DNA from: Chloroflexota bacterium
GTDB taxonomy: Bacteria; Chloroflexota; UBA11872; VXOZ01
Length of the DNA: 64,000 nt
Reading direction: 5' to 3'
Assembly: GCA_965220045.1 (NCBI GenBank)
Contig: OZ244803.1
Coordinates: 2,711,901-2,775,900 of the forward strand
Numbering within the stretch: position 1 is the first letter of the stretch; each line of letters opens with the position of its first letter. The notes beneath the pieces are model-generated. The model saw nothing but the letters and a program-made list of their open reading frames with translations, was not told the origin of the DNA and did not search any database. Made by a program: the position numbers and the translations under genes. Positions 1-64,000 of the stretch are shown here, in pieces.

Positions 1-157
1 GCGGAAGAGCGTGCACATGGCCGCATGTGAGCGGGTGACGTGAGAGGCGCATCACCCGCCACGTGGGAGCAATAACCATCTCTTGCACACACATCCCGTA
101 GTCGGGGCTCACCATCCGTCATCAGAATGTACCATCCGTCGTCTGGGCGCATTATCC

Positions 158-187
158 GTCATTCCCGCGAAAGCGGGAATCCATCTT
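158..187 (+). repeat. Family-A hairpin repeat (gtcattcccgcGAAAgcgggaatccatctt); left terminal inverted repeat of the GIY-YIG unit
   Basis: Perfect 8 bp stem attcccgc/gcgggaat with GAAA loop, read directly. It overlaps the stop codon of the GIY-YIG gene by 2 nt. The same 30-mer recurs about 20 times in the window. Confidence 0.9.
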
Positions 188-473
188 AAATGACTTCGTC
201 GTACACGTCCGCCCACTGTGGATTAGTCTTCTCGATCAACTCAATCTTCCACGCCCGGTTCCACTTCTTCAGCGCCTTCTCCCTCCTGATGGCGCTCTCC
301 ATAGTCTCATGTGCCTCGTACCAAACTAGCCTGTGGACACCGTATTCCTTTGTAAATCCCTCCACAAGGCCATTCTTGTGTTGCCAGACCCTCTGAGCGA
401 GGTTCGAGGTCACGCCGATGTAGAGGGTGCCTTTGGGGTTATTTGCAAGTATGTAGACACATGGTGTTTTCAT
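186..473 (-). CDS. GIY-YIG nuclease family protein (small UPF0213/YhbQ-like). The ORF track extends it to 521, but the likely start is the Met at 471-473 (MKTPCVYIL...)
   Basis: Motifs CVYIL...GTLYIGVTSNLAQRVWQHKNG...REKALKKW are the canonical GIY-YIG signature (GIY = VYI, YIG = YIG, conserved R and E). The frameshifted paralog at 1873-2159 is homologous only from this Met onward. Confidence 0.85.
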   Translation of the reverse strand: MKTPCVYILANNPKGTLYIGVTSNLAQRVWQHKNGLVEGFTKEYGVHRLVWYEAHETMESAIRREKALKKWNRAWKIELIEKTNPQWADVYDEVI

Positions 474-599
474 TACGGTGGTCTCTTCAAGTGTGCTTCC
501 GCTAGTTCTTAACGTTGACATGTGACAATGGGGTTGCCAGTACTTCGCTTATCGGCGAATCACTCCTTTTTGTTGAGGGCCAGCGCCCCACCCAGAGAC

Positions 600-629
600 A
601 AGATGGATTCCCGCTTTCGCGGGAATGAC
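600..629 (-). repeat. Family-A hairpin, inverted orientation; right terminal inverted repeat of the GIY-YIG unit
   Basis: aagatggattcccgctttcgcgggaatgac is the exact reverse complement of the 158-187 repeat. It lies 126 bp beyond the GIY-YIG start codon. Confidence 0.9.
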
Positions 630-865
630 AGACAAGACTAGCACTAGGCAGTATCGCAGGCATGTCCGCCTCATTCCATTTCCTACATGAGCGGCTGGTC
701 CACTTCAACTCTTCCTGGTATGCAAATCGTTCCGTCGACAGTTGCGCCATGCCGTTCATCCAAAGACAACCTTCGGGTGAACGGCCTAATAGCCTATTGC
801 TCGCTTGCCGGAACAGTGGCATTGCCTAGGCGTGACCCTACTGTACGCGGCGACAACTCTTATCC

Positions 866-895
866 GTCATTCCCGCGAAAGCGGGAATCCATCTT
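866..895 (+). repeat. Family-A hairpin (solo left end of a truncated GIY-YIG unit)
   Basis: Identical 30-mer preceded by the conserved flank tcttatccgtcattccc. Confidence 0.9.
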
Positions 896-985
896 AAATG
901 ACTTCGTCGTACACGTCCGCCCATTGTGGATTGGCCTTCTCGATCAACTCAATCTTCCACGACCGATTCCACTTTCCTTGTGCCT
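894..985 (-). pseudogene. 3' fragment of a GIY-YIG nuclease gene (about 30 C-terminal codons)
   Basis: About 90 bp near-identical to the 3' end of the gene at 186-473 (encodes ...HDRFHF...INSIFH...). Homology stops abruptly near 985. Confidence 0.7.
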
Positions 986-1226
986 CTACACCAACATTGG
1001 AACGTCCTGTTGGTCGGTTTAGCCGCCGACGGGTGATCTCTGTCGACCGGAGTACGTTCTCTATGGCCCTCCTCCGGGCCGATAGTGCGGCAATCCCATC
1101 TCTGGACTACTACGAAGGCTCCGCGAAGATGGCGGTCTCACCCCGCAAGCCATCCCGCGTTACAATTAAAACCAGGAATATAGCTTTCCTTGAGTCCATG
1201 ATGAGCCCAACGCGAGAGGAGGCACA

Positions 1227-1616
1227 GTGTCCAATAACGATTCAATTCCCGATGGCTACACGGCCGTTACCCCGTATCTTCTTGTCGAAGGCGCTGCCGG
1301 CTATCTTGACTTCTTGGCAGGTGCCTTTGGCGCCGTTGAGCGTCTGCGCGTCCCCATGCCCCAAGGCGGTATCGGTCATGCCGAGGTCGCGATCGATGGC
1401 GCTGTGCTGATGGTGGCCGATGCTTTCCCGCCGGACTTTCCTGCCACCACATCGCTGCTACACCTTTACGTTGGGGATGTGGACAGCATCCATGCCCAAG
1501 CGGTTGAAGCGGGCGCGACGTCACTGGCCGAACCTTCCGACGAGGAATATGGCGACCGCATGGCCCGCGTCCTCGACCCCTGCGGCAACCAGTGGATAAT
1601 CGCCACGGCGGGCTGA
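1227..1616 (+). CDS. VOC (glyoxalase/bleomycin resistance/PhnB-like) family protein
   Basis: TPYLLVEGAAGYLDFLAGAFGAVE...GGIGHAEVAIDGAVLMVAD... matches the PhnB-like VOC fold pattern. RBS-like GAGGAGG upstream. Confidence 0.75.
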   Translation: MSNNDSIPDGYTAVTPYLLVEGAAGYLDFLAGAFGAVERLRVPMPQGGIGHAEVAIDGAVLMVADAFPPDFPATTSLLHLYVGDVDSIHAQAVEAGATSLAEPSDEEYGDRMARVLDPCGNQWIIATAG

Positions 1617-1825
1617 GAGCAAGGGCCTTGACCGTCTGACCTCATCGAGTTTGGGCCGTGGTGCGGAACCTGCCCAAGAGCGCTTGCAGACCGTAGCTGC
1701 TTTCCTGCCATGCTTTGTGCCCTTCGCTCTCGCATTGAGGCGCGCCGGCTATCCCAGAAATCTACACCAATTCTCTCCCGAGAGAGTTGAGAATTCTATG
1801 CCGCGCCTCGCGCCGCCTCTTATCC

Positions 1826-1874
1826 GTCATTCCCGCGAAAGCTCGCCCCCGCTTGGGGGCGCGGAATCCATCTT
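1826..1874 (+). repeat. Family-A hairpin variant carrying a nested GC-rich palindrome (ctcgcccccgcttgggggcgcg) inserted in the loop
   Basis: gtcattcccgcgaaag-[ctcgcccccgcttgggggcg]-cggaatccatctt. The same kind of insert occurs at 39020-39068 and 41118-41166. Confidence 0.85.
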
Positions 1875-2159
1875 AGATGAATTCGTCGTACAAGTCCGCC
1901 CATTTTGGATTAGCCTTCTCGATCAACTCAATCTTCCACGCCCGGTTCCACTACTTGAATGCCTTCTCCCTGCAAGTAGCGCTTTACATAGTCTCATGCA
2001 ATTCATACCAGACTAACCTGTGAACACCGTACTGCTTCGTAAACCCCTCAACCTATCATTCTTATGCTGCCACACCCGCTGGACGAGGTTGGATATTACA
2101 CCGATGTAAAGGGTGCCATTGGGGTTATTCGCAAGTTTGTAGACGCAGGGCGATTTCAT
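1873..2159 (-). pseudogene. Frameshifted GIY-YIG nuclease paralog
   Basis: Reverse strand translates MKSPCVYKLANNPNGTLYIGVISNLVQRVWQHKND, then loses frame. The 3' end (...EFI*) and the downstream hairpin are conserved with the 186-473 copy. Confidence 0.75.
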
Positions 2160-2285
2160 GCGAGGGTAAAATTCTTACCAAACTGACAAAGAAAGACCCA
2201 TTTGCAGCATAGGCACCACGTTTTGAAGTCAAGTATTGTCTTAGCTTGCCAAGGAGTCACATTGGTCTTTACAGCAACCCAAGAG

Positions 2286-2315
2286 AAGATGGATTCCCGC
2301 TTTCGCGGGAATGAC
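2286..2315 (-). repeat. Family-A hairpin, inverted orientation (right terminal inverted repeat of the degenerate unit)
   Basis: aagatggattcccgctttcgcgggaatgac. It is again exactly 126 bp from the pseudogene start codon, as in the intact unit. Confidence 0.9.
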
Positions 2316-2550
2316 GGACATAAGAAGCTATCTGTAAAGCAGGGCAAGAATCCGCCCTGCCATTCGTAGCGCTAGGGCTCATCCACCGCTCTTTAGCTTG
2401 ATCAACCAAATAGCGCGCCCTTAAGAATCACCATGCCGCTCACCCAGAACTATATTCCGGGTGAACGGCACAGTACCAAGCTCTTATCAATGTTGGCGGC
2501 GGTCTAGCCTAACGTTCGTACGCTACTACCGCACCACACATTCAATCTTT

Positions 2551-3942
2551 CTAGAGTTGGTCCGCCCACTTATTGAGGACCTCTTGCACACGCTCGGCGT
2601 GCTCCTTGTTGGCCTCTTCGGGCGTGATCTCCTTGGCGTAGGCCCTGAACCAAATATCGATGTTGATGCCGATGATCTCATCGTTACCGGGGATAACCGG
2701 CACCCACTTGGCGAGCTCCAATTCTGCCAGGTACGCCTCAGCCTCAGGCACCTGCTCCAGGTAACCGCCGAATGAAGCTGATTGCAGCGCGGGAATGTAG
2801 TCACCGGCGCCAATTGACCAGCGCAGGTTGACGTCCCCACCCAGGAAGAACTCGATGAGGGAGAAGCCGCCATCGGCATTAGCAGCGCCCTGGGGCTGTG
2901 CCAGTGCCCAGCCACCCTGGTAGTTGGTTGCTATGCCATCCGGCGGCAGCGGCATGGGCGCCGACTTGAAGTTGATTGCCGATTCCCACGCCTTGCGATA
3001 CGTGGCGGCATACCAGTGACCGCCGATCATCTGCGAGACGCCACCGGTGGTGAAGGCATCGTTGCGGTCGGGCCGCTGCTGGCCCAGGAATTCATCGATC
3101 CGCACGTTGCCGCCGCACAGGTCGACCATGTTGATCATGAACTTGAGCGCGGTTACGCCCATGTCATTGTCAAAGTTGACCGTCTTGTTGTCGGGCGAGA
3201 GATATTCGCCGCCCTGCTGCCAGAAGTGGATGTACCACTGCAAGCCGACCGGCGGATTGCCTGGAGGGCCGGTGGAGTAGCCGAGCCGCTCGATCACGCC
3301 GTCTTGTCCCGCTTTGTGGAGCTTCAGCGTCGCCGATTCCAGCTCGTCCCAAGTGGCGGGCGGACTTTCCGGATCGATGCCCGCTTCTATGAAGTGGTCT
3401 ACGTTAAACATGTACGTGCGGGCGTCAGTATGCAGTCCAACACCGTAGATGTTGCCCTTCCACGTGCAGTCATCCCGCAGCTTGGGCCAGATGTCGTCCC
3501 AGCTAAACGCCGCCGTCGCCTTGATGTGTTCGTTCAGGTTCAAGAGGAACCCCGGTGCGGAAAGCTGGCCCGCCAAATAGCGGTCCATGTAGAAGACGTC
3601 CGGCGGAGCGCCGGCCGCTGCCGCGGTAATGAGCTTCTCTTTGCTGCCGCTGCCGATATGCGTCGGCGTGAGCGCCAGGTCGACGTCGGGATTCGCTTCC
3701 TGGAACTCGAGCAGAAGATCGTTGCCAATGTGGCCTTCCAACAAGAAGTCCTGGTACGTCCAGAACTTGACTTCGGAGGGGCCCATCATCTCTTCGGACT
3801 TCGCTTCGCCCATGTCATCATCGGCCGGAGCATCGTCCGCCGGGGCCATGGCGCCTCCCGTGGCGCAGGCGGCAAACAGGGCCGCGCCGCTAAACGCGCC
3901 CGCCGTGCCGATAAGCATTCTGCGTGTCAATCTTGCTTCCAT
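2551..3942 (-). CDS. ABC transporter substrate-binding lipoprotein, family 1 (carbohydrate)
   Basis: Lipobox ...LFAACATGG, then an Ala/Pro/Asp-rich linker, then a body typical of extracellular solute-binding protein family 1. About 60% identical to the SBP at 9817-11196. Confidence 0.85.
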   Translation of the reverse strand: MEARLTRRMLIGTAGAFSGAALFAACATGGAMAPADDAPADDDMGEAKSEEMMGPSEVKFWTYQDFLLEGHIGNDLLLEFQEANPDVDLALTPTHIGSGSKEKLITAAAAGAPPDVFYMDRYLAGQLSAPGFLLNLNEHIKATAAFSWDDIWPKLRDDCTWKGNIYGVGLHTDARTYMFNVDHFIEAGIDPESPPATWDELESATLKLHKAGQDGVIERLGYSTGPPGNPPVGLQWYIHFWQQGGEYLSPDNKTVNFDNDMGVTALKFMINMVDLCGGNVRIDEFLGQQRPDRNDAFTTGGVSQMIGGHWYAATYRKAWESAINFKSAPMPLPPDGIATNYQGGWALAQPQGAANADGGFSLIEFFLGGDVNLRWSIGAGDYIPALQSASFGGYLEQVPEAEAYLAELELAKWVPVIPGNDEIIGINIDIWFRAYAKEITPEEANKEHAERVQEVLNKWADQL

Positions 3943-4217
3943 CGGTCTCCTCCTTCGTACGGAACCGCACTAAGAATCCACGCATTGATATGCCAAACAG
4001 TTTACCACACACCCTCTGGTGCCATACCTGCGTTGGCGCAGGTAGTATAGCATGGGCTTTCGCCAATTGCCAAGACATCTTAGTGCGCACCACTCACAGC
4101 AAATGAAGAACCCAAATGTCACCCCGAACGGAGTGAGAGGTCTAGGATGCCCGTTAACAGAGAATGCGCTATCACGGCCCACGCGCCACAACCGCAGGGG
4201 CAAGCGTTCATACACCC

Positions 4218-4245
4218 GTAGGGGCACGATATATCGTGCCCCTAC
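4218..4245. repeat. Family-B 28 bp perfect palindrome gtaggggcacgatatatcgtgcccctac
   Basis: Perfect inverted repeat read directly. 4 copies in the window (4218, 9172, 18026, 39677), all intergenic. Confidence 0.9.
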
Positions 4246-4254
4246 GGGTGCGCA

Positions 4255-5769
4255 CTACAGCGGATCGGCAAACGTGCGCGTGTCCTTGTCCGGGCCGTCG
4301 TAGTCGTCCAGCCAGTTCATTTCGCCGGTCAGCGGCCAGTGGTAGGGCTCCGGCGGGCGCACGTGACGGGTCCACCGCACCATGAGCTCTAAATCGGCGG
4401 CCTTTTGCCGCAGGCGGTGGGCGATGCGATCGGGGTTCCAGTCCTTGTGCACCTCCGGCAGCAGTTGCTCCTGAATGTGCCGGTACTGCGGATCGGCGGC
4501 CAGGTCGGTGGTCTCCATGGGGTCATCGGCCAAATTGAAGAGTTGGGTCGGCTCACCCAGGTAGTAATTCAACTTCCAAGGGCCGCGCCGCACCATGCGC
4601 TGAAAACGGCCGTGGGGTGCGTATTCGGCCAGCGCCAGGTCTTTCCAGTGCGCATCTTCACCGCGCAGCGCCGGCAGCAGCGACTCGCCCCGCCCCTGCG
4701 GCAGCGGCTCCGCGCCCATTGCGTCCACCATGGTGGCGACCACGTCCACCGTGCTCGCCGCCTGCGCAAAGCGCGTGCCCGCCGGCAGCTTGCCGGGCCA
4801 GGAAAGTATGGCCGGTATGCGGATAGACCCCTCATAGAATGTCTGCTTGAACCAAAGGCCGTGCTCGCCCACTTGGTCGCCGTGGTCCGAGGTATAGATG
4901 ACCAAGGTTTTGTCGGCCAAACCGTTGGCCTCCAGGGCAGCGAGAATCTGCCCGATCATGGCGTCCATGCGGTCCACCAGCGCCCAGTAGGCCGTGCGGG
5001 AGCGCATGATTTCGTCCTCGGTTGCCTTGTCCAGACCGCACTGCTCCCGCCACCAGCCGATGTAGGGATGCGGGTCGCTGGGCGGTTCCGGGTGGGTGGG
5101 CGGCGGCACCTTGCCCCAGTAGCGGTCGTAGTCCGGTTTGCGCGCCACGTACGGCTGGTGCGGCAGCAAATAGCCCACCGTCAGGCAGAAGGGCTCTTTG
5201 AGCACGCCTGCCCGCCGCTGCCAGCCGAAGCGGTTGAGCGCGTCCACCGTTGCGGCGGTGGTATCCTCGTCAATCACCTCGTAGCCGCTCTGGCCGGCGC
5301 CGGAACGTTCCAGGGCCACGTGGTAAGGGCCAGCCGTGCCGCTGCCCAGCATGCCCAGGTCTATGCCGGTGCCGCCGGGATAATTGGGGGTGGCGTCGCC
5401 GCCAAGGCGTTCGGCAAAGCCGTGGTGTTGGTCCGCGCCCACGAAGTGCATGCGTCCAATGAGCTTCGGACGATAGCCGGCGGCGCCCAGGGCGTGGGCA
5501 AACGTGGGAATGCCGTGATCGAGGATGTGGCGGTTGTCCCAGGTCTCGATGTCGGTGGGGTACTGCCCCGTCATGTACGACATGCGTGCGGGCACGCAAA
5601 GCGGCGCGGTGCAGTAGAGGTTGTCCAGCACCACACCGCCTTCAGCAAGACGGTCCAGGTGCGGCGTCTGCACCACCGGATCGCCGTAGCAGCCGGTGAC
5701 CATGGGATTGTGTTGATCGGAAATGATGAAGAGCAGATTTGGACGTTGGGCGGTGGAATCTTTAGACAT
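4255..5769 (-). CDS. Sulfatase (arylsulfatase family). Start is probably the Met at 5767-5769 (MSKDSTAQRPNLLFIISDQHNP...)
   Basis: LLFIISDQHNP...GCYGD...TPHLDRLAEGGVVLDNLYCTAPLCVPARMSYMTGQYP contains the C-x-P-x-R-x4-TG formylglycine motif (C-V-P-A-R). The longer ORF to 5928 lacks sulfatase homology. Confidence 0.85.
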   Translation of the reverse strand: MSKDSTAQRPNLLFIISDQHNPMVTGCYGDPVVQTPHLDRLAEGGVVLDNLYCTAPLCVPARMSYMTGQYPTDIETWDNRHILDHGIPTFAHALGAAGYRPKLIGRMHFVGADQHHGFAERLGGDATPNYPGGTGIDLGMLGSGTAGPYHVALERSGAGQSGYEVIDEDTTAATVDALNRFGWQRRAGVLKEPFCLTVGYLLPHQPYVARKPDYDRYWGKVPPPTHPEPPSDPHPYIGWWREQCGLDKATEDEIMRSRTAYWALVDRMDAMIGQILAALEANGLADKTLVIYTSDHGDQVGEHGLWFKQTFYEGSIRIPAILSWPGKLPAGTRFAQAASTVDVVATMVDAMGAEPLPQGRGESLLPALRGEDAHWKDLALAEYAPHGRFQRMVRRGPWKLNYYLGEPTQLFNLADDPMETTDLAADPQYRHIQEQLLPEVHKDWNPDRIAHRLRQKAADLELMVRWTRHVRPPEPYHWPLTGEMNWLDDYDGPDKDTRTFADPL

Positions 5770-6057
5770 ACGCAAACTCCTTGACAAAACCGAAGTGAAT
5801 TGAGCGCGTGCGGCAAGACGCGCCAAAGTTGCCGCACGTCGCGTCCGCCGGAGCCGTTCTCTTGAGGTCGATTGTAGCATCGGCTCGAGCCGCGAGCCGC
5901 GCAAGCGCGGCGGACAGGCGAAGATCATTCGATAAACCGTTCGCCCATCCGCCGCGCTCTCGCCGACTTGCGGGTTTATGTGGACTCTTTGCCAAGGCGC
6001 CTGCGCGTCACGCTACGCGCAGTTTGTGATCGCCGCACACTTCCGGCACATGCGTTC

Positions 6058-7422
6058 CTAGCCGCCCAGGTTGCTGAGGAACGTATCCATGATGGTCTGA
6101 AGCTCTACCTCGGTATCCCGCAGCGTCTCCTCGATGGTCTTCTCGCCGCCAAGCGCGGTCGGCACCACCCTGAGCGTAGCCCCAAGCATCTGGGGCGCGC
6201 CGGGTGCGGGGATGACGAAACGCCGGTTCTCCATCATCTCCACCGCAATCTGCAAGAAAGGATCGTTCTGGTGGTACGCCTCTTGGCGGGAAACGTCCGG
6301 CCGGATCGGCAAGGTGTTGAATGTGTGTGACCAACGGACGTTCACGTCGCCGCTGCCGAAGTGCTCCAGGAACTTCCAGGCGTTCTCCGGCTGCTCGCTC
6401 TGGGTGGTCAGGATCCAGGTGTGGCACCCGCCGTAGGTCATGTGGCGGCCGTCCGGCGGCTTGGGCCAATGGGCCACGTGATATTGCACGTCCGGCACCG
6501 TCCGTTTCATGAGGCCGTGGAGGGTACTCGGCCAGTAGAGATTGGCCACGTGCCCGTCGTAGAAGAGCAAGTGCGGACGGGTATCCTTGCGGAAGTCTTC
6601 AAGCGCCTGCCAGCCGCCCTGCATTTCGTAGATCTTCATGAGCCAGCGCAGACCCTCGATGCCCTCCGGTGTATTGATAGTCACTTTGCTCCCATCATCG
6701 CTGAGCGTCTCGCCGCCCAACTGCCACATGGGCACCATCCAGATGCTGTTGATCTGCCAGAGGGGCGCGAACGCAACCAGCTCGGTCGTATCCCCGCTGA
6801 CGCGCGTGAGCTTGGGGATCACGGCCTCAAGCTCTTCCCAGCTTTCCGGTGGGTTCTCTACGTCCACGCCGTTCTCTAGATAGACGTTGTCATTCATGAA
6901 AACCGGCCGCACGTCCGGACCGAACGGCATGCCCTGGATTTGGCCCTGCCAGGTGAGATCGCGCTGCAGCGACGGCCAGATGTCCTCCTTGCGCACCACG
7001 TCCGACGCGGCCATGAAGGGATCGAGCGGTTGCCCGATTTCCAAGGCGGCGAGGGTCTGGGCCTGCCACGAGCCGGATTGTCCGATGTCCGGGCCGCTGC
7101 CGGCGGCCATGGCGGCCTGTAGCTTGGTGACGCGGTTGCCCTCGGGAATGGTCGGGTCAACCGTAAGCCCGGGGTTCTGCTCCTCGAACTCCGCCACGAC
7201 CTCGCCCCCCAGCCCTTCGCTGAGAGTCCAGAAGGGGACGGTGAAGATCGTGATCGTGTACGGCTCCGGCGCGGGCGCCTCCGTGGGAGCAGGCTCCGCC
7301 GCGGGCTTCTCTTCCATCGTCTCCGTGGGCACCACGGCGGTGCCGCACGCCGCCAGAAGGCCGACCGCTCCGGTCAGCACGGCGCCGCGTAAGACTGCTC
7401 TTCGACTGGTCTTGATGCTCAT
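6058..7422 (-). CDS. ABC transporter substrate-binding lipoprotein, family 1 (divergent paralog)
   Basis: Signal/lipobox MSIKTSRRAVLRGAVLTGAVGLLAACGT, then an Ala/Pro/Glu linker and an SBP-1 body. Confidence 0.8.
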   Translation of the reverse strand: MSIKTSRRAVLRGAVLTGAVGLLAACGTAVVPTETMEEKPAAEPAPTEAPAPEPYTITIFTVPFWTLSEGLGGEVVAEFEEQNPGLTVDPTIPEGNRVTKLQAAMAAGSGPDIGQSGSWQAQTLAALEIGQPLDPFMAASDVVRKEDIWPSLQRDLTWQGQIQGMPFGPDVRPVFMNDNVYLENGVDVENPPESWEELEAVIPKLTRVSGDTTELVAFAPLWQINSIWMVPMWQLGGETLSDDGSKVTINTPEGIEGLRWLMKIYEMQGGWQALEDFRKDTRPHLLFYDGHVANLYWPSTLHGLMKRTVPDVQYHVAHWPKPPDGRHMTYGGCHTWILTTQSEQPENAWKFLEHFGSGDVNVRWSHTFNTLPIRPDVSRQEAYHQNDPFLQIAVEMMENRRFVIPAPGAPQMLGATLRVVPTALGGEKTIEETLRDTEVELQTIMDTFLSNLGG

Positions 7423-7643
7423 GGTCGTCTCCTTAATGCTTGCTCAAAAGTGTCTCCAGCGAGGCGTTAGGAACACGCACTGGTTTGCACCGCTATGGAA
7501 TCCACACACCCTATGCATGGTGTCGCTAAGACGCGAGCGGCTGCTCTTACTCCTTTCTTCTCGTGTTTCCCACGATTCGCCGCACTGTGACCTCAAGACG
7601 CGTACACAGGCCGGTCTCTCCGGCCAAACACCGCGCCTGCGCG

Positions 7644-9071
7644 CTAGTCCTCCGTGATCCGCTGGACGTAGCGGCGCAATTCCAATTCCAAAGCGTCGCC
7701 CACGTCGGCGTGCTCAGCCAGCACGTTTTGCTGGTCGTAGGGATCATCGGGCCGGTGGTAGAGTTCGGGTTCTGTCCGTTCCAGCCCATTGAGGAAATAG
7801 AGGTAGCGCCACTCGTGGTTTTGGATTGACCAGCAGCCCTGGTAGTGGCCCGAATAGGCGTAATCGCGCACGCTCGCCGCCTCCCCGCGCAGCAACGGCA
7901 GCACGCTGACGCCGTGCATCGCTACGTCCTTGCGTCCCACCACCAAATCTTGCGGGAAAGTGCCGGCGGTTTGCGGCGCGATGTACGCCAACGGCAGCGG
8001 CGTGGCAATGTCCAGCGCGTCCAACACCGTCGGCATAAGGTCGGTGTGCTGCACCAGCGCCTCCACGCGCGGCGGCGGCTCCGGCATGGATGCCCGCATT
8101 TCCGCCGGCAGCTTGAGCACCCAGGGCACGCGCACGAGTTCCTCGTAGTTCCACGGACGCGCCTTGCGCACGATGCCGTGCTCGCCGAACGGCTCGCCGT
8201 GGTCGCTCGTCCACATGATCAGGGTATCGTCGTAGATGCCCAGATCACGAATGTGGTCGAGCAGAATGCCCACCCATTTGTCCACGTACGTTACTTTACC
8301 CGCGTAAAGTTCCATCGTGCGTTGGAGTTCCGCCGGCGTGATGTAGCCCTCTACCATTCCCGGCACCGGATCGATGAGCTCCTGGCCGCTGTAGCCGGGG
8401 GTCTTGTACATGGACCAGAAAGGTTCCGGCGGGTCCCACGGCTCGTGGGGGTCGAAGTAGTCCACCCACAGGAAGATCTTGTCGCGCACGCCTTTCTCCT
8501 TCACCGCGCGGTCCAGCCACTGCATGGCGACTTTCGTCACCTGCGGCGTGAAGAAGTCTTCCTCGACCTTGAAATGAGCGCGGTTGCGCAGGTACTGCAC
8601 GTAGTACTCTTCCCAGAGCGCGTCAGTGTCGTCGCCCCGCAGCCGGTGCCAGCGGCTGAGGTCTACCGGCACATCCTCCGTCACCCACGGGTCAGTTGAG
8701 TTGCCGCGCACGAATTCAACCGTGCTAAACCCGCGGCCGCAATTGAAGACCGGCTTGTGCAGGTGGAAGGTATCGGTGATGAGCGCCGAGGTATAGCCTT
8801 TGTCCCAGAGGACTTCCGCTAGCAGGTAGTCGTCCAGCTTAAAGGGCTGCCAGGGACGGAACGGAAAGTGCGTGCGGCCTGTCCAGAAGACCGTCCGCGC
8901 CGGCACCGTGGGCATGCTGTCGGCGTAGGCGTGCAAGAAAGCCGTGCCGTCGGCGGCGAGGCGCTCCAGGTTGGGCGTTGCCACCTTCGTGCCGTGGTAG
9001 TCGTAACAGAGCGGGTCCAGGCTGGTGTGGTCGGCGCGGAGACTATCGGTGCAGATGACGATGATATTCAT
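7644..9071 (-). CDS. Sulfatase-family (alkaline-phosphatase superfamily) protein with Thr at the formylglycine position
   Basis: IIVICTDSLRADH...TPNLERLAADGTAFLHAYADSMPTVPARTVFWTGR. It aligns to the FGly motif of the neighbouring sulfatase but reads T-V-P-A-R instead of C-V-P-A-R. Confidence 0.75.
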   Translation of the reverse strand: MNIIVICTDSLRADHTSLDPLCYDYHGTKVATPNLERLAADGTAFLHAYADSMPTVPARTVFWTGRTHFPFRPWQPFKLDDYLLAEVLWDKGYTSALITDTFHLHKPVFNCGRGFSTVEFVRGNSTDPWVTEDVPVDLSRWHRLRGDDTDALWEEYYVQYLRNRAHFKVEEDFFTPQVTKVAMQWLDRAVKEKGVRDKIFLWVDYFDPHEPWDPPEPFWSMYKTPGYSGQELIDPVPGMVEGYITPAELQRTMELYAGKVTYVDKWVGILLDHIRDLGIYDDTLIMWTSDHGEPFGEHGIVRKARPWNYEELVRVPWVLKLPAEMRASMPEPPPRVEALVQHTDLMPTVLDALDIATPLPLAYIAPQTAGTFPQDLVVGRKDVAMHGVSVLPLLRGEAASVRDYAYSGHYQGCWSIQNHEWRYLYFLNGLERTEPELYHRPDDPYDQQNVLAEHADVGDALELELRRYVQRITED

Positions 9072-9171
9072 GGAAGAGCACTATCCTTTACGTGGACCAA
9101 CTACCGTTCTTCGTCCCAGGGCCGCCCCACGGCAGCCTGCGCGACGTTTGCGTCAGCCTCTGTTTTCGAAG

Positions 9172-9199
9172 GTAGGGGCACGATATATCGTGCCCCTAC
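9172..9199. repeat. Family-B 28 bp palindrome
   Basis: gtaggggcacgatatatcgtgcccctac, identical to the 4218 copy. Confidence 0.9.
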
Positions 9200-9321
9200 G
9201 TCACGTGGGCAAATGTCCCTACGTCATGCAGTCAATTTCCCAATGTCATGGCTTAAAATAAATAGGCCTTGGCCCCGCTAGGAGACCCCCCTTGCAACTG
9301 CGGCTATAGGGGCAAGTCTTA

Positions 9322-9354
9322 CCCCCTCTCCTGGGGGAGAGGGCCGGGGTGAGG
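9322..9354. repeat. Family-E repeat, short form (ccctctcctgggggagagggccggggtgaggg)
   Basis: Corresponds to the two ends of the 80 bp family-E element joined together. Confidence 0.7.
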
Positions 9355-9444
9355 GCGTTCTGGTTTGCCTAGCCCCTCAAACTGAGGAACCTATGTGCAA
9401 TCGTTCCAAAACGCTCATAACTCGTCTGCTTTGCAGTGTTTTCA

Positions 9445-9522
9445 CCCTCACCCCCGTATCATCCGATACTGTGTATCGGCGTACGGGGCAGGCTCTAACC
9501 CTCTCCCTCGTGAGAGAGGGGA
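9445..9522 (+). repeat. Family-E repeat, long form (about 80 bp)
   Basis: ccctcacccccgtatcatccgatactgtgtatcggcgtacggggcaggctctaaccctctccctcgtgagagagggga. About 85% identical to 43645-43725. Confidence 0.8.
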
Positions 9523-9629
9523 CTACCTCGCTGCGGCGAGGGTTACGCAAAGGTCTCCGCAGGGAGTGATTCCCTCACCTCAACAACACTGCATTGACGG
9601 GCGCGCGTGTGCGCTATGCGGGAAACCGC

Positions 9630-9792
9630 GCAGGTTACAAACCTACGCTACCCCAGGTTACAGACCCTCGCTGCCGCAGGTTACAGACCTATGCTACCCC
9701 CAGGTTGCTCACCTTCGCCGCCGCAGGTTACAAACCTGCACTACCCCAGGTTACAGACCTTCGCTACCGCAGCATGCAAACCTTCGCTACCC
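9630..9792 (+). repeat. Tandem array of 7 abutting 23 bp units (caggttacaRacctNcgctaccc), derived from the family-C palindrome
   Basis: The units abut with no spacers, so this is not a CRISPR array. Unit consensus matches the solo family-C elements gcaggttgcaaacctgcgctaccgg. Confidence 0.85.
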
Positions 9793-9816
9793 ATCTATAC
9801 TAGCGTGCTGAAACCA

Positions 9817-11196
9817 CTACAGAGATTCAGCCCACTTATCCAGGACGGCCTGCACTTCCGCTTCTTTCTGCGCCATCGCCTCTTCCGGCGTCACCGCGCG
9901 CGTGGAAGCGTTTACCCACGCTCTTCTATCAATTCCGAGGATTTCATCGTTACCGGGAATCACCGGCACCCACTTGGCTACCTTAATTTCATCCATGACA
10001 GGTATGGCATGGGGCGAGGAGCTTAGAAACTCGTCGGATCGCGCGATGGATTCCAGCGCCGGAACGAGACCGAGCGCATCCGTCCACGCAAGCTGGCTCT
10101 CTTTGGTCATGAGATGCTCGATGAAGCGGAATGCCTGGTCTTGGTGCCCGCCGACTTGCGGCATAGCGATCGACCAGCCGCCTAGGTAGTTCGTCCGCAG
10201 CCCGCCCTCAGGAATCGGCAGACCGCCCACGCCCCAGGTCACAGACGCGCCCCAGTTTTGGTAGCGCCGCGTGGTGCTGGTACCGTTATGGACCATCATG
10301 GAGACACGGCCCACGGTAAAGTGATCGTTCTGTGCGGGATTCGCGTTGCCCAGCGCCGCGGTAATGCCCTCCAGACCGCCTTGCAAGTCCAGCAAGCCCA
10401 GCATGAACTTGAGTGCGTTGATACCGGCATCGTTGTTGAAGTTCGGCTTGCGGTTGTCGGGCGTCAGGTACTCGCCGCCGAGTTGCCAGAACCAGATGTA
10501 CCACTGCAAAAAGTGCGGCGGATTGCCGAACGTCGGTGTGAACCCAATGCGCTCCACCGCGTCGCCGCTGGTCTTGTAGAGCCGCGAGGCCGCGGACTCC
10601 AACTCGTCCCAGGTGCCCACCGGCTCCTCGGGGTCCAGGCCGATTTCGATGAAGTGCTCTTTATTCCAATGGAACGCACGGCCGTCGCAATGCAATGGCA
10701 CGGCGTAGACCTTGCCCTTCCACGTCACATCCTCGCGGAGCTTCGGCCAAAAGTCCTCCCACACGAAGGTGCTGGTTGCATTCACACGCGGAGTGAGGTC
10801 GGCCAGAAACCCCGCCGCGGAGAATTGACCGGCCAGGTAGCGGTCCATGTAGAAGACCTCAGGCGGCGATCCGGCCGCAGCCGCAGTGATGAATTTCTCC
10901 CTGGCGCGCAAGCCTACGGGGATGGGCTGGACTTCGACGTTGATGGCCGGGTTTTGTTCGCGAAACCGCTCTACAATGTTGGCGGCCGGGTGGTCCGGGG
11001 TAGCGAAGACGCTGGCGGCCCAAAAGCTGATAGTCACCGGCTCCGCTGGGGCCGGTGCGGACTCTTCTGCCGCAGGCGCATCGCCTTCAGTCGTGGGCGC
11101 GGCCGCGGGCACCGCTCCGCACGCGGCGAGCACGAGCCCTCCACTCATGACACCGGCGGTTGCGAACAATCTTCTGCGGGTAACGGTCGTCGCCAT
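9817..11196 (-). CDS. ABC transporter substrate-binding lipoprotein, family 1 (carbohydrate)
   Basis: MATTVTRRRLFATAGVMSGGLVLAACGA lipobox, Ala/Pro/Glu linker, clear paralog of 2551-3942. Confidence 0.85.
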   Translation of the reverse strand: MATTVTRRRLFATAGVMSGGLVLAACGAVPAAAPTTEGDAPAAEESAPAPAEPVTISFWAASVFATPDHPAANIVERFREQNPAINVEVQPIPVGLRAREKFITAAAAGSPPEVFYMDRYLAGQFSAAGFLADLTPRVNATSTFVWEDFWPKLREDVTWKGKVYAVPLHCDGRAFHWNKEHFIEIGLDPEEPVGTWDELESAASRLYKTSGDAVERIGFTPTFGNPPHFLQWYIWFWQLGGEYLTPDNRKPNFNNDAGINALKFMLGLLDLQGGLEGITAALGNANPAQNDHFTVGRVSMMVHNGTSTTRRYQNWGASVTWGVGGLPIPEGGLRTNYLGGWSIAMPQVGGHQDQAFRFIEHLMTKESQLAWTDALGLVPALESIARSDEFLSSSPHAIPVMDEIKVAKWVPVIPGNDEILGIDRRAWVNASTRAVTPEEAMAQKEAEVQAVLDKWAESL

Positions 11197-11496
11197 CGCT
11201 CTTCCTCCCGTCTTGAAAGTTTGACGGACTTAACCATATTGAAGATATTGCTATGGATTTAACCAATAGTCAATAGCTTTCAAGGGGATTCTACTGTGGG
11301 TATGGCGAATAGGGAGGTGATTGGCAAGGTTTGAGCGCGGCGGAGCGCTCTTGAATGCCCGCCTTGCTCCCGGTCCATGGGGCGCAGACCCGCTAACCCG
11401 CGCTCGGAGGCCGCAATGGCCGTGCCGCAGGAGGCGCCGGAGTCGATCAGATTCCTATAGGAAGACTGCCTGGAGTGCGAAACATTGGACCGTCGC

Positions 11497-12069
11497 TTAA
11501 AAGGGCATATTGAATGAGAAAAGCTCCCGCAGGACGGCCCAGATGCTGCTATAGATCGCGCCCACCCAGAAGATGCCGTTGAGCGTGGTGCCGACAACGA
11601 CGAGCGTATACGCGCGCTTGCCCGTAATGCCCATAAGCCAGATGAGCGGCACGCCGGCCATCGTGGGGCCGGAGAGGGTGTAGACCAGGAGGACGACCAG
11701 GTTGCGCCGTCTCTCCGTAGCCTCGACAAATCTGCGAATCTTCTCCAGGCGAGCCGTCTTGGCGCGAATCCAATCGGAGAGATCGAGTTCGAGCAGGAGC
11801 AAGTAGAGCAACGCGCCGTTCAGGACGATCATCACCAGGATGGTGGCGGTTGTGGCGACGAAGCCATTGTAGCGCAGGATGAGATAGTTCGAAAAGATCG
11901 TAACGATGATATCGATGGACGGCCACAGCACCAGCGTGACCAACCGCCGGAGATACTTCCTCACGGTGAGAGGATCGACCTCACGCGGGGAGACGCGGTT
12001 GACGAATTTCGTCACGCGCCTCTCGATTGTGCGGTTGTCCGGCTGGGGTTCGGTGGACGTTGCGGACAT
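11497..12069 (-). CDS. Hypothetical integral membrane protein (about 4 TM helices)
   Basis: Hydrophobic helices only. No recognisable family motif. Confidence 0.4.
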   Translation of the reverse strand: MSATSTEPQPDNRTIERRVTKFVNRVSPREVDPLTVRKYLRRLVTLVLWPSIDIIVTIFSNYLILRYNGFVATTATILVMIVLNGALLYLLLLELDLSDWIRAKTARLEKIRRFVEATERRRNLVVLLVYTLSGPTMAGVPLIWLMGITGKRAYTLVVVGTTLNGIFWVGAIYSSIWAVLRELFSFNMPF

Positions 12070-12147
12070 AGAATTCAGACCGTTAATTGCAAAGTGAGTA
12101 GTCTCGCAGGGCCGCGCATAAAACCGGTCTACCGCTCGCCGGCCTCG

Positions 12148-13473
12148 TCAGCGCCCGACAACCGTATCCATGCCGACCAGCGGCACGTTGGCAATAAGCG
12201 AGGCCTCGAGGCTGAGGGCCCGCAGGTCTTCAACTTCCAGGTCATGGACGTTTGCTTTGCCGCACGCACGCGCGAGCAATTGAATTTCCTGCGTCAACGT
12301 GGCAATGAAGTTCGCCAGGCGCAGCGCCGCTTCCTCAAATCCGGGGATCTCCGCCATTGCCCCCCGGGTCATGGCAGCGCGCTCTTCATCATCGGCGGCA
12401 GCGTCGTCAACGTGTTCGGGTGATCCATCTTGTTCGAATTGCGCCGTGACGTCCCGCGACCACGGTTCCAGCGAGACCAGCGCGGCGGTGCCGATGGAGA
12501 CGGCGTCTACGCCCAAGGCCAGCGCCTTGGCTACATCGGCACCGCTGCGGATGCCGCCGCAGAGGATCAAGCCGACCTCGTCTTCAAGACCCAACTCTTC
12601 CAACGCGCGCCGGGCCTGGCACACCGCCGCGATACCGGGAACACCCGTGTTCTGGTTCAGGACTGCCGGACCGGTGGAAGCGCCGGCTTCCATGCCCTCC
12701 ACCGTGATGATGTCCGCGCCGGCTTTGGCCGCCAATAGCACGTCGTCATAGACGTGCGCGGCGCTGATCTTGACAATGATGGGCACGCGCCAGTCTGTGG
12801 CCTCCCGCAGCTCTTCCACCTTCTTGGGGAGGTCGTCCGATCCGACCCAGTCCGGGTGCCGCGTCGGCGCGTGTGAGAGGCGGGAATACGCCGTTTCCGG
12901 CAGTGTCCCCGCGGACCGCGCTCCATCCCTGTCTAAACGAGACGGCATGCCGATACTTGGACTAAGGCCGCGCACGCTCACGAGCTCGATCACGTCGGCC
13001 TGGAGCATGTGACGCGGATTGAAGTCAACGCGGCTCGGCAGCACTTCGTAGGAAAGCATTCCGGCGAATTCTCGCTCCTCCGCCAGCATGCCGCCATACC
13101 CGGTGGTGTAGACAATGCCGGCGTGGGCCGAACCGTACGCGAGCGCCGCCCGCACCACCGGCGACAGCAGTTTGGCGCCCATGCCGGCGATCGTCACCGG
13201 CGTGCTGAGCACCAGCGGCTCCCCCGCAAACCGCGTCCCCAGGGTCGTGGCGGTCGTGCACTGCTCGTAGAAGGCTTCCAACGGCACGCGGCTGAGCGCG
13301 CACGGAATCAAAGTGAGATCATCGAACGTAGGAAACGCCCGCGACCGAACCGCCCGCGCTACGCGGCCGTTTCCCGCAGCGCTGGACTCTGCCTCCGGGG
13401 CCGCTACCTGAGCGGGATCGGATCCAGCATTCCTGTTCGCCTGCGACTCCATTTCCCGAGCTAGCCTTCCCAA
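12148..13473 (-). CDS. Glutamate synthase FMN-binding domain protein (GltB domain-2-like / MgsC-like)
   Basis: IIVKISAAH...AGADIITVEGMEAGASTGP...GVP...LILCGGIRSGADVAKALALGVDAV is the glutamate-synthase central-domain signature. Confidence 0.85.
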   Translation of the reverse strand: MGRLAREMESQANRNAGSDPAQVAAPEAESSAAGNGRVARAVRSRAFPTFDDLTLIPCALSRVPLEAFYEQCTTATTLGTRFAGEPLVLSTPVTIAGMGAKLLSPVVRAALAYGSAHAGIVYTTGYGGMLAEEREFAGMLSYEVLPSRVDFNPRHMLQADVIELVSVRGLSPSIGMPSRLDRDGARSAGTLPETAYSRLSHAPTRHPDWVGSDDLPKKVEELREATDWRVPIIVKISAAHVYDDVLLAAKAGADIITVEGMEAGASTGPAVLNQNTGVPGIAAVCQARRALEELGLEDEVGLILCGGIRSGADVAKALALGVDAVSIGTAALVSLEPWSRDVTAQFEQDGSPEHVDDAAADDEERAAMTRGAMAEIPGFEEAALRLANFIATLTQEIQLLARACGKANVHDLEVEDLRALSLEASLIANVPLVGMDTVVGR

Positions 13474-14189
13474 CGTGGACTGTCATCCGTGGCAGTTTTG
13501 CCTGCGCAACCGTCCGTACCGCCGCCTGCCGCGTTAGCCATGCCACCGGCTGCGGAGCTGGCCGTGAACTTGCGGAACGGCCGCGCGTGGGCGAGACCCG
13601 CCGTGGCGACGATCCCATCGACGCGCGCGCGCTCATCTTCCGTTAGCGCGGACTCCGCCACGCCCTCGCCGAGTTGCCCCACCGCACCGGCCACGTAGAT
13701 GCGGCCGCCGTACATACCGTGTCCCAGGCGCTGACTCGCGTTTCCGCAGACGATCAGGTCCCCGTCATGCATCATGAACCCGCTCATAAACCCGACGTTG
13801 CCCCCTATCACCACCATACCACCAACCATGCCGATGCCGGTGCGGGCGGCCGCATTGCCGTGCACGCAGACTATGCCGCCGTGCAGCGCGGCGCCCGTGG
13901 CATTGCCCGCATTGCCGCGCACGACGACACTGCCGCTTTGGAGGCCTTCGCCGGTACTCCACCCGGCGCTGCCGTGAATCTCCACCGTCGGACCGTCGCC
14001 CATTGCTCCGCAATAGTAGCCGACGCTCCCCTCGAATATGAGATGCACGGGTTGAAACAACGCCACGCCGAGACTGTGCCGCCCCCGGGGATCGTAGACG
14101 TGAATGTCGTGCTCCCCCTGCTCGATCGCGTGGCGGATGAGCTGGTTCACTTCTCGCGTGGAACGATCGACCGCTTCAATGAAGAACAT
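13461..14189 (-). CDS. GXGXG-motif protein (glutamate synthase C-terminal domain / FwdC / MgsB-like)
   Basis: Repeated G-rich beta-helix segments (VRGNAGNATGAALHGGIVCVHGNAAARTGIGMVGGMVVIGGNVG) typical of the GXGXG domain. Confidence 0.8.
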   Translation of the reverse strand: MFFIEAVDRSTREVNQLIRHAIEQGEHDIHVYDPRGRHSLGVALFQPVHLIFEGSVGYYCGAMGDGPTVEIHGSAGWSTGEGLQSGSVVVRGNAGNATGAALHGGIVCVHGNAAARTGIGMVGGMVVIGGNVGFMSGFMMHDGDLIVCGNASQRLGHGMYGGRIYVAGAVGQLGEGVAESALTEDERARVDGIVATAGLAHARPFRKFTASSAAGGMANAAGGGTDGCAGKTATDDSPRWEG

Positions 14190-14213
14190 GATGCCTATTC
14201 AGGATTTGGCGAT

Positions 14214-15155
14214 CTATTCAGGGGATTCTAAGGGCACGTGGGTCCGGGCGCGCCACACGTGCACTTCTTTGGCGTCAGGCTCCCACGTCGCCAATTCTTG
14301 CTCCAGCCCCTCGCAGATCGCGGCGGCTTCTGAGCTGACGACGACAAATTCATCGGTTTCGGCGATGACGAGCGGCCGCGCACCCATGAAGTCCTTGGCC
14401 GCGCCGAGTTCCTTGTCGGTTGCCGCGACAAAGGCATAGGTGCCATCGAGCACGTCAAGCGAGGCGCGCATCGCATCTTCCAGCGAGGCTCCCTGATCCA
14501 TCTCCATCGCCAGGAAGGCGCCAATCACCTCCGCGTCATTCGTGGTGAAGAAGCGCTGTCCCTTAGACTCGAACTTCCGGCGGAGCTTGTGGTAGTTGGT
14601 GACTTGCCCCGCATGCGCCACCGCCATGTCTGGCCGCGGCCGCGCCCAGAACGGCTGCGAATGGCTTACGTCGACGCGACTTTCCGTGGCCAGGCGCGCT
14701 TGGCCGATCATGTGGGTGCCCCGTATCGCAGAGAGATTGTATTCCGCTTCAAGATGCTCGATTGAGCCGACGTCCTTGACGATGCTGAGACGGCGGCCGA
14801 CACTGAAACACTCGACGTCACCGCCTTCGCTAACGCTCTCGATGATGCTTACTATCCCATGAATATCTTCGACCCTGTCGAGGACGAGTTGCAGGGCATG
14901 ACCCACCATGCGCGACTTCACGACTTTGGCCTTGCGGCCCACCCGCCGCACCACGCGCCCGCTCAGCGTGCGCACGTCGTCGCCTTCCATCTTCACCGCC
15001 ACCAAGAACTGGCCGTACGTCTCCGGCACGAAGAACGCCGCCCCGGTAGAATCCGGCGCGTATGGCGAGAGCGAACGCAGCATCTTCATGGCAATGTCAC
15101 CGATTGGCGCATAGCCGTCGCCGCCGCGGTCGAGGTAGCCGACGACTCCATACAT
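14214..15155 (-). CDS. Class-II glutamine-amidotransferase-like (Ntn) subunit (GltB domain-1 / MgsA-like). The N-terminus is MYG, not MCG
   Basis: Size and profile match GATase-2 (GVVGY..., ...AHAGQVTNY...). There is an in-frame TAG 7 codons upstream and no alternative start, so residue 2 is Tyr where the Cys nucleophile is expected. Confidence 0.7.
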   Translation of the reverse strand: MYGVVGYLDRGGDGYAPIGDIAMKMLRSLSPYAPDSTGAAFFVPETYGQFLVAVKMEGDDVRTLSGRVVRRVGRKAKVVKSRMVGHALQLVLDRVEDIHGIVSIIESVSEGGDVECFSVGRRLSIVKDVGSIEHLEAEYNLSAIRGTHMIGQARLATESRVDVSHSQPFWARPRPDMAVAHAGQVTNYHKLRRKFESKGQRFFTTNDAEVIGAFLAMEMDQGASLEDAMRASLDVLDGTYAFVAATDKELGAAKDFMGARPLVIAETDEFVVVSSEAAAICEGLEQELATWEPDAKEVHVWRARTHVPLESPE

Positions 15156-15295
15156 ATCTGCAACCTTTCTTCTTCTATCATACGCCTTAAAGGCCAGAGC
15201 GCACGCCTTTGTCGCTTCAGCTACGCCGCAGAATGGCTTGCAGCATCAGACCGATCGCATGCAGCGACCGGAGACGCAAACGCGGTTTTGCATGC

Positions 15296-15325
15296 TTGAC
15301 CCTCTTTTTGCGCCGCACCTATAAT
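15296..15325 (+). promoter_or_regulatory. Consensus sigma-70-type promoter (TTGACC, 18 nt spacer, TATAAT) about 80 nt upstream of the tRNA
   Basis: ttgacc ctctttttgcgccgcacc tataat, read directly. Confidence 0.5.
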
Positions 15326-15405
15326 TTAAGGGCACCCATCAGGGCGGCACTGAGGCCGGATGTGCGGTCCTCAAATCATGACTGCGGCCGTATGCTGCAG
15401 AATCC

Positions 15406-15480
15406 GCCGACGTAGCTCAATGGCAGAGCAGCGGTTTTGTAAACCGCAGGCTATGGGTTCGAATCCCTTCGTCGGCTCCA
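15406..15480 (+). tRNA. tRNA-Thr (anticodon UGU), CCA encoded
   Basis: Cloverleaf folds by hand: acceptor gccgacg/cgtcggc, D stem gctc/gagc, anticodon stem gcggt/accgc with loop ttTGTaa, T loop ttcgaat, 3' CCA. Confidence 0.8.
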
Positions 15481-15647
15481 ATTGCTGGTGGACTTGCCAG
15501 CTCCCTGGGCGGGTGGTCGGTTTCTGGGCACACCGGCTTGGTTCGTTTCTGTTTCGCAGTTGAGCGGAGAGAACGGATTTGCGCTTGCGTGCGGTGTTGA
15601 AAAGCTGCGCGGCGGGCGGCATAGTCTGCTGAAAGGGGAGGCGCACC

Positions 15648-17891
15648 GTGGCACGGGTTGATGCAAAGTGGGTATCGATCGAAGTCCAACCTGAATCCGG
15701 CGCCGAACCGGACCGGTGCGACGTTGCCTTCCACGGTGTTGACGGCGCCGTAGACCGGGGCTTAGCGCTCACTCTGCCCGCTGGCAGAGTAGGGACCTGG
15801 GAGCTTACCGTAACCGTCCGGGATGCCGTGCAGGTTGGCGGCGGCTTCCTGTTCCAGCGTCACGGCTTTCTGCTCGGGCACCGTGTGCAGGATTACAATC
15901 CGCGCGGGCGCGACTACGTTACGCTGGAGTCCCACACGGGGACGCCCTTGCGTCTGGTGGTGAATTCCCTCAACCAGTCCCACCGGCCGAGCTTTGCCCA
16001 GGTGCTCGTGACTGATGGCGCACTCGCGCCGGGCGACCGCTTTACGCTGCGGATCGGCGACCGGCGGCAAGGCGGCGCCGGCAGTGAGGTCTACGACTCC
16101 ACGACGCTAGGCCGTTTCGTCATGGCCGTTGACCGTACCGGCGCGGGATCCTACCGCACGCTGGCGTGCAGCCCGGCGAGCATCCGGATTACGGCTGAGC
16201 CCCAGCCGGACAAGCTGCGTGTCCTCGGCCCCTCCGTGGTCGCGCCCGATGAACCCTTTGCCCTTCACCTGGTGGCCTTCGACCGGCATCGCAATGTGTG
16301 CGACCGGTACCGGGGTACGGTGGCCTTCTCCGACGCCGGTTCGGCATACGCCGGGCTTCCGCCGGCAGTCACGTTCACCGCACGGGAACAGGGAATTCTC
16401 GTCATCGATGACGTGCGCCTAACGTCACCCGGCCTCTATCGTCTCTCTGCTATAGACGAAGAAAGCGGCTTGCAGGCGCTGAGCAATCCTGTCCTCTGCG
16501 AGACCGCGCCGGAGCGACGTCTCTTGTGGGGTGAATTGCATTGCCATAGCTGGGGCGACACGACGCTGGCGCTGATGAGCGAGCCGAACTTCAAGGTACA
16601 TCCCGCCCGGCGGCACGAGCAGGCGCGGCAGGTGGGTCGCCTGGACTTCTGTTCGCCGGGGCCGATGTCCGCGCCCGATGACGCAGTCCGGCCCGAGGTC
16701 TGGCAGGCGCACCAAGCGGCCTACCATGCCAATGACGAGCCGGGCACGTACGTACCATTCCTGGCCTATGAGGCGCATCCGGGCACCGGCGGTGACCGCA
16801 ACGTCGTCTTTCATGCACATGAAGCCACTCATCTGCCCATGAAAGCATCCATGGACGACGTGATGGCTACGTACGGCGACCGTGCTGACGTGTTGTTGGA
16901 AGCCCACATTGGCGGCGGCCCACCCAACTGGACCGCCTATCCCACCGAGGAAGCGCCGCTGCTGGAGGTCACGAGCGGGCACGGGGCGTTCGAGTGGGTG
17001 CTGCAGCGCGCGCTCCGCCACGGCTACCATCCGGCGGTGATTGGTTCGAGCGACGTGCACCTGCCGACGCTTGGCGCGCCCATGTCGGCTCACTGCTTCC
17101 GGGGTCGCTTCAACCATGAACTCAACATCCGCGATACGGCGTTTGGCAGCGGCCAGGTGGCCGGGGTCTACGCGGCAGCCTGCGAACGAGAAGCAATCTG
17201 GCAGGCGATCCGGGACCGGCGTACGTTTGCCACCACCGGCGCGCGCATCATCCTGGACGTGAGCGCGAATGGGGAACCGGCCGGCAGTTTTGTCACGTCG
17301 TCCGGAGACGTGGATCTGCGCATTGTCGCGCACGGCTGTGCGCCAATCGAGCGGATGGACGTGATTCGCGGCGACCGCTGCTTGATTTCCTGGTTTCCCG
17401 GTGAACTTGACTCGTCAATCGGCTACACCGACACGCAACCCCTGCGCGCAGGCGCCTATTATGTACGCCTCCGCCAGACGGATGGCGAATATGCCTGGAG
17501 CACGCCGGTCTGGGTTCACTGTGCCGACGGCAGTGCTGCGCCCGATCCGAACCAGCCGCTGTGGAACGCCCACGAGCCCGTTGACCTAACGCAATTGCGG
17601 CCGAATGGGGCGGAGCAATATGAGGCCGCGCTCCTGGAATACCTGGAAATAGAGGAAGACCCGGCGCTGTTCCGAGACCTGACTCCGGTGAAACTGCTCG
17701 ATGAAGCGCCCGGCCGCTCGGCCTTGTTCTACGCCTACTACGCCGACGACGGCTGGCCGGTGAGTATTCGCTGGTACTACGAGTTCGACCTGCCGCGCAT
17801 CCACCTGGACTGGGGCTGGCGCGATTTCGGCGCGCGCCCCACCCCCACGAACATCACCGAACCGGCGGAAGAGAAACCGCCTTTGGCCTGA
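15648..17891 (+). CDS. DUF3604 family protein (predicted metal-dependent hydrolase)
   Basis: LWGELHCHSWGD (HxH), ...LDFCSPG..., GSSDVH, REAIWQAIRDRRTFATTGARIILD and C-terminal ...YYVRLRQTDGEYAWSTPVWV match the DUF3604 pattern I recall. Paralog of 61704-63641. Confidence 0.65.
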   Translation: MARVDAKWVSIEVQPESGAEPDRCDVAFHGVDGAVDRGLALTLPAGRVGTWELTVTVRDAVQVGGGFLFQRHGFLLGHRVQDYNPRGRDYVTLESHTGTPLRLVVNSLNQSHRPSFAQVLVTDGALAPGDRFTLRIGDRRQGGAGSEVYDSTTLGRFVMAVDRTGAGSYRTLACSPASIRITAEPQPDKLRVLGPSVVAPDEPFALHLVAFDRHRNVCDRYRGTVAFSDAGSAYAGLPPAVTFTAREQGILVIDDVRLTSPGLYRLSAIDEESGLQALSNPVLCETAPERRLLWGELHCHSWGDTTLALMSEPNFKVHPARRHEQARQVGRLDFCSPGPMSAPDDAVRPEVWQAHQAAYHANDEPGTYVPFLAYEAHPGTGGDRNVVFHAHEATHLPMKASMDDVMATYGDRADVLLEAHIGGGPPNWTAYPTEEAPLLEVTSGHGAFEWVLQRALRHGYHPAVIGSSDVHLPTLGAPMSAHCFRGRFNHELNIRDTAFGSGQVAGVYAAACEREAIWQAIRDRRTFATTGARIILDVSANGEPAGSFVTSSGDVDLRIVAHGCAPIERMDVIRGDRCLISWFPGELDSSIGYTDTQPLRAGAYYVRLRQTDGEYAWSTPVWVHCADGSAAPDPNQPLWNAHEPVDLTQLRPNGAEQYEAALLEYLEIEEDPALFRDLTPVKLLDEAPGRSALFYAYYADDGWPVSIRWYYEFDLPRIHLDWGWRDFGARPTPTNITEPAEEKPPLA

Positions 17892-17950
17892 CAGGTCGTC
17901 GTTTCAGATAGTTCATCCGTCGTTGTTTAAGATTGTTCATCCAAAGGACT

Positions 17951-17980
17951 GTCATTCCCGCGCAAGCGGGAATCCATCTT
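17951..17980 (+). repeat. Family-A hairpin (GCAA loop variant)
   Basis: gtcattcccgcGCAAgcgggaatccatctt. Confidence 0.85.
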
Positions 17981-18025
17981 CCTCTTGAATCGCGGGGTGA
18001 AGGGGTCTCCATTTCCGCCGCAAGA

Positions 18026-18053
18026 GTAGGGGCACGACATGTCGTGCCCCTAC
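18026..18053. repeat. Family-B palindrome (loop variant acatgt)
   Basis: gtaggggcacgacatgtcgtgcccctac. Confidence 0.85.
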
Positions 18054-18188
18054 GTCAAGAACCCGGCCCGCACTCCCATGTCCAGGGTCAACGCACACTT
18101 TTATTCATGCGCGGGCGAGCATCTATACTTTAGTGAGACACACCTTTGTATTTACCAACCTTCCCGTAAATAGGAGGTATCAACCGCC

Positions 18189-19223
18189 ATGCGCCCGCTC
18201 GCCTTCGAATACGACCTCTCCCAACACATCGATGAAGCGGAGCCGACAATGCTCTTCACCGGCTCCACGCCTGAGGAGCTCCGCGACTGGCAGGAGCGCT
18301 TCCGCGCCAAAGTGCTGAGCCTGCTGGGCATCCTGCCGGAGCGCGCCGCCCTCGTGGTCGAGTACGAGGAGGAAGTTGACTGCGGCGCCTACATCCGCCA
18401 CAAGCTGCGCTACCAGACCGAGGCAGCAGTCTGGGTGCCGGCCTATCTCCTGGTACCCAAAGGCGTATCCGCCGCGCAGCCAACAGCCGCGATCCTCTGT
18501 TTGCACGGCCACGGGCGCTTCGGCAAAGACAGCGTGGTCGGCATCAAGGACACGCCGGAGCGTACCGACGAGGTGGAACGCCTGCAGTACGACTTCGGCC
18601 GCCGCTTTGCCGAGCAGGGCTACGTGGTGCTCGCGCCCGACCTGCGCGGCTTTGGCGAGCGCCAGCCGCACTACCCTGATCCCAAGCCCGACTACTGCTG
18701 CCGCAACTACATGGCCGCGACGCTGCTGGGCCGCACCGTGGTCGGCTATCAGCTCTGCGACCTGCACGCGGCGTTGGACGTGCTGCAGTCGCTACCCTAC
18801 GTAGATGCCGAGAAGCTCGCCGCGGCGGGTCTTTCCTACGGCGGGCGCATGACAATGCTGATCAGCGCCATGGACGACCGCATCAGGGCCTGCGTGCCTT
18901 CCGGCTGCCTGAACATGTACCAGGAGCGCTACCAGAACCTGCACCAGTGCGGATCGCAACTCATTCCCAGCCTGTTGCTCTACGGCGACACGCCCGAGAT
19001 CTTCTCGCTTATCGCGCCCCGCCAGATGACTATCGAGTGGGGCCTGCAGGATAAGCTCATCCCCCACGAGTGGGCCGAGCGCGGCCTCGCCCGCATCCGC
19101 AACGCCTACGCCGCCTCCGGGCAACCGGAGAATCTCGCCGTGCACCAGTTTGATAAAGGCCACGTCTTCGAAGGCACCGTGGGCGCGGAGATGCTGCACC
19201 AGTGGCGGCAGGGCGTACAATGA
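18189..19223 (+). CDS. Alpha/beta hydrolase (dienelactone hydrolase / acetyl-xylan-esterase-like)
   Basis: LCLHGHG..., nucleophile elbow GLSYGG, C-terminal His region. AGGAGG RBS 8 nt upstream. Confidence 0.7.
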   Translation: MRPLAFEYDLSQHIDEAEPTMLFTGSTPEELRDWQERFRAKVLSLLGILPERAALVVEYEEEVDCGAYIRHKLRYQTEAAVWVPAYLLVPKGVSAAQPTAAILCLHGHGRFGKDSVVGIKDTPERTDEVERLQYDFGRRFAEQGYVVLAPDLRGFGERQPHYPDPKPDYCCRNYMAATLLGRTVVGYQLCDLHAALDVLQSLPYVDAEKLAAAGLSYGGRMTMLISAMDDRIRACVPSGCLNMYQERYQNLHQCGSQLIPSLLLYGDTPEIFSLIAPRQMTIEWGLQDKLIPHEWAERGLARIRNAYAASGQPENLAVHQFDKGHVFEGTVGAEMLHQWRQGVQ

Positions 19224-19286
19224 AGAATGTGACCCATTCGCCAGAACCCGCGCGGAGACTGACCGCAGAGTAGGGGCAAACACGGC

Positions 19287-20717
19287 GTGAAGAGACTCGT
19301 CGCAATACTCGTGCTGGGCCTTGGCCTGGCGTTACTAACCGCCACCTCCATCGGCGCAAGCGTGGACTGCCAGTTCGTGCTGGGCTTCAAGACGCTGCGG
19401 GACCTCGTCGGCCACGAGACCGTGGGCGAATGCCTTGAGAACGAACATCACAGCGCCAACGGCGACAGTGTGCAGCGCACCACCGGTGGGCTTCTGGTCT
19501 GGCGCAAGCAGGACAACTGGACCGCATTCACGGACGGCTACCGCACCTGGATCAACGGCCCCAACGGACTGCAGCAGCGGCTGAACACCGAGCGCTTCCC
19601 GTGGGAGTACGACTACGCGCCGGGTGGCGGCGTCGCAACGCCAACGCCAACTCCCATCCCACCCCCAACGCCGACACCGATCCCATCGCCCTCGCCAACT
19701 CCTACCCAACGGATAGATCCCCGCCTCGGCCGGGCATTGCAGGCGCTTCAGGCAACGTCGCTCGGCCGGACAATCTACGCCTGGTTCACGGAAGCAGCGC
19801 CCAGCGTGACGTTTGGCACAGCGCCGAAAGGTTGGACGTCCCGCTACCATGACCCGCCGCGCAACGAGATCGTCGTCGATGCGGCTCTGCGCAACGAGAG
19901 TGCCGACGTGCTCGCCGCCCTCATCGCCTGGGAGACGGTGCTGGCGGTCAATAGCAAGCGCCGCGGCCCGCAAAGCGAGCGCTGGCGCTCCGGTGCAGAC
20001 TGTCTGAACGAGGTGGTTGACGCCGAAGGCGCTATGGCGCGCTGGTGGCTTTCGCGCTATGGCCAAGAGGGCTTGCGCGATCCGAATACGGCAACGGAGC
20101 GTTTGCTCAACTTCCATGCGCGGAGCTACCGCGACCAAACCCTGGAAACGTCGGTGCTGTCGTCTGCGGCGTACCGTGAGTGGTGCGCGCAATACGGCAC
20201 GCTGCCGCCTATTCCCGAGCCGGAACAATTCGTCGACCCTCAGCTGGAATCAGCGCTTCGGCTCATGCGTACCACGGAATTTGGCGAAAACCTCTACGCA
20301 GCCTACCTACGTTCCAATGTCCATTACCTTGGCTTTGAGGACTTGAGCCGCGTACACGTGAAGAACGTGCTGGGCCTCTATGACGTAAACCGCGGCCGAA
20401 TCTTGCTCGACGACTCTCTCCGCGACGCCAGTCAATACATGCGCGTGTCCGTGCTGGTGCATGAGCTGTACCACGCTCGGCCCGGTCAGGACTTTAGGGA
20501 CTTTACCACGGAGCAGTGCTTCGAAGAAGAAACGCTGGCGTTCAGCGCTCAGGCGAAGTGGTGGCACGAGAAGTTTGGCGCGCGCGGCAAGCGCAATCCG
20601 ACAGCAAACGAGCGGTGGATGAACTCTGTTCTGAGGCTATGGCTTGCGGGACGGATCGATGAGTGGGTAGAACAGAGCGAAGGCTACCAGGAAGTGTGCG
20701 CACAGCACGGCGATTAG
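19287..20717 (+). CDS. Secreted hypothetical protein with a Pro/Thr linker, an internally duplicated domain and one HExxH motif
   Basis: Signal peptide MKRLVAILVLGLGLALLTATSIGA, linker TPTPTPIPPPTPTPIPSPSPTPT, and VLVHELYHA in the second copy of the duplicated module. Confidence 0.5.
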   Translation: MKRLVAILVLGLGLALLTATSIGASVDCQFVLGFKTLRDLVGHETVGECLENEHHSANGDSVQRTTGGLLVWRKQDNWTAFTDGYRTWINGPNGLQQRLNTERFPWEYDYAPGGGVATPTPTPIPPPTPTPIPSPSPTPTQRIDPRLGRALQALQATSLGRTIYAWFTEAAPSVTFGTAPKGWTSRYHDPPRNEIVVDAALRNESADVLAALIAWETVLAVNSKRRGPQSERWRSGADCLNEVVDAEGAMARWWLSRYGQEGLRDPNTATERLLNFHARSYRDQTLETSVLSSAAYREWCAQYGTLPPIPEPEQFVDPQLESALRLMRTTEFGENLYAAYLRSNVHYLGFEDLSRVHVKNVLGLYDVNRGRILLDDSLRDASQYMRVSVLVHELYHARPGQDFRDFTTEQCFEEETLAFSAQAKWWHEKFGARGKRNPTANERWMNSVLRLWLAGRIDEWVEQSEGYQEVCAQHGD

Positions 20718-21054
20718 ACGCGCGGGCCCGTTACCCGTTAAGAGATGTCTGATCAAGCGTTGTGCTCGGTCAGCGCTGTACGGAGGGGTGAAAGAGTGTT
20801 GCCGAGCGCCTGGCTCTAATCCTCACCGACAACTCCTTTGCTAAATGTGCCGCGAGGGCTTGTAGCCGGCCATGCCCTGCGCTACCATCGAATATGGCGA
20901 ATCCCGCGCCGGACTCTCTGACCGGGTACCTGCGCTATCCGGCAATGGCGAGAGTAAAGGGGATGCGTGTCCTCGGGAATGCTTGTGGCCCTGCTTGCGG
21001 CCGCCGAGATGTCGGGACGTTTCTCATAGTTGAGAAGCCGGAGCGCGCAGGGCC

Positions 21055-22401
21055 GTGGCTTTTCTCCCAATGAGAAAGAGTTTCCACATGACACAGCAGA
21101 AGCACTTCAAGCAGCTCGTTCGCAGCCGCATGGCGAAAACCGGCGAAAGCTACACCACCGCCCGCCGCCACGTACTGGCAGCCCGCACAGAAAGCGATAC
21201 TACCTTGTCAGAATCTCCCCACTTTCCCGGCGCCCATCCAGAGACGACGGCACTGCGCACGGCGTTGGCCCACGCGGGCATCACGAATCCCGCGACCGGC
21301 GACTTCTTCACGGAGGCCATGGTGTTCGGCATCGCCGGGGGAATAGGCGCGGGCGTATTCCACTTCTACTACGCCGCCGAGGACTTTGCCAGCTTCTACG
21401 TGGCCGGACGGCACCGCTGGCACGAGAGCGACGCCTACGTGCACGACGCTAGTCTGCGCTTTGGGGTAACACCGACCGTCCTCGAATCCGGCGGCAAGAA
21501 GAAGGCCGCCACGCAATTGGCCGAGGCGGTCGAGGCAACGGGCTGCGCCATCGCCTGGGTGGAAATGGCGCTCTTGGCCTACCGGGGCATACCGAGTTTC
21601 TATGCCGGCGGCGGCTACCATGTCATTACGGTATATAACCTGACGGCTGACGAGGCGCTGATTGGCGACCTTACCGATAAACCGATCGCCATTCCCCTCA
21701 GCGACTTGGCGGAAGCCCGCGCGCGTATCAAGAAGCAGAAGAACCGCGTGCTGACAGTGAGCGGTTCCCAGCAGGACTTCGACCTGCGTGAGGCTGTACA
21801 GGCGGGCATCCAGGCGTGCCGCGACGGCCTGCAGAACCAGCGCATGAAGAACTTCACGCTGGAGGCCTTCAAGACCTGGGCCGGCCGCATTCACGGCAGC
21901 AGCGGCAAAGATAGCTGGGAGCAGGTCTTTCCCCCCGGGCACAGACTCCTACAAGGGCTGCGCTCGGTCTACGACTTTGTCGAGCACTACCACACCGGCG
22001 GCGGCTTGATGCGGCCGCTCTACGCCGCGTTCTTCAGCGAGGCCGCCGCAGCGCTGGAGGATGATTCCTTTCTGCCGCTCGCGGAGGCGTACGCCGATCT
22101 CGGCCGCTTGTGGAGCGAACTCGCCGACGCGGCGCTGCCGGACAGCGTGGCGCCCTTCCGCGAAGCCAAGGAACTGCTCGCCCGCCGGGAAGAGCTATTT
22201 CTCAGCCAAGGCGCTGCCGCCACGGAGGAAGTCAAGGGCATTTGGACCCAACTCACCGCCCTGGAGCAAGTCATGAGCCAGGACTTCCCGCTCTCCGACG
22301 CCGCAAGCGCCGACCTCCGGGCGGAACTTAAGGAGCGCATCTTGCAAATCTATGCCAAAGAGTGCGCCGCCCAAGAGGCGCTGGCGGCCTTACTGGGCTA
22401 G
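21055..22401 (+). CDS. Hypothetical protein, possibly BtrH-N/DUF4872-like
   Basis: Weak resemblance (ALRTAL..., FFTEAMVFGIAGGIGAGVFHFYY...). The start may be downstream (Met at 21088 or 21130). Confidence 0.35.
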   Translation: MAFLPMRKSFHMTQQKHFKQLVRSRMAKTGESYTTARRHVLAARTESDTTLSESPHFPGAHPETTALRTALAHAGITNPATGDFFTEAMVFGIAGGIGAGVFHFYYAAEDFASFYVAGRHRWHESDAYVHDASLRFGVTPTVLESGGKKKAATQLAEAVEATGCAIAWVEMALLAYRGIPSFYAGGGYHVITVYNLTADEALIGDLTDKPIAIPLSDLAEARARIKKQKNRVLTVSGSQQDFDLREAVQAGIQACRDGLQNQRMKNFTLEAFKTWAGRIHGSSGKDSWEQVFPPGHRLLQGLRSVYDFVEHYHTGGGLMRPLYAAFFSEAAAALEDDSFLPLAEAYADLGRLWSELADAALPDSVAPFREAKELLARREELFLSQGAAATEEVKGIWTQLTALEQVMSQDFPLSDAASADLRAELKERILQIYAKECAAQEALAALLG

Positions 22402-22911
22402 GTCGTTCAGCGGTACTGACAAGCGATTGGAAGTGCATGGGTAACCGCAGCGAGACATGCGGTGTGGTGCTTTCGTAGCGTTCACGCACTAAAATTGACA
22501 AGTGTGATGCTCTTGCTTGCGTTCTTCCACAACCGAAGTCGCAAAGTCTACCATTAGCCCATAAACCCAAACGCTACCAGCTTTGCCGCAACCAACTGGA
22601 TAGTTTTGGTGAACGTCTACACCAATCCCGGCATAGTTTCCCGCCAGGGATAGCTGCCTAAGCGGTGCCCTGTGTCCGTCCTCTTCTACCTGGTCGAGCC
22701 CTTGACCATGTTGCTTTTCCCAAACTTGACGAAGGTTGCGGAGGGTGTACACTAGGGACTCAAATCGTGTAACTGCAGCGGCTTCTTGCAATGGGGGTTT
22801 TCCCGCGCGCCAGAACGGGTGGAGCGACCTTAAGAAAAGTGTTTGCATGCGTGCGGTTCAGTTCAGTGAGAAGGGCTGCAATAGGGATAGTCACGCAAGG
22901 GAGGTAACACG

Positions 22912-24894
22912 GTGTTTCGATCATTGTGGATGAGAGCGGCCGTTTTCCTGGTCGCTATCTTTGTAGGCTTGGCGCTTGCCGCCTGCGCGCAGGAGCCGCC
23001 GGCTGCCGAGCCGGAAGCGGCGGTGGCAGAGGAAGCGGTGGAAGCGCCGGAGGAGATGGCCCCGCAGGTCTACCGCATGGGCATCTTCGAAGAGCCCATT
23101 TCGCGCAATTACTGGAACTACTACGGCGGCCCCGGCGGCTCCGTGTGGACGCAGTACGTCCTGGGCGGCTGGACCGGCACGCTGTATGGCTACTCGGACC
23201 AGACGTTCGAGTGGGTTCCCGGCCTGGCGGCTGACTTCCCAACGGACCTGACGAAGGAGACCGTCGACGGCACGGAATACTGGACCACCGAGGTGCCCAT
23301 TAGAGCGGGCATCATGTGGAGTGACGGCGAGGAGTTGACGGCAGACGACGTCATCTTCACGGCGCAAACCGTGCTCGACTTGGGTATTAGCGGCAACTTT
23401 GGCGCCGTCGTGGACCCCGCCTTCCTCGATCGCATCGAAGCCATCGACAGTCACCGCATTAAAATCTTCTTCAAGTCGACCGACGCTGAGGGCAACCCGC
23501 AGACACCCGGCCTGAGCGTGTGGCAATTCGGCCTCGCCTTCATGCCGATTCTGCCGGAGCATTACTGGGCTCCCGTGGTTGAAGAGGCCAAGAAAGCCGG
23601 CGAGCCGGAAGCGCAGATCGAGGCGCTCATGGCGCACGTGCCGGACAACGATCCCACGCTGGGCGGCTTCACGTTCGGCAAGTGGGAGCCGGGCGCTTTC
23701 TTCGAGAACTCCCGAGCCGACAACTACTACGCCACCGGCTCCGTCATCACGCGGTACGCCAGCGGCGTCTTGCAGGAAGTGAATGAGCGCCTGGGCTACA
23801 CGGCCACGTACTTCGGCGAGGCCGGCGGTGACAAGGAGCTGGAGTATACGGTCGGACCCCACGTGGAGTCCACCCTCTTCAGCATCTACGGCAACCAGGA
23901 TGCCGCCATTCTGGCCCTGACCAACGGCGACATTGACTACGTCTTCAACCCCCTGGGGCTGGAGAAAGGCTTCCGCGAGCGCATCCAGGCTTCGGGCGAC
24001 CTGGAAATCGTCACCAACCTGGATAACGGCATGTTCTACCTGGGTTTCAACGTGCGCAAGGAGCCCATGAGCATCCGCGAGTTCCGGCAAGCCGTGGCGA
24101 TCATGATCGATAAAGAATTCGTCACGCAGACCGTGCTGCAGGGCGCGGCCATCCCCGCTTATTCCATGGTGCCTTCCGGCAACGCGGCGTGGTTCAACGC
24201 CAATACGCCCAGCCTCGGCCAAGGCCTGGATAGAGCCGAGCGGCTGCAGCAGGCCGTCGAACTGCTGAAGAGCGCCGGCTTCACCTATGAGGAAGAGCCG
24301 GAGATGAGCGAAGACGGCAACTTCGTCGCCAAGGCGGGCAAAGGCCTGAAAATGCCCGACGGCTCGGAAGTGCCGGCTTTGACAATCATCGCTCCCAGCG
24401 CGGGCTATGACCCGTTGCGGGCCACGTTCGCCATCTGGATCGAGCGCTGGTTGACCGACATCGGCATTCCGGTGCGCGCCAACCTGACCGGCTTCAACGT
24501 CATCGTGGGCGTGCTGTTCAGCGAGACCGTGCAAGAAGATCTGGATATGTGGATCCTGGGCTGGAGCCTGAGCCTCTTCCCAGACTACTTGGAGACCTTC
24601 TTCAACGGCCGCCACGCGCCGGAGAATGAAGGCGGTTACAACTGGGGCGGTTACGCCAACGAGGATTACGACTCAATCTCGTTCGGTCTGCTCTCCGAGA
24701 CCACCATCGAGGGCGCGCGTGATAAGGTCTTCCAGTTGCAGGAATTTCTTGCCGAAGACCTGCCCTACGTGACGCTGTTCACCATTCCCAAGCTGGACTC
24801 GTACCGGCCTGGCAGTATCCAGTTCCCCTACACGGAGGTCCTGGGTGGCATTGAGGGCGTGAACGGCATGCAGCAATCAGTCGTCATCAAGTAG
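22912..24894 (+). CDS. ABC transporter substrate-binding lipoprotein, family 5 (peptide/oligosaccharide, DppA/OppA-like)
   Basis: Lipobox LALAACAQE, Ala/Glu/Pro linker, family-5 size and motifs. First gene of a 5-gene transporter operon. Confidence 0.85.
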   Translation: MFRSLWMRAAVFLVAIFVGLALAACAQEPPAAEPEAAVAEEAVEAPEEMAPQVYRMGIFEEPISRNYWNYYGGPGGSVWTQYVLGGWTGTLYGYSDQTFEWVPGLAADFPTDLTKETVDGTEYWTTEVPIRAGIMWSDGEELTADDVIFTAQTVLDLGISGNFGAVVDPAFLDRIEAIDSHRIKIFFKSTDAEGNPQTPGLSVWQFGLAFMPILPEHYWAPVVEEAKKAGEPEAQIEALMAHVPDNDPTLGGFTFGKWEPGAFFENSRADNYYATGSVITRYASGVLQEVNERLGYTATYFGEAGGDKELEYTVGPHVESTLFSIYGNQDAAILALTNGDIDYVFNPLGLEKGFRERIQASGDLEIVTNLDNGMFYLGFNVRKEPMSIREFRQAVAIMIDKEFVTQTVLQGAAIPAYSMVPSGNAAWFNANTPSLGQGLDRAERLQQAVELLKSAGFTYEEEPEMSEDGNFVAKAGKGLKMPDGSEVPALTIIAPSAGYDPLRATFAIWIERWLTDIGIPVRANLTGFNVIVGVLFSETVQEDLDMWILGWSLSLFPDYLETFFNGRHAPENEGGYNWGGYANEDYDSISFGLLSETTIEGARDKVFQLQEFLAEDLPYVTLFTIPKLDSYRPGSIQFPYTEVLGGIEGVNGMQQSVVIK

Positions 24895-25283
24895 CAACGC
24901 GCAAACCTGCGAACTTGAACGAGGCGGCGCCGGGCGTTGTAGACGCCCGGCGCCGTCCTTGCTTTAACTCCATCTTTAACGCCGGATTCGCACTGCGTCT
25001 TGTACAACGTCTTACATAAGCGCCAATGAGACGTGCGTATTTTCGCCACGCGCAGGAGTGCGACGCTGGCAATGGGACGCCGTTTGGTGTAGGCGAGACG
25101 CGGCATGAGTCCCCACGGTGATATTGATACCAAGCCAAATCCAGCGGTTTACCTCTTTTTCATGGATAGGCGAAAGTGACTTGGGTTCCTCATACTCTCA
25201 ATCCCTTTAGATAGTTTGACGCCAGTCCCGCGAGTGTGAATAATAAGGCGCAATAGTCAATCACAAAGGGGTGGTGCCCGCGA

Positions 25284-26432
25284 ATGGCTTCCTATCTGCT
25301 CAGTAGGTCCATTCAAATCCTGCTGACGCTATTCGCCTTCATCTGCATTGTCTTTTTCATCGTCAACGCGCAGCCGGGCGATATCAGCAACGTGTACGCG
25401 ATGAATCCCGAGCTGCCGCCGGATGCCCGGGAGAGACTGCAAAACCAGTTCGGCCTCAACGAGCCGCTGTGGAAGCAGTTTCTCGTCTATGTCAGGAACG
25501 TCTTTACCGGCAGCTTCGGCGTTTCCTTCAGCCACTATCCCCGCAGCGTCGCCGATGTTATTCTCGAGCGCCTGCCGCGCACTGTTGCGCTCTTCTTTAC
25601 CGCAACGGTCTTTTCCTTCTATCTTGGCTTCATGTTGGGCAAGATCATTGCCTGGAAACGCGGCGGCTGGACCGAGTATGCCACCACCATTGGCGGCGTG
25701 ACGCTGTACACGGTCTTCACGCCCTGGTTCGCGCTCATGATGATCTGGCTCTTCGCCTTCAAGGCAGGGTGGTTCCCCATCGGCAAGTTCCTCGATCCCG
25801 TGCTGTGGCGGGAAGCCCCGATTGAGGCGAATACGCTGTTCGGCCGTATGATGCTCACGGCGCTGGCGCTTTCCATTGTCGTATTCGTGGTCTTTGTCAT
25901 TACGACGCGGCTCCGTATCGGGGGAGCGCGGCTCATCCAACTCGGCAGCATCGTGGTGAGCGTGGGCGTGATGCTCGGAGCCTGGCGGCTGACTGGCCAC
26001 GGTCAGTATGCCTGGGATATCGTCAAGCACATGGTCTTGCCGGTGCTCACGCTGACCCTCATCAGCTTTGCCGGCACCATGCTGCTCACGCGCAACAGCA
26101 TGTTGGAGACGATGCGCGAGGACTTCGTGCTGGCGGCCCGTGCCAAGGGCCTGCCGGAAAAAGCCGTGCGCGATAAACACGTGGCGCGGAACGCTTTGCT
26201 GCCGGTGGTGACCAGCCTCGTCTTCAGCTTGGCATTTGCCGTGGACGGCGGCGTCATCATCGAGTCGGTCTTCTCGTGGCCCGGCATGGGGCAAACGCTG
26301 GTGTCGGCGGCGGTAGCGGAAGACCTGCCCCTGGCGGTCGGTGCGTTCGTCTTTGTCGGCATTTTCGTCCTGCTCGCCCACCTGGCGGTGGACGTGATTT
26401 ATGTCTTCTTGGATCCAAGGATTAGGTACTAG
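25284..26432 (+). CDS. ABC transporter permease (DppB/OppB-like)
   Basis: Multiple TM segments, binding-protein-dependent-transport signature region, position in the operon. Confidence 0.85.
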   Translation: MASYLLSRSIQILLTLFAFICIVFFIVNAQPGDISNVYAMNPELPPDARERLQNQFGLNEPLWKQFLVYVRNVFTGSFGVSFSHYPRSVADVILERLPRTVALFFTATVFSFYLGFMLGKIIAWKRGGWTEYATTIGGVTLYTVFTPWFALMMIWLFAFKAGWFPIGKFLDPVLWREAPIEANTLFGRMMLTALALSIVVFVVFVITTRLRIGGARLIQLGSIVVSVGVMLGAWRLTGHGQYAWDIVKHMVLPVLTLTLISFAGTMLLTRNSMLETMREDFVLAARAKGLPEKAVRDKHVARNALLPVVTSLVFSLAFAVDGGVIIESVFSWPGMGQTLVSAAVAEDLPLAVGAFVFVGIFVLLAHLAVDVIYVFLDPRIRY

Positions 26433-27382
26433 TGGCTGTAGACGTTGCTCCCCAAAGCGCAGCGCCCTCGATCCGGAAGGTGCGGCTCACGCTGGCCATG
26501 CGGAGCCTGCGCGAGAACTGGTCGCTCTTTCTCGGCACGCGCATCGGCGTGATCGGCCTCGTGATCATCATCTTCTATCTGGTGCTCGCCCTGGCTCATC
26601 CGATCCTGATGAACACCGTGTGGGAGGAGCGAGTCTACGATCCCGTGGTCGGCTACGCGTTTGATGAGACCCGCCAACCCGCGCCGCCCAGTTGGAAGCA
26701 TCTGCTCGGCACCGATCCCCTGGGCCGGGATGTCCTCAGCCAGCTCATGCACAGCGCGCGGACCGAATTCCTGCTGGGGCTGCTTGCCGCCGTCGTCACC
26801 GTCACCATCGGCACGACCGTCGGGGCGATTGCCGCGTACTACGGCGGGATCATTGACACGATATTGATGCGATTCGCCGACCTCATGGTCATGATGCCGG
26901 GAATCAGCATCCTCATCGTCTTGAGCGCACTCATCGGGGTAGAACACTTTGAGTTGGCACTCATCATCGGCATTCTTTCCGGCTTTGGCGGCGCGAGCAT
27001 TCTGCTGAAGTCCCAGGCGCTGTCCGTGGTAGTCAAGCCGTATATCGAGGCCGCGCGCGCCGCCGGCGGCGGGCCGCTGCACATCATATTCATCCACATA
27101 GTCCCCAACCTCCTGCCGCTCTCGTTCCTCTACATGATGTTCACGGTCACCGGCGCCATCTTTTCGGAAGCGATCCTGAGCTTCCTGGGTCTCCTGGACG
27201 TGCGCATGAGCTGGGGCCTGATGATCCACACCACCGAAGCGGCTGGCTATTTGCTGCAGGTCGGTGAATACTGGTGGCTCATATTCCCGGCCAGTCTATC
27301 CATCACGCTGCTGTGCACGTCGTTCTACCTCGTGGGACGCGCCATGGATGAGATCGTCAACCCGAGGTTGCGGCGCCTATGA
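26432..27382 (+). CDS. ABC transporter permease (DppC/OppC-like)
   Basis: TM profile, N-terminal extension typical of OppC, overlapping start/stop with neighbours. Confidence 0.85.
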   Translation: MAVDVAPQSAAPSIRKVRLTLAMRSLRENWSLFLGTRIGVIGLVIIIFYLVLALAHPILMNTVWEERVYDPVVGYAFDETRQPAPPSWKHLLGTDPLGRDVLSQLMHSARTEFLLGLLAAVVTVTIGTTVGAIAAYYGGIIDTILMRFADLMVMMPGISILIVLSALIGVEHFELALIIGILSGFGGASILLKSQALSVVVKPYIEAARAAGGGPLHIIFIHIVPNLLPLSFLYMMFTVTGAIFSEAILSFLGLLDVRMSWGLMIHTTEAAGYLLQVGEYWWLIFPASLSITLLCTSFYLVGRAMDEIVNPRLRRL

Positions 27383-28344
27383 GCGGTTTCCCACTGCTAG
27401 CCGTCGAAGACCTCACGATGCATTACCACACGCGCGCAGGTGAGGTGTGCGCGGTTGACGGCGTTTCGCTCTCGTTGGAAAGAGGGCAATCGCTGGGACT
27501 GGTGGGTGAATCCGGCTGCGGTAAGTCGTCACTCGCCCTGGCGCTCTTAAGGCTCCAGCCGGAGAATGCCCAGATATTGCGGGGCAAGGTGCTGCTGGAC
27601 GGCGTAGACCTGGTGTCGCTCTCCGATGAAGAGATGCGCAAGTACCGCTGGAACCGCATTGCCATGGTCTTCCAGTCCGCCATGAACGCCCTGGATCCGG
27701 TGTACCGGGTCGGCGACCAGATCATCGAGGCTTTGGAACAACACAGCAATGCGGCCCGCCCAGACATGGTGGAACGCGTGGGCGAGCTCTACAAGCTTGT
27801 GAACCTCTCCCCCAACTTCATCCAGCGCTATCCCCACGAATACAGCGGCGGCATGAAACAGCGCGCCATCATCGCCATGGCGCTGGCGTGTGAACCGGAC
27901 CTCATCATTGCGGACGAGCCGACCACGGCCCTCGATGTGATCGTACAGGACCACATTCTGCGTGAATTCGGGAACATCCGTAAAGAGCTAAACATGAGCA
28001 TGCTCTACATTTCCCACGATATGGCCGTCATTGCCGAGGTGAGCGACGTCGTCGCCGTGATGTATGCGGGCAAGATAGTGGAATACGGCACGGCTGAGGA
28101 AGTGTTCAATAAGCCCATCCATCCCTATACGCGGGCATTGATGTCGGCGTTCCCCAGCGTAACGGGCGAGAAACACGAACTAGCAACGCTGGGCGGCGAG
28201 CCGCCGAACCCGCTGGACTTGCCAAGCGGTTGCCACTTCCATCCGCGCTGCCCGTTCGCGACTGACGTGTGCGCCGAGCAGGAGCCGCCCACGGTCCGCC
28301 GCGGCGAGCATTGGGCCGACTGCTGGAATCCACCGGAGGACTGA
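27379..28344 (+). CDS. ABC transporter ATP-binding protein (DppD/OppD-like)
   Basis: Walker A GESGCGKS, signature YPHEYSGGMKQR, Walker B LIIADEPTTALD, C-terminal oligopeptide-transporter extension. Confidence 0.9.
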   Translation: MSGFPLLAVEDLTMHYHTRAGEVCAVDGVSLSLERGQSLGLVGESGCGKSSLALALLRLQPENAQILRGKVLLDGVDLVSLSDEEMRKYRWNRIAMVFQSAMNALDPVYRVGDQIIEALEQHSNAARPDMVERVGELYKLVNLSPNFIQRYPHEYSGGMKQRAIIAMALACEPDLIIADEPTTALDVIVQDHILREFGNIRKELNMSMLYISHDMAVIAEVSDVVAVMYAGKIVEYGTAEEVFNKPIHPYTRALMSAFPSVTGEKHELATLGGEPPNPLDLPSGCHFHPRCPFATDVCAEQEPPTVRRGEHWADCWNPPED

Positions 28345-28348
28345 GGCA

Positions 28349-29371
28349 ATGGCGGCAGCCCCACAACCGACCGCCTCCAACGCGGACCGTCCCTTGCTCC
28401 AAGTCGAGGGCCTGCGCAAGCACTTTCCCGCCGGCTCCTCACGTTTCAGGCGCAACGAGCGCTTCATTCACGCGGTAGACGACGTCAACTTCACGCTGGG
28501 GAGAGGTGAAAGCCTGGGGCTGGTCGGCGAATCGGGGTGCGGCAAGACCACCACCGGCAAGATGCTGGTGCGCCTGATAGACCCCAGCGACGGTCATGTG
28601 ATCTTTGACGACGGTGCCGGCGAACCAACGGACATCGCGACGCTGCGCGGCAAGCCGCTGAAGGAATTCAGAAAACACGCGCAGATGATCTTCCAAGACC
28701 CTTACGAATCGATGAACCCCCGGCGCACGATTTTCGATACCGTCGCCGAACCCTTGCAAGTGCAGGACATCGGCACTCTGGTGGATCGCCTCGACCGCGT
28801 AATGGAGATGCTCGCGCTCGTCGGTCTCACGCCGCCGCGCACGTTTCTCTTCCGCTACCCGCATGAACTTTCCGGCGGCCAGCGCCAGCGGGTCGCTATC
28901 GCAAGGGCCCTCATCGTCGAACCGTCGTTCGTCGTGGCCGATGAGCCAACCTCGATGCTCGACGTCTCGGTGCGGACCGGCGTGATGCGTCTCATGGCAG
29001 ACCTGGCGACCGGACTGGGTATTGGGTATCTCTACATCACCCACGATCTGGCGGTGGCGCGGTACATGTGCAGCCGCATTGCGGTGATGTACCTCGGCAA
29101 GATCGTCGAAATCGGCGACACGGAGGAGATCCTGCGCAGCCCGCAACATCCCTACACCCAGGCGTTGCTCTCGGCAGTACCGGTGCCTGATCCCACGATG
29201 GCGCGTGAACCGGTGAAGATCAAGGGCGGCGTCACCACGCTCATCAACCCCCCGGCCCAATGCCGCTTCTACCCGCGCTGCCCTATCGCCGACGACTACT
29301 GCGAAACCAACGACCACCCACCCCTGGAACACAAAGGCCAGGAGCAGGAAGTCGCCTGCTATAAGGCATAG
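28349..29371 (+). CDS. ABC transporter ATP-binding protein (DppF/OppF-like)
   Basis: [33 protein letters not shown]. Confidence 0.9.
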
Positions 29372-29740
29372 CTTGCCGTTCCTGTACGTTTAAACTCCGC
29401 TAATTCACATCGTGTGGTTTGCTGCATGCAGTCTCCGAAGGTACTACAAAGGCCCAGTTAGTTCCTCTATTCCGAGGCAAGCTGCACGTACACCTAGCCG
29501 TAATCGGCGCCGACAAACTCATCGCCCCAAGTCACTGTAGGTGAACTCACCGATTCTCCTGGTGCCAAACAGTACCCTAGCACGCCCGCGGTAAGTGCTT
29601 TGAGGGCGTGGGCATGTCCAACTCGAGAGCCACCGTTGACCGCGACATAGCAGATAGTCAGTGAAGAGGCCATACGACGTTCGCATCCGGCCAATCCGGA
29701 AAACCTACGACTTCATTCACTTCTTAGCGGCTGAGCAGTT

Positions 29741-31978
29741 TCAGTTTGCTTTGAGTCTTCGATGCGAAAGCAAGAGAGCGTGCGCAATGCCATTAGACCG
29801 TCTAAAGGTCGGGGGATTCTCTACAGTGGTGACATAGATGACGCCTTGGCTAACAGTCGGCGAAAAGAACGCATTGCCCCCTGCCTCATAGTGCCAATAG
29901 GCTTTGCCGGTCAAGGCATCGAGCGCGTGGAGGGTACCGATTTGCGATACGGCGTACAATACACCCTCAACGACCCTCGGCGTAACCAAATTGAACAAAT
30001 GAGGTTCCGAATAGCCACCAATCTGAGACCGCCACAATTCTGCGCCGTTGGCAGCGTTCAGAGCAAACACGTCGCCAAATGAGGAAGTAAGGTAAACGAC
30101 ATCTTCATAGACAACCGGGGTCGTAAGAACCTTAGGGAACTCCGGATCCGACTTGAGACCGCTAGCAAGTTTCCCCTTTCTTGAAGGAAGGGTCGACTCT
30201 AGGTCGATTCGGATGTTCCAAATCCTTTTACCGGTCGCTGCCTCCAGTGCATACACATCCCCAAACCATCCTGTCACATAGAGCACGCCATCACTGACCA
30301 CGGGAGAGAACCCATCCGTGTTGGACACCTGCTGCTGCCACCGGATCTGTCCTGTTGTGGAATCTATCGCAAGCAAGTCCCCAAGGTAGGTAATTACGTA
30401 GACCAAATCACCTCCAACCGCAGGTGGTGTAAAGTACCCTCGACCCTTCATGTCAAAGTTCCATAGCACTTCCCCACTTCTACTATCCATTGCGACGAGA
30501 CGGCCATCGAAGACATCCGAACCAACGGAACTTACGTAAACGACCTCGTGGTCCAGTGCCACGAAGGTTTCCGGCCCTCTCGTTCTTAGCTTCCATAGCA
30601 GTTTCCCTGCCGTGGCGTCCAATGCATAGACGTGGCCGTCCATCGAACTGGCGAAGACCACACCGCCATCACTCGTCTGTGGAGCCATCGTAGGATGCCC
30701 GTCCATCTTGAAGCGCCAATGTGGTGTTCCATTCGCAGCATCTATTGCGTATAGGTAACCATTGGGTAAGGCAAAGTGAACTATGTTCTGCCATTCCGCC
30801 ACAGTGGACGGGATATCGGAACCAGTAGCATAGCGCCAAATGACATCTCCGGTGCCGGCATCGAGCGCATAGACATGGCCGTCGTCCGCACCCACATAGG
30901 CCACACCGTCAACTACCTCTGGGGAGGAGTGGATTTTGTAGCCGATCTGGAAGCGCCAAAGGAGTTTACCGTCAGCAGCATCCAGTGCGTTGATAGAGCC
31001 ACTCCTCCCACCGACAAAGAACACACCATCACTCACTGCCAAAGAGATCGATTCTCTTTGACTCACCTGGGTACGCCAAAGAAGCTCGCCGGTCTCGGCT
31101 GCGAGTGCATACGCGTGGCCCCGATATGAGCTGGCAAGTACCACACCTTCATGAAATAAAGGTATCGCAGGCACAAGATCCTTGGCTGTAAAGTCCCAGA
31201 GTTCCTTTCCGGTTGTAGCATCGAGCGCTGAAAGCCCATAGTGGCGCTGGCTGACATAGACCACTCTGCCGACTACCAGTGGAGAAGGAACCCACGCCTG
31301 CCAATAGACTTTCGTAACCGCTCTGCCCCACTTGAATTCTCCGGTTTCAGCGTCCAAGGCGTAAATGAAACCGTCATTAGGAATTACATAAACGGCACCA
31401 TCCGCCACTGATGGCGAGCCGAGAACCTCTGCCGCGGTCTTGTAGCGCCAGCGCAGGTCACCGGTCGCGGCATCAAGCGCATACAAGTGCCTGTCGCTTG
31501 ATCCAACATAGACTACGCCGTTAACCACCGTTGGCGAAGAGTATACGTCACCCTCCGTGAGAAAACGCCAAAGCAGTTCCCCTGTCGAAGCATTGAGTGC
31601 GTACACGTGGTCATCGAGCGAACCAATGTACACGGTGCCATCAACAACCGCGGGGGAAGAAGATACGTCGTCTCCTGTCCTGAATCGCCACAGTAATTTC
31701 CCGGTAGCAGCTTGCAGCGCGTACACGTAGCCATCGTATGAGCCAAAGTAGACAACGCCATGAGCAACTTTCGGTGCGGATCGCACTGCACCACCAAACT
31801 CGTAACGCCACAGCAGACTTCCAGGTTCGTCAACCAATTTGGGGAATTGAGCCGACTCCGAAGGGGTAGAAGCACATGCAACAAGAGCGCATGCTGCAAG
31901 GGCAAGTGCTAGGCATCTCAAGATACCCACTACGGCTCTGCCCTTATTGCCCAATCTAATCAGTTCATACTGCATCAT
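29741..31978 (-). CDS. PQQ-like beta-propeller repeat lipoprotein (BamB/YVTN-like)
   Basis: About 16 repeats of the motif DG.VY.GS.DGHVYALDA.TG..LW.F. Lipobox LVACAST. Confidence 0.8.
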   Translation of the reverse strand: MMQYELIRLGNKGRAVVGILRCLALALAACALVACASTPSESAQFPKLVDEPGSLLWRYEFGGAVRSAPKVAHGVVYFGSYDGYVYALQAATGKLLWRFRTGDDVSSSPAVVDGTVYIGSLDDHVYALNASTGELLWRFLTEGDVYSSPTVVNGVVYVGSSDRHLYALDAATGDLRWRYKTAAEVLGSPSVADGAVYVIPNDGFIYALDAETGEFKWGRAVTKVYWQAWVPSPLVVGRVVYVSQRHYGLSALDATTGKELWDFTAKDLVPAIPLFHEGVVLASSYRGHAYALAAETGELLWRTQVSQRESISLAVSDGVFFVGGRSGSINALDAADGKLLWRFQIGYKIHSSPEVVDGVAYVGADDGHVYALDAGTGDVIWRYATGSDIPSTVAEWQNIVHFALPNGYLYAIDAANGTPHWRFKMDGHPTMAPQTSDGGVVFASSMDGHVYALDATAGKLLWKLRTRGPETFVALDHEVVYVSSVGSDVFDGRLVAMDSRSGEVLWNFDMKGRGYFTPPAVGGDLVYVITYLGDLLAIDSTTGQIRWQQQVSNTDGFSPVVSDGVLYVTGWFGDVYALEAATGKRIWNIRIDLESTLPSRKGKLASGLKSDPEFPKVLTTPVVYEDVVYLTSSFGDVFALNAANGAELWRSQIGGYSEPHLFNLVTPRVVEGVLYAVSQIGTLHALDALTGKAYWHYEAGGNAFFSPTVSQGVIYVTTVENPPTFRRSNGIAHALLLSHRRLKAN

Positions 31979-32081
31979 TCGACCTTAGGGAAGTTCGGTA
32001 GACGCCCTCAACGCACTTCAATCTAGCAAACCCGACCGAGTGCAGCCGTACAAGTGCGTTTGGCAACGACCAACTATTCCG

Positions 32082-33251
32082 TCAAATATCAATCACCGCG
32101 CCGGTGTCGTCGCGGAGATTCTTGAAGTAGTAGAAGCTGCGGGGCGGGTTGGCGGCGATGACGTCTTCGTCCAGGTCGACGCCGAGGCCCGGTCGTTCGG
32201 GCACGTGGAGGTAGCCGTCCTTGATCTGCCACGGCTCCTTGAGCACCCGGTCGCGGTAGGGCTGGCTGGAGACGTATTCCAGCAGGTGGAAGTTGGGGAC
32301 GCTCATACCGATGTGGGCCGCGGCGGCCGTGGAGACCGGCCCCATGGGGTTGTGCGGCGCCACGAGCACGTGGTGCACCTCGGCGAGCGCGGCGATCTTC
32401 TTGACCTCGGTAATGCCGCCCGCGTGGCAGAGGTCCGGCTGGATCACGTCCACGTACTGGCCTGCCAGCAGCGGCGCAAACTGCCACTTGGTGAAGTAGC
32501 GCTCGCCGGTGGCCAGGTCGATGCCGAGCTCGCGGGCGGTCTCGCGTACGGGCCGAAACGCCTCGATGTTGTCCGGCGGCACCGGCTCCTCGAAGAATGT
32601 GATGCGGCTATCTTTGACGGCGTGCAATTGGCGCACGGCCTGGGCCGGACGGCTCTTGCCGTGGTTGTCGATCATGATGTCCACGTCGCGCCCGACAGCC
32701 TGGCGCAGGATGGCGATGCGCTCGCCCAGGAGCGCCGCGGCCTGGTGGTCGCCCATGGGTTCATCCGTGGCCCACGCGCCGGTCTTGAGGGCGGTGAAGC
32801 CGGCGCCCACGAGCTGCGCCGCCTCCCGCGCGATGCGGTCGGCTTCATAGATGCCAACGTGGGTATACAGCCGGATGCGGTCGCGGGCGGGCCCGCCGAG
32901 CAGGTGGTACACCGGCGCGCCGTAATGCTTGCCCTTGATGTCCCACAGGGCTTGGTCTATACCGGCAATAGCGGTGTTGATGACCACCCCGCCCTTCCAG
33001 AAGCCGTCCTTGTAGAGCGATTGCCAGAGCCGCTCGGTCTCCAGCGGGTCCTTGCCGATGAGCGACTCGCCAAGCTGCCCGATGCAGGTGCGCACCGTGG
33101 CGTCCTTGCCCTCCAGGGTGGCCTCGCCCCAGCCGCAAAGCTCCGGCTCGTCGGTGGAGATCTTCACGAAGACCCAGTTGCGCGGCTCTCCCCACATGAT
33201 GAAGGTGTCTACTGCGGTGATACGCATGGGCCTCTCTCCTCCTCTGAGCAT
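32082..33251 (-). CDS. Enolase-superfamily dehydratase (D-galactonate dehydratase DgoD / mandelate racemase family)
   Basis: MRITAVDTFIM...VFVKISTDEPELCGWGEATLEGKDATV...AIAGIDQALWDIKGKHYGAPVYHLLGG closely parallels the DgoD N-terminal region as I recall it. Confidence 0.8.
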   Translation of the reverse strand: MLRGGERPMRITAVDTFIMWGEPRNWVFVKISTDEPELCGWGEATLEGKDATVRTCIGQLGESLIGKDPLETERLWQSLYKDGFWKGGVVINTAIAGIDQALWDIKGKHYGAPVYHLLGGPARDRIRLYTHVGIYEADRIAREAAQLVGAGFTALKTGAWATDEPMGDHQAAALLGERIAILRQAVGRDVDIMIDNHGKSRPAQAVRQLHAVKDSRITFFEEPVPPDNIEAFRPVRETARELGIDLATGERYFTKWQFAPLLAGQYVDVIQPDLCHAGGITEVKKIAALAEVHHVLVAPHNPMGPVSTAAAAHIGMSVPNFHLLEYVSSQPYRDRVLKEPWQIKDGYLHVPERPGLGVDLDEDVIAANPPRSFYYFKNLRDDTGAVIDI

Positions 33252-33314
33252 TGGGATTTGTTGAACTGTTAGCTAAATTGTTAAATGAACCAAATGCCAA
33301 GGTGCAGACAATCC

Positions 33315-33344
33315 GTCATTCCCGTGCAAACGGGAATCCATCTT
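33315..33344 (+). repeat. Family-A hairpin (stem/loop variant cccgtGCAAacggg)
   Basis: gtcattcccgtgcaaacgggaatccatctt. Compensatory change on both stem sides keeps pairing. Confidence 0.85.
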
Positions 33345-33639
33345 CTCCGGATACAGGCTGGATCCCTCGGTTTCCCAACCGCGCGTTCGCTGGAATGACT
33401 GCCACGACGTTAGCCGACATCTTCATTCCCTTGTGCGGCCTGGGCAAGGCCAAGGTGATTTCTGTTTTCGCGGAAATCTATCTTCACGCCTTGCCAATGG
33501 ACGCCGCGGCGGGTGGTCTTGCGCAGTCATGACTTTGGTACTCCGGTTTCAACCGCTCTCTTTGTCGCGCCTTGGAGCAAAGCGACAGAAAAGTGCCTAC
33601 ACACGCTTTAGATTCCGCGAATCCTGTTCGACGCCACGC

Positions 33640-34160
33640 TCGGAATTGTAGATGTTGACTAATTCGTTGACAGAATCTCCTGTCCACTAGAAAGCGCTGG
33701 GAGTCCATGTCATTCCGAGCGCAGCGAGGAATCTAGGGTCCGAGTTGCTCGGAGTTGGATTGGCTATAGACTCTAGATTCCTCACTTCGCTACGCTCCGT
33801 TCGGAATGACATCCTATTGGGTCTTAATTGCAGGCAAAACCACCGATTGTCACCAATTCAGTTGACGAATTACCTGACATTTACAATTCCGAGCGCAGCG
33901 TCGAACAAGGTTCGCGGAATCTAGTGCCATGCTCTAGGCAGTCATTAGCCCCAGCACACGAGATTCCTCACTCCGCTGCGCTCCGTTCGGAATGACATAC
34001 CATTAGGTCTTACTCGCAGGCAGAACCACCGCTTGTTGTCACCAATTCTGTCAACGAATTACCTGACATCTACAGGAATGACATGTGTTGTGGACGTATG
34101 CAAGCGAGACCCACCGCTCATTTTCCCATTTCTGTCAACGAAACTCTCAATACTTACAGG
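33640..34160. mobile_element. Cluster of solo IS481-family terminal-repeat ends and family-F hairpins (MITE-like derivatives)
   Basis: At least four copies of the IS end motif ctgtcaacgaattacctgacatttaca / tgtagatgttgactaattcgttgacag, each abutting a hairpin half (gtcattccgagcgcagcgaggaatc). A roughly 110 bp segment is repeated at 33770-33875 and 33965-34075. Confidence 0.7.
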
Positions 34161-34238
34161 ATCGAATGAATACAATGGCAATGCGTAAGAAGGTCAATTC
34201 CCTGAGCGAGAGTCAAATCATCGACGAGAATCCTACTC

Positions 34239-35264
34239 TCACTTTGCCGGTATGCTTACCCACTCGCCGCTCACCGCCGCAGCTTTGGCGTGCAGCGTCA
34301 CTTCCATCGTGCGCAGGACTTCCTCGGCGCTGGCGTACGGTTCGCGGTCGTTGACCAGAGCGTCCAGGAAGTCGCTGGTTGGCGTGTGCTGCAGCGGCGG
34401 AACTTCCAGATCGAAGGGTGCCTTGTCGTCCAGCACCACCCGCACGCCGCCTTGCTTGTTCGGGCCGGAGGCCTCCAGGGTACCCGCCGTCGCAATCTCC
34501 GCCGTGCCGCGCGTGCCGGTAATGTAGAGCCGGTAGTCGCCGTGGTAGGGCGCGGCCTCGGGCGTGAGCCAGTCGGCGACGACGATGCCCTTCATGCCGC
34601 CGTCAAAGTCCATGAGCGCGTGGGCGTGGTCGTAGAGTTGCGGCAGATCGGGAAAGCGCGTGTTGCCCTGCAGGGCCGCCACGCGCACCGGCTCCTGACC
34701 CGAGAACCAGCGCAGCGAATCAAAGTAGTGCACGCCCAAGTCCACCAGCACGCCGCCGTTCTGCGCCGCGTCCAGCTCCCAGGGATTGCGGGTTTCGGGG
34801 CGCAGCCGGTGCGGGCCAAAGCCGTACATGTGCACGATTTCGCCAAAGTCACCCGCATCCACCCGCGCTTTCAAGGCCCGGTGGGCAGCGGAGAATCGCT
34901 GGCTGAGCATCATCGAAAGCCGCGCCTTGCCCTTGCCGTGGGCCGCCCGCACCTGCTTGAGTTGCTCCATCTCGGTGAGCAGCGGCTTGTCGGCGATGGC
35001 GTGGATGCCCAGATCGAGACAGGCGGTCAACGCCCGGTATTTTGTTGAATTCGTCGTAACCACGCCCACCACCTGGGGTTGCTCTCGCTCGAGGAGCTGG
35101 CCGAAATCCGCATATACCGGCACGCTGTGCTCGGCTTCCACCTTTTCCCGTACCATCGGGTCGTCTTCCGCAATGCCGACGAGCGTGAGCGCCTCGTTTT
35201 CATTAACGGCCCGGATGAATTCGCTGACGTGTCCGTGCCGCATGCCAATGACTGCTGCGCGCAT
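34239..35264 (-). CDS. Gfo/Idh/MocA family oxidoreductase
   Basis: N-terminal dinucleotide-binding region with the EKP motif (IADKPLL) and the C-terminal alpha/beta domain pattern (...GGVLVDLGVHYFDSLRWFSG...). Confidence 0.75.
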   Translation of the reverse strand: MRAAVIGMRHGHVSEFIRAVNENEALTLVGIAEDDPMVREKVEAEHSVPVYADFGQLLEREQPQVVGVVTTNSTKYRALTACLDLGIHAIADKPLLTEMEQLKQVRAAHGKGKARLSMMLSQRFSAAHRALKARVDAGDFGEIVHMYGFGPHRLRPETRNPWELDAAQNGGVLVDLGVHYFDSLRWFSGQEPVRVAALQGNTRFPDLPQLYDHAHALMDFDGGMKGIVVADWLTPEAAPYHGDYRLYITGTRGTAEIATAGTLEASGPNKQGGVRVVLDDKAPFDLEVPPLQHTPTSDFLDALVNDREPYASAEEVLRTMEVTLHAKAAAVSGEWVSIPAK

Positions 35265-35339
35265 AGTGCAATTCTCTCCTTTGGTTCAATGGTGTCCGTT
35301 GCACAATTCAGTGATTTGTTGTGGACGAAGTCCTAACGA

Positions 35340-35700
35340 TTCTCTTGCCCCAAGAGGCGGGGGACAAGCCCCAGCGCCACAAGGATTGCATCCGACTGCA
35401 CTAGTTGAGAGTCTAAGCATGCGTACCTTGTTCCGGTAGCACAGGTTTGAAACCTGTGCCTGCAATCGAACGTTTCCGCTACCCTGAAACCCGTCCGACA
35501 GACGCCCTACACGGCATCCGCCTTTGCCTCAAGAGGCGGGGGACAAGCCCCCGCGCTACAAGGAGTGCGCCTAATCGGAGGTCTCTCGAGGCCAGGCGCC
35601 ACACCTTCGTCTCCGGTAGCACAGGTTTGCAACCTGTGCCCGACACCATGCGATGCCGTTTTGCGAATCGCCCGGCCTGTAGACATCCGACGCGGCCAAC
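35340..35700 (+). repeat. Roughly 180 bp tandem duplication built from a family-D motif (caagaggcgggggacaagcccc.gcgc.acaagga) followed by a family-C palindrome (ccggtagcacaggtttgMaacctgtgcc)
   Basis: Units at about 35351-35470 and 35529-35650, read directly. Family D recurs at 41228-41261. Confidence 0.8.
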
Positions 35701-35795
35701 CCCTCATCTCATGCTTGGAGTTGCTTCGCTACGTGCACCAAGCATGGCTGAGTCGGCCCAGTCTGCGCACTCTTAATGTACACCCAGCACCTATT

Positions 35796-36977
35796 CTACT
35801 GCCCCGCATCTTCCTTTGCAGGATGCATGCCTGCGAGCACCTGTTCCGGCCCCAGCTTTTCCATGCACTCCACCGTACCGTAGCGGCAGGAGGCAGGTTG
35901 GCCGGTCTCCGGGCGGTAGCAGGGACTGCAGAATATGGGATGCCGCCGCACGGCGTACGGTTGGCCGAACGGGCCATACCGCGTCCAATTGGTCGGCCCG
36001 TACAAGCCGACAACGCGCGTGCCCAGCGCCACGGCGAGATGCAACGGCCCGCTATCGCTGCCGACCATAAGGGTGCATTGCGCCAGCACCGCGGCAAGCT
36101 GCCCCAGGGTCGTCTTGCCGGTGAGCACGAGCGGCGGCGTGTCGCATGACTCTGCAATTGCTGCCGCCACCTCAACCTCATCCGGACCTCCCACCAGGAC
36201 GGCGCGATAGCCCGCTTGGTGGAGTCGGTTGATCAAGTTGACCCAATGACGCTGCGGCCAGACCTTCGCATAGCCGTTACGCGCGCCGTGACCGCAGGCT
36301 ACCCACTGGGCATCCTCATCTGCTGACAGCACGTCATTCGCCCACGCACGATCACCTGCATTCACCCAGGCTTCCATTTGGTCCGGTGTGGCAAGAACGC
36401 CGGCCGCCTGCGCCACGGCCAGAGAACAGTGCACTTCGTGACGGTCCTGGGGCAGGCGGCTGCCAACCGCCAGCAGGTTGAAGCTGCCGCGCGGCGCTTC
36501 GTCCGCAAAACCCGCCCGCTGCGCGGCTCCGGTCAGCAGGCTCACGGTTGCTGCCGGTACTCCGTACAGACTAAAGCAGAGATCGTAGCGGCGGTCGCGC
36601 AAGCCACGGACGACCCGCCACGCCTGCCGCCACTGACCGACCGAGAGAACTCCCGGAAGATGGGTAAGCGCGTGCGCATCCAAGGTAAAGACGCGGTCAA
36701 CATAGGGACAGTCGGCCAGCAGTGGGGCCGTGCTCGGCGTCACCAGCACATCCAGTTGTGCACGCGGAAACCGCTGCCGCGCATTGCGAATTGCCGGGAC
36801 GGAAAAGAGCAGATCACCGATGAGATCGAGCCGGATGATGAGAATGCGTTCGGTGTTTTCGGGCTGGTACTCCTGCCGGCCGTACCGGAACCGGGCAATA
36901 GCGGCCAGCAAGCCGCAGAACAGCCACAACACGGCACCGGCGGTACGGCGAGCGATGTGCTTGAGCCGCGCGCTCAT
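35796..36977 (-). CDS. Glycosyltransferase family 9 (heptosyltransferase-like). Start is probably the Met at 36975-36977 (MSARLKHIARR...), overlapping the upstream stop as ATGA
   Basis: ILIIRLDLIGDLLFSVPAIRNARQRFP...LDVLVTPSTAPLLADCPYVDRV is the GT9 N-terminal signature. The ORF track extends to 37058. Confidence 0.8.
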   Translation of the reverse strand: MSARLKHIARRTAGAVLWLFCGLLAAIARFRYGRQEYQPENTERILIIRLDLIGDLLFSVPAIRNARQRFPRAQLDVLVTPSTAPLLADCPYVDRVFTLDAHALTHLPGVLSVGQWRQAWRVVRGLRDRRYDLCFSLYGVPAATVSLLTGAAQRAGFADEAPRGSFNLLAVGSRLPQDRHEVHCSLAVAQAAGVLATPDQMEAWVNAGDRAWANDVLSADEDAQWVACGHGARNGYAKVWPQRHWVNLINRLHQAGYRAVLVGGPDEVEVAAAIAESCDTPPLVLTGKTTLGQLAAVLAQCTLMVGSDSGPLHLAVALGTRVVGLYGPTNWTRYGPFGQPYAVRRHPIFCSPCYRPETGQPASCRYGTVECMEKLGPEQVLAGMHPAKEDAGQ

Positions 36978-38194
36978 GGGGTGACGCTCTCGACGGTCTG
37001 CGACAGCAACTCTTGCGCCACTGCCGTCACCGCTGCCGGTTCTATGAACTGCATGCACGGGTGGTGCGGCAGTGCATTAGCAGGCAAGGAGAGGTGCCCG
37101 CAGTGACGGCAGGGGATAGACGACACCACCGTGCGATGCCGCTCCGCGGGTCCCCAGGGCCCAAACCGTACGGGATCGCTGGCGCCATACAGCGTTACGC
37201 TGGGCGTGCCCACGGCAACCGCGAGGTGCAACGGGCCGGAATCGGGCCCCATCACCAGGGCGCAACGCGCATAGAGCGCCGCCAGCACGCCGATTGAAGT
37301 TTCTCCTGCCATGAAGGTGCGGTCTTGGGGCAGGCCGGCGACGACCTTCCGCGCCAGTGCTTGTTCTGTTGGCCCCGACGTGACGAGGTAGTACGTGCGA
37401 TCATCTGCCGCCAGGTCGTTGCCAACGGCGTGCCAGCCCGCCGGCGACCAATTCTTGATAGGCGCGCCGGAACCGGGGTGAATGGCAATGAGTCTCGCGT
37501 GATCAGGCATGGCGACTGTGCGCAGAATGGTATTTGCCGACCCCTCATCTTCTCGCGTGAAGCCGACGTGCAGGTGCGTAGGGACGTCTTCTACCTCTGC
37601 GCCGATGACGGCTGCGGCCTGGACCAAGCGCAGGTTAGACGCAGCTTGATGTTCGCCGTCCTGTACCGGCTGCGCGTGCGTGAGAAACGGCGCACACTCC
37701 GGCGAATCGAACCCCCAGACGTACGGGATACCGGCAAACGCGGCGAGCGCCGCGCCCCACCAGAAGTCGGTCCGCAGGTTGAGAGCAAGCTGGTATTCTT
37801 CAGCCTGCAAGCGCGCGGCTTCGCGCCGCAACTGCATATACGCCCGCACGCCCTGCTGCGGTTGGCTGCGATCATAGCCCGGAAAGCGGCAGGTCTGGAT
37901 ACGGTCAATGTGCGGATTGTGCGCCAGCACCGCTTCCGACCACGGACCCACCAGGGCCGTTATCTCGCTCTCGGGAAACGCCCGGCGCAGCAGGCGTAGC
38001 GCCGGCGTGATAAGCAGCACGTCGCCAATGTGATCGGGCCGAATGACCAGAATGCGGTCCAAGTGAGAAGCCGGAAAGCGATACGGACGCAAGAACCCCA
38101 GCGCCCGCAAGATCCCGCGCCGCAACCAGCGCTTAGCTACCGGCTCACGGGGCAGAAGCGTGCTGGGCAGCGGTTCCGGGTAAGGCGTATCCAC
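36974..38194 (-). CDS. Glycosyltransferase family 9 (heptosyltransferase-like), paralog
   Basis: ILVIRPDHIGDVLLITPALRLLRRAFPESEITALVGPWSEAVLAHNPHIDRI. C-terminal GT-B Rossmann region. Confidence 0.8.
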   Translation of the reverse strand: MDTPYPEPLPSTLLPREPVAKRWLRRGILRALGFLRPYRFPASHLDRILVIRPDHIGDVLLITPALRLLRRAFPESEITALVGPWSEAVLAHNPHIDRIQTCRFPGYDRSQPQQGVRAYMQLRREAARLQAEEYQLALNLRTDFWWGAALAAFAGIPYVWGFDSPECAPFLTHAQPVQDGEHQAASNLRLVQAAAVIGAEVEDVPTHLHVGFTREDEGSANTILRTVAMPDHARLIAIHPGSGAPIKNWSPAGWHAVGNDLAADDRTYYLVTSGPTEQALARKVVAGLPQDRTFMAGETSIGVLAALYARCALVMGPDSGPLHLAVAVGTPSVTLYGASDPVRFGPWGPAERHRTVVSSIPCRHCGHLSLPANALPHHPCMQFIEPAAVTAVAQELLSQTVESVTP

Positions 38195-38199
38195 CGCAT

Positions 38200-38793
38200 C
38201 TATTCCAGTGATCCCTTGCTGCTGGGCACGGTTTGTTGGCGGCGGGGGTCGGTCTGGACGGCCTGGGACAGTGCGCGGGCGAGGGCTTTGAAGACGGCCT
38301 CGGCCTTGTGGTGGTCGTTTGCTCCGGCCAGCAGGCGCGCGTGGAGCGTGACTCCCCCCTGCATGGCGAACGAATCCAGGAAGTGGCCGATCATCTCAGT
38401 CTGCAAGGTACCGAGCTTGTACCCGGTGAACGGCACGTCTACCACGGCGGCGCCGCGGCCGCTCAGGTCCACGGAAACCAGCGCCAGGGCTTCATCCATC
38501 GGCACGATGGCCCAGCCCATGCGGGCGATGCCGGCTTTGTCGCCCAAGGCGGCATCCAACGCGCGGCCCAGGCAAATCGCCACATCTTCCACGGTGTGAT
38601 GCGAATCGACTTCCAGGTCGCCGGTGGCCTGCACGTCCAGATCGAAGAGCCCATGCGTGCATAGCTGATTCAGCATGTGGTCGAGCATGCCGATGCCGGT
38701 ATTCACATCCGCCGCGCCGTTGCCGTCGAGATTGATCGTCACGGTGACGTTGGTTTCTTGCGTTTGCCGTGCGTGTTGTCCCGTGCGTGTCAT
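38200..38793 (-). CDS. hisB: Imidazoleglycerol-phosphate dehydratase
   Basis: VTINLDGNG...IGMLDHMLNQL..HG.FDL.V...GDLEVDSHHTVEDVAI.LG.AL...LGDK.GI.R...A.VPMDEAL....VDLSGR is the canonical IGPD motif set. Confidence 0.9.
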   Translation of the reverse strand: MTRTGQHARQTQETNVTVTINLDGNGAADVNTGIGMLDHMLNQLCTHGLFDLDVQATGDLEVDSHHTVEDVAICLGRALDAALGDKAGIARMGWAIVPMDEALALVSVDLSGRGAAVVDVPFTGYKLGTLQTEMIGHFLDSFAMQGGVTLHARLLAGANDHHKAEAVFKALARALSQAVQTDPRRQQTVPSSKGSLE

Positions 38794-38868
38794 TGCAGTA
38801 CTTTCTTCGGAAGGTTTTCCGTGCAGATGCCGAAGAGTCGTTCGGTCTTGAACATGGCGGTATGCGGT

Positions 38869-38897
38869 GTCATTCCGAGTGTAGCGAGGAATCTAGA
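38869..38897 (+). repeat. Family-F hairpin (gtcattccgagtgtagcgaggaatctag), a stem variant of family A
   Basis: Same flanks gtcattcc...ggaatc with a different internal stem. Confidence 0.75.
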
Positions 38898-39019
38898 GTG
38901 TTCGTTTGCAACTCTAGGCTCATTAAGCAACTAGAATTGCCGGCATAGGGATCGATCCAAGACCTCACAACGTATGCGACCACTAATCTCAGTCTATTGG
39001 GCGCGGCCGGTCTGCTGAG

Positions 39020-39068
39020 AAGATGGATTCCCCGCCCCCGCGCGGGGGCGAGCTTTCGCGGGAATGAC
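39020..39068 (-). repeat. Family-A hairpin with nested GC-rich palindrome insert
   Basis: Reverse complement reads gtcattcccgcgaaagctcgcccccgcgcgggggcggggaatccatctt. Confidence 0.85.
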
Positions 39069-39088
39069 GGATTCTACTCCCTGCTCAC

Positions 39089-39556
39089 TTAGCCCAAATC
39101 AAACTGAAACACCAGGTCATCCCGCTCTCTAAAGTCGTACCCATCGGTATACTCGCGCACTTTATCGCCCTGGATGTTGATGTAATCAATGGGTTCGGAC
39201 ACGGCGAAAGGCGCAACGTGCCAGGTGCCGACGTGCATCTGGATCGCCTTATCGCCCGGAAAGTGAAAGAGCGCTGTCGTTGCGGGATCAAAAGACTCCG
39301 GCGTCTCGCTGGGAGGTCCCACGAAGAAGAGGCCGTCCTTGCCGCCCAGCGGCACGAAGACTTGTGTCTCCTCCATGTGGCGGTTGAGGAAGTGCGGCTG
39401 TTCGGCGCTGAGATCGCGCACCGGCGCATGCGTGATGCGGGCGGTGAGTACACCGTCCGTGCAGACGATCTCGCGGCGGTCCAAATTCAAAATTCTGCCG
39501 AACGGCGCAAAGCTCTCATCCGTGAGCGGTTGGGGTTTGAGGGTAATCACGCGCAT
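39089..39556 (-). CDS. Ureidoglycolate lyase/hydrolase (AllA) family cupin protein. Start taken at the Met at 39554-39556 (MRVITLKPQPLT...)
   Basis: MRVITLKPQPLTDESFAPFGRIL... and overall 155 aa size resemble AllA. The upstream part of the track ORF is Cys-rich junk overlapping repeat B. Confidence 0.5.
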   Translation of the reverse strand: MRVITLKPQPLTDESFAPFGRILNLDRREIVCTDGVLTARITHAPVRDLSAEQPHFLNRHMEETQVFVPLGGKDGLFFVGPPSETPESFDPATTALFHFPGDKAIQMHVGTWHVAPFAVSEPIDYINIQGDKVREYTDGYDFRERDDLVFQFDLG

Positions 39557-39676
39557 GGGATGCCTCGTTTCTCTTGCCTGGCGGTTGTCTTGACCTTTAC
39601 CTATGATACGTACTCTGCAGGGACAGCCACAAGTTGCCGCGCCTTGAAGGAGGAAAATCGTACTAACGCACTCCAC

Positions 39677-39704
39677 GTAGGGGCACAATATATCGTGCCC
39701 CTAC
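39677..39704. repeat. Family-B palindrome (1 mismatch)
   Basis: gtaggggcacaatatatcgtgcccctac. Confidence 0.85.
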
Positions 39705-39716
39705 CACATTGGAGGT

Positions 39717-41048
39717 CTATTGTTGTTGGGCACGTCTGCGCGCCGCCCGGGCATGGGCGAAAAAGCCTTCCGCCTCAGCCAGCACGGCGGCGGGTTCGGC
39801 GATGGCGGCGGCCGTATTGGGGTCGAGCGCAACGACGCTGGTGCTCTTATAGAATTCTTGCACGGTAATGGGAGACGAGAAGCGCGCCGTGCCTCCCACC
39901 GGCATGACGTGGCTGGGTCCGGCGATGTAGTCGCCCAGCACTTCCGGCGACGCGCTGCCGACGAAGATGCCCCCGGCATTGCGGACTCTCCCCACCCACT
40001 GCCACGGGTCACGAGTGAGCAGACAGAGATGCTCCGGCGCGTACTCCCCGGCCAGGTCTACTGCCGTTTCCAAATCGTCCACCACCACGATGCCGCCGTT
40101 GTGCAACAGCGAATAGGCGGCCTCCTCCTGACGCGGCAACGCTGCCAGTTGCACCGCTAGTTCCTTCTCCACATGTCTGGCAAGTTCCTTGGAATCCGTT
40201 ATCAAGAGGGGCGTGGCCAGAAAGTCATGCTCGGCCTGGGCGAGCAGGTCGGCGGCCGCTTCTGCCGGATCGGCGTGGGCGTCGGCCACAATGAGGGTTT
40301 CGGTAGGACCGGGCAGTTGGTCGATGCCCACCTGTCCATAGACCCGCTGCTTCGCCAAAATCACAAAGATATTGCCCGGGCCGAGGATCTTGTCCACCCT
40401 TGGCACTTGCGCGGTGCCGAAGGCGAGTGCGCCGACGGCCTGCGCGCCGCTGATCTTGAAAACCCGATGCACGCCTGCCACGGCCGCGGCGGCCAGTTTG
40501 AGCGGATGCACACTGCCGTCAGCGCGGCACGGGGTCGCAAGGATGATCTCTTCCACGCCCGCCACACGTGCCGGCACGACTGACATGAGCACCGACGAAG
40601 GATAGACCCGCTCAGTGCCGGGCGAGTAGATGCCGACCCGCTGGAGCGGACGCACCATCTCGCCAAGACCAGATTCAAAATCCATCCAGGAGTTGCGCCG
40701 TTGGCGCTCGTGGTACGCGGCGATGCGGGTATCGGCGAGACGCAGCACGTCCAGCAGAGTGTCGTCAACTTCACGCACGGCGGCCTTGATTTCCGCGTCG
40801 GAAACTTCCAATGGCTCGGGCACGACGCCGTCGAAGTGCGCGATGTACCGACCAAGAGCCGCGTCCCCTTCGGCCTGCACGTCCGCCAGGATGCGGTCCA
40901 CGACCTCACCGGGGTTCAGCGCGGCGCCAAAGACCTCCTGAATGCGCGCCGCCACCGGCGCGGGGATCTCTTCGCTGCCCAACGGCGTGCGCCTGAGCAC
41001 AGTCCGGCGTGCCTCTGCGAGGTCGGTGATGATACGGGTAACGGGCAT
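39717..41048 (-). CDS. hisD: Histidinol dehydrogenase
   Basis: ...KILGPGNIFV.LAK..V.G.VGID..PGPTE.L..AD..ADP...AADLL.QAEHD... and the SPEHL-type region ...APEHLCLL... are HisD signatures. Confidence 0.9.
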   Translation of the reverse strand: MPVTRIITDLAEARRTVLRRTPLGSEEIPAPVAARIQEVFGAALNPGEVVDRILADVQAEGDAALGRYIAHFDGVVPEPLEVSDAEIKAAVREVDDTLLDVLRLADTRIAAYHERQRRNSWMDFESGLGEMVRPLQRVGIYSPGTERVYPSSVLMSVVPARVAGVEEIILATPCRADGSVHPLKLAAAAVAGVHRVFKISGAQAVGALAFGTAQVPRVDKILGPGNIFVILAKQRVYGQVGIDQLPGPTETLIVADAHADPAEAAADLLAQAEHDFLATPLLITDSKELARHVEKELAVQLAALPRQEEAAYSLLHNGGIVVVDDLETAVDLAGEYAPEHLCLLTRDPWQWVGRVRNAGGIFVGSASPEVLGDYIAGPSHVMPVGGTARFSSPITVQEFYKSTSVVALDPNTAAAIAEPAAVLAEAEGFFAHARAARRRAQQQ

Positions 41049-41117
41049 GCGGGGTGCCTTGCCTAAAGGTGTGTTTGCTATTGGGTTTCAGAAACGGAGG
41101 TTAAACCCTCGTGATCC

Positions 41118-41166
41118 GTCATTCCCGCGCACGCTCGCCCCCGCAGGGGGGCGCGGAATCCATCTT
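41118..41166 (+). repeat. Family-A hairpin with nested GC-rich palindrome insert
   Basis: gtcattcccgcgcacgctcgcccccgcaggggggcgcggaatccatctt. Confidence 0.85.
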
Positions 41167-41227
41167 CTCTGTCTAGTGGGTCTTGAACGCAGCCAATGGA
41201 CAAGCCTTTACGTTTCGACGTGTCTGG

Positions 41228-41261
41228 CCAAGAGCGGGGGACAAGCCCCCGCGCTCCGAGG
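41228..41261 (+). repeat. Family-D repeat
   Basis: caagagcgggggacaagcccccgcgctccgagga matches the copies at 35351 and 35529. Confidence 0.75.
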
Positions 41262-41317
41262 AGTCATTCAGGGCAAACCGCGCGCGCGATTTGCAAGAGT
41301 CTATCTGCGCAAGGCCG

Positions 41318-42097
41318 CTAGACCACGTACTCCGCAATGCGTTCCAAATAACGGCGCGCGCTGCCGGCCTCCGGCGGCACGGCTGACAGCATCTCCCGCA
41401 CGGCGCCCTCGCCGTCGAAGGGCACAAAGCGGAATTCCACGTCCCAGTCGCCGCCGGTGTGCGTCAAGACCGCATAACACGCGCGGGCGTCATGCTTGCG
41501 CTCGTAGGTGTGGCCCACCGCACCGGGGTTGACCACCAATATTCCATTATAGCGGCGTTCCACCCGCCGGTGGCTGTGAGCGCACAGGACGAGGCGGGCT
41601 GACACGTCCTGGAGCTTGGCGTGGAGTTCGTCGTCGGACGTGCTCGGCTGGTCGGGGCCGGGCGGCACGGCGTCGGGCGCGGGATAGATCGACTTGGTGA
41701 GACTACCGGGGGAGCCATGACAGAGGATTGTATCCGCATCCTCGATCAGGGAAAGAGACCGCTCGGAGGGTAGCTCGCGAAACCGCGCCACGCGCTCCAC
41801 GCCGATCTGCGCGACGGCCTGTCGCTTGAGATAGCGCACACCCTCGCCGGTGTCGTATTGCGAGATCTCGACGCACTCGTCGCCAAGCAGCCTCTGCAAG
41901 CCCCGTTCCATGTTCCCGGCAACGCCCGCGTGGGGAAGGTCATCCAACGCGTCCAACACGGCGCGATTGTACGGAAACTTCACAATGCTATCCCCCAACA
42001 CCACGACCATGTCGGGCAGTTGCAGATGGAGATCGGCTAGGACAGCCTCAAGGGCATGGATGTTGCCGTGAATATCGGCGAGGACGGCAAGGCGCAT
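41318..42097 (-). CDS. Metallophosphoesterase (calcineurin-like, YfcE/MJ0936-type)
   Basis: MRLAVLADIHGNIHALEAVL...MVVVLGD......GN.E......HSH motif order of the metallophosphoesterase fold. Confidence 0.8.
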   Translation of the reverse strand: MRLAVLADIHGNIHALEAVLADLHLQLPDMVVVLGDSIVKFPYNRAVLDALDDLPHAGVAGNMERGLQRLLGDECVEISQYDTGEGVRYLKRQAVAQIGVERVARFRELPSERSLSLIEDADTILCHGSPGSLTKSIYPAPDAVPPGPDQPSTSDDELHAKLQDVSARLVLCAHSHRRVERRYNGILVVNPGAVGHTYERKHDARACYAVLTHTGGDWDVEFRFVPFDGEGAVREMLSAVPPEAGSARRYLERIAEYVV

Positions 42098-42375
42098 GGC
42101 TAGCGTTCGAGTAGGTTAATGGCAATGAAAAGGTCGCGCATAGACTGCCCTTCCAGTGTACCGCACGAGGTTCTAGCGTTGCGAGTGGCCACGAAGCAGA
42201 ATTGGCGATGTGTGTATCGGCAAGCGACATCCATTCATCTGCCTCGATGTAATCTCTCATTCTCTAGCGCGAATTTGAGGCAAATTCTTCGGTCGGTGGC
42301 AGCTTTCATTTCCTTGAATGAGTGTTGGTGCCGTGCTAGAGTGGCAGCACTGTATGCAACTGCTGCGCCGGTTGG

Positions 42376-42402
42376 GCGCAGGTTGCAAACCTGCGCTACC
42401 GG
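42376..42402. repeat. Family-C palindrome gcgcaggttgcaaacctgcgctaccgg
   Basis: Near-perfect palindrome. Copies at 35443, 35623, 43556, 61266 and the array at 9630. Confidence 0.8.
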
Positions 42403-42473
42403 AGAGCAATGCATGCGCGTCTAGTTGGCTAGCCGCTCCGGCCTGCCGCGTGCGCAGAGGAGAATCCACGTAC

Positions 42474-43523
42474 ATGAATGTCGAGCAAGCTGCGTCTACC
42501 AGTTCCTCCTTGGCCATAGAGACTGAGGACGGTGGCCTTGCCCGGCGCGCGGTGCGGTTCTTGCGGGCGCGGATTGGGCTGGTTTCCAATAACCGCGACC
42601 TCATTGCTAACCCGGAGTTTTTCGAGAGCCGCGCGGTGATCCAGTCACTGGTGACCAATGTGCTGGCGGTGCCGGAGATTCCCTATGCAGAGCCGTTGGA
42701 CGCGCGCATGTTCGTATTGGACCTACCCGATGCGGCACCGTCAGTGCAGGTAGGTGATGACGAGGTTCTTGCCGTAGCGGACTTTACCTCTCTGGAGGCG
42801 GCGTGCTCGGACCGGCGCTGCTCGCTCTTTGGCAATCTGGGGCTGTTCTTCCGCTTTGCGCTGGCGGTGCTGGAGCGCCGCCACGGCATCTTCAGCTTCC
42901 ATGCCTCCGCCCTGTACCTGCCTGAGCAGAACGAACTGATGCTCGTAGTTGGCGGGGCGGGCGCGGGCAAGACGGTCTTCTTGCTGGAGGGACTGCGGCG
43001 CGGCTACCAAGTCTTCAGCACGGAAATGACGCACTTGGAGTTTCGCGGCAGCGACGTGGTCTTTCACAAGGGCTCGCTGGTGGACAACATTCGCCTGGGC
43101 AGCTTTGTCTATGACTTTCCTGACGCGGCGGAGCGGCTGGGGCTAGATCTGCCTGACGTCGCCAACGTCTGGGGGCATAAGCTGGCCGTAGACCTGGCGG
43201 CGGTTGCGCCGGAGGCGGACGAACTCATCAACCCGCGCCTCTCGCTGCTCTTCCCCAAAATCGAATCAGGTCGCGAGACTGCCGTCGTCTCCGACGTGCA
43301 GCCGGGTCCCAAAATGGTCAAGCTGCTGTTCGACAACGCTTCGGAGAAGATTGGCGGTACGGGCTTGCTGTACGACCGTATCCCGTTACCCGGCACCGAT
43401 GCGCCGGACATCGCGGCCAAACGTCTCGAGGGCATGAACCGCTTGGTACACGAGCATACTGACTTGGTCGTCCGTGCCAAGGACATCCTGGCCGGTACGC
43501 ACAATTGCATGGAAGGGCTTTAG
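42474..43523 (+). CDS. HprK-related P-loop kinase (HPr kinase C-terminal-domain-like). Start taken at the Met at 42474 with GAGGAGAA RBS
   Basis: FHASALYLPEQNELMLVVGGAGAGKTVFLLEGLRRGYQVFSTEMTHL parallels the HprK C-domain (LHGS.V..NG.GVLI.G.SGSGKSE.AL.L..RG). The track ORF from 42318 runs across a family-C repeat. Confidence 0.6.
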   Translation: MNVEQAASTSSSLAIETEDGGLARRAVRFLRARIGLVSNNRDLIANPEFFESRAVIQSLVTNVLAVPEIPYAEPLDARMFVLDLPDAAPSVQVGDDEVLAVADFTSLEAACSDRRCSLFGNLGLFFRFALAVLERRHGIFSFHASALYLPEQNELMLVVGGAGAGKTVFLLEGLRRGYQVFSTEMTHLEFRGSDVVFHKGSLVDNIRLGSFVYDFPDAAERLGLDLPDVANVWGHKLAVDLAAVAPEADELINPRLSLLFPKIESGRETAVVSDVQPGPKMVKLLFDNASEKIGGTGLLYDRIPLPGTDAPDIAAKRLEGMNRLVHEHTDLVVRAKDILAGTHNCMEGL

Positions 43524-43555
43524 GTAGGGAGGAGAGATTAGCAGTTTTGGCAAGT

Positions 43556-43583
43556 GGCGCAAGTTTGAAACCTGCGCCACCGG
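43556..43583. repeat. Family-C palindrome
   Basis: ggcgcaagtttgaaacctgcgccaccgg. Confidence 0.8.
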
Positions 43584-43644
43584 GGACGCAAGGCGCGGTG
43601 ACTCTAGGATGGCGACTAGTGCGCGCCATTTGGTTTCCCCCTGA

Positions 43645-43725
43645 CCCTCGCCCTCACCCCCGAATCAGTCGATACTTCGTATCGGGTACGGGGCAGGCTC
43701 TAGCCCTCTCCCCCAGGAGAGGGAA
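43645..43725 (+). repeat. Family-E repeat, long form
   Basis: ccctcgccctcacccccgaatcagtcgatacttcgtatcgggtacggggcaggctctagccctctcccccaggagagggaa. Confidence 0.8.
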
Positions 43726-43800
43726 CTGTTCGCCTCTTTTTTGGTGTGAGATGATCGAATCGATAAGTGCCTAGCTTTGGAAATGAGGAGTAAACAAACG

Positions 43801-44604
43801 ATGCCACAGGCTTGGGAAGGAATTGTCGATCCGCCGGTGCAGGCGCGTGTTACCCAGAAGCCGCGCGCTACCGGCTATACGATGGTGCTCGATAAGGGGT
43901 TGGGCATGCACGCCACCGCCGATCTGATGCAGATGGCGGCGCACGTCATTGATTCGCTCAAGCTCACGTTCGGTACCTCGGCGTTCTATGAGGAAGACGT
44001 GCTGCGGCAGAAGATCGCGCTTGTCCAGGACGCCGGCGTAGACATCTACCCCGGCGGCACGTTTCTGGAAGCGGCCGTAGCGCAGGGCAAGACGGCCGAG
44101 TACATTTCGCGTGCCCGGGAACTAGGGTTCAATACCATCGAGGTCTCCGACGGCACCATCGAGATGGACGCCGCCACGCGCAGCGACATTGTCAAACGCG
44201 CCAAGGACACCGGTTTCAAAGTGCTCACCGAGGTGGGGAAGAAAGACCCCAAGGACGCAATCGAGACGACCATCATGCACGAGCAGATTGCCGCCGATCT
44301 CGCGCAGGGAGCTAACAAAGTGATCGTGGAAGCGCGGGAGTCCGGCCACGGCGTTGGCATTTTCGATAGCAGCGGTGACGTGCAGACCGAGATGGTGGAG
44401 GAGATCCTGGGCGGCATCAACAACGTGGAAGACCTCATTTGGGAAGCGCCCATCAAGAATCAGCAGCAGTGGCTTATACTCGAATTCGGCCCCAACGTCA
44501 ACCTGGGCAATATTCCGCCGGAGGACATACTCGCGCTGGAGGCGCTGCGTTGCGGTATGCGGGGCGATACGCTGAAGCGCGCCCTGGCCGGCACGTGGCC
44601 GTAG
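43801..44604 (+). CDS. (2R)-phospho-3-sulfolactate synthase (ComA) family protein. Start taken at the ATG at 43801 (GAGGAG RBS about 10 nt upstream); the track ORF begins at TTG 43777
   Basis: KPRATGYTMVLDKGLG....DLM..A...ID.LKLTFGTSAFY.E..L..KI.L.Q.AGVD.YPGGT.LE.A..QG....Y......LGF..IEVSDGTI... follows the ComA family pattern. Confidence 0.75.
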   Translation: MPQAWEGIVDPPVQARVTQKPRATGYTMVLDKGLGMHATADLMQMAAHVIDSLKLTFGTSAFYEEDVLRQKIALVQDAGVDIYPGGTFLEAAVAQGKTAEYISRARELGFNTIEVSDGTIEMDAATRSDIVKRAKDTGFKVLTEVGKKDPKDAIETTIMHEQIAADLAQGANKVIVEARESGHGVGIFDSSGDVQTEMVEEILGGINNVEDLIWEAPIKNQQQWLILEFGPNVNLGNIPPEDILALEALRCGMRGDTLKRALAGTWP

Positions 44605-44821
44605 AGTTCACTGCCCCAAGAGCGGCGCAGCCGGACTGTAGATGGTCGGAGAAACCGGCTTTCAGTCAGCCGGAGTGGCTGGTAGGGAGAACTCTACAGC
44701 AACGCTGCACTCGCTGTGTGTCGCTGCAACCGCGTAGGAACGATTTGAATCTGATGCCGTGGGGAAGAGTCGCTGGCGTTCTATTCCTAATCGAAAGCGC
44801 GGGCCGTCCCGCAGGCCCGGC

Positions 44822-46054
44822 TTAGGCCTCGTGCCACAGGGGCGCAATCCTCGCCCTATACTCCTCTTCGATCAGGGCCGCATATTCGGGCCAGACACCC
44901 ATCAGCGCATCGAGCCGGTCATTGTTCATGTCTTCGTGGGGCGTGATGGCGTCGTAGAGTCCGGTGACGATGCGGTTTGCTGCCGGACTGAGAACACCCT
45001 CCAGATTCTTCAAGACTGATCTAGCGTCCGCGCCGCCGTCATCCACCAAAGCCTTGAAGAATTGCGTGCTCAGAGCCTCTATCTCTTCGCCGAGATGCAT
45101 GCGCAGCCACTCGCCGTCGAAGAGATCCGGGCGGGCGTGCCGGAAGAAGACGGCAATGCCGAAGCGCCCGCGTATGCCCGCCAGCGCCTGCAACGCATAG
45201 CGTAGTCGTTGCTGTCGTGCCGCCTGAACGGAGTCTTGCTCGGGCAATTGTTGACAGAACGCCGTCACCAGGTCTCGCAATTCGTAGACGATCTGTAAGA
45301 GCTCGTCAGCAATGGCGGCGCACTCTTCGTCCGACATCTCCACGCGGTAGTCCGCCGCGACGATGGCGTTCAGCCTATCCAGTAGCTCCCGGTTGTCTAC
45401 CACTTCAGGCAATACCTTGAGCGCCGCCGGTTTGGTAGGCACCCACGCGTTGCGCAGCAGGCCGCACGCCAGCTTGGCCGCCGGCAGGAACCAGTGGGAC
45501 AGCGCGCCGTACACGGGATAATACGGCAGGTACTCGGGCAGCAGGTTGATGGGCGGATCGAACTGCTCCGCGCGCGGGACCAGATAGATGTTGAACTTGC
45601 CGCAGGCCTCGTGCTGCTGGGCTTGGGTGAATGGCGGCTCCTGCGCCGCCAGCACGTCATCGAGCGCATTCGCCGCGCCGCCGATGCGGTGCCAGTCGCG
45701 CACTTCGCCCATGAGTGGTAGAAGCTGCCGCGCCTCACGCGGAGAACAGATGAATCCTGGCGGGTGCTCCAAAATGCGGGCGTAGTGCGGCGCCTCTTCC
45801 AGCAATTCCACATACGACTCGCCGCCCGCGCGGCTGATTGCCAGCCAGGTCTCGGCGTCGGGGGCGTCCGCCACTGAGCGCAAGTCGTGATCGCTGAAAC
45901 CGGGCGTCAGCGTGCCCAGGTGATGCTTGCAGTAGACAGCGGTATCAAGACCGGGCACGTGCTCGGCAATATAGCGACCAAGCTCGGTGCCAATATAGCG
46001 GTAATCGTCGAGTGTGAGTGTCATGTCATGAATCGTTGTCTGTAGAATCGTCAT
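44822..46054 (-). CDS. Hypothetical protein. Possible minimal nucleotidyltransferase-like N-terminal motif (G-x10-S-D-H-D-L)
   Basis: Only LGTLTPGFSDHDL resembles a Pol-beta-type NTase motif. The rest is helical with no family match I can make by eye. Confidence 0.3.
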   Translation of the reverse strand: MTILQTTIHDMTLTLDDYRYIGTELGRYIAEHVPGLDTAVYCKHHLGTLTPGFSDHDLRSVADAPDAETWLAISRAGGESYVELLEEAPHYARILEHPPGFICSPREARQLLPLMGEVRDWHRIGGAANALDDVLAAQEPPFTQAQQHEACGKFNIYLVPRAEQFDPPINLLPEYLPYYPVYGALSHWFLPAAKLACGLLRNAWVPTKPAALKVLPEVVDNRELLDRLNAIVAADYRVEMSDEECAAIADELLQIVYELRDLVTAFCQQLPEQDSVQAARQQRLRYALQALAGIRGRFGIAVFFRHARPDLFDGEWLRMHLGEEIEALSTQFFKALVDDGGADARSVLKNLEGVLSPAANRIVTGLYDAITPHEDMNNDRLDALMGVWPEYAALIEEEYRARIAPLWHEA

Positions 46055-46078
46055 TCCCGCGAAAGCGGGAATCCATCT
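46050..46078 (+). repeat. Family-A hairpin
   Basis: gtcattcccgcgaaagcgggaatccatct. A stem-variant copy (gactccggctttcgccggagtgac) follows at 46150-46173. Confidence 0.85.
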
Positions 46079-46265
46079 CCGTTGATTTTCTGGCCTTCGG
46101 CCCCGACTGGTCTATGGGGTAGGAGTACTTTGTTTGAGTCCCCACCCTAGACTCCGGCTTTCGCCGGAGTGACGGATTGTTAGGGACAACTCAACCTCTC
46201 GGCCCCATCATCAGTCTGACCAATAGCGAGAGTCACCTGTTGTCGCTTCTTGCACACGCCGGAGG

Positions 46266-47303
46266 TCAAGACACCGCCGCTGCCGGAGTCTGCGTAAACG
46301 TATACGCCTCAAATTCATTCTCACAGGGATAGCCGTAGCTCACGAGGAGGCTGCGCTCCCGCGCAATCATGATGTAGCCCATGATGCTCTGCGCCAACGC
46401 ATCATGCCGGCAGATATTGGCGGGTTCCGTGTGGGTACGCGCAATCCGCATAAGCTGCTCCAGCGAGTGGGGCTGCTCCGCCGTCAGACGCTCGAGCACC
46501 GTGAAGCGGTCACGGCTGTTCTGCGCGGCCGGGCCGCCGTCGTTCTTAAGCACGGCCTGCATGTCGTCGGTCAAGTAGTGGTTTGTATTCCAAATGGTGT
46601 GGCTATCCATGCGCCGCACGGCCATACGCGTCGGCGAGCGCTCCACCACGATAGCCGCGCCGCTGGGATCCGTAAACATCATGTTGGTGCCGTGGTTCAT
46701 GATGGGCGTGCGCGCCACCAAGTCGGCCACGGCATCAACGGAATCGGCGAACTGCAAGAGGTAACGCAGCACCGTATTGGTGGGAATGCCGTCCCAATCG
46801 CTGTCGTTGTTCGGAATACTGCTCCCGCCGTAGGTGAGACCCGCCTCGTTCACACCCGCATTCAGCCAGGTGGTGCCGACGTAGGTCACTCCGACATAGG
46901 CGTGCCCGCGGTCGGGGCGCAACTCCTGCAGGACGTGAAACTGCTTCATGTCCGCATCCACATCGTTGGACTTGAAATGAATAGTGCCCTGGGGCGTATC
47001 CGCCAAGGCGACATTCGTGCATTCTACGCGCGAGCGGCTGATCTCCTGGCAGGCGTTGTAGGCAAAGAGATCGTCAAAGTTTACGTTGGCCGCTTCCGCG
47101 ATGGCGTGAAGTTCCTCCAGCGACTCGGGGAACACTCTGTCCAGGTTGCGCTCGACCTGCCGCAGCACGCGTCTCCCGTGGGCATCATCCCAGCCCCGGT
47201 CCAGCGCAAACCGCTTCACCGCCGCGGGAATTATGTCCGCAAACGCCGCGCCATGCTGGAGTCCCATCTCGCGGGGCGTGCCTGACTGAACCACTTGTCG
47301 CAT
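46266..47303 (-). CDS. Peptidase C45 / acyl-CoA:6-aminopenicillanic-acid acyltransferase-like Ntn hydrolase. Start taken at the Met at 47301-47303 (GAGGAGG RBS)
   Basis: MRQVVQSGTPREMGLQHGAAF..., ...GVNEAGLTYGG... (Ntn-hydrolase GxNExGL motif), about 345 aa. Confidence 0.55.
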   Translation of the reverse strand: MRQVVQSGTPREMGLQHGAAFADIIPAAVKRFALDRGWDDAHGRRVLRQVERNLDRVFPESLEELHAIAEAANVNFDDLFAYNACQEISRSRVECTNVALADTPQGTIHFKSNDVDADMKQFHVLQELRPDRGHAYVGVTYVGTTWLNAGVNEAGLTYGGSSIPNNDSDWDGIPTNTVLRYLLQFADSVDAVADLVARTPIMNHGTNMMFTDPSGAAIVVERSPTRMAVRRMDSHTIWNTNHYLTDDMQAVLKNDGGPAAQNSRDRFTVLERLTAEQPHSLEQLMRIARTHTEPANICRHDALAQSIMGYIMIARERSLLVSYGYPCENEFEAYTFTQTPAAAVS

Positions 47304-47415
47304 GGAAAATGCCTCCTCAATGCAACTGTACTCTTTCGATATGTGCCGCCGTTTCTTGACCGCTTCAGAGTGCTGCAGCCCGCAGCAACTCACCATCAAC
47401 TAATGGCCGAGAGGG

Positions 47416-48300
47416 CTAATTGCGTATCCCTTCCACCGCCGCGTACACGCTCCCGATAGTGCCCCCAACAACCTCGTAGCCCTCTTCATCGGCAATGATG
47501 TTGATTTCATCCACGATGGCATCGAACGCCTGCCGCTTTTCGCTGGTTGCGTCTTCGTAGAAGTGCGTATTGTGGGTGAAGGGCATGATGATTCTGGGGG
47601 CGTCGTCTGGGTATTCCGCCATGTCCGCCCAGGCTTGGCGAATGGTCTGCCGGTGGGAAGCGCCGTCGCCGCCCTCGATGCGGAGTTCCATGGGGAGATG
47701 GGGAGCGCGGCGGCGCACCTGGTCGCAGGTTAGCGGAATTTCGTAGAAGTCAAGATCGCCGGCAAAGAGGCGGTTCGCCTTATGGGCGTAGTGGGCGAAG
47801 GGCACGGCGCCCTGCCACACCGCCTTGGCCAGATCATACTGGCGGCCCGGCGACGAAACGCTGCCGTGGGTGAAGCCCGTGGCGACCAACGCGGGATAGG
47901 TGTTGTCGTTTGCCGAAAAGTTGCCGCCCCTGAAAGTGGTCGGCCTCTTGCCGATAGCGTCGGCCCACTGGTCGGCGACGGAGTCGAACATGTCCACCTG
48001 CTCTTCGAACGTGAATCCGCCGAGATAGTCGGCATAGCCGAGGCGGGTATCCTGCGGATGGATGTGCAGGCCGAGCTCAAAGCCGCGCTTCTCAAGATCC
48101 CAATACAGGGAGGGCTGGGCCGCCGCCGTCTGCGCCACGATGAAAAGTGTCGCACTGAGACCGTTCTCTTCCAGCGCATCCGCGAAACTCGTAACCGACC
48201 GTTCGCTGATGCTCCATTCATCCGGCCCGCCGTGAATGGAATCGTCCATGAGCTGTTCGCAGTCCTGCGTAAAGATGACGTAGAGCGGTTTACCTGCCAT
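47416..48300 (-). CDS. Polysaccharide-deacetylase-like (CE4/PuuE-like) protein
   Basis: YVIFTQDCEQ (TxDxE-type motif 1), ...LHIHP... His motifs, about 290 aa. Weak call. Confidence 0.45.
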   Translation of the reverse strand: MAGKPLYVIFTQDCEQLMDDSIHGGPDEWSISERSVTSFADALEENGLSATLFIVAQTAAAQPSLYWDLEKRGFELGLHIHPQDTRLGYADYLGGFTFEEQVDMFDSVADQWADAIGKRPTTFRGGNFSANDNTYPALVATGFTHGSVSSPGRQYDLAKAVWQGAVPFAHYAHKANRLFAGDLDFYEIPLTCDQVRRRAPHLPMELRIEGGDGASHRQTIRQAWADMAEYPDDAPRIIMPFTHNTHFYEDATSEKRQAFDAIVDEINIIADEEGYEVVGGTIGSVYAAVEGIRN

Positions 48301-48456
48301 GAATCTCGATCCTTTACATCTTCAGGAGATCATCTCTCGTTTAGATACTCATGTGGAGCATTTCGCCAAGAGTCGTTTCCCATTTACGTTCACAAGCTTA
48401 CCGAACGTCTAGTCAGTCCAATTGAAACGAAGCAAAACACAAAAGGGTTGAGTTTC

Positions 48457-48523
48457 GTCATTCCGGCGAAAGCCGGAATCCATCTTCGCAGCAAACCTGG
48501 ACTCCGGCTTTCGCCGGAGTGAC
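48457..48523. repeat. Two back-to-back hairpins: family-A stem variant (gtcattccggcgaaagccggaatccatctt) and inverted stem variant (ggactccggctttcgccggagtgac)
   Basis: The stem changes cccgcg to ccggcg and gcggga to gccgga are compensatory. Flanks are conserved. Confidence 0.85.
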
Positions 48524-48639
48524 AAGCCTGGCCGCCTGTTTCATCCCCACCATTCCACGCCGGCGGGGCACAAGGCCCAGCGCTACATCCCAAGAGCCAA
48601 ACCCCCAAGAGCTACACTATCAAGAGCTGTGCTCCGGTT

Positions 48640-48678
48640 CCCTCTCCCTGGGGGAGAGGGTTAGGGTGAGGGGGAACC
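48640..48678. repeat. Family-E repeat, short form
   Basis: ccctctccctgggggagagggttagggtgagggggaacc. Confidence 0.7.
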
Positions 48679-48740
48679 TCCTTCACTCTCAAATCCTTGT
48701 GTCCCCGCCCTACCGCATTGGCGTATCCATTGACAACTAG

Positions 48741-49853
48741 CTAACAGCACTTCTCCTCCTGCGCCATGCGGTCCACGTCCACCATCACGTCGGTCAGCAA
48801 ATCCACGTCCACCTCGTACCACAAACCGAAGGTGCTTGTGCCGCCCGGCCCCAAGATTTCCTCCGCGATTTCGCGTACCACGCCACGGTCCGCGTTTTGC
48901 ACGCCGAAGTCAGCAAATGTCGAGGGCAGGTTGACCGACTGGTTGAAGCGGATCAGCTTGCGTACCTCGGCTTCGCCCTGCTGCATGAGCGCAACTGAAA
49001 TGAGTATGCCGAACGCCACTTGCTCGCCGTGCACGCCTTCGTTCGTAGCATGCTTCGAGAATCCGGGGTGCAGGCCGTGCTCGCCGCCCACCACGCCACA
49101 GGCCGGTCCGGCCACGCCGCCGCCGTAGACAATCGCTTCGACCACCTTGTCCACCGCTTCCGTGGCCACGCCGCGCTCGCAGGCCTCGTAGGCCGATGCG
49201 CCGTAGCCGAGGATCGTGTCATACGTCCATTCCGCGATGGCGATAGCCGCGCCGGTGGGAAAGACATTGTCGAAGCCGAGCATACGTTCGGTGCCGCTGT
49301 TCTGCCGGAGTTCGCGCGCGATGCGGCCGCCCGTCCACGTGGGCAGCGCATCGGCCATTCCGGCCGCCAGCCAGCGCCCGCCGCCCTGGGCAATGATGCG
49401 CGTGTCGGCAATCACCGTATGCGGGCCGACGTACCACACGTTGCGGTCGGCGTCGCCCTCGATGCTGGCACTGAAGGTCGCCGTCGCGTTGGTCGATGCC
49501 ACCGTCGGCAAGCTGATGAGCCAGGCGCCCATTTCGTGCGCGATGGCCTTGGCGGCATCCACCACGCGCCCGCCACCCGCGCCGATGACCACGTCCGCGC
49601 CATACTCTTTGCCCATTGCCACGAGGGCATCCACTTCCGGGCGCTTCTTGTCGACATGGCTACCGTGCTCGACGTGGTACGGAATGCCGTGCTCGTCGAG
49701 CGCGCCGGTGACGGTATCCTGGATGGCCGCCACGGCCCGTCCGCCGCCGACGATAAACGCTTTGCTGCCCAACGCCGCGGCATGCGCGCCAACGTCGCCA
49801 ACAACTCCCGGCCCCACCACAAAGCGCAGCGGGTGAACGATTGCTTTCTTCAT
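48741..49853 (-). CDS. Glycerol dehydrogenase family protein (iron-containing ADH / DHQS-like superfamily)
   Basis: GAGGGRVVDAAKAIAH..G..LISLPTVASTNATATFSASIEGD......VIADTRIIA....LAAGMADALPTW and ...HPGFS....EGVHGEQVAFGILISVAL align motif-for-motif with E. coli GldA as I recall it. Confidence 0.8.
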   Translation of the reverse strand: MKKAIVHPLRFVVGPGVVGDVGAHAAALGSKAFIVGGGRAVAAIQDTVTGALDEHGIPYHVEHGSHVDKKRPEVDALVAMGKEYGADVVIGAGGGRVVDAAKAIAHEMGAWLISLPTVASTNATATFSASIEGDADRNVWYVGPHTVIADTRIIAQGGGRWLAAGMADALPTWTGGRIARELRQNSGTERMLGFDNVFPTGAAIAIAEWTYDTILGYGASAYEACERGVATEAVDKVVEAIVYGGGVAGPACGVVGGEHGLHPGFSKHATNEGVHGEQVAFGILISVALMQQGEAEVRKLIRFNQSVNLPSTFADFGVQNADRGVVREIAEEILGPGGTSTFGLWYEVDVDLLTDVMVDVDRMAQEEKCC

Positions 49854-50426
49854 AGCTGATTATTCCCTTAGCAAATGTAGAATTGATTCGTTTCAATCAC
49901 TGCGGCAGAGCCCGTTCATCCTCGCAAATTGCCGCTAATGCCCGTCATCCGACTCCCAAGCCCGTCTATTCATCTCCGATTCACTGAGGGAGGCAAACGC
50001 TGCAGCGCTCGCAATCTCATCTTCGTACTCGTCCCAGTCGCAATCCTCTCCGACTTCATCGGAGATTTCGGCGCGTTTGGCGCAGAGATTGCCTTCTTGT
50101 TCTGCAGTCATGAGCTTCCTGTCCCAGATTCGATTGCTATGACGAGTCGATCTTGCTGCACATCTGTCGCGTTGGATGGCAACGACCAAAGCCATCGGGC
50201 GATATCGGAATACCACTGTGATTGTGTACTCGTGCCGCCGTAGGCGCTGATTCCCTTGGACCTTGTTTGCCGATCACGTCTCCAGATACTTGAACGCAGC
50301 ACTCCTTTGACAGTATCCACGCAGACTTGCCTTGAATGCTGCCACATCCAGCTTCAGTGGCTGAGCTCGTGCGGCTACGGCCCGCAAGCGAACGTCCCAT
50401 GACCTGCGCGTAGTGCGCTCGTGCGC

Positions 50427-51644
50427 CTAGCCCACCGCCACCGGCAGGCGCATGTCGGATGCCACGGTGTTCATGCTCTCCTTGATGGCCGCCGCCACGT
50501 AGCGCAGGTCCTCGTCGGTCATGAGCGGATGGATGGCCGGGCAGAAAAGCCGCCGGCCGGCATCCGTGGAAACCGGCACGTCGTCCGGACTGTGCCCCAT
50601 GCGCACCATGTAACCGACGTAGTCCGGCAAGGAGGCGTTCATGATCCACGTGCCGACGCCGTGATGGCCGATAAGGCGGTCCGCAAACTTGTCGCGCGGG
50701 TCGCCGGCCCAATCCTGTTCGAACATGAGCGTATAGCCGTACCACACGTGGTGGTAGCCCTCCGGCTCGATGGGGAAGATCAGGCCGGGAATGTCCTCGA
50801 TCAATTCCACAAAGTCGGCCACGCGCTGCCGCCGCGCCTCATTCATTTCGTCGAGCCGTGTGACTTGGATCGAACCCGCCACCGCCTGCAATTTCGTCAT
50901 GCGGAAGTTGGTGCCCCAGCCGTCCAGCGCGCTGCCAAACGAGCGCATGCTGTTCACGAACGTGGCGTAGTCGTCATCATCTGTTGTTACCATGCCGCCT
51001 TCGCCCAGCGTCGTCATGTTCTTGCTGGTCTGGAAGCTGAAGATGTTCATGGCGCCCTTCTTGCCGACCTTGGTGCCCTTGTAGCCGGCGCCGACGGCGC
51101 GGGCCGCGTCGCAAAGCACCGGAGGCGGGCCGTGCACGGGATGCGGATGCCGCTGGGCGACGTCTTCCAAGGCGTCCACGTCGGCGGAGAGGCCGTTGTT
51201 GTGGACTGCCAGGATCGCGCGGGTATTCGGCGTCATGCAGCGCTCGACGTCGTTGGGGTCGATGTTGAACGTCGCCGGATCGATCTCCGCCAGCACTACC
51301 TTAGCGCCGACACCCATCACGCAATGCGACGTCGCCTTAAACGTGATGCCCGGCACGATGACCTCATCGTCGGGACCGAGTTGCAGGGCATGGATCGCAG
51401 CGTCCAAGCCGGTACCGCACGAATTCACCGCAAGCGCGTGCTTCACGTCGCAGTATTCCGCGAACTCTTGCTCGAACTGGGCAATTTCCGGCCCGTGAAA
51501 GCCGATGCGCCAGTCCATGCTCTCCTGCAAGCTGGCGTTAATCGCGTCTACCTCTGCTTGCGTGTACCACCCGCCAAGGATCGGAAACGGAAACTGCCGC
51601 TTGCCATGCTCCAGCAGGTTTCTCTCTTCACTTGTCAATTCCAT
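50427..51644 (-). CDS. DegT/DnrJ/EryC1/StrS family PLP-dependent aminotransferase
   Basis: Family profile including ...AVNSCGTGLDAAIHAL....DDEVIVPGITFKAT..... and the catalytic Lys region ...FSFQTSKNMTTLGEGGMV... Confidence 0.85.
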   Translation of the reverse strand: MELTSEERNLLEHGKRQFPFPILGGWYTQAEVDAINASLQESMDWRIGFHGPEIAQFEQEFAEYCDVKHALAVNSCGTGLDAAIHALQLGPDDEVIVPGITFKATSHCVMGVGAKVVLAEIDPATFNIDPNDVERCMTPNTRAILAVHNNGLSADVDALEDVAQRHPHPVHGPPPVLCDAARAVGAGYKGTKVGKKGAMNIFSFQTSKNMTTLGEGGMVTTDDDDYATFVNSMRSFGSALDGWGTNFRMTKLQAVAGSIQVTRLDEMNEARRQRVADFVELIEDIPGLIFPIEPEGYHHVWYGYTLMFEQDWAGDPRDKFADRLIGHHGVGTWIMNASLPDYVGYMVRMGHSPDDVPVSTDAGRRLFCPAIHPLMTDEDLRYVAAAIKESMNTVASDMRLPVAVG

Positions 51645-51719
51645 CGAAAACTCCTCACTTCACTGCAACTCTTAGCCAGAATTATTGCCACTCAATAGGA
51701 TTCTGTCTCGACGAGTCTA

Positions 51720-53474
51720 TCACGATTGCACGACAACCTGCCGCGCTTCGGCTCCGTTGCTGCTGATAGGCACCGGCACCAGGGCATAGGTGTAGCCGTA
51801 AGCATCTTGCAGCGACACGTCCACGGCTTCACCATCCACCGTGGCGTGCGGAGTCTCACCGTTCTGCTGCGGCACCATGAGTGTAAAGCTGCCGCTGGGA
51901 GAGCTGCCGGTGACCGTGCAGGAAAAGCTGCCGTCATTCCACGCGCTTTGCGAAACCTGCGCCCGGTCGCGCGCGCGCACAAAGTCCGCCCACTCAAACG
52001 CGCTCAAGATGGGCAATCCAAGCTCGTTTGCATAGTCCCAGCACTGGTTCTGATAGGCACTGCTGTACGTATAGAAAGAAACCGGGTGAGAGAGCATTGT
52101 CAGCGGACTGAAATAGCGTTCCTTCTTATCTATCATCCCCTGGCGCGTCGCCTTCGCTTCACCCACGGGGTTCGATGAGAGCTGGGCTTTCACGGAGGCG
52201 TCGTCGTAGGCTTGGGTGAGTTGCTGGAAGACTTCGATGATTTCACCGTCGGTATCCACGAACTTGCCGGGATGCCCGGAGCCGTTCGTGTACTGCAGCC
52301 ACTGGTGGCGGATGCTCAACAGGTTCGTATCCAGCACCACGCCCACGTCTTCATAGACGCGCGCAAGGTCCACGTAGCCTTTCCAGCCGAGGCAGTGATT
52401 GCGGTTGGCAATGACCGTTTCGCCGCCGTAGTGCTCCCGGAAATAGCCGGTATCGCGACGCACGATCTCTTCCATCACGGCGTCTTGTTCTTCATTGACG
52501 TACTGCGGATCGAAGGCGTTGTGATGAATGCCGAATGAGTGGCCGCGAGCGCGCCAGCCCTCTACCCGCTCCGGCGTCGCAATGGTGTACTTGGAAGGCC
52601 CAAGCATGAGGTAGATGGTGATGTGGCCGTTGTGGGCCTCCACAGAATTCATCAGCGCTTCGAAGGCTTCCAGCGGCGAGTAGTCGTCGTCGGAATCCAG
52701 CACCACCGTGCTCTTAGTCTCCGGCGTGTCGTAGTACCACAGGCGCGGCTGTGGATGCTTGGCGATGGCATTAATGGCGTTGCCAAGCAGCATGGCGTGG
52801 ATGTCCGCCTGCGGCAGGTGCATGCGGCGCGGGTCGATGTGGCCGGCAAACGCATCGTTGGGGCGGTAGGGATTACCGAAGCCAAGGGTGCGCCAGCCGT
52901 GATGGACCGGATTGCCTTGGCGTATCAGCGCCACGGCCTGGGCGAGATCGTAGCCAAAGACTACTGCCTGTCCTTTGCCGAGCGGCACGTGCAGGACGGC
53001 GGGATAGGACGTTTCGACCTCGGCATCCAGGTAGACCCGCGCGACTTCGCGGGTGCCTTCCGGCAGTTGCAGCGGTTCGTAGTTGTCGACGGGCAGATGC
53101 GTCTGAACGGACTCATGCGGCACGCCCGCGCTGATGGCATTATCCGGCAACGGACGCACATAGGCCGGAAAGGCCACGGTATCCGTAGGCGCCAGACCCA
53201 ATGCCTCCGTCAGCAGCCGCGAGGGCCGCAGCGCGATGAGGCGTCCGCCCCCCTTCACATAGGCTGCCAGCCGGTCCACGTAGGCACGGCGCGGCAGACA
53301 GGGCGTGACGATCACGGCATCATACGCTTCGAGCCGCGCCAGCGAATCCTGGCCGATGGGCTGCACGTCAAAGTCCGCAAAACCCTCCGCCTTCAGCACT
53401 GCAGCGGTATACGGCCCATAAGTATTCGCGCGGTTACCCGGCTGGGTGAGAATGAGCATGCCCACGGTGGACAA
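51720..53474 (-). CDS. Hypothetical 584 aa protein (possible deacetylase/glycoside-hydrolase-like central domain)
   Basis: No confident motif. Central VVLDSDDDYSPLEAFEALMNSVEAHNGHITIYLM region vaguely CE4-like. Confidence 0.35.
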   Translation of the reverse strand: MSTVGMLILTQPGNRANTYGPYTAAVLKAEGFADFDVQPIGQDSLARLEAYDAVIVTPCLPRRAYVDRLAAYVKGGGRLIALRPSRLLTEALGLAPTDTVAFPAYVRPLPDNAISAGVPHESVQTHLPVDNYEPLQLPEGTREVARVYLDAEVETSYPAVLHVPLGKGQAVVFGYDLAQAVALIRQGNPVHHGWRTLGFGNPYRPNDAFAGHIDPRRMHLPQADIHAMLLGNAINAIAKHPQPRLWYYDTPETKSTVVLDSDDDYSPLEAFEALMNSVEAHNGHITIYLMLGPSKYTIATPERVEGWRARGHSFGIHHNAFDPQYVNEEQDAVMEEIVRRDTGYFREHYGGETVIANRNHCLGWKGYVDLARVYEDVGVVLDTNLLSIRHQWLQYTNGSGHPGKFVDTDGEIIEVFQQLTQAYDDASVKAQLSSNPVGEAKATRQGMIDKKERYFSPLTMLSHPVSFYTYSSAYQNQCWDYANELGLPILSAFEWADFVRARDRAQVSQSAWNDGSFSCTVTGSSPSGSFTLMVPQQNGETPHATVDGEAVDVSLQDAYGYTYALVPVPISSNGAEARQVVVQS

Positions 53475-53768
53475 CCTCCTGAATATGGATAGAGTCTTTG
53501 GCTTACTTTACGTGAGGAGTATACCAGTTTCTCGGCTATGGGCTTGATGCGATGGAACCCACTGTTTCTGGATTGCCGACCCGCTTGCGGCGTGCGCTTC
53601 AATCGCAGGTTGGCAAACGTGATTTGCCCAATACCGCATAGCCTTTGTCTGACGTTTCTTTGCCATCAGGATGCTTCGCGGACGACGTAGTGAAGAGTTT
53701 ACACGGCCTGCTGTAGCTAGTACTCTGAACGCTACGGCAGTGGGAGCGTCAAAGAGGATGCACGTTGC

Positions 53769-55298
53769 ATGTTGACTGCGTGGGTACTCATCGTCTTCCT
53801 GGCGTACTTTGCGGCGCTCATCGGCATCGCGGTGCTTCGCACCCGCCAGATGCAGGAGATGTCGGACTACGTACTCGCCGGCCGCAAGGTCGGCAGCTTC
53901 ACCTCGGCCTTGAGTTCCAGTTCGTCATCCACCAGCGGGTGGACCATGCTCGTCTTCCCGGCGCTGGCATTCATGAACGGCGCCGTGGAATTCTGGACGG
54001 TATTCAGCATCGTCCTGGGTTTCTGGTTGACGTGGACCATTTATGCAAAGCGGTTGCGCCGGTACACCATCGCGACGGAGAACTCCCTTACCTTTCCCGA
54101 GTTTTTCGAGAATCGCTTTGAGGACAAGAGCGGCGTGCTGCGCACGCTTTCCGCCGCGATAGCCCTCTTCTTCATCATCTTCTACATTAGCTCCGGCTTG
54201 ATCGCCGGATCCAAGCTGCTGAATACGGTATTCGGCCTCGAAGGCATTGTGGGTGTCCTGGTGACGCTCGTGGCCGTCGCATCGTATACCTTCATCGGCG
54301 GTTTTCTCGCCGTTTCCCGCACGGACGTCTTCCAGGCCATTATCATGCTGGCCGGCTTCATCATCCTGCCAATCACGCTGCTATTCCTCACCGCCGAGCC
54401 CTTTCAGGGCCTGGAGGGTACGGCCGCCGGCTTCTGGAACCCTTTCACCGACGCATCCGGCAAGGGCGTCACCCTCACCTTCATGCTCTCGACAGCCGGC
54501 TGGGGGTTGGGGGCCTTCGGCTCGTTGCGCGTCTTGCAGCGCTTCATGGCCGTGGATAGCGAACAGCGCATACGGCCCAGCCGCGACATCGGCACACTGT
54601 GGGCAACGCTCATATTCTTGTTTGGTCTCTTGCTGGGGCTCGTGGCTCTGCCGGCCCTTGGCGAGGTTGGGAGGCTCGATGAGGTCACCGCCGATCCGGA
54701 GCGCCTCTACCTCGTCGCCGCGACCGTCTTCTTCCCGCCCATCGTAGCGGGGGTCCTGCTGTCGGCGGTGATCGCCGCCGTAATGAGCACGGCGGACTCC
54801 CAGTTGCTCTTGGCTTCAGCGATCGCCACCGACGACCTGCCGCTTGTCCGAAGGTATGCCTACGCCAAACGGTACGTTTATGTGCTCGGCGCGTTTGCGC
54901 GCGTGTGGCTGGGCCGCTTTCTGCTGGTCGTGGTCGGCGTAATCGCGGCATTGCTTTCCATCTTCAACCCCGATTCCGTGTTCAATCTGGTCTCATACGC
55001 GTGGGGCGGCATGGGCGCGGCCTTCGGACCCCTACTCTTGCTCGCGCTCTACTGGCGCCGCTTCAACTATTGGGGAGCACTCACGTCCCTGCTCACCGGC
55101 ACGGTGGTTGCCTCGATTTGGGGCTACTTTTCCGGCGGCCCCGGCGGCATCATGGACATCCAGCCGGCCACACCGGGCTTCATCATCACCATCCCCGTTG
55201 CCGTGCTTGTCACGTTGCTTACGGCCAAGCCATCCGCAAAGGCGACGGAAGTGTTCGATGACGTCGCTACCGGCTGGTCCGCTGCGCGCGAGAGCTGA
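53769..55298 (+). CDS. Sodium:solute symporter family transporter (PutP/SSF-like)
   Basis: 13 predicted TM helices, N-terminal ...YVLAGRKVG...SALSSSSSSTSGWTMLVFPALAFMNG... characteristic of SSF. Confidence 0.85.
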   Translation: MLTAWVLIVFLAYFAALIGIAVLRTRQMQEMSDYVLAGRKVGSFTSALSSSSSSTSGWTMLVFPALAFMNGAVEFWTVFSIVLGFWLTWTIYAKRLRRYTIATENSLTFPEFFENRFEDKSGVLRTLSAAIALFFIIFYISSGLIAGSKLLNTVFGLEGIVGVLVTLVAVASYTFIGGFLAVSRTDVFQAIIMLAGFIILPITLLFLTAEPFQGLEGTAAGFWNPFTDASGKGVTLTFMLSTAGWGLGAFGSLRVLQRFMAVDSEQRIRPSRDIGTLWATLIFLFGLLLGLVALPALGEVGRLDEVTADPERLYLVAATVFFPPIVAGVLLSAVIAAVMSTADSQLLLASAIATDDLPLVRRYAYAKRYVYVLGAFARVWLGRFLLVVVGVIAALLSIFNPDSVFNLVSYAWGGMGAAFGPLLLLALYWRRFNYWGALTSLLTGTVVASIWGYFSGGPGGIMDIQPATPGFIITIPVAVLVTLLTAKPSAKATEVFDDVATGWSAARES

Positions 55299-55359
55299 CG
55301 CGCAGCGGGGCTGAGGAAGAAATCGGGCAAGAGACCCTAGGTAGTGTTGACATTTCGCC

Positions 55360-55389
55360 GTCATTCCCGCGCAAGCGGGAATCCATCTT
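55360..55389 (+). repeat. Family-A hairpin (GCAA loop)
   Basis: gtcattcccgcgcaagcgggaatccatctt. Confidence 0.85.
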
Positions 55390-55539
55390 CACGCTGCGCA
55401 GATTGTCCTGCTGCGAGGGGGAGCGAGTGACCGTGCGCGCAAGGATTGTCTTTGTCACAGGCCTTTTCTCCCACGCTGCGGAGCAAAACAACCGTGAATC
55501 CCGCACAAACACTTGAGATTCCTCGCTTTCGCTCGGAAT

Positions 55540-56599
55540 TGTAAGTGTCAGGTAATTCGTTGACAGATCTGGTAGAACATTGATGAGTGTCAATCACCAG
55601 ATCTGGAGGCAACTGATGCGGGATAATAGTAGTGACAAGACCATTGAACGGAACCTCATGCAGAAGTGGCGTTTCCTCATCGCCGAGTACGAACGGGTCA
55701 AGGCCAAGCAGCATCCCCAGTTCCGCTTCCTGCAGGACTTCTATGCGTTCCATGGTACCAGTCGCCAGACCTTCGCCAAGTACTACAACCGTTTCTGTCA
55801 GACGCGCAGCGATGACGCCCTGCTGCCGCGCAAGCGCGGTCCCAAGTGGAAGAGCCGCCGCACCTTGCCCTACATCGAGCAGAAGGTGCTGGAGCAGCGC
55901 CGCAAGGGTATCAACCGCTATGAGATCTGTGCCATACTCAAACCGGTACTCAAAGCGCACACACCCTCACCCTCCACCATCTACGCCATTAGCAAGCGCC
56001 ATGGGCTCAACCGCCTGAAACCGGCCATGAAACAAGCCAAGCGCACCATCATCAAGACCCGCGCGGGCGAACTGGGGCATCTGGACTGCCATTACCTCAG
56101 CCGCGACCTGCTCCTGGACAGCTCCCAGCGCTACTACCTGGTCTCCGTGCTCGATGCCTGCACCCGTCTGGCCTGGGCTGAAGTGGTGCCTGACCTCAAG
56201 AGCCTCAGCGTCATGTTCGCCGCGCTCAAGAGCATCAACCTGCTCAACGTTGAGTACGGCATCCAGTTCGAAGCCATCCTCACCGATAACGGTCCTGAGG
56301 TGGCGGCACGCACGAAACCGGCGCAGCATCCCTTCGAGCGCATGCTGCTGGAGCTCGGCATCAAACACCGCTACACCCGGCCCTACCGACCCCAGACCAA
56401 CGGCAAGATCGAACGCTTCTGGCGGACCCTGAACGACGACCTGATCGAAGGCACGACGTTCGAGAACCTGACGGAGTTCCAAAACGAACTGATGCAATAC
56501 CTCCTGTACTACAACACGGAAAGACCACACCAAGGCCTGAAGGGGAATACGCCTCTTCAAGCTCTGCAAAATCTGTCAACGAATTAGTCAACATTTACA
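55540..56599 (+). mobile_element. IS481-family insertion sequence, complete. 29 bp imperfect terminal inverted repeats and a 5 bp target duplication GGAAT, inserted into a family-F hairpin
   Basis: Left IR tgtaagtgtcaggtaattcgttgacagat, right IR (reverse complement) tgtaaatgttgactaattcgttgacagat. Flanks ...cggaat|IS|ggaatgac reconstitute the hairpin gtcattccgagcgaaagcgaggaatc. Confidence 0.85.
55580..56587 (+). CDS. IS481-family DDE transposase (rve integrase core)
   Basis: N-terminal HTH region, then ...HLDCHYL...YYLVSVLDACTRLAWAEVV......TDNGPE... and RPYRPQTNGKIERFWRTLNDDL...YYNTERPHQGL, characteristic of IS481/rve. Confidence 0.85.
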   Translation: MMSVNHQIWRQLMRDNSSDKTIERNLMQKWRFLIAEYERVKAKQHPQFRFLQDFYAFHGTSRQTFAKYYNRFCQTRSDDALLPRKRGPKWKSRRTLPYIEQKVLEQRRKGINRYEICAILKPVLKAHTPSPSTIYAISKRHGLNRLKPAMKQAKRTIIKTRAGELGHLDCHYLSRDLLLDSSQRYYLVSVLDACTRLAWAEVVPDLKSLSVMFAALKSINLLNVEYGIQFEAILTDNGPEVAARTKPAQHPFERMLLELGIKHRYTRPYRPQTNGKIERFWRTLNDDLIEGTTFENLTEFQNELMQYLLYYNTERPHQGLKGNTPLQALQNLSTN

Positions 56600-56727
56600 G
56601 GAATGACATCAAATGTCAACAGAGCCTAGACACTGCTCAACAGCCGGCATCCCTTTGGAGTGAACAACACCCGCCGTGTGGCGGGTGTTTGCGGTTCTCC
56701 GCTTTCGATGGCCCGGCGCCTACTTGC

Positions 56728-57795
56728 TCAGTGCCTCAGTGACCTGATGATTGGCCCTGCCGCTAGCAACTCGGCAAGATGTCCCGCCCGGTCCACACGC
56801 CCGAAGTAGTTACAGGGAATCACTTCAAACGGTCCCAAGCGGCGCATTACTTCATCGAGCAGCAGGTTTTGGCCGATGTTGTCGGTGGCGTAGTGGGGCA
56901 GGCGCACCAGAGCGATTCCGTGCTCCTGGCAAGCGGCCACGCTTGCCGCCCCCGCCGAAACTTGAACCACAGTATTCACTCCCGCCTGCGCCAGCAGAGG
57001 AAAAGCGGTCGGTGGGTAGGCATAGCCGCCGGCGAACTTGGCATGAATGCGGCCGACGGGCTGCGCCGCGTCGCCCACCATTATGCGGGGTACCGCGCCG
57101 ATTTGCGCGGCTTCTTGCATTTCAGGAATCGTTAGCATGAGCTCAACCACGTCGCCTACCGTCCGCGGCCGCTCCCGGGCAAAGAGTGCATTCAGGTATT
57201 GGCGGTGCGCCAAATCTACCGGCGTGTGGATGCAGGCCAATGGATACCCGAGCAGCTTAGCCGTATCGGGCCCAATGCGGTGCACATCCTCATGCTCGCG
57301 CAGACGCTGGGCCATAAAGTCGAAAATGCACGCGCGGGCCTCATCTGCCGGCACCCCTTCCCACACGAGATAGTCCGCGTTTATCTCCATGAAGTCCGCG
57401 ACGAGCGAGGCGGAGATGCCGACGCTGTTGGTGTGATGTGAGATAAAGGCATCAATCTTTGTACCTTTGGCAGCAAGCTGCGCGCCAAGCAGCAACTCTT
57501 GCACGTGCAGGTTGATGCCGACCAACGCGGTGCGGATGGGCGTATTGTCCGGCCCGTTGGATATCCGCACGTCACCGTAAGGATTGCGAAAGCGTTCCTT
57601 GTCGTAAATCTCCTGCTGCCAGGCGGGCAACGCGGCATACTCGTCGCTCCGCTGCTGCAACTGGCGCTCTATGGTCGCCTGGCCGCGCGGGTCCAACTCC
57701 CGGCCAATTGCGATGGAGGTCTCATACATTTCGCGCAAAGTCACGACACTATTCCTATGCTTCCGTACATGCGCTGCGATACTTCCAGTCGTCAC
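56728..57795 (-). CDS. NIF3/DUF34-like dinuclear-metal-center protein (tentative), paralog 1
   Basis: ...VGINLHVQELLLGAQLAAKGTKIDAFISHHTNS... and C-terminal ...LPHYATDNIGQNLL... mirror the YbgI-type HH and GHxATE motifs. Confidence 0.45.
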   Translation of the reverse strand: MTTGSIAAHVRKHRNSVVTLREMYETSIAIGRELDPRGQATIERQLQQRSDEYAALPAWQQEIYDKERFRNPYGDVRISNGPDNTPIRTALVGINLHVQELLLGAQLAAKGTKIDAFISHHTNSVGISASLVADFMEINADYLVWEGVPADEARACIFDFMAQRLREHEDVHRIGPDTAKLLGYPLACIHTPVDLAHRQYLNALFARERPRTVGDVVELMLTIPEMQEAAQIGAVPRIMVGDAAQPVGRIHAKFAGGYAYPPTAFPLLAQAGVNTVVQVSAGAASVAACQEHGIALVRLPHYATDNIGQNLLLDEVMRRLGPFEVIPCNYFGRVDRAGHLAELLAAGPIIRSLRH

Positions 57796-58000
57796 TCCCG
57801 CGAAAGCGGGAGTCTATCTGCGAAGATTAAGATGGATTCCCGCTTTCGCGGGAATGACGGGTTGTTGCGTTCTTCACTGCGGCAAACACCGCCACGCCAA
57901 AAGCGGACTTGCTAGTATGGATTCCCGCTTTCGCGGGATTGACGGGTTGCTGCGTTCTTCACCATGGCAAACACTGTCACGCCAAGAGCGGACAAGCTAG
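57791..58000. repeat. Repeat cluster: three hairpins (family A and a stem variant gtcactcccgcgaaagcgggagtc) plus a roughly 85 bp tandem duplication
   Basis: gacgggttgYtgcgttcttcacNNNggcaaacacYgYcacgccaaRagcggacWWgctag occurs twice (57856-57915, 57941-58000), each preceded by an inverted hairpin. Confidence 0.85.
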
Positions 58001-58962
58001 TTACGCTTGATGCGCTCGAAGTAGTTGCACGGAATGACGTTCAGGGGGCCGAGGCGCTGCTCCACCTTATCGAGCAGTAGATTCAGACCGACGTTGTCGC
58101 ACGCATTGTGAGGCATGCGCACCCACCCCATGCCGAGCTCCTCCGCCTTGCGCTGGTGTGCGGTCGAGCAGCCAATCGTAACGAAGGTGCCGACACCGGC
58201 ATCCTTGAGCAAGGGGATCACCTCCACCGGGAAGAGCCAGCCACCACCGTCCTGGTGGAAAATCCGGCCCGCAGGCTGGTCGGCATCACCCGCCATGATG
58301 CGCGGGATCGCGCCGATGCGCGCCGCACCCTGAAACTCCGGCAAGGCCAGCAGCGCCTCCACCACGTCCCCGACGGTCTTGGCATTCGCAGCTTTGATGG
58401 CACCCCGCACGCCCTGGCCGTGGTGAAAGTCGGCCGGCGTATGTATGCACGCCAGCGGCAGTCCCAACAGCTTCGCCGTGTCTTTGCCGATACGGTTGAA
58501 GTCTTCGGCATTGAGCCAGCGATCGGTCATCATGTTTTCGATGTGCGGTACGGCGTCTGCACGTGAGACCCCTGCACCTTCGAGCAGATCCACGAGATAC
58601 GGCACCGAATCATACACCAGCGTGTCGGCCGGTACGCCAATGCTGTTCGTATGGTGAGAAATGACGGCGTCCACCCGCGTGCCGCTGCTGCGCAGGTGAT
58701 CGGCCAGCAGCAGCTCTTGCGTCCAGATGTTGATCCCCAACATGACCGAATCGAGCTCGGTGTCTGCGGGGCCATTCACAATGCGCACGTCGCCGTAGGG
58801 ATTCTTGAAGCGCTCCTGGTCGTAGTAGGGCTGGCGCCATGCCGGCAGCGCGGCGAACTCCTGTCGGCGCTGCTCAAGTTGGCGGTCGAGCGCCTCACGC
58901 CCTCGTGGGTCAACCTCGCGGCCGATTTCAATGGCAGTTTCGTACAGTTCGCGCAGGGTCAT
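57997..58962 (-). CDS. NIF3/DUF34-like dinuclear-metal-center protein (tentative), paralog 2
   Basis: About 50% identical to 56728-57795 (MTLRELYETAIEIGREVDPRG..., AVISHHTNSIG, MPHNACDNVGLNLL). Confidence 0.45.
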   Translation of the reverse strand: MTLRELYETAIEIGREVDPRGREALDRQLEQRRQEFAALPAWRQPYYDQERFKNPYGDVRIVNGPADTELDSVMLGINIWTQELLLADHLRSSGTRVDAVISHHTNSIGVPADTLVYDSVPYLVDLLEGAGVSRADAVPHIENMMTDRWLNAEDFNRIGKDTAKLLGLPLACIHTPADFHHGQGVRGAIKAANAKTVGDVVEALLALPEFQGAARIGAIPRIMAGDADQPAGRIFHQDGGGWLFPVEVIPLLKDAGVGTFVTIGCSTAHQRKAEELGMGWVRMPHNACDNVGLNLLLDKVEQRLGPLNVIPCNYFERIKRN

Positions 58963-59226
58963 CTGCGTGCTCCCACTCCACCGTGCGGTCGCTGCGCCGC
59001 CTCCTTATTCGTCTCGCCGCAGCAGCGCAGACACGCGGCGAGAGGTACACTCCTACCGTCGCTCCAGGGAGAAGAGGCTGATTCGGTTCAAGTGCAGGTC
59101 TTTGGAGTGCAGTCCTCGAATTTCTGCAAGGTGGACTTCTCGGTTGTGCGTCAATTCAGCGCGTCCAACCCAAGCTGCGCAATCGCAGCTATCGGCTCCT
59201 GAAATACGCGCTCACACCGTTGTGTC

Positions 59227-60489
59227 CTACTTCGCGTAGTGGGTGAACACCTTGCGGATGGCGCGCGCCATGTCGTGGATCATTTCCTCGGTGCACTTCT
59301 CGTTGACGTGCCGCACGAGCATGCGCTTCAGGATGCCTTCGGCCTCCGGGCACATGCCGGTGTAATAGCGCACGTCGCGGCCGCTGGCGGGATCCAGGAG
59401 CGGAAACGCCGATTCGCCAAAGAAGCGACGGTTCTTGAGCACGTCATATTCATAGATGGGCGTGCGCGTGTAGCCGGCGCCAAAGCCGACGCCCTCATGG
59501 GCAAAGGCCTGCGACAAGTCGTCCAAGCCGACACTCAGTTCTTCCAGCTTCGCAATGGGGCACCAATTCCAGAAGACGTGGGTGCTTTCCGGTGTCGGCG
59601 CGCGCGGCGGGATGATGCCGGGCACGTCTTCGACCAGGTCGCTCAGCATGTTGCCCCACTTCGTGCGCAGGCCCGTAATGGTCGGCAGCTTGCGCAATTG
59701 CGCCAGGCCGACGGCCCCTTGCAGTTCCGTCATGCGGTAGTTGGGCGCAAGGAAGGGCGGCTGATTTTCGCGCCCGCTGCGGCCGCGGCCCTTGTTGTGC
59801 GCCAGCATGATGCGCTCACCCAGGTAGTCGTTGTTCGTCACCGTCATGCCGCCGTCGCCGGTGGTCATGTGCTTGCTCTGCTGGAAGGAGTAGCAGCCGA
59901 TGTCGCCGATGGTGCCGGCGTAACGGCCGTTATACGCCGCCATGTGCGCCTGAGAGCAGTCCTCGATCACCAGCAGGTTATGCTTGCGGGCCAACTCCAC
60001 GATGGGGTCCATGACCGCCGCGTTGCCCTGCAAGTGCACCACCATAATGGCAACGGTGCGCTCGGTAATGCAGGGCTCGATGGTCTCAGCGGTGATGATG
60101 CCGGAGATCGGATCCACGTCGGCAAAGACCGGCACAGCGAGCTGGTAGAGTATGGCGATGATGCTGCCAATGTCCGTGATTGGCGCGACGATGATCTCGT
60201 CACCCGGGTTGGGGCCCACCGCCAGTACGCCCACGTGCAGCGCTGAGGTGCCGGAAGTGCTGGTGACGGCATGCTTGACGCCAAACGTCTTCTTCCACTC
60301 GTCCTCGAACTGCGTAACCTTGGGGCCGCCGAGGACGTTCAGGTTGCCGGACCGGATCACTTCCGTCAGTTCGGCGATCTCTTCATCGCCGAACATGCGA
60401 CCGCTGATGTCGCTGTTGGTGGGAAACTTGTAGTCGACGGTCCTGGGGCCGCCTTCTATGGCAAGTTGCTCTTGCTCCACGGTCTGCAT
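59227..60489 (-). CDS. DegT/DnrJ/EryC1/StrS family PLP-dependent aminotransferase (second copy). Start taken at the Met at 60487-60489 (GAGGAG RBS)
   Basis: ...FGVKHAVTSTSGTSALHVGVLAVGPNPGDEIIVAPITDIGS... and ...YSFQQSKHMTTGDGGMTVT... (PLP-Lys). Confidence 0.85.
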   Translation of the reverse strand: MQTVEQEQLAIEGGPRTVDYKFPTNSDISGRMFGDEEIAELTEVIRSGNLNVLGGPKVTQFEDEWKKTFGVKHAVTSTSGTSALHVGVLAVGPNPGDEIIVAPITDIGSIIAILYQLAVPVFADVDPISGIITAETIEPCITERTVAIMVVHLQGNAAVMDPIVELARKHNLLVIEDCSQAHMAAYNGRYAGTIGDIGCYSFQQSKHMTTGDGGMTVTNNDYLGERIMLAHNKGRGRSGRENQPPFLAPNYRMTELQGAVGLAQLRKLPTITGLRTKWGNMLSDLVEDVPGIIPPRAPTPESTHVFWNWCPIAKLEELSVGLDDLSQAFAHEGVGFGAGYTRTPIYEYDVLKNRRFFGESAFPLLDPASGRDVRYYTGMCPEAEGILKRMLVRHVNEKCTEEMIHDMARAIRKVFTHYAK

Positions 60490-60763
60490 GGGCAGTCTCT
60501 CCTCACTTTGCTGCGGGATTGATCGGGTAATGACAAGCGCATGGTTGCTCTCATTGTGGACAAACGGCAAAGGGAGCGCAAGTGATCGCGAGCCATGTTG
60601 TCATGCCGCATGTGGACGCATGTCTGTGCCAAGGAGGTTGGCGGCTCTGAAAAGAACTGCGATACGCAGTTGCTTGGCTTGGAGTAAGGAGAATGCGCGG
60701 CAAGAAGCAATCTTGTCCGCCCGGCATGCGCCATTAAATGAGCACAGCACGCTGCGATCCGTC

Positions 60764-61183
60764 TCAGGAGAACGATACGCACGCGTTGCGCACCACGCGC
60801 AGCACGGTTTCTTGGTTGAACCGCGTCTCGTACTCCTGCGAGATCTCGTCGGTGAGACGCATTCCTTCCTCGCCCGGCGAGGTTAGGATGATGAGCACCT
60901 TGGAGCGCTCGCGTTGCACGACGCCGTCAGAGCCCCGCCACTGGCCGGCCCCGTCAACGACGGTCAGGCCGTCTGGGAATCGCGGTGTCACCGTATCGGC
61001 TAGAAACTCCGCCCAAGCTTCATCGCTCACCACCTCCGTGCCGCCGCTGCTGCGGCCAAAGTAAAGCTGGTATTCGGCAAAGGCGTCGGTGCCCTCCGGA
61101 CACGTGGACACGGCATAGCCACCGCAACTTGCGAGTGCGAAGATGGCGATAGCGGTGAAGAGTAGGGCAGCCAGTGAGCGCAC
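60764..61183 (-). CDS. Small lipoprotein (DUF3574-like). Probable GTG start at 61181-61183 with GGAGGA RBS
   Basis: VRSLAALLFTAIAIFALASCGG lipobox, then ...EYQLYFGRS...VSDEAWAEF...FPDGLTVVDGAGQWRG... Confidence 0.45.
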   Translation of the reverse strand: MRSLAALLFTAIAIFALASCGGYAVSTCPEGTDAFAEYQLYFGRSSGGTEVVSDEAWAEFLADTVTPRFPDGLTVVDGAGQWRGSDGVVQRERSKVLIILTSPGEEGMRLTDEISQEYETRFNQETVLRVVRNACVSFS

Positions 61184-61265
61184 AAAGATTCCTCCAATCG
61201 GGCAAAGAACTCTTATAAACTTATGTCGGCATGCTAGTGGCCAAACTACTCTGGATTGATGGATA

Positions 61266-61292
61266 GCGCAGGTTTGTAACCTGCGCCGCCGG
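61266..61292. repeat. Family-C palindrome
   Basis: gcgcaggtttgtaacctgcgccgccgg. Confidence 0.8.
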
Positions 61293-61703
61293 TGACACTC
61301 ACCCATGACAAAAGTCTCGTTGGACTTCTAGCGACCGGTGGATTGCCAGCTATTCTCCAGGCCGCGGCCCTGCAACCAAGTGCGCCGCGGCGCCAGGCTC
61401 AGTCCGGTTCACGCGAAGTCTCGCCGAAGTCGCGCACTGTGTCTCGCGCTGCGCATCCATGCTATCTGCGGATGCACGGCGTCAACTGCGGACAGTATAC
61501 TGCAGGCAGGAACATCCGGCAGCAGCCAGCGGCGGCAGGTGTGAGGGAGGAGTTTCTCCTTTAGCCCACACCGCGGAGAGCAGGACTTTGGCTCAAACCC
61601 TTGTTATCACGCGGCAGCGAGTTGAGGTCTCTAAAATTTCACGACCGCCGCGGCAAGGTCCAAATTCTGGATGTAGTCAACATATTGAGGAGCAGGTACG
61701 CCC

Positions 61704-63641
61704 ATGTCAACGCAACTCAGCGGACATCCAGACGGCCCGCAGCCGCGCGTCTTTGACGACTCCAGCGAATGGATGCGGGGTATCACCCGGACGTGGCAGT
61801 TCCTGCCGCCGGTCGACATGCGGGCTGCCATCACACCGGACGAGGTCGAGGCGGCCAGCGGACATACGTTTGTCATCACACTGACGGCGGGGCCGGGTCT
61901 GGTCCTGCCCGCAGGCGCCCATATCACCGTGGAAATCCCGGATTGCTGGGACTGCCATTTGGGCAACTGCTACCGCCGGGGTGTAAATACGCTCGTTAGC
62001 CGCGACCAAAACCGCGCGGGCTATGGCGCGTTTGCTGACGTGACGTGTACGAACGCCGGCGTGCAACTCGCCCTTGCCGTCTCCTATGGACGCCATCTCG
62101 ATCTGCTCGATGTGGTGGTGCAAGCCGGCACACTGCAGGCGGGAGACGAAGTGCAGATCACTATGGGCGCGCCTGACGGCAATCTGCTGCAGGCACAGAA
62201 GTTCGCCCAGACCGCCGTATTCAGCATCGGCGTCGACGCGGACGGCAGCGGAGAGTACCGGCAAATTGCCAACTTCCCCACCGTGAAGGTGGTGGGCGCG
62301 GGCGAGGCCGACCGGTTTCGCGTCTTTGCGCCCGCCGTGGTACAGCCGGGTGAGTCTTTCGACGTGCGCGTGCTGCCGGTGGATATCTATAGCTTCAATC
62401 CCGCGACGAACTATGCCGGCGAGGCACAGGTGTTCGCGCCGGAGGGCGTGGCGACAGCCGAACGCATCGCATTAGACACTGCGGCGCAGCCCTTGGGACA
62501 GACCCTTGCCGTCACCGCCAAGACGAGCGGCGTACACACGCTCAGCGTTTTCGATCCCATAGCGGGCATTTCCGGCAAGAGCAATCCCACCGGTGTCGGC
62601 TTCCTGTCGGACCGCGGCGTCTATTTCGGCGAGATGCACAGCCAGATGTGGCACAGCATGGGCACGGGCACCACGGAGGAGTTCTTTGGTTGGGGCCGCG
62701 ATGTCGCCGGACTCGACTTCTGTGCGCCTGCGAATCACTACAACTGGCGCTTCGAGGTGACTGACGACATCTGGCAGGATCTCGTCGCCGACTGCAACCG
62801 CTGCAACGACCCCGGCAGATTCGTCACGCTCGTTAGCTTCGAGTGGGGCGGCATTGGCGGCAGCGGACACAAGAACATCTACTACCGGGGTGTTAGCGGC
62901 CCGTTCCACTATTGGTACCAAGGCCAACACCGCGACCCGGATGCGCTCTGGCAAGACATGGCCGGCCGGGGACTGGAGGCGCTCACCGTGCCCCACCATC
63001 CCAAGTCCATGGGCGGCGCCGACTGGCGCTTCCGCAACGACCGCTATCAACGGCTGGTCGAAATCTGTTCCATGTGGGACATTGCGGAAGAGTCCGGGCC
63101 GCTCAGCGTACAGGCCGCCTTGGCGATGGGACACCGCCTCGGCTTTGTGGGCGGCACGGACAGTCACTACGGTCTGGCCAACCAAGGCAGCTTTCACGTG
63201 AACGACGGCAACGGGCTCGCCTGCGTGGTGGCGCCGGAACTGACGCGCGAGGCCATCTGGCAGGCACTCTACGACCGCCGCTGCTACGCCACCACCGGCG
63301 ACCGCATTCTGCTGGACTTCACCCTTGACGACAGGCTCATGGGCAGCGATCTATCCGCCGACCTGAGTGCGGTTGGGCCGCGCCGCTTGCGCATGCGCGC
63401 GGCAGGCACGGCGACAATCACGAGGGTGGAGGTCATCCGCAACAATGAGGTGGTCTTCAGCGCCGACCCGCAAACCGACGTGTGGGAAGACGAGTGGACC
63501 GACACCGCCGACCTATCCGCAGTTGCCTTTGCGCCCACGTTCCCCAATGACCGCCCGTTCGTCTACTACTACCTGCGCCTTTACCAAACCAACCGCCAGC
63601 GCGCGTGGAGCAGCCCGATCTGGTTTACGCAGGCGGACTGA
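61704..63641 (+). CDS. DUF3604 family protein, divergent paralog (HxH motif degraded to H-S-Q)
   Basis: YFGEMHSQMWHS, LDFCAP, GGTDSH, REAIWQALYDRRCYATTGDRILLD, C-terminal YYYLRLYQTNRQRAWSSPIWF. Confidence 0.65.
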   Translation: MSTQLSGHPDGPQPRVFDDSSEWMRGITRTWQFLPPVDMRAAITPDEVEAASGHTFVITLTAGPGLVLPAGAHITVEIPDCWDCHLGNCYRRGVNTLVSRDQNRAGYGAFADVTCTNAGVQLALAVSYGRHLDLLDVVVQAGTLQAGDEVQITMGAPDGNLLQAQKFAQTAVFSIGVDADGSGEYRQIANFPTVKVVGAGEADRFRVFAPAVVQPGESFDVRVLPVDIYSFNPATNYAGEAQVFAPEGVATAERIALDTAAQPLGQTLAVTAKTSGVHTLSVFDPIAGISGKSNPTGVGFLSDRGVYFGEMHSQMWHSMGTGTTEEFFGWGRDVAGLDFCAPANHYNWRFEVTDDIWQDLVADCNRCNDPGRFVTLVSFEWGGIGGSGHKNIYYRGVSGPFHYWYQGQHRDPDALWQDMAGRGLEALTVPHHPKSMGGADWRFRNDRYQRLVEICSMWDIAEESGPLSVQAALAMGHRLGFVGGTDSHYGLANQGSFHVNDGNGLACVVAPELTREAIWQALYDRRCYATTGDRILLDFTLDDRLMGSDLSADLSAVGPRRLRMRAAGTATITRVEVIRNNEVVFSADPQTDVWEDEWTDTADLSAVAFAPTFPNDRPFVYYYLRLYQTNRQRAWSSPIWFTQAD

Positions 63642-63924
63642 GGCATCGAACAGCCCAGCGGTCTTCTACTCGGGCGGGCGTTGCAGGGCATCTTCAACGC
63701 GCCGCAGAGAAGCTTGGGTCGCGTGCAATTCATCCAGTAGTTGATCCCTCGTCGCGGGGGATCCCAGCGTGCGCTGGGGTTCTCGCTTCACTTCGTCCAT
63801 GGTGCTTACCACAACGGCTATAGACAGATTTGCCCCGATGGACGTTACGGCAATTGTATGTGTTGAGTAATTCGTTGACAGAATCTCCCGTCCACTTGAC
63901 CGTGCTGAAAGGTCACGTCATTCC

Positions 63925-64000
63925 TGTAAGTGTCAGGTAATTCGTTGACAGATCTGGTAGAACATTGATGAGTGTCAATCATCAGATCTGGAGGCAACTG
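63925..64000 (+). mobile_element. Second copy of the IS481-family element, truncated by the window edge. Again inserted directly after gtcattcc of a hairpin
   Basis: tgtaagtgtcaggtaattcgttgacagatctggtagaacattgatgagtgtcaatcaTcagatctggaggcaactg is identical (1 mismatch) to 55540-55615. A solo IS end lies just upstream at 63856-63890. Confidence 0.85.

Follow-up and report, generated by a model that had tools for sequence, protein, structure and literature searches.

An IS481-like insertion sequence occupying one position of tagged REP hairpins

The window analysed here, a stretch of 64,000 nucleotides from a Chloroflexota genome (contig OZ244803.1), raises the question why two copies of a DDE-type insertion sequence lie at the same position of a small hairpin repeat, and what directs them there. 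A sequence-only reading of the window had described a complete insertion sequence at 55540..56599 with a DDE transposase, 29-bp inverted repeats and a GGAAT duplication, and all of these features were confirmed by reading the sequence, the inverted repeats being imperfect. Our answer, to which we assign a probability of roughly 0.85, is that the element, an active insertion sequence, belongs to a divergent IS481-like clade and is directed to one REP position by its transposase.

Copy 1 (plus strand, 1,060 bp), whose ends, inverted repeats and duplication can be read directly, begins with the left inverted repeat TGTAAGTGTCAGGTAATTCGTTGACAGAT (IRL, 55540..55568, plus strand), which is identical at 24 of 29 positions to the right one (IRR, 56571..56599, minus strand). 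The IRR contains the stop codon (56585-56587) of the transposase gene (55616..56587, plus strand), which encodes 323 amino acids in one ORF without programmed frameshift and matches the Pfam models rve_3, rve and rve_2. Its start is likely the ATG at 55616, which follows GGAGG and is the version used in public gene calls; exact-protein look-ups with the longest-ORF starts (55583 for the transposase, GTG 57795 for the neighbouring gene) gave no match, the recorded starts being 55616 and 57744. Copy 1 sits between convergent genes. The predicted DDE triad, assigned by motif and not by structure, comprises D157 (HLDCH), D224 (LTDNG) and E266 (KIERF). The best family model was the NCBIfam IS481 model NF033577 with 202 bits (E = 1e-59, 261 of 284 model positions), under the curated cut-off of 224 but far over the 79 bits of the IS3 model. 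Annotated IS481 transposases, the only relatives detected by tblastn in the plasmid collection, share about 30-32% identity with the protein. The names given to homologues in public sources go no further than “integrase core domain-containing protein” or “InsO family”, and no IS name for the element was found there. The exact transposase is recorded publicly at one place, the window's own locus; the flank statistics given below are those of relatives in other genomes and metagenomes. The family features, i.e., a length of 1,060 bp, TGT-initiated 29-bp inverted repeats (24/29) and a 5-bp duplication, recur in 33 relatives. The inverted repeat core TAATTCGTTGACAG is conserved across all relatives compared and occurs eight times in the window, where 0.98 occurrences are expected. 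Copy 2 is cut by the window end (63925..64000, plus strand) and agrees with copy 1 at 75 of 76 visible positions, with one mismatch. It starts directly after GTCATTCC (63917-63924), at the same hairpin position as had been noticed before, and its orientation relative to its own REP is opposite to that of copy 1.

The repeat hit by copy 1 is a B-type REP on the minus strand. Its body (55517..55539), an exact match to the stem-loop ATTCCGAGCGAAAGCGAGGAAT plus C, is a predicted DNA hairpin of -3.7 kcal/mol and is intact after the insertion; its GTC tag (56605..56607, minus strand) has been parted from the stem by the insertion sequence. The element lies between the tag and the first stem base, GTC|ATTCC|GAGCGAAAGCGAGGAATC, and has duplicated the first five stem bases, which now stand as paired GGAAT copies on the left (55535..55539) and on the right (56600..56604). 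After insertion the element thus has the tag and ATTCC at one end and the undamaged stem-loop at the other. The sequence-only reading was right in placing the element within the hairpin repeat, but the hairpin is not split, as the stem-loop at 55518-55539 remains whole to the left of the element. Removal of the insertion sequence and one GGAAT gives gattcctcgctttcgctcGGAATgac (minus strand, GTCATTCCGAGCGAAAGCGAGGAATC), and the restoration of the hairpin sequence by joining the flanks was thereby reproduced. The staggered target cuts flank the first five stem bases, 5'-(C/A)(T/C)GTC^ATTCC^GA-3'. The word GTCATTCC occurs at 23 positions in the 64-kb window, and the chance of five junctions falling there is about 6e-18. 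At a distance of 150 bp from the hit REP lies an unoccupied A-type CGTC REP (55360..55388, plus strand), which is identical in the empty-site strain described below. A-type hairpins consist of CGTC, ATTCCCGC, GAAA, GCGGGAAT and CCA, and a CG-initiated stem is present in 12 of the 23 GTCATTCC words. By definition a CGTC-1 element has, besides its unpaired tag, a stem of 8 bp that begins with AT, a loop of 4 nt and the tail CCA (PMC3733652). A-type copies show all of these features, along with the high copy number and extragenic location that also mark the family; B-type targets share the tag and the AT start, but their tag reads TGTC, G.A mismatches make the stem imperfect, and the tail is CTA.

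Strains that co-occur in one sample provide natural alleles of the site. The sequence of one of them (L169) corresponds to the window minus the insertion sequence and one GGAAT, with a gap-free match of 355 of 365 positions; here the orthologous site is empty, the REP is intact and GGAAT is present as a single copy. The REP therefore predates the insertion. In another co-occurring strain (L168) the same bond is filled in the opposite orientation, the IRL being the end that faces the tag. The co-occurring strains differ at this site, which is empty, filled or filled inverted, and the same bond has been hit twice independently.

The flanks were then compared in 41 complete relatives, found in several MAGs of Chloroflexota and Dehalococcoidia and in one MAG each of Nitrospirales and Gammaproteobacteria. 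In 33 of the 41 relatives a perfect 5-bp duplication stands directly after GTC (GTC lies 5' of the duplication in 33/33), and 30 of the 33 show GTC|ATTCC. Both orientations are used among the perfect-duplication copies (19 vs. 14), and the tagged hairpin is restored in 28 of the 41 complete copies. The copies without duplication retain half-sites and are probably products of recombination between copies. A variant from the Nitrospirales MAG, GTC|ATCCC|CAACCTGATCAGGGATCC, illustrates that junction variants match the host's own REP. About 129 of 150 non-redundant element ends carry this type of junction: GTC plus five nucleotides precedes 77 ends (53 with ATTCC, 11 with ATCCC), and the complementary GGAAT, GGGAT or AGGAT precedes 52 further ends. 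In the metagenome scan around half of the 17-mer matches were chance matches without an inverted repeat-like tip and were discarded. In L045, a more distant relative with 45% identity, no element ends were found. Flanks are shared by three loci (L019, L023, L030) and some loci may be duplicated segments, so that not all copies need be independent. When occupied and unoccupied GTCATTCC words are counted together, their frequency in OZ240215 is about 4e-4 per position, and the probability that at least 16 of 17 copies lie at such a word is about 1e-53, which excludes chance. The fixed insertion position claimed for the window thus holds far beyond it, in other genomes, metagenomes and co-occurring strains, and a scatter of further copies through unrelated sequence, which was looked for in the relatives, is not what they display. 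As in the REP-targeting class of Tobes and Pareja (2006), the large majority of copies is located in REPs, the position within the REP is constant and the REP existed beforehand.

The same target is used by MITEs, which are deletion derivatives of the insertion sequence. A complete 239-bp MITE (33647..33885, plus strand) is composed of inverted repeat, spacer, REP, loop, inverted REP, spacer and inverted repeat, and its flanks GGAAT/ATTCC are hybrid and not a direct duplication. Its IRL is abutted by a long B-type REP body (33609..33646, minus strand) ending in GGAAT, which recurs at 34075-34079, and an extended inverted repeat of 68 nt, partly made up of REP sequence, flanks the MITE. A second copy without left module (33886..34074, plus strand) covers columns 82-277 of the MITE alignment; it begins with the ATTCC of the first internal REP, and its IRR abuts GGAATGAC. 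Repeat listing and MITE alignment identified 34075..34159 (plus strand) as the remnant right module of an older MITE, comprising GGAATGAC, a spacer and a degenerate IRR. A left module of inverted repeat, spacer and GTCATTCC (63855..63924, plus strand) aligns with the MITE family up to GTCATTCC, and its internal REP is the target of copy 2. Strict pairing of inverted repeats yielded 20 pairs of 147-581 bp, including one in the window. This MITE family (237-268 bp, two internal REPs) accounts for about 12 of them; the duplication is perfect in six pairs and is off by one base in four more. These MITEs carry both parental inverted repeats, have no coding capacity, occur in multiple copies and share the target duplication, which is canonical in many copies outside the window. 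For the interval 33640-34160 at least four solo ends at the hairpin junction had been proposed; three canonical ones were found, at 33646|33647, 33885|33886 and 34074|34075, and the fourth, degenerate end (34133-34159) has the non-canonical flank GGATCGAATGA. All four are ends of MITEs and not solo ends. MITEs of the element do exist, as had been suspected, but in complete form, with an inverted repeat at either end, two REPs inside and a length of about 240 bp, and not as single ends fused to hairpins; the contacts between inverted repeats and hairpin halves are insertion junctions and not MITE architecture. The internal repeat of about 110 bp is likewise present, but it is not strictly tandem because it recurs at a spacing of 186-189 bp. 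Since each MITE carries two REPs of the preferred subtype, MITEs seed new targets and nest into each other, a self-reinforcing loop in which elements bringing their own target give rise to nested repeat clusters such as 33609-34159. The history of this cluster would comprise nested insertion and recombination between copies, with no unique order of events recoverable.

How the site is recognised can be approached from the targets themselves. The transposase would read the DNA sequence, namely the invariant GTC, the near-invariant AT, CC and then GA, and not an extruded hairpin; by family analogy, the transposition chemistry would be that of the IS3/IS481 DDE group. GA follows the duplication at 25 of 29 occupied and at 18 of 50 unoccupied sites (P = 1.6e-5), a preference which may partly stem from local hopping among MITE-borne B-type REPs. 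The alternative is that the transposase or transpososome recognises an extruded hairpin, a cruciform or a single-strand hairpin at the replication fork and cuts at the stem base, the conserved GTCAT being a mere passenger of REP conservation. We regard this as unlikely. A second arm is present at 28 of 30 GTC|ATTCC targets, and in distant hosts hairpins with other sequences serve as targets (L035 and several surveyed ends). Hairpin-bearing sites are somewhat over-represented among occupied sites, 28 of 30 against 38 of 50 unoccupied ones, an enrichment that is weak (P = 0.07) and for which structure may contribute. However, five GTC-N5 targets without visible second arm keep the GTC (L012, GTC|CTTCT|GAC; L002, L041, L032 and L020), and the weak B-type hairpin (-2 to -3.7 kcal/mol) is favoured while the commoner and stable A-type (-9.0 kcal/mol) is under-used. 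GTC is invariant and AT nearly so, whereas stems, loops and tails vary. DDE enzymes of the IS3/retroviral integrase group integrate into double-stranded DNA, and the analogy would speak against a single-stranded or extruded target. Since almost every GTCATTCC word is itself a REP, sequence is confounded with structure; the comparison of targets nevertheless leans towards readout of sequence by the transposase. If this holds, occupancy would be expected to follow CTGTCATTCCGA with or without a second arm, and if structure is read, GTCATNCC words without second arm would be avoided. A palindromic GTC-N5-GAC target was considered and rejected: only L012 is fully palindromic, and on the second side GA is all that REP targets have in common. 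Mimicry between target and inverted repeats, whose inner box CTGTCAA and tip TGTCAGG resemble the target CTGTCAT, was kept only as a weak lead, and the variants of distant members (L034, L041: CTATCA) do not follow their own targets.

Further explanations move the specificity away from the transposase. A REP-bound protein of the host or of the REP system, e.g., a small GIY-YIG protein, might bind or nick the tag/stem boundary and the insertion sequence might exploit this site. The insertion bond is indeed the tag/stem boundary, a GIY-YIG gene lies between inverted REPs with outward tags in the window (186-629), and the hit REP is directly downstream of a GIY-YIG gene in L006 and L018. Such tethering is nonetheless very unlikely, as an action of the GIY-YIG protein on REPs is itself hypothetical, only three of 167 loci have a GIY-YIG gene near the hit REP, and insertions at non-REP GTC-N5 sites argue for direct recognition; moreover, the transposase itself sets REP specificity in IS1397 and ISKpn1, as summarised in PMC1525189. 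In the literature searched, no papers linking GIY-YIG proteins with REPs were found. The interplay of the insertion sequence with the hairpin/GIY-YIG system, which the sequence-only reading had suggested, is borne out only as a landing-pad relation (L006, L018). It is even less probable, to a degree that makes it negligible, that near-random insertion is followed by persistence only of copies in harmless intergenic REP clusters: REPs are intergenic and the window copy lies between convergent genes, but selection cannot account for an insertion point fixed to one bond, for a GTC that never varies or for a duplication of always 5 bp, and it leaves unexplained that in co-occurring strains one bond was hit independently in both orientations. 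We give hardly any credence to the idea that the hairpin halves belong to an element with longer true ends, or that hairpins are a mobile partner homing to its ends. The 68-nt extended inverted repeat around the window MITE would fit this idea; against it, the empty site has an intact REP and a single GGAAT, the flanks of 33 copies are direct instead of inverted and flip with the orientation of the element, and non-REP sites have other flanks (CTTCT, ATAAT, ATGCG).

Targeting by the transposase itself remains our preferred reading. The data are also compatible with a closer coupling of the IS/MITE pair and the REP system, in which MITEs would spread TGTC-tagged B-type REPs and/or the insertion bond would coincide with the functional boundary of a unit of GIY-YIG gene and flanking REPs. 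We consider this coupling rather unlikely. The CGTC REP super-family has been described as lacking a dedicated transposase; if MITEs act as vehicles, part of it would gain a DDE transposase acting in trans. If the boundary is shared, the transposase may read the same tag as the REP's enzyme, possibly via TGTCA, a motif common to the REP tag and the inverted repeats.

The use of REPs as landing pads of insertion sequences has been known since the 1990s, hence no new principle is involved. Through this element a broad IS481-like clade that has no name, with thousands of metagenome homologues and an inverted repeat core and target bond conserved across phyla, joins the REP-recognising families IS3, IS110, IS4, IS5 and IS256. 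Its transposase, a single-protein DDE enzyme with a specificity of about 10 bp, lends itself to studying how integrase-like enzymes come to be site-specific, and the natural empty, filled and inverted alleles in one sample are ready for experiments. In metagenome assemblies of these bacteria, the element also accounts for broken contigs and for collapsed ones of about 1,060 bp.

Among known systems, the prototype of the IS481 family, IS481 of Bordetella, duplicates the 6-bp sequence NCTAGN. The element shares with this family the length of about 1 kb, one DDE ORF, TGT-initiated inverted repeats and a short duplication; it is set apart by the low identity of about 30-32% and by a score of 202 bits, under the curated cut-off. 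Bachellier, Clement and Wilde are said to have located the insertions of IS1397, a member of the IS3 family, in the loop region of the REP. IS3 is the family most closely related to IS481, and its members IS1397, ISKpn1 and ISPsy8 resemble our element in the DDE enzyme with rve core, the short duplication and the location of nearly all copies in REP hairpins (PMC1525189). For IS1397 and ISKpn1 this source names the transposase as the determinant of REP specificity. IS3 members differ in having two ORFs joined by a frameshift, where one ORF is found here, and their REP-targeting elements use GTAG-type REPs of enterobacteria and pseudomonads, instead of the tag/stem boundary of CGTC/TGTC-tagged REPs. 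REP-specific insertion is on record in the families IS3, IS4, IS5 and IS256 as well as in IS110 elements, with IS481 not being listed (PMC1525189), and no report of REP targeting by the IS481 family was found in the literature searched, where a Wolbachia paper mentioning IS481 had no bearing on the question. To call the targeting of a structured repeat by a DDE element unusual was an overstatement, since DDE elements with REP targets had been described before (IS1397, ISKpn1, ISPsy8 and ISRm22; PMC1525189).

IS621, ISPpu9, ISPpu10 and ISPa11 of the IS110 family are alike in using one fixed REP position with essentially all copies in REPs (PMC1525189, PMC12288879). They depend on an unrelated enzyme, a bridge RNA-guided DEDD recombinase (PMC11208160), and most REP-specific IS110 elements have no terminal inverted repeats (PMC1525189), in contrast to the inverted repeats, 5-bp duplication and two orientations observed here. 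With IS200/IS605 elements and RAYT/REPIN systems (HUH Y1) the element has in common small hairpins with a conserved unpaired tag beside the stem; unlike them it has no Y1/HUH domain, and it has inverted repeats and a duplication, which are not made by single-strand HUH transposition. The comparison therefore concerns the target shape only. The target is of the same kind as the CGTC-tagged REPs (CGTC-1; dRS3 of Neisseria, RPE-6 of Rickettsia), which the A-type matches exactly. Neisserial CGTC-1 elements have been equated with dRS3 (PMC3733652), and neisserial REPs are also preferred by IS1106 and by Piv-like transposases of the IS110 family (PMC1525189). Compared with the published CGTC-1 REPs, the host here belongs to the Chloroflexota and the preferred B-type deviates in tag, stem and tail. 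The REP-targeting class itself is known; what is new is the family of the transposase, the type of REP and the insertion position between tag and stem.

The complete insertion sequence (IS, 55540-56599) comprises 1,060 bp, with the ends and the duplication read in the sequence itself. Its termini are imperfect 29-bp inverted repeats matching at 24/29 positions (left repeat IRL, TGTAAGTGTCAGGTAATTCGTTGACAGAT; right repeat IRR in reverse complement, TGTAAATGTTGACTAATTCGTTGACAGAT), and it is flanked by the direct repeat GGAAT (55535-55539 and 56600-56604). The element's one long ORF has Pfam matches to rve_3, rve and rve_2. The likeliest start codon is the ATG at 55616, giving 323 aa; GGAGG is located six bases ahead, public gene calls have the same 323-aa form, and homologue alignments begin there. 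A putative DDE triad (D157, D224, E266) was assigned by motif only, from HLDCH, LTDNG and KIERF. Because the best NCBIfam model, IS481 family NF033577, covers nearly the full length (E = 1e-59) yet scores 202 bits, below the curated cut-off of 224, because IS481-family transposases, the closest annotated proteins of the plasmid collection, reach only 30-32% identity, and because none of the more than 3,000 metagenome homologues at E <= 1e-30 carries an IS name, we assign the transposase to a putative divergent IS481-like clade; the runner-up model, IS3, reached 79 bits. In length, single ORF, TGT-initiated inverted repeats and short duplication the element fits the IS481 family. Many public contigs encoding this transposase measure 1,047-1,070 bp (e.g., P0001, P0003, P0004) and consist of the IS alone, and the contig of metagenome locus L168, too, stops inside it; short-read metagenome assemblies evidently break or collapse at the element.

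Joining the flanks with removal of one GGAAT yields GTC-ATTCC-GAGCGAAAGCGAGGAATC on the minus strand, which bears out the sequence-only reading that the joined flanks restore a hairpin. That the IS had split this hairpin was not borne out, as the stem-loop (55518-55539) lies whole to the left of the element; insertion moved the GTC tag, the unpaired bases 5' of the stem, away from it and left two copies of the five bases that open the stem. Copy 2 starts at 63925, immediately 3' of GTCATTCC, and so at the same bond, as had been proposed; relative to the hairpin its orientation is the reverse of that of copy 1.

The word GTCATTCC occurs 23 times in the window. Its commonest hairpin is a short tagged repeat (REP) of the A-type, (C)CGTC-ATTCCCGC-GAAA-GCGGGAAT-CCA-TCTT, with an unpaired CGTC tag, an 8-bp stem beginning with AT, a 4-nt loop and a CCA tail; exactly these features define the CGTC-1 family, whose members include Neisseria dRS3 and Rickettsia RPE-6 (Di Nocera et al., 2013, PMC3733652). 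The form used by the IS is the B-type, (A/C)TGTC-ATTCCGAGCG(A/C)AGCGAGGAAT-CTA, whose stem is imperfect and whose hairpin is predicted to be weak (-3.7 kcal/mol vs. -9.0 for the A-type). Three A-type REPs (1826-1872; 39026-39068, minus strand; 41118-41164) hold the GC-rich palindrome CTCGCCCCCGC-N3/4-GGGGGCG in their loop, a hairpin within a hairpin which suggests a second small mobile palindrome targeting REP loops. Ahead of the GTC tag of some REPs (55335-55359; 56608-56632, minus strand; the flank of a miniature derivative in L065) a conserved motif of about 20 nt was found, CTAGGYNNTGTTGACATTT, which includes TTGACA and may act like a promoter element or belong to a longer repeat unit.

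A transposase scan of representative genomes gave 46 loci, among them 11 copies in one Chloroflexota MAG (93% amino acid identity), about 20 in one Dehalococcoidia MAG (73%), others in further Dehalococcoidia MAGs, and single copies, 62-70% identical, in MAGs labelled Nitrospirales, Nitrospinota and Gammaproteobacteria; a Deltaproteobacteria MAG had a partial 66% match. Both ends were located for 41 copies including the window copy, and 33 of these have a perfect 5-bp duplication. Whether other copies lie in unrelated sequence, the check named by the sequence-only reading, was answered in favour of the fixed position: GTC precedes the duplication in 33/33, GTC-ATTCC is present in 30, and a tagged hairpin is restored in 28 of these 30. 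Orientation relative to the hairpin is mixed (19 vs. 14). In OZ240215, where GTCATTCC words, occupied and unoccupied, amount to about 4e-4 per position, the probability that 16 or more of 17 copies coincide with one of these words is about 1e-53. The target varies with the host's REP, the Nitrospirales site being GTC-ATCCC-CAACCTGATCAGGGATCC. The Nitrospirales, Nitrospinota and Gammaproteobacteria copies with both ends found have a conserved repeat core and adjoin a GTC-tagged site, and the distribution points to horizontal spread among phyla sharing CGTC-type REPs.

Copies lacking the duplication (L003, L005, L017, L036, L042, L010, L011) have recognisable half-sites on one or both sides and are probably products of recombination between copies. 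Several IS or miniature copies (L034, L036, L076, L098, L112, L144) have inverted instead of direct flanks, GTCATNCC before and GGNATGAC after the element, and L005 and window 33647-33885 have the reciprocal GGAAT and ATTCC; this would fit deletion or inversion between copies inside head-to-head REP dimers. In OZ242329.1, homopolymer runs (about C7 and G7) separate the IS tip from the GTCATTCC or GGAATGAC half-site (L010:1912-1926 and 2988-3000; L011:1915-1926 and 2988-3002). Possible origins are long-read artefacts, recombination, or a target that is itself palindromic, GTCATTCC-Cn/Gn-GGAATGAC.

Scanning metagenome contigs with the exact repeat 17-mer TAATTCGTTGACAGAAT detected 54 matches with an IR-like tip, in GC-rich as well as AT-rich organisms. 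Merging them with the genome loci and the window gave 150 non-redundant ends, of which 77 are preceded by GTC plus five bases (ATTCC 53, ATCCC 11, ATTGC 3, besides rarer variants) and 52 by the complementary hairpin side, GGAAT, GGGAT or AGGAT. The tag-side consensus is (C/A)(T/c)GTCAT(T/c)CC, with A following GTC in 75/77 and T next in 74/77. The preference is therefore a trait of the whole clade and not of the window genome. The 338-aa neighbour gene has homologues of 97-98% identity on two further contigs from the same metagenome sample as the window, ERZ24894577. One (L169) is an empty site with the same convergent gene pair and a 364-bp spacer; its junction reads ...gattcctcgctttcgctcGGAATgacatc... 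and it aligns gap-free (355/365 identical) to the window once the IS and one GGAAT are taken out. In the other (L168) the same bond is occupied by an IS that shares 98% identity with that of the window (703/715), IRL instead of IRR lying beside the tag. The site is therefore polymorphic in one community (empty, forward and reverse), demonstrating that the IS is active at present and the hot spot genuine.

We consider direct readout of the target sequence the better explanation, with a probability of roughly 0.6-0.7, because five insertions devoid of a second hairpin arm retain GTC (L012, GTC-CTTCT-GAC; L002, GTC-ATAAT-TCC; L041, GTC-ATGCG-GGA; L032; L020), because the weak B-type hairpin is preferred and the stable, more abundant A-type under-used, with GA directly 3' of the duplication in 25/29 occupied vs. 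18/50 unoccupied sites (P = 1.6e-5), and because GTC, AT and CC are constant across ends with variable stems, loops and tails. A contribution of hairpin structure to recognition seems unlikely; speaking for it, occupied GTCATTCC words bear a hairpin slightly more often than unoccupied ones (28/30 vs. 38/50, P = 0.07), and the GA preference is confounded with REPs carried by miniature elements. The motif TGTCA is common to the inverted repeats (tip region TGTCAGG; inner box CTGTCAA, other strand) and the target (CTGTCAT), and one DNA-binding domain may serve both; this is only a lead, and among distant members the repeat variants do not follow their targets.

The miniature derivatives (MITEs) are represented by a complete element of 239 bp (33647-33885) with both inverted repeats, arranged as repeat, spacer, REP, loop, inverted REP, spacer and repeat. 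About a dozen homologues of 237-268 bp were found in metagenome contigs. Five have an error-free duplication at the canonical site, and in another two it deviates by one base; all but one of the homologues have two internal GTCATTCC words. B-type REPs are MITE cargo in 25/27 cases in these contigs and 3/4 in the window. In the Dehalococcoidia loci, by contrast, 14/16 stand alone. The MITE thus brings its own preferred target, yet is not the sole source of B-type REPs. The second IS copy lies inside the internal REP of a MITE, as alignment matches 63855-63924 with the left MITE module as far as GTCATTCC. The block 33609-34159 is composed of a long B-type REP ending in GGAAT, the complete MITE, a second MITE which starts at ATTCC of its own first REP and ends at 34074 adjoining GGAATGAC, and what is left of an older MITE, its right module with a degenerate repeat; GGAAT at 33642-33646 and 34075-34079 brackets a 428-bp insert. 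Nested insertion and recombination between copies probably formed this block. Of the four solo IS ends claimed here, three canonical junctions stand, as MITE ends and not solo, and the fourth is degenerate; the supposed 110-bp tandem repeat recurs at a spacing of 186-189 bp.

An intact GIY-YIG gene (189-473, minus strand, 95 aa; PF01541, E = 2e-17) is bracketed by inverted A-type REPs with outward tags (158-629), and two decayed copies are present besides (866-986, 1826-2335). The arrangement between inverted CGTC/TGTC-tagged REPs recurs in other genomes with homologues of 45-51% identity (L006:1527-1926, with B-type REPs; L018:1624-1936; L128:1920-2257). In L006 and L018 the IS sits in the REP directly downstream of the gene (47-51% identical). 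An interplay of both systems had been suggested; the data show only that these REPs are IS landing pads. RAYT genes with their flanking REPs show a similar layout. CGTC REPs were described as having no transposase of their own (Di Nocera et al., PMC3733652), and no paper linking GIY-YIG proteins with REPs was found in the literature searched. This gene arrangement is a finding separate from the IS and maybe the more novel one.

REP-specific insertion is established for members of IS3 (IS1397, ISKpn1, ISPsy8), IS110 (IS621, ISPa11, ISPpu9, ISPpu10, ISRm19) and IS4 (ISRm22), with specificity set by the transposase itself in IS1397 and ISKpn1, and IS256 (ISRm5) and IS5 (ISNm1106) are on record as preferring extragenic spaces that contain REPs (Tobes and Pareja, 2006, PMC1525189). 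It is therefore incorrect that hairpin targeting normally belongs to HUH enzymes; with its DDE enzyme, inverted repeats and duplication the window element differs from the IS200/IS605 type. The IS481 family is absent from that list (PMC1525189), and no later report of REP targeting by it was found in the literature searched. Conservation across a large cross-phylum clade and a MITE carrying its own target appear unreported so far. New in the window element are the transposase family, the CGTC/TGTC-tagged REP super-family as target, and the insertion point between tag and stem, where the cuts are staggered by 5 bp across the bases that begin the stem.
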